Virus record (IMG/VR): IMGVR_UViG_2541047119_000014
Reading direction: 5' to 3' (one strand)
DNA length: 34,950 bases
Source of the DNA: a virus
Taxonomy: Duplodnaviria > Heunggongvirae > Uroviricota > Caudoviricetes
In this document: piece after piece, positions 1 to 34,950 of the stretch
How positions within the stretch are numbered: the stretch's first letter is position 1
Layout: every line of letters starts with the position of its first letter
The notes under the pieces: generated by a model
Database searches by the model: none
Told to the model about the DNA's origin: nothing
Seen by the model: only the letters and a program-made list of their open reading frames with translations
Position numbers and translations under genes: made by a program

Positions 1-8969: not shown

Positions 8970-9320
8970 GTGAGAAGTTATATTGATAATGAAAAACTGA
9001 AGACAATCAGCGACTGTCTTAGCTTGCTGGCAAAAATAAAAGAAACCATTGAAGAGATTAAATTTCAGCTTGAATACGAACCCTGTGGCGATGATACATG
9101 GCGTAACTCTGCCAGAAAAGCACTGGCTGTCTTTCAGAAACAACGCCGGACTGTTGAATACCGCCTTGCTGTATTGCGCCAGGAGGAAAAGGAAAGAAAT
9201 ATAAGACGTCATGAACTCGTTAATGATTTTCTTGTTCGTGAATTAAAGGAGCGTGTGCCGGAGTCGGTATTTTTTGAGTGTGAGGCTGTTGCCCGTAGCA
9301 AAGCACTGGAAACTGATTAA
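8970..9320 (+). CDS. Hypothetical coiled-coil protein
   Basis: In-frame GTG at 8970 preceded by GGGAGGTGA; the track ORF starts at 8928, so the start is ambiguous. Confidence 0.4.
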   Translation: MRSYIDNEKLKTISDCLSLLAKIKETIEEIKFQLEYEPCGDDTWRNSARKALAVFQKQRRTVEYRLAVLRQEEKERNIRRHELVNDFLVRELKERVPESVFFECEAVARSKALETD

Positions 9321-9332
9321 ACAGGCAGGTGA

Positions 9333-9668
9333 ATGATGAGTATTGAATTAAGATCGTCTTATGAATATCGTAAAATTCTCATCGCCGGAGGCATGAAACC
9401 GGAAGATGCAGAAAAAATCGTTTCTTTTATGGATAAAGAATGTGACAAACGGGATATGCCAGAAATTATTATGGATGACATGATTCTGCATTCAGCCGTA
9501 GCGTTAAGCCCGTTATGGATTGTGCATTCTCTTGCTGAAATTGCCAAAGGCACCGATAAACAGGCAGCTGTTGCTGCCCTTCAGACGCTTAATGAAATGC
9601 GTATATCTCCACGCCCGACATTAATACATATGATTCTGTCCAGCATGGAGGATAAAGCAAATGAATAG
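9333..9668 (+). CDS. Hypothetical protein
   Basis: 111 aa ORF in an AT-richer stretch. Confidence 0.45.
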   Translation: MMSIELRSSYEYRKILIAGGMKPEDAEKIVSFMDKECDKRDMPEIIMDDMILHSAVALSPLWIVHSLAEIAKGTDKQAAVAALQTLNEMRISPRPTLIHMILSSMEDKANE

Positions 9669-9858
9669 TCTACCCGCTGGATGGGCGCGGCCACTAATGG
9701 CCAGGAAGCATCATTTTTTTAAAACAGGCGAAAATATCAGTATATGTGGACGGTGGTTATATCTGGCTCATAATCGCGAGCCGGATACATTTGAAAGCCC
9801 TGATGACTGTGCCGAATGCCGCAGAAGAGTGAATAAGGAGAAAGATAATGGACAATAG
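9661..9858 (+). CDS. Hypothetical small Cys-containing protein
   Basis: 65 aa; CGRW...CAEC pattern. Confidence 0.35.
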   Translation: MNSLPAGWARPLMARKHHFFKTGENISICGRWLYLAHNREPDTFESPDDCAECRRRVNKEKDNGQ

Positions 9859-10144
9859 TTCTCTGTTGTTCTGGTGCTTATATATCACATCCTTTTTCGG
9901 CGCATTTGTTATTACCCGGTGGTTATGTCGAAAAATCATCTGCTTTTTTGATAAAAGACATCCGGTTGAACGGGCGGCTGATGCGCTCATTCAGCAGGCC
10001 ATTGTGTTATATAGCGGTGAATTTTTCTGCCGGATAACAACCAGAGATGGCTGGCACATAATGATTATTCCACCAACACACCATGCCCGGTGGGATGAGG
10101 CAGAAAAGGCTTTCCATGTCCGTAAAAAGGTAAATACGGTATGA
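9848..10144 (+). CDS. Hypothetical small membrane protein
   Basis: 98 aa; N-terminal hydrophobic helix LLFWCLYITSFFGAFVITRWL. Confidence 0.45.
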   Translation: MDNSSLLFWCLYITSFFGAFVITRWLCRKIICFFDKRHPVERAADALIQQAIVLYSGEFFCRITTRDGWHIMIIPPTHHARWDEAEKAFHVRKKVNTV

Positions 10145-10650
10145 GAGGAAAACTGATATCCGCCATTCATGTGGCAAAGCGCGAGCTTGCCCTGGATGAT
10201 GAGACTTATACATCCGCGCTGCTGGCAGCCACCGGCAAAACCAGCTGCCGGGATATGTCACCGGATGAGTTATCCCGCGTGCTGGATGTTTTCAAAAAAC
10301 GCGGTTTTAAAGTGCGTCAGAACCCGGTTAACCGGGCCTTAAAACCGGGTACGGTGACCGCCAAAATTCGCGCCATCTGGAAGGTGATGCTCCGGCAGGG
10401 CTTTATCACCGATGGTGCGGAAACCGCCCTTAACCGCTGGGTGAAATCGCAGACGGCCGCGCAGAACGGCGGCGAAGGTGTGGCAAACTGGCAGTGGCTG
10501 GAGCAACACCCCGCCCTGGCCTCAGATGTGCTGGAGCGTCTCAAGCGATGGCACCGCCGCAAAATGCTGGCCGCGATGGGAATGCCCGAACGCACGCTGA
10601 TGGGGTATGACGCCGTTTGCAGGCAGTATGAAAAATCACTTCCCCGTTAA
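10141..10650 (+). CDS. gemA: GemA-like regulatory protein (Mu gp16 family)
   Basis: 169 aa; N-terminus KLISAIHVAKRELALDDETYTSAL typical of the GemA family (from memory); position before Mor. Confidence 0.7.
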   Translation: MRGKLISAIHVAKRELALDDETYTSALLAATGKTSCRDMSPDELSRVLDVFKKRGFKVRQNPVNRALKPGTVTAKIRAIWKVMLRQGFITDGAETALNRWVKSQTAAQNGGEGVANWQWLEQHPALASDVLERLKRWHRRKMLAAMGMPERTLMGYDAVCRQYEKSLPR

Positions 10651-10652
10651 CC

Positions 10653-10686
10653 CCAAATCCCGCCACAACGCGGGATTTTTATTTTA
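10653..10686 (+). terminator. Rho-independent terminator after the early operon
   Basis: Hairpin aaatcccgc-cacaac-gcgggattt followed by TTATTTT. Confidence 0.75.
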
Positions 10687-10719
10687 AACTTACCGGGAAC
10701 GTGAGAACCGGAGGCTGAT

Positions 10720-11145
10720 ATGGCAGAAACTCAGATGAGCATGTTTGGTGGTGACAGTGAGCAACTGCACGCCCTTATCGACCGCCTTGATGACATCCCT
10801 GATGATGTTCTCAAAAAGAACTGGCCGCGGACCCTGTCAGAACTGGTTGAAGTCACCGGCGCAGAACTTCAGCGTCAGGGGATTGAGCCGGTACTGGCCG
10901 GTAAACTGGCACGCAAGGTGGCTGCGGCTCAGGCAGCCTATATGGGCGGACGGGGTTATTACCTGCCGGTCGGGGAATCTCTCTTTGCCGAGCTGCGAAA
11001 CAATGAGATATTTTCGCGCTGGGACCGGGGCGAGAAAATTGAATCCCTTCGCCGCCATTACCGGATGTCAGAAACCCAGATTTATACCGTCATACGTGAA
11101 CAGCGCCGTCTGCATCTGGCAAGAACGCAACCGCCACTTTTCTGA
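10720..11145 (+). CDS. Mor/C-family transcriptional activator
   Basis: 141 aa; C-terminal HTH ESLRRHYRMSETQIYTVIREQR; position between the early terminator and the lysis genes. Confidence 0.75.
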   Translation: MAETQMSMFGGDSEQLHALIDRLDDIPDDVLKKNWPRTLSELVEVTGAELQRQGIEPVLAGKLARKVAAAQAAYMGGRGYYLPVGESLFAELRNNEIFSRWDRGEKIESLRRHYRMSETQIYTVIREQRRLHLARTQPPLF

Positions 11146-11216
11146 TATTCCGCAAAGCCTGCCGCCTCTCCTTCACCGTTACGCTGACTCAGAGAACATC
11201 ATGAGACAGCGTAACA

Positions 11217-11717
11217 ATGCCAAAACTCCCCGCACCACTGCGTAAAAAGCTGATTGCCCTTGTTCTGGCCGGTGCCGGGACGTTCACGATTGCCACGCAT
11301 TACACCGGTTACTGGGAAGGGAAAGAAAACTCCACGTATATCGATCCCACCGGTACACCCACCATCTGTTACGGCCATACCGGCCCGGATGTGAAACCGG
11401 GTATGACCCTGACAGATGAAGAATGCCTGGAACTACTGGAAAAGGACATGAAATGGGCCTTTGCGGCCATTGATCGGCGTGTTCAGGTGCCGCTTACCCG
11501 TGGTCAGACGGTGGCGCTGGCTTCGTGGATCTTCTGGGCCGGTGAAACGAACTTTCGCAACTCCACGCTTCTGCGCCTGATCAATGCCGGGCAGATGCCC
11601 GCGTCCTGTAAGCAGTATATCCGCTGGATTTATTCAAAGGGGGTGAAACTCCCCGGCCTTGAGGCCCGCCGTTCGGCGGATGAATGGTTATGTCGCTACG
11701 ACTTGCCGAAAGTCTGA
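11217..11717 (+). CDS. Endolysin, lysozyme-like, probably signal-anchor-release type
   Basis: 166 aa; N-terminal hydrophobic segment LIALVLAGAGTFTIATHY followed by a lysozyme-like catalytic region (YWEG...YIDPTGTPTICYGHTG). Confidence 0.8.
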   Translation: MPKLPAPLRKKLIALVLAGAGTFTIATHYTGYWEGKENSTYIDPTGTPTICYGHTGPDVKPGMTLTDEECLELLEKDMKWAFAAIDRRVQVPLTRGQTVALASWIFWAGETNFRNSTLLRLINAGQMPASCKQYIRWIYSKGVKLPGLEARRSADEWLCRYDLPKV

Positions 11718-11790
11718 ACCGCTTCTGGCGACCGCTCATGATAGCGCTGCTGTGTGCGGTACTGCTGTTACGGGGTGTCCTGTGGCTGCG

Positions 11791-12180
11791 GTGAATAATG
11801 CCTTACCGGCCCTGATTGCCGGGGCGTGCATGGCGGCGCTGGGGATTATCGCTGTACTGGTTGCCGCTATATGGGGAATGCACCAGAAGACGCAGCGCCT
11901 TGAAGACAATAATCAGGTGCTTGTGCGTGAGCGGGATGAGGCGCGTCAGGTGCTGGCAAATCAGCAGCACACCCTGCAACTCATTTCACAAATCAGTGAG
12001 GCGGCCACGAATGAAAAACAACAGAACATTCAGCACAGCGAGGGACAGCAGAGCGTTGTCCGCCGGTCGCTGGCAGCGGTGCCTGCGGCCTCTGCCCCTG
12101 TTCCTGATGATGTGGCTGATCGGGTGCGCCGGGCCGTCTGTGAAATACGTGCCTGTGAAGCCGGTGCCGATCCCCGCTGA
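11791..12180 (+). CDS. i-spanin (Rz-like): N-terminal TM helix plus periplasmic coiled coil
   Basis: TM segment ALPALIAGACMAALGIIAVLVAAIWGM then a charged coiled-coil region; start ambiguous (GTG at 11791 or ATG at 11830). Confidence 0.6.
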   Translation: MNNALPALIAGACMAALGIIAVLVAAIWGMHQKTQRLEDNNQVLVRERDEARQVLANQQHTLQLISQISEAATNEKQQNIQHSEGQQSVVRRSLAAVPAASAPVPDDVADRVRRAVCEIRACEAGADPR

Positions 12181-12382
12181 ATGGCTGGCTGACTGCCTGG
12201 TCCCTCCTGTGCCGGAGCCGTTCACGTTTGGGGCATCGGTCACTTACAACCTGCAACTGCTGGCGGTGATCAAGAACTGCAACGTGGACAAGGCCAGTAT
12301 TCGTCGTCTGGAGGCGCGGCGACAACATGAATTTACTGATATGGCCGGAACGCCTGCTGTTCCGGCAGGAAAGACGAAGTAA
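12011..12382 (+). CDS. o-spanin (Rz1-like outer-membrane lipoprotein), overlapping the i-spanin in the +1 frame
   Basis: ATG at 12011; signal peptide with lipobox LIGC (MKNNRTFS...LPLFLMMWLIGCAGPS); Pro-rich mature part; overlapped architecture typical of spanin pairs. Confidence 0.7.
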   Translation: MKNNRTFSTARDSRALSAGRWQRCLRPLPLFLMMWLIGCAGPSVKYVPVKPVPIPAEWLADCLVPPVPEPFTFGASVTYNLQLLAVIKNCNVDKASIRRLEARRQHEFTDMAGTPAVPAGKTK

Positions 12383-12392
12383 GGAAAAAGGT

Positions 12393-12620
12393 ATGGATGA
12401 TTCAGATCGTGCTCAGGCTGTGATGGAGCGGGGATCAGAACGCGCCCTTTGTAACCGGCTGACACGTAAGCGCCGGGCAATGGATGCTCCGGGCAGACGT
12501 GTCTGCGCGGACTGTGGCGGAGAGATCCCCGCCGCACGTCTTGTTGCTGTGCCGGATGCCATCCGTTGTGTGAACTGCCAGAACATCATGGAGGCCCGTC
12601 ATGTGGGTCAGCATCGTTAA
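12393..12620 (+). CDS. TraR/DksA-family C4 zinc-finger protein
   Basis: ATG at 12393 with AAGGAAAAAG RBS; CADCGGEIPAARL...CVNCQ zinc-finger motif. Confidence 0.7.
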   Translation: MDDSDRAQAVMERGSERALCNRLTRKRRAMDAPGRRVCADCGGEIPAARLVAVPDAIRCVNCQNIMEARHVGQHR

Positions 12621-12912
12621 AGATTATGTTGTGCCGATCCTTTCGGCGACGGCAACCGCTGGCGGGATATTCATGGCGCTGATGCGCAAAACGTTTGTCC
12701 CCCGCGAGGCCTTTGAAAAACTCTCCGACCGCGTTGAGAAGGTGGAAACCCGCCTGTCGTCACTGCCGACAGAAGCTGAGGTCAACCGTCTGAATGTGGA
12801 AATCGTGACCCTGCGGGGTGAACTGAAAACCACGAACGCCACGCTCCGCTCTGTCTCCTATCAGAACGAACTGCTGCTGGAGCAGGCGGTAAGGAAAAAA
12901 ACGAATGAGTAA
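12601..12912 (+). CDS. Hypothetical membrane/coiled-coil protein (late region)
   Basis: 103 aa; N-terminal hydrophobic helix then coiled coil. Confidence 0.5.
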   Translation: MWVSIVKDYVVPILSATATAGGIFMALMRKTFVPREAFEKLSDRVEKVETRLSSLPTEAEVNRLNVEIVTLRGELKTTNATLRSVSYQNELLLEQAVRKKTNE

Positions 12913-13195
12913 TTTCATTACTGAAGATCAGCGTCTGGTCATTCTGCGGTCGCTGGCAGATTACAACGGTGAACTGGGTGAATCCGTGCTCCAGGACTGT
13001 CTGGATGATTACGGCCACCGCGTGTCCCGCGACACCGTTCACACCCACATTGCCTGGCTTGCCGAGCAGGGACTGGTGCGCAAACGCGTTCTGATTAACG
13101 GTTATTTCATCGCGGAACTGACCGGCCGGGGGCAGGATGTGGCGGAAGGCCGCGCCAGCGTTCCGGGTGTGAAGAAACCACGCGCAAGGGGGTAA
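12905..13195 (+). CDS. Hypothetical phage protein (Mu gp26 position)
   Basis: 96 aa ORF, translationally coupled to its neighbours. Confidence 0.5.
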   Translation: MSNFITEDQRLVILRSLADYNGELGESVLQDCLDDYGHRVSRDTVHTHIAWLAEQGLVRKRVLINGYFIAELTGRGQDVAEGRASVPGVKKPRARG

Positions 13196-13197
13196 CG

Positions 13198-13779
13198 ATG
13201 GACAAGCCGACGCGTGGACGCGTGCGCAAGGTGGATTTGCTCCCCGACAGCATCCGTAAGCCACTGCTGGAAATGCTGCGTGAAAAACGTCTGACGCAGG
13301 TCCAGATACGCGAGGAAATCAACCGTCTGATCCGTGAGGCGGGCCTGCCGGAAGAGCAGCAGCTTTCACCGGCGGCCATCAGCCGGGAAGCCTCCCGTAA
13401 TGAGCTGATTGCCCGTAACCTGCGTGATTTACGCGAGCAGACAAAAGCCATGATGGCCGAACTGGGGGACAAGCCAACCGGTGAAACCACTGCATTGATC
13501 CTGGAGATGTCCCGCGCCCTGATGTACCGCCGTCTGCGTGCCGCGACCGAATCCCTGAACAGTGACAGCGACGTGGATATGCGTCTTATTAAGGACATCC
13601 TCCTGTCAGCACAGCGTGCGGAAAGTGCCGCCGAGCGCAGCATTAAGCGTGAAAAAGAAATCCGGGCCGCATTTGCTGAAGAGATGGCAAACGCCGTCAC
13701 CGACGAGCTGCGCGGCGTGGACGGGATGAGTGAACAGCTTGAGTCCCGTATTAAGGGGATTCTGTTGGGTAAAGCCTGA
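13198..13779 (+). CDS. Putative terminase small subunit (Mu gp27-like)
   Basis: 193 aa, immediately upstream of and overlapping the large terminase; charged helical protein. Confidence 0.65.
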   Translation: MDKPTRGRVRKVDLLPDSIRKPLLEMLREKRLTQVQIREEINRLIREAGLPEEQQLSPAAISREASRNELIARNLRDLREQTKAMMAELGDKPTGETTALILEMSRALMYRRLRAATESLNSDSDVDMRLIKDILLSAQRAESAAERSIKREKEIRAAFAEEMANAVTDELRGVDGMSEQLESRIKGILLGKA

Positions 13780-15443
13780 TGAATAACGCCGAAGAACTCT
13801 CCCCCTTACTGACGAATACCGTCTCCACCCGCAAAATTGATCTGGCCGGTGAAAAAGCCCTGCTGGGCGTGGATGTGCCGGACAGCCTTGATTTGCCCGG
13901 TGATATGCCGGTATTTCTGGATTATCAGGCCCGCTGGTTTGAGGATGAAAGCGAGGTCTGCATCGCGGAAAAATCCCGCCGCACCGGGCTTACCTGGGCG
14001 GAAGCCGGGCGTAACGTCATTACCGCCGCAAAGCCTAAGCGGCGTGGTGGCCGCAATGTGTTTTATGTGGGGTCAAAGCAGGAGATGGCGCTGGAATATA
14101 TTTCTGCCTGCGCACTGTTCTCCCGTGCCTTTAACCAGCTGGCAGATGCTGATGTGTATGAGCAGACCTTCTGGGATCGGGATAAAAAAGAAGAAATTCT
14201 GACCTACATGATCCGCTTTCCGAACAGTGGATTCAAAATTCAGGCACTGTCTTCCCGTCCGTCAAACCTGCGCGGCCTTCAGGGGGATGTGGTGATTGAT
14301 GAAGCCGCGTTCCACGAGTCACTGGATGAGCTTCTCAAGGCGGCAATGGCGCTCACCATGTGGGGCGCGCGCGTGCGTATTATCTCCACGCATAACGGCG
14401 TCGATAATCTGTTTAATCAGTACATTCAGGAAGCCCGCGAAGGGCGCAAGGATTACAGCGTCCACCGCATTACCCTGGATGATGCCATTGCGGACGGGCT
14501 GTACCGTCGTATCTGTTATGTCACCGGCCGCGAATGGTCACCGGAAAGCGAGCAGAAGTGGCGTGATGATCTCTACAAAAACGCCCCGACCCGTGAGGAT
14601 GCCGACGAGGAATACGGCTGTATCCCGAAAAAATCCGGCGGTGCCTATATTCCTCACGCACTTATTGAAATGGCGATGATCCGCGACATCCCGATTCTGA
14701 CGTTTGAAGCCCCGGACGACTTCATCAGCCGTGCCGCATGGCTGCGTGAATCGGAGGTTTTAACCTGGTGTGAAGAACATTTAAAACCGCTTTTAGAGGC
14801 GTTAAATCCCCGTTCCCGCTTCAGCTTCGGGGAAGACTTTGCCCGCACCGGTGACCTCTCCTGCTTTGTGCTGCTGGAAATCACTGAATCCCTGGCAAAA
14901 CGCGAGGTGTTTCGCGTGGAGCTGCGCAACCTGCCGTATGCCCAGCAGGAGCAGGTGATGATGTACATCCTGACCCGCGTTCCGGCGCTGGTCGGTGCGG
15001 CGTTCGACGCCACCGGTAACGGCGGCTATCTGGCCGAAGCCGCGCTGCTGGCCTTTGGCCCGGACATCATCGACTGCGTGATGTTATCGCCGAAGTGGTA
15101 CGGCGAGTGGATGCCAAAACTGAAGGCCGAGTTTGAGGATCAGAATATCCTCATCGCCCGCCATCAGACCACGCTTGATGATTTGCGCCATGTGAAGGTG
15201 GTGAACGGTATCCCGCAAATCGACAAGGGGCGCACGAAGGACCAGAACGCAACGGCTGTGAACGCCCGCCGCCATGGCGATTTTGCCGTGGCGCTCTGTA
15301 TGGCAAACCGGGCGTCATACATGGAGGGCTTCATCCTGGATAAATCAGCCTGTCAGGCGCTGCCGGAGCGGTTGCGGGCAATGGAGGGCGGTTATCGTGA
15401 TGACGATGAGGCATATCATGAATTTGATCGGGGGTGCTGGTAG
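13779..15443 (+). CDS. Terminase large subunit (Mu gp28-like)
   Basis: 554 aa; position and size; ATPase/nuclease-type segments (VFYVGSKQ, VVIDEAAF). Confidence 0.88.
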   Translation: MNNAEELSPLLTNTVSTRKIDLAGEKALLGVDVPDSLDLPGDMPVFLDYQARWFEDESEVCIAEKSRRTGLTWAEAGRNVITAAKPKRRGGRNVFYVGSKQEMALEYISACALFSRAFNQLADADVYEQTFWDRDKKEEILTYMIRFPNSGFKIQALSSRPSNLRGLQGDVVIDEAAFHESLDELLKAAMALTMWGARVRIISTHNGVDNLFNQYIQEAREGRKDYSVHRITLDDAIADGLYRRICYVTGREWSPESEQKWRDDLYKNAPTREDADEEYGCIPKKSGGAYIPHALIEMAMIRDIPILTFEAPDDFISRAAWLRESEVLTWCEEHLKPLLEALNPRSRFSFGEDFARTGDLSCFVLLEITESLAKREVFRVELRNLPYAQQEQVMMYILTRVPALVGAAFDATGNGGYLAEAALLAFGPDIIDCVMLSPKWYGEWMPKLKAEFEDQNILIARHQTTLDDLRHVKVVNGIPQIDKGRTKDQNATAVNARRHGDFAVALCMANRASYMEGFILDKSACQALPERLRAMEGGYRDDDEAYHEFDRGCW

Positions 15444-17032
15444 TGGGACGCATAATTGATCTTGACGGAAAACCTTTCTCCTTTGACCCGGAGATGCAGA
15501 GTGCCGCGCTGGATATTCCGCAGATTGCCAGCCGTTATATTGAACATCCGGCCTCGGGTATCACCCCGAACCGGGCGGCACAGTGCCTTCGCGGGGCTGA
15601 ACGTGGCGATCTGATTGCCCAGTCCGATCTGGCCGCTGACATTGAAGAAAAGGATACCCACCTTTTTGCAGAGCTGGGCAAGCGACGCCTTGCCATTCAG
15701 GGGGTGCCATGGAGTATTGAGCCGCCCCCGAACGCCAGCGCGAATGAGAAAAAGGACGCGGAAATGCTCGACGAATATCTGCATTCCGCCGACTGGTTTG
15801 ATGCCATGCTGTTTGATGCCACCGATGCTATCCTGAAAGGCTATTCCTGCATGGAGATTGAGCACGGGATGCTCGGTAAAATGCACATCATCCGCGCCAT
15901 CCGCTGGCGTGACAGCGGGCATTTCTGCCTTAACCCGGATGATTTGAGCGAACTGCGGCTGCGTGACGGCAGCCATGCCGGGGTGGCGTTTCAGCCCTTT
16001 GGCTGGATAGTGCATCAGTCACGTTCACGCACCGGTTACGGCGGCGCAACGGGGCTTGTCAGGACGCTTATCTGGCCGTTCATTTTCAAAAACTATTCCG
16101 TGCGCGATCTGGCTGAATTTCTGGAGGTGTACGGCCTGCCGATGAAGGTCGGTAAATACCCGTCCGGGGCAACGCCGGAGCAGAAAAGCGCCCTGATGCG
16201 GGCGGTGATGGATATCGGGCGACGTACAGGCGGGATCATCCCGGCCGGGATGTCTCTGGAGTTTCAGGCAGCCGCGAACGGTCAGGCCGATCCGTTTGAA
16301 ACCATGATTTCGTGGGGGGAGCGTTCCATCTCCAAAGCAATACTCGGCGGCACGCTGACCACGGAAGCCGGAGACAAAGGCGCGCGCTCGCTGGGTGAAG
16401 TGCATAACGAGGTGCGCCGGGAAATCAGGAATTCTGATTTACGTCAGCTGGCCGCCACGCTGAACCGCGATCTGGTGTATCCGCTGTATGCCCTGAACAC
16501 CGCCCACGCCATTGATATCCGTCGCCTGCCGCGTATCTGTTTCCAGACAAAAGAGCCGGGGGATATCACCAAAATCACCAGTGCGGTGATGCAGCTCAGT
16601 ACGGGGATGGATATTCCTGATCCCTGGGTACGGGAGCAGACCGGTATTCCACAGCCTGCCCCCGGTGAAGCCATCTTCCGTGTCCGTCAGAGTGGCAATG
16701 AACCTGCTCAGACAGACAAAGAGATGCCACCGGAAAAACAGGAGAAGACAGAGCAGACAGCGCTGGCTGCCAGACTGCCGGAAGCGAAGAGCAGCCCCCG
16801 AGATGAACTGGACGACATGGGGGATGCGGTGCCTGCCCGCCGGTTACAGGAGGCCATCGACCCGGTACTGGAGCCGGTCATTGAAGCCATCAGAACGCGG
16901 GGGCTGGCGGAGGCACTGGCAGACCTGCCTGCCCTTTACCGTGAAATGGATGATTCCCGCCTGATGACGCTGCTCAGTGATGCCATGTTTGCTGCGGAAA
17001 TGAAGGGGATGCTGGATGGCACAGGGGATTGA
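15434..17032 (+). CDS. Portal protein (Mu gp29-like)
   Basis: 532 aa following the terminase; acidic C-terminus; Mu-like order. Confidence 0.85.
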   Translation: MLVVGRIIDLDGKPFSFDPEMQSAALDIPQIASRYIEHPASGITPNRAAQCLRGAERGDLIAQSDLAADIEEKDTHLFAELGKRRLAIQGVPWSIEPPPNASANEKKDAEMLDEYLHSADWFDAMLFDATDAILKGYSCMEIEHGMLGKMHIIRAIRWRDSGHFCLNPDDLSELRLRDGSHAGVAFQPFGWIVHQSRSRTGYGGATGLVRTLIWPFIFKNYSVRDLAEFLEVYGLPMKVGKYPSGATPEQKSALMRAVMDIGRRTGGIIPAGMSLEFQAAANGQADPFETMISWGERSISKAILGGTLTTEAGDKGARSLGEVHNEVRREIRNSDLRQLAATLNRDLVYPLYALNTAHAIDIRRLPRICFQTKEPGDITKITSAVMQLSTGMDIPDPWVREQTGIPQPAPGEAIFRVRQSGNEPAQTDKEMPPEKQEKTEQTALAARLPEAKSSPRDELDDMGDAVPARRLQEAIDPVLEPVIEAIRTRGLAEALADLPALYREMDDSRLMTLLSDAMFAAEMKGMLDGTGD

Positions 17033-18341
17033 TTTAGGTTATGCCGCCACGCTTCCCTCAAAAGAGGCGGTGGCATACTTCCGCGCCAAAGGGGCGCATA
17101 TCAGCTGGAACTGGTTCGAAACAAACGCAGATGTTCATGCCCGTTCATTCACGGCGGCAAAAGTGGCACGCCTGGACGTACTGACCACACTACAGGCGGA
17201 AGTGCAGCGTGCTGTTGATGAGGGGATTTCACAGAAAGCATTTATCCGCACACTGACACCCCGCCTGCAAAAGCTGGGATGGTGGGGAAAACAGATTGTG
17301 GTGGACAGTGCCGGTAACGCGGAAGAAGTGCAGCTGGGCAGTCCCCGCCGTCTGGCGCTGATTTACAACGTGAACACCCGTGTGGCTTACAATGCCGGGC
17401 GTTACACGCAGATGATGAACAACACGGACACGCATCCGTTCTGGCAGTATGTGGCGGTGATGGACAGCCGCACCCGCCCGGCGCATTCCGCCCTTAACGG
17501 TCTGGTATTCCGCTATGACGATCCGTTCTGGAATACACACTACCCGCCCAATGGCTGGAACTGTCGCTGCCGTGTCCGGCCATTGTCTCAGGCCCGTCTG
17601 GATGCGATGGGGCTGTCTGTTTCATCCGGTCAGGATCATCTCTCCACCCGCAATGTTGAGGCTGGCGTGGATAAGCAGACCGGGGAAGTCAGAGAAATGC
17701 CGGTGACCACATATTCAGATGGCACCAGAACCATGACACCGGATGTGGGCTGGTCATATAACCCCGGTTCGGCGGCGTTCGGCACAGACCAGGCGCTGCT
17801 CCGCAAGTTGATCGAGGTGAAAAGCCCGGAGTTACGGGAAATGGTGGTTCAGGAGATGAACAACAGCCCGGAGCGGCAGCTGGCGTTCCGCATCTGGGCA
17901 AAAAACATCATGAAAACCCGGCGAGGCGGTAACGATATCCGCACGCTGGGCTTTATGACCGAAAGTATTGCGCAGGCGGTGGAAAGCCGGACGGGAACGC
18001 CACCGGCCCGCCTGCTGGCGATGAGCGGTAAAAATGTGCTCCATGCGGACAGCGTGAAACATCAGAATGACGGTATCGCCCTGACGCCGGAGGATTTCGG
18101 GCGATTACCGGCAATGCTGGCCGCGCCTGATGCCGTGCTGTGGGATCATGTCCATCAGAACCTGCTTTACATCACTGAAACCCGTGACGGAACGGCAAAG
18201 ATTGCCGTCAATGCGCCTTATGGTGTGAAGCGCCAGCCGGATAAGCTGGATGTGGTAATTAATGCTTACCGGGTAAATAAATTTGATATTGAAAAAGCAA
18301 TAGAGGGCGGAAAGCTGGAACTACTGGAAGGTAAATTGTAA
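17016..18341 (+). CDS. Head morphogenesis protein (Mu F-like)
   Basis: 441 aa after the portal. Confidence 0.8.
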   Translation: MAQGIDLGYAATLPSKEAVAYFRAKGAHISWNWFETNADVHARSFTAAKVARLDVLTTLQAEVQRAVDEGISQKAFIRTLTPRLQKLGWWGKQIVVDSAGNAEEVQLGSPRRLALIYNVNTRVAYNAGRYTQMMNNTDTHPFWQYVAVMDSRTRPAHSALNGLVFRYDDPFWNTHYPPNGWNCRCRVRPLSQARLDAMGLSVSSGQDHLSTRNVEAGVDKQTGEVREMPVTTYSDGTRTMTPDVGWSYNPGSAAFGTDQALLRKLIEVKSPELREMVVQEMNNSPERQLAFRIWAKNIMKTRRGGNDIRTLGFMTESIAQAVESRTGTPPARLLAMSGKNVLHADSVKHQNDGIALTPEDFGRLPAMLAAPDAVLWDHVHQNLLYITETRDGTAKIAVNAPYGVKRQPDKLDVVINAYRVNKFDIEKAIEGGKLELLEGKL

Positions 18342-18421
18342 GCCGGTGACGGGGGTCGAACCCGCATAAACATATGACCCCTGAGGGTTTATGCCGCTTT
18401 ACCAGTTAAGAGTACACCGGC
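18342..18421 (-). ncRNA. tRNA-like element (perfect 7-bp acceptor-like stem and GGTTCGA T-arm; 5' half non-canonical)
   Basis: Minus strand reads GCCGGTG...GCGGGTTCGACCCCCGT-CACCGGC; no clean D or anticodon arm and no CCA. Confidence 0.3.
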
Positions 18422-18459
18422 CTGTATTTATTTTAATCAGATAGTTTTAAGGAGGCAAC

Positions 18460-18933
18460 ATGTCATCCATCGATGCAGCCGTGGTGGTGGACGTTGCGCG
18501 TCTCCAGCGGGTCTTTGCCCGGCTTCAGTTTGTGGGTGGTGGAAAAGACCTGGCCCGCAGTGTGGCGGCGAGTCTTCTGTCATCGTCAGAAATGGCGTTT
18601 GAACAGGAAAAAGAGCCGGACGGCGAACGCTGGCATGACTGGTCAGATCCTTACCGCAAGTGGCGTACCCGTAAGGGATACATGCCCGGCAAAATCCTGA
18701 CGCTGAACGGCGATCTGGCCCGACGCCTGACCACGGATTATGGCGACACCTGGGCGCTGATTGGATCAAATGAGCCTTATGCGGCCATTCATCAGTGGGG
18801 TGGCCTGCCCGGTATGCCGCCGGGACCGGCGGCCATTGGTGCACGTCCGTATATGGGCTTTGATCAGGTGGCAGAGCAGGAGATCATGGACGAAATCAGA
18901 AAACGCTTTAAAAAGGCCACAGAAACGCCTTAA
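18460..18933 (+). CDS. Virion morphogenesis protein (Mu G-like)
   Basis: 157 aa; position between F and I. Confidence 0.7.
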   Translation: MSSIDAAVVVDVARLQRVFARLQFVGGGKDLARSVAASLLSSSEMAFEQEKEPDGERWHDWSDPYRKWRTRKGYMPGKILTLNGDLARRLTTDYGDTWALIGSNEPYAAIHQWGGLPGMPPGPAAIGARPYMGFDQVAEQEIMDEIRKRFKKATETP

Positions 18934-19109
18934 TTGTTTAAGGTATGCAAATGCATTACCTTACCCCCTTCAGGCGCGTGTCGTGATTTTCTAACCTGTA
19001 TTTAACGGGCTTTAAAATCTGCGTGAAGCGCCTTTGTATTTTTCCCCTGGAAGCACTTCCTGAAATCCCGCAAAACCCGCCCTGAAAATTCCCGGCTTAT
19101 GCTGCCGGA

Positions 19110-20234
19110 ATGAAGACGAAAAACACGCCCAAACTTGCTTATGCCATTCTGAATGCCATCAGCCTGTCCGCAGACGGGGACGGTGACTGGTGTCAGATCA
19201 TGCCAGCCGGTCGGGTAAAGGCCCGTGACGGTCGCCCGGAAAAACCGGCCGAGGGCTGGCTGATCAACCATGCAGCCGTTGAGCGCATGGTCTCCCGGGT
19301 TGTGGCGCTCAATCAGCCGGTGAAAATTGACTACAACCACCAGACCCTGATTAAGGGGCATCAGGCACCGGCTGCCGGTTTTGTGATGGCCTCACCGGAG
19401 AATTTTCGCTTCAGTGAAGAGCGTGGCTTCGAGGTGCGCCCGAAGTGGAACCCTCCGGCCCTTGAACATCTGCGTAATAACGAATTCCCCTGGTTTTCAC
19501 CGGTGATTGGCTATGACGAGAACACCGGCGAACCTGTCGAACTTCGGATGCTGGCTATTACCGGTGACCCCGGTCTGACCGGCATGAATCCTGTCGCCGC
19601 GCTGTCGGCGGATGACCTTTATAACGCCTTAAACCCTCCTTTAAAGGATACCTCCATGAATGAGCAATTACGCCAGTTGCTGACGGCGCTCGGTCTGACC
19701 GTGGCTGACGGTGACGAATTTACGCCGGAGCTGGGCACGGCGGCGCTGTCTGCCCTCACCGGGATCAAAACCCGTGCGGATGCACACGACAACCTGAAAA
19801 CACAGGTCGCCAGTCTGTCGGCAGAGCTGGAAACCGCAAAAGGCACACCGGCTGGCGGCAGTATTGATCTGACGAAATACGTGCCCGTTGAAACGTATAA
19901 CGCCCTGCGTACCGAATACGTTGCGCTGTCGGCGCAGCACGGCAGCACCACGCTGGAGCAGGTGCTGGACAAGGCTGAATCCGAAGGGCGCATCTTCAAA
20001 AGCGAACGCGGCTATCTGGAACAACTGGGCGGGCAGATTGGCGTTGCGGCACTTTCTGCACAGCTTGACGCCCGCCAGCCGGTTGCGGCCCTGACCTCTC
20101 TTCAGACCGACACCGTGACCGTGCCGGATAAAAAGACTGCCACCGCTGCGCTGTCGGCTGAAGATATCGCGGCCGCCAAACTGCTGGGTAAAACCGAAGC
20201 CGAGTTCCTGAAAATGAAAGAGGAAATGCAATAA
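19110..20234 (+). CDS. Head maturation protease/scaffold (Mu I-like; a nested Z scaffold start is likely)
   Basis: 374 aa directly upstream of the major head gene; Ala-rich C-terminal half typical of a scaffold. Confidence 0.8.
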   Translation: MKTKNTPKLAYAILNAISLSADGDGDWCQIMPAGRVKARDGRPEKPAEGWLINHAAVERMVSRVVALNQPVKIDYNHQTLIKGHQAPAAGFVMASPENFRFSEERGFEVRPKWNPPALEHLRNNEFPWFSPVIGYDENTGEPVELRMLAITGDPGLTGMNPVAALSADDLYNALNPPLKDTSMNEQLRQLLTALGLTVADGDEFTPELGTAALSALTGIKTRADAHDNLKTQVASLSAELETAKGTPAGGSIDLTKYVPVETYNALRTEYVALSAQHGSTTLEQVLDKAESEGRIFKSERGYLEQLGGQIGVAALSAQLDARQPVAALTSLQTDTVTVPDKKTATAALSAEDIAAAKLLGKTEAEFLKMKEEMQ

Positions 20235-21181
20235 TGCCTACCCCGATTACACCGGCGATGATCACCGCCCTGATGACGGGCTACCGTTCTGATTTTCAGG
20301 CCGGGATGTCCATGGCCCCGTCGCAGTATAAAAAAATTGCGATGACCGTGCCCTCCACATCGAAATCCAACACCTACGGCTGGCTGGGGCAGTTCCCGCA
20401 GTTCCGTGAGTGGATCGGCTCCCGCGTCATCGAGAAGATGAAAGCCTATGGCTATGCCATCGTGAACAAAACTTTTGAAGGCACTGTCGCCATTAGCCGC
20501 GATGACTTCGAAGACGACAACCTCGGTATTTATTCCCCGTTGTTCCAGGAGATGGGGCGCGCTGCGGCGGTACAACCGGATGAGCTGGTCTTTGCTGCCC
20601 TGCGTGACGGGATCAGTGCGGCCTGCTATGACGGTCAGAACTTCTTTGATACCGAACATCCGGTTTACCCTAAAGTGGATGGCTCCGGGGATGCGCAGAT
20701 GGTCAGCAATATGTTTGTGGCAAAAACCGGCTCTGTCGGCGCACAGGCTGATTACAGCGGTCCGGCCTGGTATCTGCTTGACTGCTCCCGCGCGGTAAAA
20801 CCGCTGATTTATCAGGATCGCCGTAAGGCTGAACTGGTTGCCCAGACCAAAGTCGATGAAGGTCGCGCATTCACCGATAACGAATTTGTGTTCGGTGCTT
20901 CCGCCCGTCGCAATGTGGGCTACGGCTTCTGGCAGATGGCCTACATGATGCAGTCACCGCTGACGCTGGATGCACTGTGGCACGGCTGGTCAGCCATGCG
21001 CGAATTTACCGCTGACGGTGGCCGCAAACTCGGCATCAAACCCACCCATATTGTTGTCCCCACCTCGCTGGAAAAACAGGCGGTGCAGCTGCTGGAGCGT
21101 GAACTGTTCGCAGACGGAAACGCAACCGTCTCTAACGAGATGAAGGGCAAGCTGGAGCTGGTTGTCGCGGATTATCTGTAA
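20234..21181 (+). CDS. Major head (capsid) protein (Mu T-like)
   Basis: 315 aa; position after I; start overlaps the I stop. Confidence 0.88.
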   Translation: MPTPITPAMITALMTGYRSDFQAGMSMAPSQYKKIAMTVPSTSKSNTYGWLGQFPQFREWIGSRVIEKMKAYGYAIVNKTFEGTVAISRDDFEDDNLGIYSPLFQEMGRAAAVQPDELVFAALRDGISAACYDGQNFFDTEHPVYPKVDGSGDAQMVSNMFVAKTGSVGAQADYSGPAWYLLDCSRAVKPLIYQDRRKAELVAQTKVDEGRAFTDNEFVFGASARRNVGYGFWQMAYMMQSPLTLDALWHGWSAMREFTADGGRKLGIKPTHIVVPTSLEKQAVQLLERELFADGNATVSNEMKGKLELVVADYL

Positions 21182-21224
21182 ACGGTGAGCCGGGTTTACG
21201 GCCCGGCCCCTGCGGAGGGCAAAT

Positions 21225-21647
21225 ATGAATGAACATCACACTGTGGCAGCAACAGATGATTCAGGTCTTCAGGTCAGTGGTGACAATTCTGTCACGGTGC
21301 TGGCAGAAGTGCGTTGCAGTCGTTCGGCGTTTCGTCGTGCGGGGTTTCTGTTCACGCGTGGACGTCAGCAGGTTGAGGTCACCCCGGAGCAGCTTGCCCG
21401 ACTGGAGGCGGAGCCATGCCTCACTGTGCGAATACTACAGACGTCTGCTGATGATGCGGGGAGCGTGGCGGGTGTGGTTCATGCAGTGGCCGGTACAGAT
21501 TTAGCCGAAGCCGAAGCCGAAGCCGAAGCCGAAGCCGAAGCCGAAGCCGAAGCCGAAGCCGAAGCCGAAGCCGAAGCCGAAGCCGAAGCCGGACAGGATG
21601 CTCCCCGGAAAAAGACCGGTAACAAAGCGAAACAGGCCCGTGCATGA
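21225..21647 (+). CDS. Hypothetical head-region protein with a 29-residue (AE)n repeat
   Basis: ATG at 21225 with GGAGGG RBS; the repeat is in frame and the ORF continues to a basic C-terminal tail. Confidence 0.65.
   Translation: MNEHHTVAATDDSGLQVSGDNSVTVLAEVRCSRSAFRRAGFLFTRGRQQVEVTPEQLARLEAEPCLTVRILQTSADDAGSVAGVVHAVAGTDLAEAEAEAEAEAEAEAEAEAEAEAEAEAEAGQDAPRKKTGNKAKQARA
21504..21590 (+). repeat. Perfect hexanucleotide microsatellite (GCCGAA) x 14.5
   Basis: Read directly: 87 bp of uninterrupted gccgaa units inside the 21225-21647 ORF. Confidence 0.97.
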
Positions 21648-22063
21648 ATTACGCCACTGAAACCGATATGCGGGCGCGTTACCGCGAGGATTTGCTCAGG
21701 CCGTTACTGGCTGTGCCCCGTTCGGATGAGCCGGACACGCGCAAGCTGAACCGGGCGCTGACAGATGCGTCAGCCCTTATCGACAGCTATCTGTCCGCCC
21801 GTTACACGCTGCCGCTGGAGGTTATCCCGGCTGTTCTTGTTCAGCACTGTTGCGCGATTGCCTTTTATTACCTGTGCGATCAGCGAGCCTCCGATCAGGC
21901 GCGTGACCGTTACCGTGAAGCGCTGGCCTGGCTGAAAGATGTCATGAACGGCAATGTGCCGGTCGGTGTGGATACGAACGGTGCAGCCCCTGAATCCGGG
22001 GATTTACCACTGGTTCAGTCTGATGCAGCGGTATTCGGGCGCAACCAGAAGGGCTTCGTATGA
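21644..22063 (+). CDS. Head-tail region protein (Mu gp36-like)
   Basis: 139 aa; conserved position. Confidence 0.7.
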   Translation: MNYATETDMRARYREDLLRPLLAVPRSDEPDTRKLNRALTDASALIDSYLSARYTLPLEVIPAVLVQHCCAIAFYYLCDQRASDQARDRYREALAWLKDVMNGNVPVGVDTNGAAPESGDLPLVQSDAAVFGRNQKGFV

Positions 22064-22620
22064 TTACGGAAACCGAACAGGCATACATCGCCCGCATCCG
22101 TGAGTATTTCGGGAATGAACTGGTGTCTGTTGACACGCATCCCGGCGACTGGAGCGACGGCGTACTGCGCAGCATGCTGATTAACGCCCCGGCGATCTAC
22201 GTTGCCTGGCTGGGTGCCGGTGAAGGCCGTACCCGTGGTCGCCTGGTCAGTCACTGGGTGTTCTACGTCATTGGCGACATGCTCAACGGGCGTGAGGCCA
22301 GCCGCCCCGGACTGTATCAGATTGTGGCCCGGCTGATTGCCGTGCTTAACGGCTTCAGAACAGAAAAAACCTCACCGCTTTACTTTGAAAAGGCGGTCAA
22401 CGGTTACACCGAAACCCAGGCGAACAGTGGTGCGGTGATGTATGCGCTTTATTTCTCCTGCGAGGAAATGATCGCACCGCTGACCGATATCAGCTCGCTG
22501 GACGACTTCCTGCGTCATTACGAAACCTTTGTGGAGCCGCCCGGTACGCCGCCGTTTGAGGCACATATTGATTTGCCGGGGAACACGACAACGGCGGTCG
22601 AACCGCCGGAGGAACTGTAA
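22060..22620 (+). CDS. Virion protein (Mu gp37-like)
   Basis: 186 aa; conserved position. Confidence 0.7.
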   Translation: MITETEQAYIARIREYFGNELVSVDTHPGDWSDGVLRSMLINAPAIYVAWLGAGEGRTRGRLVSHWVFYVIGDMLNGREASRPGLYQIVARLIAVLNGFRTEKTSPLYFEKAVNGYTETQANSGAVMYALYFSCEEMIAPLTDISSLDDFLRHYETFVEPPGTPPFEAHIDLPGNTTTAVEPPEEL

Positions 22621-22866
22621 ATGAAAACCATCTTTATCAAACCCGCGCCGGGACGCCTGATTCGTGATCCCGACACAATGCGCCCGCTGGCACAGGAGGG
22701 GGAGGAAAAGCCCTTCACGCCGTTCTGGTGTCGGCGTCTTGATGACGGCGATGTCATTCAGGCTGAAAAAGCCGCTGAAGAGGCTCCGGCTGTATCTGCG
22801 GATGCAACGACTGCGACAGAAAAACCGGTCGCCCAACCGGCATCCGATAAGGAGAAACCGCAATGA
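22621..22866 (+). CDS. Small virion protein (Mu gp38-like)
   Basis: 81 aa immediately upstream of the sheath gene. Confidence 0.65.
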   Translation: MKTIFIKPAPGRLIRDPDTMRPLAQEGEEKPFTPFWCRRLDDGDVIQAEKAAEEAPAVSADATTATEKPVAQPASDKEKPQ

Positions 22867-24362
22867 TTAATTTTGACGGGATCGGTAATGACCGCCGTAT
22901 ACCGCTGATTGAGGTTGAGTTTAATAACTCCATGGCTGTCACCGGCACCCCGGCACAGCGTCAGTGTGTACTGCTGTTTGGTCAGGCGAGAATGAAAGAG
23001 AATGCCGTGGACGGTACCGGTGTTCTGGATGTTCCGGTCAGGATCACCCGTGCGTCTCAGGCAACAGAATTCTGGGGGCGCGGCTCCATGATTGCCCTGA
23101 TGGTGGCGGAATTTATCGCCATCAATCCTGATGCTGAACTGTATGCCATTGCTCAGGGGAGCGGCACCGGTCAGGCTCAGGCATGTCTCATGAATATAAT
23201 TGGCACCGCCTCTCAGGATGGTGTTCTGCACATTTATATCGGCGGTCGGCGTTATCTGCTGGCTGTCACGAAGGGGCAGAAAGGTAAGGAGCTTATTGAC
23301 GCTCTGGTCTCTGTTATTAATGCCGATGCTGATGCGCCCTTCAGTGCTTATGCAGGTCAGGTAGCAGATAACGCCAGCGGACTCAAGGGAAGTATGGGAA
23401 TTAATGCCCGTTTTACCGGTGAATGTTCCGTACATGATATCCGTGTTAATTATCATGACGGAGAAACCACACCGGGTGGACTGACCATTGAACTTGGGTA
23501 TCCCAAAACAAAAGCCACTAACCCGGATATCACCCGAAGCGTGGCGGGTATGGGCGATCGCCAGTACAACTATGTCGTCATGCCCTATAAGGATGATGCA
23601 AACCTGAAAATCATCAGTGATGAGCTTCTGAAACGCTGGGGACCGGCCAAAATGTCTGACGGCGTGCTGTGGCTGGCACATACCGGCACGTTTGGTGAGG
23701 TGCAGGCATTCGGGGCAAAACGCAATGATTTTCTGGCGACCTGCACATCCATTCCCAAAGCCCCTGAACCGGATTACCTCTGGGCAGCGGCGGTCTGCGC
23801 CACCTGTGCACCCTCTCTGGGAGCAGATCCTGCGCGTCCGCTTCAGACGCTGGCGCTTCCGTCACGCATGGCCCCGGCTCCGGCCGATCGTCTGACGCGT
23901 GAAGAGCGTAACAGTCTGCTGTGGGAAGGGATTGCCACGGTCAGTGTGGCTGCCGGTGATGTGCTTCAGATCGAACGTCAGGTGACCATGTATCGCCAGA
24001 ACGTGTACGGCGAAAGTGATCCCAGCTATCTGGATGTGGAAACCATCTACACCCTCTCCTGGCTGCGTTATTCCCTGCGTACTTTTATCACACAACGTTT
24101 TCCGCGCCATAAACTGGCTGATGACGGGACGCCCGTTCGTGCCGGTCAGAATATCGTGACGCCGGAGATCATGAAGCTTCAGTTAATTTCGCTGGGTGAA
24201 GAGTGGGTGGAACTCGGGCTGGTCGAAAATCTGGACACCTTTAAAAAGAATCTGCTTGTGGAGCGTAATGCGTCAGATCGAAACCGTCTTGACGTGTTAT
24301 GCACGCCGGATCTGGTTAACCAGTTCCGCTTCCTGGCAGCACAGATCCGTTTCATTTTGTGA
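22863..24362 (+). CDS. Tail sheath protein (Mu L-like)
   Basis: 499 aa followed by the tube gene. Confidence 0.88.
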   Translation: MINFDGIGNDRRIPLIEVEFNNSMAVTGTPAQRQCVLLFGQARMKENAVDGTGVLDVPVRITRASQATEFWGRGSMIALMVAEFIAINPDAELYAIAQGSGTGQAQACLMNIIGTASQDGVLHIYIGGRRYLLAVTKGQKGKELIDALVSVINADADAPFSAYAGQVADNASGLKGSMGINARFTGECSVHDIRVNYHDGETTPGGLTIELGYPKTKATNPDITRSVAGMGDRQYNYVVMPYKDDANLKIISDELLKRWGPAKMSDGVLWLAHTGTFGEVQAFGAKRNDFLATCTSIPKAPEPDYLWAAAVCATCAPSLGADPARPLQTLALPSRMAPAPADRLTREERNSLLWEGIATVSVAAGDVLQIERQVTMYRQNVYGESDPSYLDVETIYTLSWLRYSLRTFITQRFPRHKLADDGTPVRAGQNIVTPEIMKLQLISLGEEWVELGLVENLDTFKKNLLVERNASDRNRLDVLCTPDLVNQFRFLAAQIRFIL

Positions 24363-24370
24363 GGTAAGGC

Positions 24371-24736
24371 ATGAGCGGAAAACAGTATCAGGGCACGGCC
24401 ACTATCCGTGTGAACGGTCAGGAATACGAGACGCTTGAGGGGGCTACATTTTCTCCGTCAGGTTTTGAACGTGAAGTGGTGAAAGGCGCGAAAGTCTATG
24501 GTTACCGCCAGAAACCACGTGAAGCGACACTGGACTGCAAATTTCCGGCAGGCGGAGAAGGTTCACCAGCCGCCGATGAAATCAACAACTGGACTGCTGT
24601 CACTATCGAGTTTGTGGCGGATACCGGCGAAGTCCACATGATGACGAAGGCCTGGAGCAGTGAACCGGCCTCGCTTGACGGTGGCGGGGAGATCTCCGTG
24701 AAGTTCGCCAGCGCCACCAGTACCCGTGTTCAGTGA
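24371..24736 (+). CDS. Tail tube protein (Mu M-like)
   Basis: 121 aa after the sheath. Confidence 0.85.
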   Translation: MSGKQYQGTATIRVNGQEYETLEGATFSPSGFEREVVKGAKVYGYRQKPREATLDCKFPAGGEGSPAADEINNWTAVTIEFVADTGEVHMMTKAWSSEPASLDGGGEISVKFASATSTRVQ

Positions 24737-25227
24737 TCAGGAAAAATAAAATGACCACACGTAAGAAAAAAACGGCAGTTTCCGAGGCAGCCGTGATGGA
24801 GGCAATCCGGGAAGCACTTGAGGGGGCTGATCCACGCACTGCCGGGCTGACAGAGCAACTGGCAAAGGGATATGTGGATCTGCTTGATGGTCTGCCGTTT
24901 GGTGAGACCCGTGAATATCGTGTCACGTTCCGGGAACTGACAGCGAAAGACAGTATTGACGCAGAAGCAGAAGCCGAGCGCGTGGTGGAGACAAACAATG
25001 GCCCGATGCTGATAGCGTCTCCGTCGTTACGCGGTGTTGCACTGCTGCGCCGTCAGATTGCCGCAGTGGGAGACATTGAAGGTCCGTTGTCACCCCGTCA
25101 GATTGGACAGTTAAGCGAGCGCGATCTCTCCCGCCTGATGGCAGCGGTCAGCCTGCTGGATACCGCGCTTGCCGGAAAGCTGGCAGCTGACCGGGGGCGA
25201 TCAGGCGCAGTGTCGGGATCAGATTGA
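24733..25227 (+). CDS. Tail assembly chaperone (upstream ORF)
   Basis: 164 aa directly upstream of the tape measure gene. Confidence 0.65.
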   Translation: MIRKNKMTTRKKKTAVSEAAVMEAIREALEGADPRTAGLTEQLAKGYVDLLDGLPFGETREYRVTFRELTAKDSIDAEAEAERVVETNNGPMLIASPSLRGVALLRRQIAAVGDIEGPLSPRQIGQLSERDLSRLMAAVSLLDTALAGKLAADRGRSGAVSGSD

Positions 25228-25351
25228 AGAAGCGGCAATTATCCTGGGGATGGTGACAAAAAGTGGCCCGGAATGGGCGCTTAACCTCCCCCTGTCGCAA
25301 CTTTACCGGCACTGCCGACAGACAGAAAAAATCATCAGAACGAAGCAGTAA
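25169..25351 (+). CDS. Possible tail assembly chaperone extension ORF (overlapping, different frame)
   Basis: 60 aa ORF overlapping the 3' end of the previous gene, in the +1 frame; may be reached by frameshifting or may be independent. Confidence 0.4.
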   Translation: MPESWQLTGGDQAQCRDQIEEAAIILGMVTKSGPEWALNLPLSQLYRHCRQTEKIIRTKQ

Positions 25352-25353
25352 GT

Positions 25354-27429
25354 ATGGCCCGAAATCTCAGAGCATCTCTGATAGTTGATTTGCTCGGCAA
25401 TATCTCAGCCAAATCCCGCCAGTGGTCTCAGGAGCTGGGGGCATTCTCACGCTCCGGCCAGGCGGGGCTGGGTGGTCTGGGAAATGCGGCCCGCCGTGCC
25501 GGGCAGGAAACAGATGTACTCGGAAGCAGGATGCAGCGCACGCTGGCCGGGGTGCGGGGCAGTATCCGCCATGTCACTTCTGATTTTGACCGTCTTCAGG
25601 GCAGTATTACCGGCACCATCGGGCGGATCAGCAATCTTTACGGAATGCTGGCCGGTGGTGCAGCTGTATATGGCTTTAACCGGGGATTTATTCGCCCGGC
25701 AGCGGAGATGGAAACCTATATGATTCGCCTGAACTCCCTTTACAAAGGGGATCGGGCGAAAACTGATGATGTCCGCAGGTGGGCAATACAGAATGCGAAG
25801 GAAACCACCTGGGGGCTGGCTGGCGTCATGCAGGAATATACGTCCAGTCTGGGCTTTGGTATGAGTGACAGGGAGGCCCGAAATTTTGTCACCATGCTTC
25901 AGGATCAGGGTGCCGTGGGCGGCTGGTCACTGTCCGATGCACAGGGGGCATCCCTGCAACTGAAACAGATGTATGCAAGAGGCAGTATTCAGGCAGCGGA
26001 TGCAAATATTCTTGCCACCTACGGCATTAATGCCTACCGCGTGCTGGCTGATCGTCTGGGTGTGGACCAGAAAGTGGTCAGAAAACTTGGTGAAAAAGGG
26101 CTGCTTGGGCCGGACAGTATTCGCCTGTTATTTCAGACGCTGGCGGAACAGGCCAGGGGAGCACAAAAGGACGCAATGAATTCCTGGAGTGGCCTGACGG
26201 CCATGATGGGTGACGTCTGGGATCAGTTTGCCCGGGATGTGATGGACAGTGGGCCATTTGAAAAACTGAAGGGTAATCTCAGGGGATTTCTTTCATGGGT
26301 TGACAGTGCCAAATCTGATGGCAGTTACCATTCCCTGGCGGAAAGCACGGCATCAGCCATGAACCAGGGCTTTGAGTATGCCCGTGATGCAGTGACAGGG
26401 TTTTATCAGGCGATCAGAAAGGTACGCGACACGCTTCAGGCTCTGCGGGATGCGGGCTATGGTGATGCGCTGGATCGCATTGGTCAGGGGGCACAGACCG
26501 CCGCGAAATACCTGCTGTACATGTATCTCGCCACCCGTGCCCTGAAAATGGCGCGGGCTGTCGGAACGGGGATTATACGTCCGGGTGCTGCATTGCTGGG
26601 ATACGGATTATCAGCGGCGGCCTTCCTGACCTCACCTTTCCGGCGCTCTCCTCCGGCCGGAACACCACCAGGCACATCTCAGGGACGAGGGCAACGTTTT
26701 ATAAACTTTCTTACCGGGGTAAATCCGGCAGCCGTTCAGCCAGTACTTGTAACAAACTGGCCCACAGGAGGACTGTCCGGCACCGGCGCGACCGATACAT
26801 CCTCAGGCGGACGTCAGGGGCGGGGCCGCAGGAAACGCGGACCGGGGCGCGGAAGACCGGTCACGCCTCCCCTGCCACCGTCCCCAGTGCCACCGTCTCC
26901 CTCTTCTGGTGGGGCAGGGTTCTGGGGGCGCATGATGGGGCGCGCCGGTGGGTTACTTTCGTCTGTCGGTAGCCGCATGGGGCTGGGGCGTTTCTCCGGC
27001 TTTTTCCGCAGTGCCGGTGGACTGGCCGGCCGGCTGGGTGGAGGTGCCCTGTGGGCTGGCGCGATGGCAGCCCCGGTTCTGCTGGATGGCAGCGCCAGTG
27101 CCACAGACAAGGGAGAAGCGGTCGGCTCTCTTGCAGGCAGTATTGCCGGTGGTGCGCTGGGGGCGGCAGCCGGACCTGTGGGGATTGCCATTGGTTCTAC
27201 GGTGGGCAGCTATCTCGGTAACTATCTGGGGGGATGGCTGACTGAAGCCTGGCAGAAATTACGGGGCAGTGATGATGAAAGCAGTGGACAGGCGGTACAA
27301 AAAGCCTCTGCCCGTGTGGAGCTGGTTGCCCCGGAAGGGTGGCAGGCTCGCAGTATTGATATTGATGACACGTCCGGTCACGGACTGGATGTGAATGTCT
27401 GGAACGGAGGGAATTATGGCCTCTGGTGA
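25354..27429 (+). CDS. Tail tape measure protein
   Basis: 691 aa; position; Gly/Pro-rich region and C-terminal Gly-rich hydrophobic segments. Confidence 0.85.
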   Translation: MARNLRASLIVDLLGNISAKSRQWSQELGAFSRSGQAGLGGLGNAARRAGQETDVLGSRMQRTLAGVRGSIRHVTSDFDRLQGSITGTIGRISNLYGMLAGGAAVYGFNRGFIRPAAEMETYMIRLNSLYKGDRAKTDDVRRWAIQNAKETTWGLAGVMQEYTSSLGFGMSDREARNFVTMLQDQGAVGGWSLSDAQGASLQLKQMYARGSIQAADANILATYGINAYRVLADRLGVDQKVVRKLGEKGLLGPDSIRLLFQTLAEQARGAQKDAMNSWSGLTAMMGDVWDQFARDVMDSGPFEKLKGNLRGFLSWVDSAKSDGSYHSLAESTASAMNQGFEYARDAVTGFYQAIRKVRDTLQALRDAGYGDALDRIGQGAQTAAKYLLYMYLATRALKMARAVGTGIIRPGAALLGYGLSAAAFLTSPFRRSPPAGTPPGTSQGRGQRFINFLTGVNPAAVQPVLVTNWPTGGLSGTGATDTSSGGRQGRGRRKRGPGRGRPVTPPLPPSPVPPSPSSGGAGFWGRMMGRAGGLLSSVGSRMGLGRFSGFFRSAGGLAGRLGGGALWAGAMAAPVLLDGSASATDKGEAVGSLAGSIAGGALGAAAGPVGIAIGSTVGSYLGNYLGGWLTEAWQKLRGSDDESSGQAVQKASARVELVAPEGWQARSIDIDDTSGHGLDVNVWNGGNYGLW

Positions 27430-34950: not shown

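What the first reader, a model, noticed from the sequence alone, without database searches (positions are those of the whole stretch)
18342..18421. tRNA-like structured element immediately downstream of the F gene
On the minus strand an 80-nt element starts with GCCGGTG and ends with CACCGGC, a perfect 7-bp acceptor-like stem. It contains a canonical T-arm (GCGGG-TTCGACC-CCCGT) and a D-loop-like GG, but the central part folds as an 8-bp hairpin (gcataaac/gtttatgc) rather than an anticodon arm, and there is no CCA. It is not a canonical tRNA. It could be a degenerate tRNA, a tRNA-like RNA processing signal or a relic integration target. Mu itself has no such element between F and G.
Basis: seen in the sequence. 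Interest (0 to 1): 0.5.

Follow-up and report, generated by a model that had tools for sequence, protein, structure and literature searches.

The report
Anticodon-less tRNA mimic of Mu-like phages
Between two head genes of a Mu-like prophage, on the opposite strand, lies a small RNA gene with its own promoter; its product has the shape of a tRNA but no anticodon and no free acceptor end, it is conserved by selection in many Mu-like phages and in a satellite-like island, and its function is unknown.

Summary
Window 18340-18423 (- strand) scores as a full-length tRNA in Rfam (31.4 bits, cut-off 29). NCBI's pipeline labels this exact spot 'tRNA-OTHER' in many E. coli genomes. ARAGORN finds nothing.

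It is not a relic. I found more than 40 distinct relatives: 28-29 of 80 Mu-like F-G junctions sampled by G homology, plus other contexts.
- 95% of stem positions pair, and 15 of 18 pairs show compensatory changes.
- G·U pairs outnumber A·C 49 to 3, so the selected strand is the one antisense to the late genes.
- The D arm, T arm and variable loop stay 75-95% identical where the adjacent G protein is only 30-58% identical.
- The 'anticodon' arm is always a hairpin of unrelated sequence, mostly capped by 3-4-nt loops such as UUCG.
- The acceptor helix is closed to 9 bp (-1:73 and -2:74 pair), with no CCA.
- A sigma-70 -10 box lies 2-13 nt upstream in 84% of relatives. Some relatives also have a clean terminator.

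Best reading: an independently transcribed, non-decoding tRNA-core mimic carried as an accessory gene. A decoy for a factor that recognises tRNA shape is my leading guess. It is inferred, not shown. I found no prior description.

The parts
18340..18423 (-). tRNA-shaped RNA gene (84 nt, counting the two extra terminal pairs)
   Evidence: Rfam tRNA 31.4 bits. Family model R1 87.1 bits. PGAP 'tRNA-OTHER' at the same place in a 99.3% identical prophage.
18415..18423 (-). 5' strand of the 9-bp terminal helix (A-2, G-1, then G1-G7)
   Evidence: All 9 pairs show changes on both sides across the family, and 96.9% of cells are paired. RNAalifold predicts the same 9 bp on a MAFFT-only alignment.
18340..18348 (-). 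3' strand of the terminal helix (C66-C72, U73, U74). Positions 18340-18341 are also the last two bases of F's TAA stop codon.
18396..18414 (-). U8-A9 plus one extra C, then the D arm (UCUU / AACUGGUA / AAGC) with A14, G18, G19 and A21
   Evidence: Invariant in the first 19 variants. The D stem covaries in the wider set: CG to AU and UA to AU.
18369..18395 (-). Central arm in place of the anticodon arm: GGCAUA/UAUGUU and ACCC/GGGU, capped by a UCAG tetraloop (18381-18384)
   Evidence: The sequence is unrelated between variants (19-50% identity). No variant has a 7-nt anticodon loop.
18366..18368 (-). 'UAU' variable loop, nearly invariant
18349..18365 (-). T arm: GCGGG / UUCGACC / CCCGU
   Evidence: 99% of cells paired, 3 of 5 pairs with compensatory change, G53-C61 invariant.
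18430..18458 (-). Predicted sigma-70 promoter: TTGCCT (18458-18453), 17-nt spacer, TAAAAT (18435-18430). The predicted start is at about A18423, the first base of the helix. The -35 box overlaps G's ribosome-binding site on the other strand.
   Evidence: A -10 box matching at least 5 of 6 lies 2-13 nt upstream in 84% of 37 distinct relatives, against 0-3% at control positions and 10% in shuffles. No transcript data.
17016..18341 (+). Mu F-like head morphogenesis gene (flank, opposite strand)
18460..18933 (+). Mu G-like virion morphogenesis gene (flank, opposite strand)

Best explanation
It is a small, independently transcribed RNA gene. It is an accessory gene of one lineage of Mu-like phages and is also found in at least one satellite-like island. 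Its product copies the core of a tRNA but cannot decode.

Shown by sequence comparison:
- A cloverleaf with a canonical D arm, T arm and variable loop, including the bases that build the tRNA elbow and core (U8, A14, G18, G19, A21, U54-U55-C56, A58, G53-C61).
- The anticodon arm is replaced by a hairpin of free sequence and length, usually closed by a stable 3-4-nt loop.
- The acceptor helix is sealed to 9 bp, with no discriminator tail and no CCA.

Inferred:
- Host RNA polymerase starts at a sigma-70 promoter that points against the late operon, at about the first base of the helix.
- The RNA ends just after the helix. In some relatives this is at a U-run or at a separate terminator.
- A paired triphosphate 5' end and a compact fold would make it stable.
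- The promoter faces the late genes and points the same way as the repressor gene, so the RNA is probably made in lysogens and early in infection, and is shut off by late transcription.

Most likely mode of action (my estimate about 0.3): it acts through its conserved elbow and core as a decoy or competitor for a protein or ribozyme that recognises tRNA by shape rather than by anticodon. Candidates are a tRNA-cleaving immune nuclease or a tRNA-processing enzyme.

The overall confidence given here is for 'selected, separately transcribed, non-decoding tRNA mimic'. The decoy step is a guess.
For: Structure under selection:
- On a MAFFT-only alignment of 19 variants, 87.6% of cells pair, 12 of 22 pairs have compensatory change, and none of 500 shuffles reaches the covariation score. 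Registers slid by 1-3 columns give 41-55% pairing.
- On 41 distinct sequences, 95% of cells pair and 15 of 18 pairs have compensatory change.
- RNAalifold finds the 9-bp helix and the T arm on its own.

Strand: 49 G·U against 3 A·C pairs.

Core conserved, ends free: the core is 75-95% identical where G protein is 30-58% identical. The central arm is about 30% identical even where G is 98% identical.

No anticodon: every variant folds its central arm into a hairpin, capped by a 3-4-nt loop (UUCG, UCCG, UCAG, UCAA, GUAA and others) in all but three, whose loops are 6-10 nt. ARAGORN finds no tRNA in the window or in 14 relatives.

Own transcription unit:
- Promoter in the window.
- Conserved -10 box across contexts.
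- Intrinsic terminator GCCCCG-UUAUU-CGGGGC-UUUGUUGUU directly after the gene in the L161-L167 group, and a U7 run after the helix in L104.

Accessory, mobile gene:
- Present at 28-29 of 80 F-G junctions, all with a spacer of 85-135 nt (340 nt where there are three copies). In the junctions with no spacer, F and G overlap, usually by 4 nt as in Mu.
- Also present as two tandem copies at the end of an integrase/primase/Mor island in E. coli.
- Also present beside candidate defence genes in another Mu-like element and in Rheinheimera chromosomes.

Direction matches the repressor gene.

Background for the decoy idea: phage tRNAs have been proposed as decoys or supplements against Septu, which cuts the variable loop of tRNA-Tyr (PMC13096335). 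Bacterial Schlafen-like nucleases also cut tRNA (PMC13434031).
Against: - There is no transcript, end-mapping or binding data of any kind. The promoter, start point, 3' end and timing are predictions.
- No partner is identified and no tRNA-targeting gene is linked to it.
- In the window the 3' flank is only weakly U-rich and lies inside F, so termination there is uncertain.
- RNase P and 3' trimming plus CCA addition could open the sealed end in the cell. In that case the 'cannot be charged' statement would fail.
- More distant Mu-like phages carry unrelated structured RNAs at the same site and in the same orientation. This hints that position, not tRNA mimicry, may be what matters.
- The rapid turnover of both helices among near-identical prophages is not explained by a simple decoy.
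Confidence: 0.55

Rival explanations
1. Position-dependent regulator. What matters is a head-on promoter and antisense transcript at the F-G junction. It would damp read-through into G and the head genes in lysogens, or tune the F/G ratio by transcriptional interference or by pairing with the late message. The tRNA shape would only be a compact, stable, self-terminating product.
For: - The site and orientation are fixed in all Mu-type contexts.
- The -35 box overlaps G's ribosome-binding site and start codon.
- Distant Mu-like phages with no family-model hit still carry a 100-160-nt F-G spacer holding a - strand unit: a -10 box next to G's start, a GC-rich multi-hairpin RNA closed by a 9-11-bp helix, often followed by a T-run.
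Against: - Family members occur away from F-G: in the satellite-like island, in the L089/L128 cassette and in Rheinheimera chromosomes.
- Interference does not require near-invariant D-loop, T-loop and variable-loop bases over this divergence.
Confidence: 0.2
2. tRNA scaffold carrying a specificity hairpin. The conserved tRNA body only stabilises and presents the hypervariable central hairpin. The hairpin is the effector, for example an immunity or incompatibility determinant, as in the RNase P-processed C4 RNA of P1/P7 and CI RNA of P4 (own knowledge).
For: - The central arm is replaced wholesale between prophages whose G proteins are 98% identical, while its basal pairs are kept.
- The design matches the engineered 'tRNA scaffold' (own knowledge).
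Against: - Within one type the loop drifts among UCAG, UCAA, UCCG and UUCG, so the loop carries no sequence signal. UNCG loops are poor pairing partners.
- There is no complementary target of 11 nt or more in the window, and no outstanding RNA duplex apart from the gene's own complement.
- There is no Rfam C4 hit at E up to 10.
Confidence: 0.15
3. A working but odd tRNA, for example with a short intron or an expanded anticodon loop, that is matured and used in translation.
For: - It passes the Rfam tRNA threshold.
- PGAP calls relatives tRNA-OTHER and, once, tRNA-Tyr.
- ARAGORN calls one copy in L165 tRNA-Lys.
Against: - No variant has a U33-NNN-R37 loop on a 5-bp stem. Most loops are 3-4 nt, and the arm varies in length from 24 to 39 nt with unrelated sequences.
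- No conserved discriminator base, no G3·U70 and no encoded CCA; positions -1:73 and -2:74 pair.
- The 'Tyr' call lacks the long variable arm of bacterial tRNA-Tyr (that feature is own knowledge). The 'Lys' call has C33 and a 6-bp stem.
Confidence: 0.03
4. A decaying tRNA pseudogene, a leftover attachment site, or a structure of the late mRNA (+ strand).
For: It resembles a tRNA without an anticodon. The + strand also folds stably (-30.3 kcal/mol, z = -2.56).
Against: - Compensatory changes in all three stems, a G·U to A·C ratio of 49:3 in favour of the - strand, and its own promoter and terminator.
- These phages carry Mu transposase genes; Mu-type phages insert by transposition rather than at tRNA genes (own knowledge).
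Confidence: 0.04

Closest known systems
Canonical bacterial and phage tRNA (Rfam RF00005)
   Same: Cloverleaf, 7 acceptor pairs, D arm with G18G19, T arm with UUCGA, 3-4-nt variable loop. Scores above the family threshold.
   Different: No anticodon loop. One extra base after A9. The helix is extended by pairs -1:73 and -2:74. No CCA and no conserved identity elements.
C4 RNA of P1/P7 and CI RNA of P4 (Rfam C4 family; own knowledge)
   Same: Small, cloverleaf-like RNAs of temperate phages and satellites. They are non-decoding and resemble tRNA enough to be cut by RNase P.
   Different: Those act by pairing with boxes in their own operon and lie upstream of icd/ant or of the P4 replication genes. 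Here there is no Rfam C4 hit and no target boxes, and the gene lies between head genes.
tRNA-like domain of tmRNA (own knowledge)
   Same: Acceptor/T-arm mimic without an anticodon.
   Different: tmRNA has G3·U70, a CCA end, a tag reading frame and pseudoknots. None is present here, and ARAGORN finds no tmRNA.
Bacterial Y RNA-like YrlA (own knowledge)
   Same: Non-coding RNA with a tRNA elbow mimic, also found in some phages.
   Different: In YrlA the RNA ends lie on the opposite side, in the Rsr-binding stem, and the gene lies next to rsr/rtcB. There is no Rfam hit and no such neighbours here.
Non-charged viral tRNA-like RNAs (murid herpesvirus 4/68 vtRNAs), mascRNA, and 'tRNA-Other' of Bacillus cereus (own knowledge)
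   Same: tRNA-shaped RNAs that are made but not used for decoding. Their functions are partly unknown.
   Different: Different hosts and biogenesis (Pol III or RNase P/Z). Those keep an anticodon-like loop or a free 3' end.
Engineered 'tRNA scaffold' for RNA expression (Ponchon and Dardel; own knowledge)
   Same: The same design: the anticodon arm is replaced by an arbitrary hairpin on an intact tRNA body.
   Different: That one is man-made and keeps a processable acceptor end.

Membership tests
tRNA (RF00005) | Cloverleaf with acceptor, D and T arms that scores above the curated threshold | tested here: met
   31.4 bits against a gathering score of 29, full length. It is missed with default filters.
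tRNA (RF00005) | A 7-nt anticodon loop (U33, anticodon, purine 37) on a 5-bp stem | tested here: not met
   15 nt lie in place of the loop. All variants fold this region into hairpins capped by loops of 3-10 nt, mostly 3-4 nt, with no anticodon-type loop. ARAGORN finds none.
tRNA (RF00005) | A single-stranded discriminator base plus a CCA 3' end (encoded in E. coli tRNA genes) | tested here: not met
   The 3' flank is UUACA. Positions 73 and 74 pair with -1 and -2 and covary. CCA addition after transcription is not testable here.
tRNA (RF00005) | Aminoacylation identity elements | tested here: inconclusive
   Pair 3:70 is CG, UA or GC, never G·U. Pair -1:73 varies (GC 19, AU 14, others) and position 73 is not conserved. 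Charging itself is not testable.
C4/CI antisense RNAs | Match to the Rfam C4 model | tested here: not met
   The only hit over the element at E up to 10 is tRNA.
C4/CI antisense RNAs | Loop sequences complementary to boxes in the controlled operon | tested here: not met
   No match of 11 nt or more in the window, and no standout duplex other than the gene's own complement. Only the window was tested.
tmRNA | tRNA-like domain with G3·U70 plus a tag reading frame | tested here: not met
   ARAGORN finds no tmRNA. There is no G3·U70.
Independent small-RNA gene | Its own promoter | tested here: met
   TTGCCT-17-TAAAAT. A conserved -10 box in 84% of 37 relatives against 0-10% in controls. This is a sequence prediction only.
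Independent small-RNA gene | Its own terminator | tested here: inconclusive
   Clear in the L161-L167 group and in L104. In the window only a weakly U-rich tail follows the helix.
Independent small-RNA gene | A discrete transcript | not testable with these tools
   No expression data were available. Literature searches found none.
Integration-site remnant | A partial tRNA copy at the edge of an element that has a site-specific integrase | tested here: not met
   The element is full-length, lies in the middle of the late operon, and the prophage carries Mu transposase A and B.

The most novel reading that the evidence does not exclude
A family of RNA-only accessory genes of transposable phages and their satellites. 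A sealed, anticodon-less copy of the tRNA core would act as an RNA decoy or inhibitor of a host factor that reads tRNA shape, such as a tRNA-cleaving immune nuclease or RNase P. That would make it an RNA-based counter-defence or host-takeover tool. Its fast-evolving helices would reflect an arms race.
Probability: 0.2. Interest if true: 0.8.

Novelty: new variant of a known kind. Interest (0 to 1): 0.55.

Why it matters
tRNA-shaped non-coding RNAs are known, but a conserved phage family with this design appears to be undescribed. The design is an intact tRNA core, a free-form hairpin in place of the anticodon arm, a sealed acceptor end and its own promoter.
- Rfam has no separate family for it.
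- Annotation pipelines label it 'tRNA-OTHER' and once 'tRNA-Tyr'.
- Full-text searches found no paper on it.

It is present in about 4% of complete E. coli genomes (229 of 5426), including O157:H7 Sakai prophage Sp18, so it is easy to test.

If it acts as a decoy for a tRNA-recognising factor, it would add an RNA-based tool to the interplay between phage and host. If instead its position is what matters, it points to an unrecognised control point in the middle of Mu-type late operons.

There is also a practical point. These genes inflate or distort tRNA counts in prophage annotation.

Tried and rejected
- ARAGORN on the window and on 14 relatives found no tRNA or tmRNA.
- Rfam at gathering thresholds on the window and on 7 relatives found nothing. 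It also found nothing for the unrelated F-G spacer RNAs of distant Mu-like phages.
- A trans target for the central hairpin inside the window was sought with exact words of 9-12 nt and with RNAduplex over both strands. Nothing stood out beyond the gene's own complement.
- Resemblance of the central hairpin to CRISPR repeats was considered because one relative lies beside a type I-E-like array. By eye only a 5-nt word is shared, so I dropped it.
- tRNA-His-like identity (G-1:C73) holds in only about half of the members, so I rejected it as a family feature.
- Family model R1 is not specific below about 50 bits. Ordinary phage tRNAs score 29-50 bits. Low-scoring members were therefore accepted only with the right position and features.
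- Nine literature searches, plus reading six of the papers they turned up, found no description of this RNA and no expression data.
- I did not use the protein homology or structure tools. The question did not depend on them.

Full report
**1. What is in the sequence**

Read on the - strand, window 18421-18341 is GCCGGUG UAC UCUU AACUGGUA AAGC [GGCAUAAACCCUCAGGGGUCAUAUGUU] UAU GCGGG UUCGACC CCCGU CACCGGC U. It fills the 118-nt gap between the stop codon of a Mu F-like gene (17016-18341, +) and the start of a Mu G-like gene (18460-18933, +). It is therefore antisense to both.

- ARAGORN reports no tRNA.
- Rfam with default filters reports nothing in the window.
- Rfam with permissive filters on 18250-18520 gives the tRNA family at 31.4 bits (threshold 29), E 5.5e-5, over the whole model, with 15 nt where the 7-nt anticodon loop belongs.
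- The fold is no more stable than shuffled sequence would suggest (z = -1.72). Stability alone proves nothing.

**2. Where it comes from**

The window is a Mu-like prophage of E. coli, 97.6% identical here to Sp18 of O157:H7 Sakai and 99.3% identical to strain UTME-3.

- The F-G segment matches 229 of 5426 complete E. coli genomes.
- PGAP annotates exactly this 81-nt stretch, on this strand, as 'tRNA-OTHER' in many of them. The older Sakai annotation has nothing there.
- The prophage carries the usual Mu gene set: repressor, transposase A and B, Mor, lysis, terminase, portal, F, G, protease, major head and tail genes. The tRNA-like gene points the same way as the repressor gene and against everything else.
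- In Mu itself F and G overlap by 4 nt and there is no spacer.

**3. It is a family under selection**

E. coli prophages about 88% identical in this region carry at least three versions. They share an identical D arm and T loop. Their acceptor stems differ by compensatory changes (GCCGGUG/CACCGGC, GUCGGUG/CACCGAC, GGUCAGUG/CACUGACC). Their central parts are unrelated.

- Pattern scans of IMG/VR, species-representative genomes and metagenomes raised this to 23 distinct variants.
- On a MAFFT-only alignment of 19 variants, 87.6% of cells pair and 12 of 22 pairs have changes on both sides. None of 500 shuffles reaches the covariation score, and sliding the register drops pairing to 41-55%.
- RNAalifold independently predicts a 9-bp terminal helix and the T arm.
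- A covariance model built from these sequences (R1) was run on 80 loci chosen only by homology to G protein. It finds the element in 28-29 of them, always on the strand opposite to G and ending about 40-50 nt before G's start. This holds down to about 40% G identity.
- On the 41 distinct sequences, 95% of cells pair and 15 of 18 pairs show compensatory change. That includes all nine pairs of the terminal helix and three of four D-stem pairs. This alignment is fitted to the model and so leans towards it, but the MAFFT-only results agree.
- G·U pairs outnumber A·C pairs 49 to 3. The RNA that is selected is the - strand product, not the late mRNA.

**4. Anatomy**

Three features set it apart from a tRNA.

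(a) No anticodon. In every variant the region between the D arm and the variable loop folds into a hairpin of about 7-11 pairs with small internal loops. All but three variants cap it with a 3-4-nt loop (UUCG, UCCG, UCAG, UCAA, UCAU, GUAA, AUU, CAU); L003, L011 and L022 have loops of 6-10 nt. Within one type the loop drifts among UCAG, UCAA, UCCG and UUCG. The loop sequence therefore carries no signal.

(b) Sealed end. Positions -1:73 and -2:74 pair and covary (GC, AU, CG, GU, UA), giving a 9-bp helix. No CCA is encoded.

(c) One extra base (C) follows A9.

Otherwise the tRNA core is canonical: U8, A14, A15/U48, G18, G19, A21, G53-C61, U54-U55-C56 and A58. I regard it as an accident of this variant.

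**5. Conservation pattern**

Compared with the window's copy, the core (D arm, variable loop, T arm) stays 75-95% identical in phages whose G proteins are 30-58% identical. The one exception, L169, is 68% identical. The terminal helix is 28-83% identical. The central arm is at chance level (19-50%), even in a prophage whose G protein is 98% identical. The conserved surface is the elbow and core. Both distal helices are free to change, and they change fast.

**6. Its own transcription unit**

- The window has TTGCCT-17-TAAAAT on the - strand at 18458-18430. The -10 box ends 6 nt before the first base of the helix, and the -35 box overlaps G's ribosome-binding site.
- Across 37 distinct upstream regions, 84% have a -10 hexamer matching at least 5 of 6 (with A2 and T6) that ends 2-13 nt before the helix. 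At control positions the figure is 0-3%, and in shuffles it is 10%. These sequences are related, so this is not a formal probability.
- The box is also present in unrelated genomic contexts with different flanks.
- In the L161-L167 group the gene is followed directly by a clean intrinsic terminator. In L104 a U7 run follows the helix.
- In the window the tail after the helix (UUACAAUUU) is only weakly U-rich and lies inside F's last codons. The 3' end here is uncertain.

**7. Distribution and contexts**

- Loci with the element have an F-G spacer of 85-135 nt, or 340 nt in L165, which holds three tandem copies. In the loci with no spacer, F and G overlap, usually by 4 nt as in Mu, or sit within a few bases of each other.
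- In E. coli 2015C-3121, a 10.5-kb integrative island between yicC and dinD ends with two tandem members scoring 69.5 and 71.5 bits. The island carries an integrase, an HTH regulator, two Icd-like genes, toprim and DUF927 primase genes, PerC and a Mor-family activator.
- In another Mu-related element the gene lies next to a DUF2971 gene that matches defence candidate PDC-S31, near an ATPase matching PDC-S06. In a sister locus it lies next to a different cargo gene.
- In Rheinheimera chromosomes it lies beside a CRISPR array or a P-type ATPase gene.
- It therefore behaves as a mobile accessory gene.

**8. How it probably works**

Shown: a selected, tRNA-core-shaped RNA that lacks what is needed for decoding. 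As encoded, it also lacks what is needed for charging.

Inferred: transcription by host polymerase from a promoter that faces the late operon, so expression in lysogens or early infection and occlusion late. A base-paired triphosphate 5' end and a compact fold should make the RNA long-lived (general knowledge of RppH and RNase E entry).

Only the elbow and core are conserved. I therefore think the RNA most likely works by occupying something that recognises tRNA by shape: a tRNA-cutting defence nuclease or a processing enzyme. tRNA-targeting defences that cut outside the anticodon exist. Septu cuts the variable loop of tRNA-Tyr, and phage tRNAs have been proposed as decoys or supplements (PMC13096335). 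Bacterial Schlafen-like nucleases also cut tRNA (PMC13434031). I put this step at about 0.3.

Rivals:
- A position-dependent antisense or interference regulator. This is favoured by the fixed site and by unrelated structured RNAs at the same site in distant Mu-like phages. It is disfavoured by members found elsewhere and by the conserved tertiary bases.
- A tRNA scaffold that presents a specificity hairpin. This is favoured by the wholesale replacement of the hairpin. It is disfavoured by loop drift and the lack of any target.

A working tRNA, a pseudogene, an attachment-site relic and an mRNA structure are each contradicted by the data above.

**9. Comparison with known systems and novelty**

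It passes the Rfam tRNA threshold but fails two defining features of a tRNA: the anticodon loop and the free NCCA end. I therefore do not file it as a tRNA.

It is not a C4/CI RNA (no model hit, no target boxes). It is not a tmRNA (no G3·U70, no tag). It is not YrlA (different topology and neighbours). In design it is closest to the engineered tRNA scaffold. In kind it is closest to non-charged viral tRNA-like RNAs.

Nine full-text searches, and the six papers I read from their results, found no description of it and no expression data. I rate it a new variant of a known kind, tRNA-mimicking non-coding RNA. The structure and family are well supported; the function is open.

**10. Caveats**

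- Everything about expression is predicted.
- R1 also scores ordinary tRNAs at 29-50 bits. The weakest members (L202, and two of the three L165 copies) rest on position and features.
- Counts of compensatory cells include inherited changes.
- Host names for most IMG/VR loci are unknown.

Noticed in passing
L211 3995-4079 and 4100-4184 (NZ_CP027340.1, about 1065.3-1075.5 kb; L212): A 10.5-kb integrative, satellite-like island between yicC and dinD ends with two tandem members of this RNA family. The island carries an integrase, an HTH regulator, two Icd-like genes, toprim and DUF927 primase genes, PerC and a Mor-family activator. PGAP calls the second copy 'tRNA-Tyr'. It has a UGUACA loop and no long variable arm, and ARAGORN finds nothing, so this is probably a mis-call. 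A Mor gene in a primase/integrase island hints at a satellite of Mu-like phages.
   Followed up: partly
L173, L182, L187, L188/L195/L199/L209, L193 (F-G spacers, about 1000-1200 in each locus): More distant Mu-like phages (G 30-41% identical) have no family-model hit, yet they carry a 100-160-nt F-G spacer with a - strand unit. The unit has a -10 box next to G's start and a GC-rich multi-hairpin RNA closed by a 9-11-bp helix, often followed by a T-run. L173 and L187 fold as four-way junctions. No Rfam match. The site seems to be a conserved niche for small antisense-oriented RNA genes.
   Followed up: partly
L105 about 1-3090 and 3250-3328 (MAG gammaproteobacterium JAHKAA010000052.1). L107 (Rheinheimera soli) has the same element with near-identical immediate flanks; I did not read L107 for the array.: In L105 a family member lies about 150 nt beyond one end of a long type I-E-like CRISPR array (repeat CTGTTCCCCGTAAGCACGGGGCTAAACCG), in a convergent orientation, next to ORFs I guessed to be kefF/kefC-like from their first residues. 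There is no Mu context. Whether the adjacency means anything is unknown.
   Followed up: no
L089 2292-8306; sister loci L050 and L128: A Mu-related element has an odd gene order: Mor directly next to the gpT major head gene. It carries the tRNA-like gene followed by a DUF2971 gene (PADLOC candidate PDC-S31), plus a 786-aa AAA_13 ATPase (PDC-S06, E 2e-180). In L128 the gene after the RNA is instead a 287-aa ORF with a hydrophobic stretch and no PADLOC match. This looks like a cargo hotspot.
   Followed up: partly
L165 827-1134: Three tandem, diverged copies occupy a 340-nt F-G spacer, each preceded by a -10-like hexamer (4-6 of 6 matches). ARAGORN calls one tRNA-Lys(UUU), but it has C33 and a 6-bp stem.
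   Followed up: partly
L029 9779-9850, L032 4342-4414, L051, L052 (non-Mu phage contigs): ARAGORN reports 'tRNA-???' genes in these contigs. In L029 and L032 the anticodon arm is a hairpin with a 3-6-nt loop. tRNA-shaped genes without a proper anticodon loop may be more widespread in phages than this family.
   Followed up: no
window 18934-19109: This is the 176-nt G-I spacer. In Mu the annotated strong gyrase cut site lies 20 nt after G's stop codon. From my own knowledge, Mu's late promoter for I is in that spacer too. The equivalents may lie here. Not examined.
   Followed up: no
L104 7519-7565: A second, partial and degenerate copy of the element lies about 120 nt from the full copy in an uncultured Rheinheimera genome.
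   Followed up: no

What the first reader, a model, noticed from the sequence alone, without database searches (positions are those of the whole stretch)
21504..21590. Perfect (GCCGAA)x14.5 microsatellite in frame within a head-region gene
Eighty-seven base pairs of uninterrupted hexamer repeat encode a 29-residue (AE)n tract in the gene between the major head protein and the gp36-like gene. Perfect repeats of this length are rare in enterobacterial phage genomes and are prone to slipped-strand mispairing. Because the unit is 6 bp, copy-number changes stay in frame and would vary linker length rather than switch the gene off.
Basis: seen in the sequence. Interest (0 to 1): 0.6.

Follow-up and report, generated by a model that had tools for sequence, protein, structure and literature searches.

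The report
Known EHEC typing repeat (EHC-5)
The perfect GCCGAA repeat is real and its copy number varies widely between strains, but it is already known as "EHC-5", a marker that public-health laboratories use to fingerprint Shiga-toxin-producing E. coli, and it lies in a floppy, length-tolerant part of a small Mu-like phage protein.

Summary
Window 21504-21590 is a perfect (GCCGAA)x14.5 repeat. It is in frame in a 140-aa ORF (21225-21647) between the Mu-like major head gene T and the adaptor gene gp36, and it encodes a 29-residue (AE)n tract. Chance expectation is about 1e-44.

The locus is already known. The published primers for MLVA locus EHC-5 (Izumiya et al. 2010 scheme) bracket the repeat at 21432-21454 and 21608-21630. 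The element is an Sp18-type Mu-like prophage of E. coli, and the Sakai orthologue is ECs_4975.

Copy number is highly polymorphic:
- A sample of 55 complete-genome matches gave 15 alleles, from 1.5 to 20.5 units, and every length difference was a multiple of 6.
- Two cattle isolates that are identical over 20,336 flanking bases differ by exactly one unit.

The host protein is the Mu gp35 / HI1506 homologue. It has a confidently folded FluMu_N domain (residues 25-77). This is followed by a predicted disordered (AE)n tract and a short basic tail, in place of the family's usual C-terminal domain.

Best explanation: ordinary slipped-strand mispairing in a permissive linker. This changes length and charge but never switches the gene off. 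Interest is low.

The parts
21504..21590 (+). Perfect (GCCGAA)x14.5 tandem repeat, the EHC-5 VNTR. It encodes (AE)14-A, residues 94-122 of the gp35-like protein.
   Evidence: Copy number is polymorphic in relatives.
21225..21647 (+). Gene for the Mu gp35 / HI1506-related protein (140 aa). It is the orthologue of ECs_4975 in Sakai prophage Sp18.
   Evidence: ORF list. Pfam FluMu_N 37.2 bits against a cut-off of 25.8. phrog_3622 E=3.9e-80. PDB 2OUT E=3e-5. Mu gene 35 is 51% identical over residues 23-63. Sakai annotation.
21297..21455 (+). Folded N-terminal FluMu_N domain (residues 25-77, beta-beta-alpha-beta).
   Evidence: AlphaFold2 block pLDDT 86-95. Pfam match to residues 36-72. Foldseek top hit 2OUT, probability 1.00.
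21591..21644 (+). Short basic C-terminal tail, GQDAPRKKTGNKAKQARA (net charge about +5). It replaces the roughly 50-aa C-terminal domain of Mu gp35 and HI1506.
   Evidence: pLDDT below 50.
21432..21454 (+). Binding site of the EHC-5 forward MLVA primer (exact match).
   Evidence: Primer from S5 Table of PMC10062581. Match.
21608..21630 (-). Binding site of the EHC-5 reverse MLVA primer. There is one mismatch at the primer's 5' base. The site is exact in Sakai. The predicted amplicon in this window is 199 bp.
21214..21219 (+). Shine-Dalgarno sequence GGAGGG, 5 nt upstream of the ATG at 21225.
   Evidence: Read directly from the sequence.
21644..21647 (+). ATGA stop/start overlap with the gp36 adaptor gene (translational coupling). 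It is preserved in every allele read.
   Evidence: Annotations.

Best explanation
The repeat is the variable-number tandem repeat already used as MLVA locus EHC-5 for typing enterohaemorrhagic E. coli. It lies in the gene 35 homologue of an Sp18-type Mu-like prophage.

Mechanism: during DNA replication the 6-bp units misalign (slipped-strand mispairing) and whole units are gained or lost. This could happen during replication of the host chromosome or during Mu-type replicative transposition.

Because the unit is two codons (Ala-Glu), every change is in frame. The ORF, its basic tail and the translationally coupled gp36 start all stay intact.

The tract lies after the folded FluMu_N domain in an intrinsically disordered stretch. 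That stretch tolerates anything from 1 to at least 20 AE dipeptides, so variation accumulates essentially neutrally.

Shown here: the identity of the locus, the polymorphism, frame conservation, a one-unit change on an identical background, and the predicted disorder. Inferred: slippage as the mutational mechanism, which is the established model for such loci, and the near-neutrality of the variation.
For: Identity of the locus:
- The EHC-5 primers (S5 Table of PMC10062581) match at 21432-21454 exactly and at 21608-21630 with one mismatch. The reverse site is exact in Sakai Sp18.
- In the Japanese typing data EHC-5 is 0 (absent) in most O157 clades and variable where present (Table 2). That fits a locus on a mobile prophage found in only 228 of 5,426 complete genomes.

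Polymorphism:
- All 55 sampled full-length matches differ from the window by multiples of 6 bp. They give 15 alleles from 1.5 to 20.5 units, with Nei diversity 0.90.
- Read directly, the alleles have 1.5, 8.5, 13.5, 14.5, 17.5 and 20.5 perfect units on conserved flanks with intact ORFs.
- Both tail subtypes (…QARA and …QAKKARA) include long and short alleles.
- Strains 113 and 140 have 0 mismatches in 20,336 flanking bases but 14.5 versus 13.5 units.

Permissive context:
- AlphaFold2 gives pLDDT 86-95 for residues 25-77 and 37-47 for residues 79-140.
- Relatives have a variable linker at this position.
- The near-repeatless allele is common: 8 of 55 sampled matches, and cluster P0054 has 150 member sequences.
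- Sakai Sp18, with 8.5 units, is predicted intact and its DNA is efficiently packaged (PMC2669165).
- Impure alleles (AEVE, AETE, AGAG) exist, so the residues themselves are not tightly constrained.

Mechanism:
- The repeat DNA has no hairpin potential and folds worse than all 200 shuffles on both strands. That fits simple register slippage.
- Slipped-strand mispairing is the accepted mechanism for 6-bp O157 VNTRs (PMC3777172).
Against: - Neutrality is inferred, not measured. Net charge of the protein changes from about 0 to -19 across observed alleles, which might not be functionally silent.
- No mutation rate for this particular locus was found in the papers I could read.
- The original Izumiya 2010 paper is not in the library, so the identification rests on the primer sequences reproduced in PMC10062581.
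- The function of gp35 is unknown, so 'tolerant linker' cannot be tied to a defined activity.
- Length differences in the 55-genome sample were assigned to the repeat by inference. This was verified by reading only seven alleles.
Confidence: 0.85

Rival explanations
1. Adaptive tuning locus. Repeat-length variation is selected because it sets the length and negative charge of a tether between the FluMu_N domain and the basic tail. This would modulate gp35's still unknown role, for example at the head-tail connector or towards packaged DNA, and give the phage population useful heterogeneity.
For: Net charge spans about 0 to -19 and length spans 114-152 aa across natural alleles. Long, perfectly pure alleles persist in both tail subtypes. 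The gene is conserved, well translated (SD) and coupled to the adaptor gene gp36. One Mu record calls gp35 a connector-complex protein.
Against: The allele spectrum is broad and flat, with no obvious optimum. Near-repeatless alleles are common. Impure variants are tolerated. Relatives in other genera have no repeat here. gp35 was not seen in Mu virions (PMC11915804). No phenotype is known.
Confidence: 0.08
2. Phase-variation switch. The repeat turns gene 35 on and off by frameshifting, and through translational coupling gp36 as well, like classical contingency loci.
For: It is a long, pure simple-sequence repeat inside a coding region that is coupled to the next gene. One database protein, P0072 (a single member), reads part of the region in another frame (KP repeats) and then returns to frame.
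Against: The unit is 6 bp, so slippage cannot shift the frame. All 55 sampled length differences are multiples of 6. All alleles read are intact.
Confidence: 0.01
3. The repeat acts at the nucleic-acid level, for example as a structured DNA or RNA element, a protein-binding array, or a translational pause that controls gp36 expression, and the encoded peptide is incidental.
For: The unit is kept perfectly pure at the DNA level in long alleles. The tract lies about 55 nt upstream of the coupled gp36 start.
Against: Neither strand has any folding potential. Copy number ranges from 1.5 to 20.5 without loss of the gene arrangement. Purity is what recent slippage expansions would produce anyway. 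GCC and GAA are ordinary E. coli codons (my own knowledge, not tested here).
Confidence: 0.02
4. Assembly or sequencing artefact that inflates a short repeat.
For: Simple repeats can be mis-assembled.
Against: Alleles of 13.5-20.5 units occur in many independently finished complete genomes. The locus is sized routinely by PCR fragment analysis (PMC10062581).
Confidence: 0.01

Closest known systems
MLVA locus EHC-5 of the Izumiya et al. 2010 scheme for EHEC O157/O26/O111 (Microbiol Immunol 54:569, as cited in PMC10062581)
   Same: It is the same DNA. Both published primers flank the repeat in the correct orientation. The unit is 6 bp. Copy number is variable, and null alleles occur where the prophage is absent.
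   Different: Nothing substantive. This window carries a 14.5-unit allele and one SNP under the 5' base of the reverse primer. The typing papers I could read do not discuss which protein the repeat encodes.
Other 6-bp VNTR loci of E. coli O157:H7 used in PulseNet MLVA (O157-3, -9, -10, -17, -19, -25, -37)
   Same: Short perfect hexamer arrays that mutate by slipped-strand mispairing in single or multiple units, with larger alleles being more unstable (PMC3777172).
   Different: The PulseNet loci are scored in O157 strains generally. EHC-5 sits on a transposable Mu-like prophage, so it shows presence/absence variation and can occur at up to 4 places per genome.
Bacteriophage Mu gp35 / Haemophilus FluMu HI1506 (PDB 2OUT; Pfam FluMu_N PF17891)
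   Same: Homologous N-terminal domain. Same gene position between major head gene T and adaptor gp36. Same ATGA-type overlap with gene 36.
   Different: Mu gp35, HI1506 and most relatives have a C-terminal domain of about 50 residues after a short non-repetitive linker. The Sp18-type protein lacks that domain and instead has the (AE)n microsatellite tract plus an 18-21-residue basic tail.
Simple-sequence contingency loci (phase-variable genes of Haemophilus, Neisseria and others)
   Same: A hypermutable simple-sequence repeat inside a coding region.
   Different: Contingency loci switch expression on and off through units that are not multiples of three, or through promoter spacing. Here the unit is two codons and only protein length changes.

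Membership tests
MLVA locus EHC-5 | Flanked by the published EHC-5 forward and reverse primer sites in convergent orientation | tested here: met
   Forward primer exact at 21432-21454. Reverse primer at 21608-21630 on the minus strand with 1 mismatch, exact in Sakai. Primers taken from S5 Table of PMC10062581.
MLVA locus EHC-5 | Short tandem repeat whose copy number differs among EHEC strains | tested here: met
   15 alleles (1.5-20.5 units) in 55 sampled complete genomes. Seven alleles read directly.
MLVA locus EHC-5 | Null (0) alleles in many O157 strains and presence across several EHEC serogroups | tested here: met
   The gene is present in 228 of 5,426 complete genomes, including O157, O26, O111, O103, O121, O145 and O91 strains. 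EHC-5 is 0 in most O157 clades (PMC10062581 Table 2).
MLVA locus EHC-5 | Genomic location and repeat unit as stated in the original description (Izumiya et al. 2010) | not testable with these tools
   The original paper is not in the held library. Only its primers, as reproduced in PMC10062581, could be used.
Mu gp35 / HI1506 (FluMu_N) family | FluMu_N domain above Pfam's gathering score | tested here: met
   PF17891, 37.2 bits against a cut-off of 25.8, residues 36-72. phmmer to 2OUT E=3e-5. Foldseek top hit 2OUT.
Mu gp35 / HI1506 (FluMu_N) family | Gene located between major head gene T and adaptor gene 36 of a Mu-like morphogenesis module | tested here: met
   The wider Mu context (MuA, MuB, Gam, Mor, portal) is.
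Mu gp35 / HI1506 (FluMu_N) family | Second, C-terminal domain of HI1506 / Mu gp35 | tested here: not met
   No homology beyond residue ~92. The alignment shows the C-domain only in P0082 and other relatives. Residues 79-140 are low-confidence coil. The protein is therefore a truncated, N-domain-only variant of the family.
Phase-variable contingency locus | Repeat changes shift the reading frame or promoter spacing so that expression switches on and off | tested here: not met
   6-bp unit. All 55 length differences are multiples of 6. ORFs are intact in all alleles read.
Capsid decoration / cement protein | Protein bound to the outer capsid lattice of the virion | not testable with these tools
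   Indirect evidence is negative. Mu cryo-EM found no cement proteins and did not resolve gp35 (PMC11915804). No solved virion component matched the model.

The most novel reading that the evidence does not exclude
Repeat-length variation in the gp35-like protein could be a selected tuning device rather than neutral noise. By changing tether length (114-152 aa) and net charge (about 0 to -19) between the folded FluMu_N domain and the basic tail, slippage would give Mu-like phage populations heritable, rapidly reversible heterogeneity in a step of head completion, head-tail joining or DNA retention. That would be an in-frame contingency locus in a phage morphogenesis gene.
Probability: 0.06. 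Interest if true: 0.5.

Novelty: already known. Interest (0 to 1): 0.12.

Why it matters
The practical value is already being used. The locus helps discriminate outbreak strains of Shiga-toxin-producing E. coli in routine MLVA typing.

Three modest points come out of this analysis:
- The marker lies on a transposable, apparently active Mu-like phage. It can therefore be absent, multi-copy or horizontally acquired, which matters when EHC-5 differences are interpreted epidemiologically.
- A SNP under the reverse primer exists in some prophage variants.
- The repeat encodes a variable poly-(Ala-Glu) tract in the uncharacterised gp35 homologue, and natural alleles show that this region tolerates very large changes in length and charge. 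That is a small clue that the C-terminal half of this protein is not a rigid structural element.

None of this opens a new biological question by itself.

Tried and rejected
- EHC-6, the companion MLVA locus whose presence partly tracks EHC-5 in the typing tables. Its primers are not in the window, and the forward primer is not in Sakai Sp18. It lies elsewhere.
- Hairpin or other structure in the repeat DNA as the cause of instability. Both strands fold worse than all shuffles. Rejected.
- Functional assignment by fold. Foldseek against the PDB returned only 2OUT; all other hits had E above 0.3. No virion component matched.
- Literature on HI1506 and Mu gp35. A full-text search for 'HI1506' found nothing. 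PMIDs 29767456 and 17400915, cited in the Mu record, are not held.
- A possible 'seed' of the repeat in Mu gp35's linker (…TLAEAGG… against …DLAEAGQ…). BLASTP aligns only residues 23-63, and the Mu DNA there is GCTGAGGCT, not GCCGAAGCC. This is too short to count as evidence.
- Full-text searches for 'Sp18' with 'MLVA', and for 'GCCGAA' with 'VNTR', gave nothing relevant.
- The exact source of the window. The best complete-genome match over 14 kb is only 99.1% (O157:H7 strains Z1835 and Z1836), so the source strain is not in that collection.

Full report
**1. The observation**

The window carries 14 complete GCCGAA units followed by GCC at exactly 21504-21590. Tandem Repeats Finder reports 21503-21591, period 6, 14.8 copies, 100% matches and no indels. 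With the window's composition, about 1e-44 such runs are expected by chance. The longest lag-6 self-match run elsewhere in the window is 8 bases, against 83 here.

The repeat is in frame in ORF 21225-21647 (+), 140 aa. It encodes (AE)14-A at residues 94-122. The ORF has a strong Shine-Dalgarno sequence (GGAGGG, 21214-21219) and ends in an ATGA overlap with the next gene.

**2. Context**

The window is almost a whole Mu-like prophage. Pfam identifies MuA transposase, MuB, Gam, Mor, portal, MuF, gpG, protease/scaffold gpI, major head gpT (20234-21181), gp36 adaptor (21644-22063), gp37, DUF2635, sheath, tube and tape measure.

It belongs to the family of prophage Sp18 of E. coli O157:H7 Sakai. 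The orthologous gene there is ECs_4975. The best 14-kb match among complete E. coli genomes is 99.1%.

**3. The locus is already known**

The S5 Table of Hirai et al. 2023 (PMC10062581) reproduces the primers used by Japanese public-health institutes for the MLVA scheme of Izumiya et al. 2010.
- The EHC-5 forward primer matches the window exactly at 21432-21454.
- The reverse primer matches at 21608-21630 on the minus strand, with one mismatch at its 5' base. It matches exactly in Sakai.
- The primers bracket the repeat, giving a 199-bp amplicon here.

In that paper EHC-5 is 0 in most O157 clades and variable where present. That is the expected behaviour of a marker on a mobile prophage carried by only 228 of 5,426 complete E. 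coli genomes.

**4. Copy-number variation**

- In a systematic 'spread' sample of the 229 matching records, 55 full-length matches differ from the window by multiples of 6 bp without exception. They give 15 alleles between 1.5 and 20.5 units, with Nei diversity 0.90.
- I read seven alleles directly: 1.5 (ECP19-798 and Z852), 8.5 (Sakai), 13.5 (strain 140), 14.5 (strain 113 and the window), 17.5 (JNEC-KY176) and 20.5 (F1 E4). All are perfect arrays on conserved flanks, with an intact ORF and the same overlap with gp36.
- Both C-terminal tail subtypes (…QARA and …QAKKARA) include short and long alleles, so expansion and contraction recur within each subtype.
- Cattle isolates 113 and 140 are identical at all 20,336 flanking positions compared and differ by exactly one unit. 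The repeat therefore changes faster than anything else in 20 kb of the prophage.
- Database proteins also show impure alleles (AEVE, AETE, AGAG), and a near-repeatless form is common.

**5. The protein**

Pfam finds a FluMu_N domain: 37.2 bits against a cut-off of 25.8, residues 36-72. The protein matches the NMR structure of Haemophilus FluMu HI1506 (2OUT) by sequence (E=3e-5, N-terminal part only) and by fold (Foldseek top hit). Gene 35 of Mu, D108 and SfMu is homologous over residues 23-63 at 51% identity.

AlphaFold2 predicts a confident beta-beta-alpha-beta domain for residues 25-77 (pLDDT 86-95). Residues 79-140, which include the (AE)n tract and the basic tail, are low-confidence coil (pLDDT 37-47).

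Distant relatives and Mu gp35 itself have the layout FluMu_N, variable non-repetitive linker, then a C-terminal domain of about 50 residues. The Sp18-type protein has lost that C-terminal domain. In its place it carries the microsatellite tract and an 18-21-residue basic tail.

Across natural alleles the protein's calculated net charge runs from about 0 to -19.

**6. Function of gp35**

The function is not known.
- One Mu GenBank record labels gp35 a head-to-tail connector complex protein.
- The 2025 cryo-EM study of Mu could not resolve gp35, lists it only as a probable structural protein that may be connector-related, and found no cement proteins on the capsid (PMC11915804).
- Sakai Sp18, with 8.5 units, is predicted intact and its DNA is efficiently packaged (PMC2669165).
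- Sp18-type prophages sit at many different chromosomal sites, occur at up to four places per genome and are found inside Stx phages (PMC7430833). The element is therefore active.

**7. Mechanism**

The best-supported explanation is ordinary slipped-strand mispairing of a 6-bp array. This is the accepted mechanism for O157 VNTRs (PMC3777172). The repeat has no hairpin potential on either strand, so simple register slippage is sufficient.

Because the unit equals two codons, slippage cannot shift the frame. The gene and the coupled gp36 start are never disrupted.

The tract lies in a disordered, compositionally loose region that tolerates 1 to 20 or more AE dipeptides, so length variants persist. 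Identity, polymorphism, frame conservation and predicted disorder are shown. Slippage and near-neutrality are inferred.

**8. Rivals**

- A selected length/charge tuning role cannot be excluded. However, no length optimum is visible, repeatless alleles are common and relatives lack the repeat. I give it about 0.06-0.08.
- On/off phase variation is excluded by the unit size and by all observed alleles.
- A nucleic-acid-level role has no support.
- An assembly artefact is excluded by many finished genomes and by routine PCR sizing.

**9. Verdict**

The feature is an already known and routinely used typing marker (EHC-5), and its behaviour is that of an ordinary bacterial VNTR.

The one mildly new descriptive point is that the marker encodes a variable poly-(Ala-Glu) tract in a truncated, N-domain-only variant of the Mu gp35 / HI1506 family. 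Interest is low.

Noticed in passing
window 21189-21207: There is a GC-rich hairpin (GCCGGG, 7-nt loop, CCCGGC) directly after the stop codon of the major head gene T and before gene 35. It has no T-run. The Mu record annotates a predicted terminator at the equivalent T/35 junction. It might lower expression of downstream genes relative to the abundant head protein.
   Followed up: partly
window 21630 (residue 136 of the ORF): A G-to-A difference from Sakai (Glu to Lys in the basic tail) lies under the 5' base of the EHC-5 reverse primer. It is probably harmless for PCR, but it shows that the primer site is polymorphic among prophage variants.
   Followed up: yes
window 21591-21647, and relatives P0082, P0085, L008:856-1266: The Sp18-type gp35 homologue lacks the C-terminal domain of about 50 residues ('…GKPKV..V…LG..VT..QIDAAL') that is present in Mu gp35 and in relatives from other genera. 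It ends instead in a short Lys/Arg-rich tail.
   Followed up: partly
protein P0072 (E. coli, 119 aa): One database variant reads '…VAVWWFMQPAGTKPKPKPDEGYSRKK…'. The region around the repeat is translated in another frame (KP repeats) and then returns to the normal tail. This could be a double frameshift or a sequencing error. The cluster has a single member.
   Followed up: no
proteins P0086 (1815 aa), P0087 (789 aa), P0099 (1026 aa); Some large proteins in the representative library contain 6-8 separate stretches that match the FluMu_N domain. The small domain therefore also occurs as a tandem array in much bigger proteins. P0091, P0096 and P0100 carry two copies each.
   Followed up: no
protein P0083 (154 aa): The first 41 residues are 98% identical to the gp35-like protein, and the rest carries Pfam PF10076. 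This looks like a deletion or fusion joining gene 35 to a distant gene in one 37-kb contig.
   Followed up: no
E. coli complete genomes: Sp18-type Mu-like prophages occupy many different chromosomal positions, occur at up to 4 places per genome, appear once on a plasmid, and are found inserted inside Stx1a- and Stx2c-converting phages (LC727895, LC727881). A strain could therefore carry several EHC-5 alleles at once.
   Followed up: partly
window 421-1134 (-) and 13779-15443 (+): The ORF in the repressor position (237 aa, against 176 aa for ECs_4943 in Sakai) has no Pfam match at E<=0.001. Neither does the 554-aa ORF that corresponds by gene order to Sakai ECs_4969, annotated 'DNA packaging protein'.
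   Followed up: no
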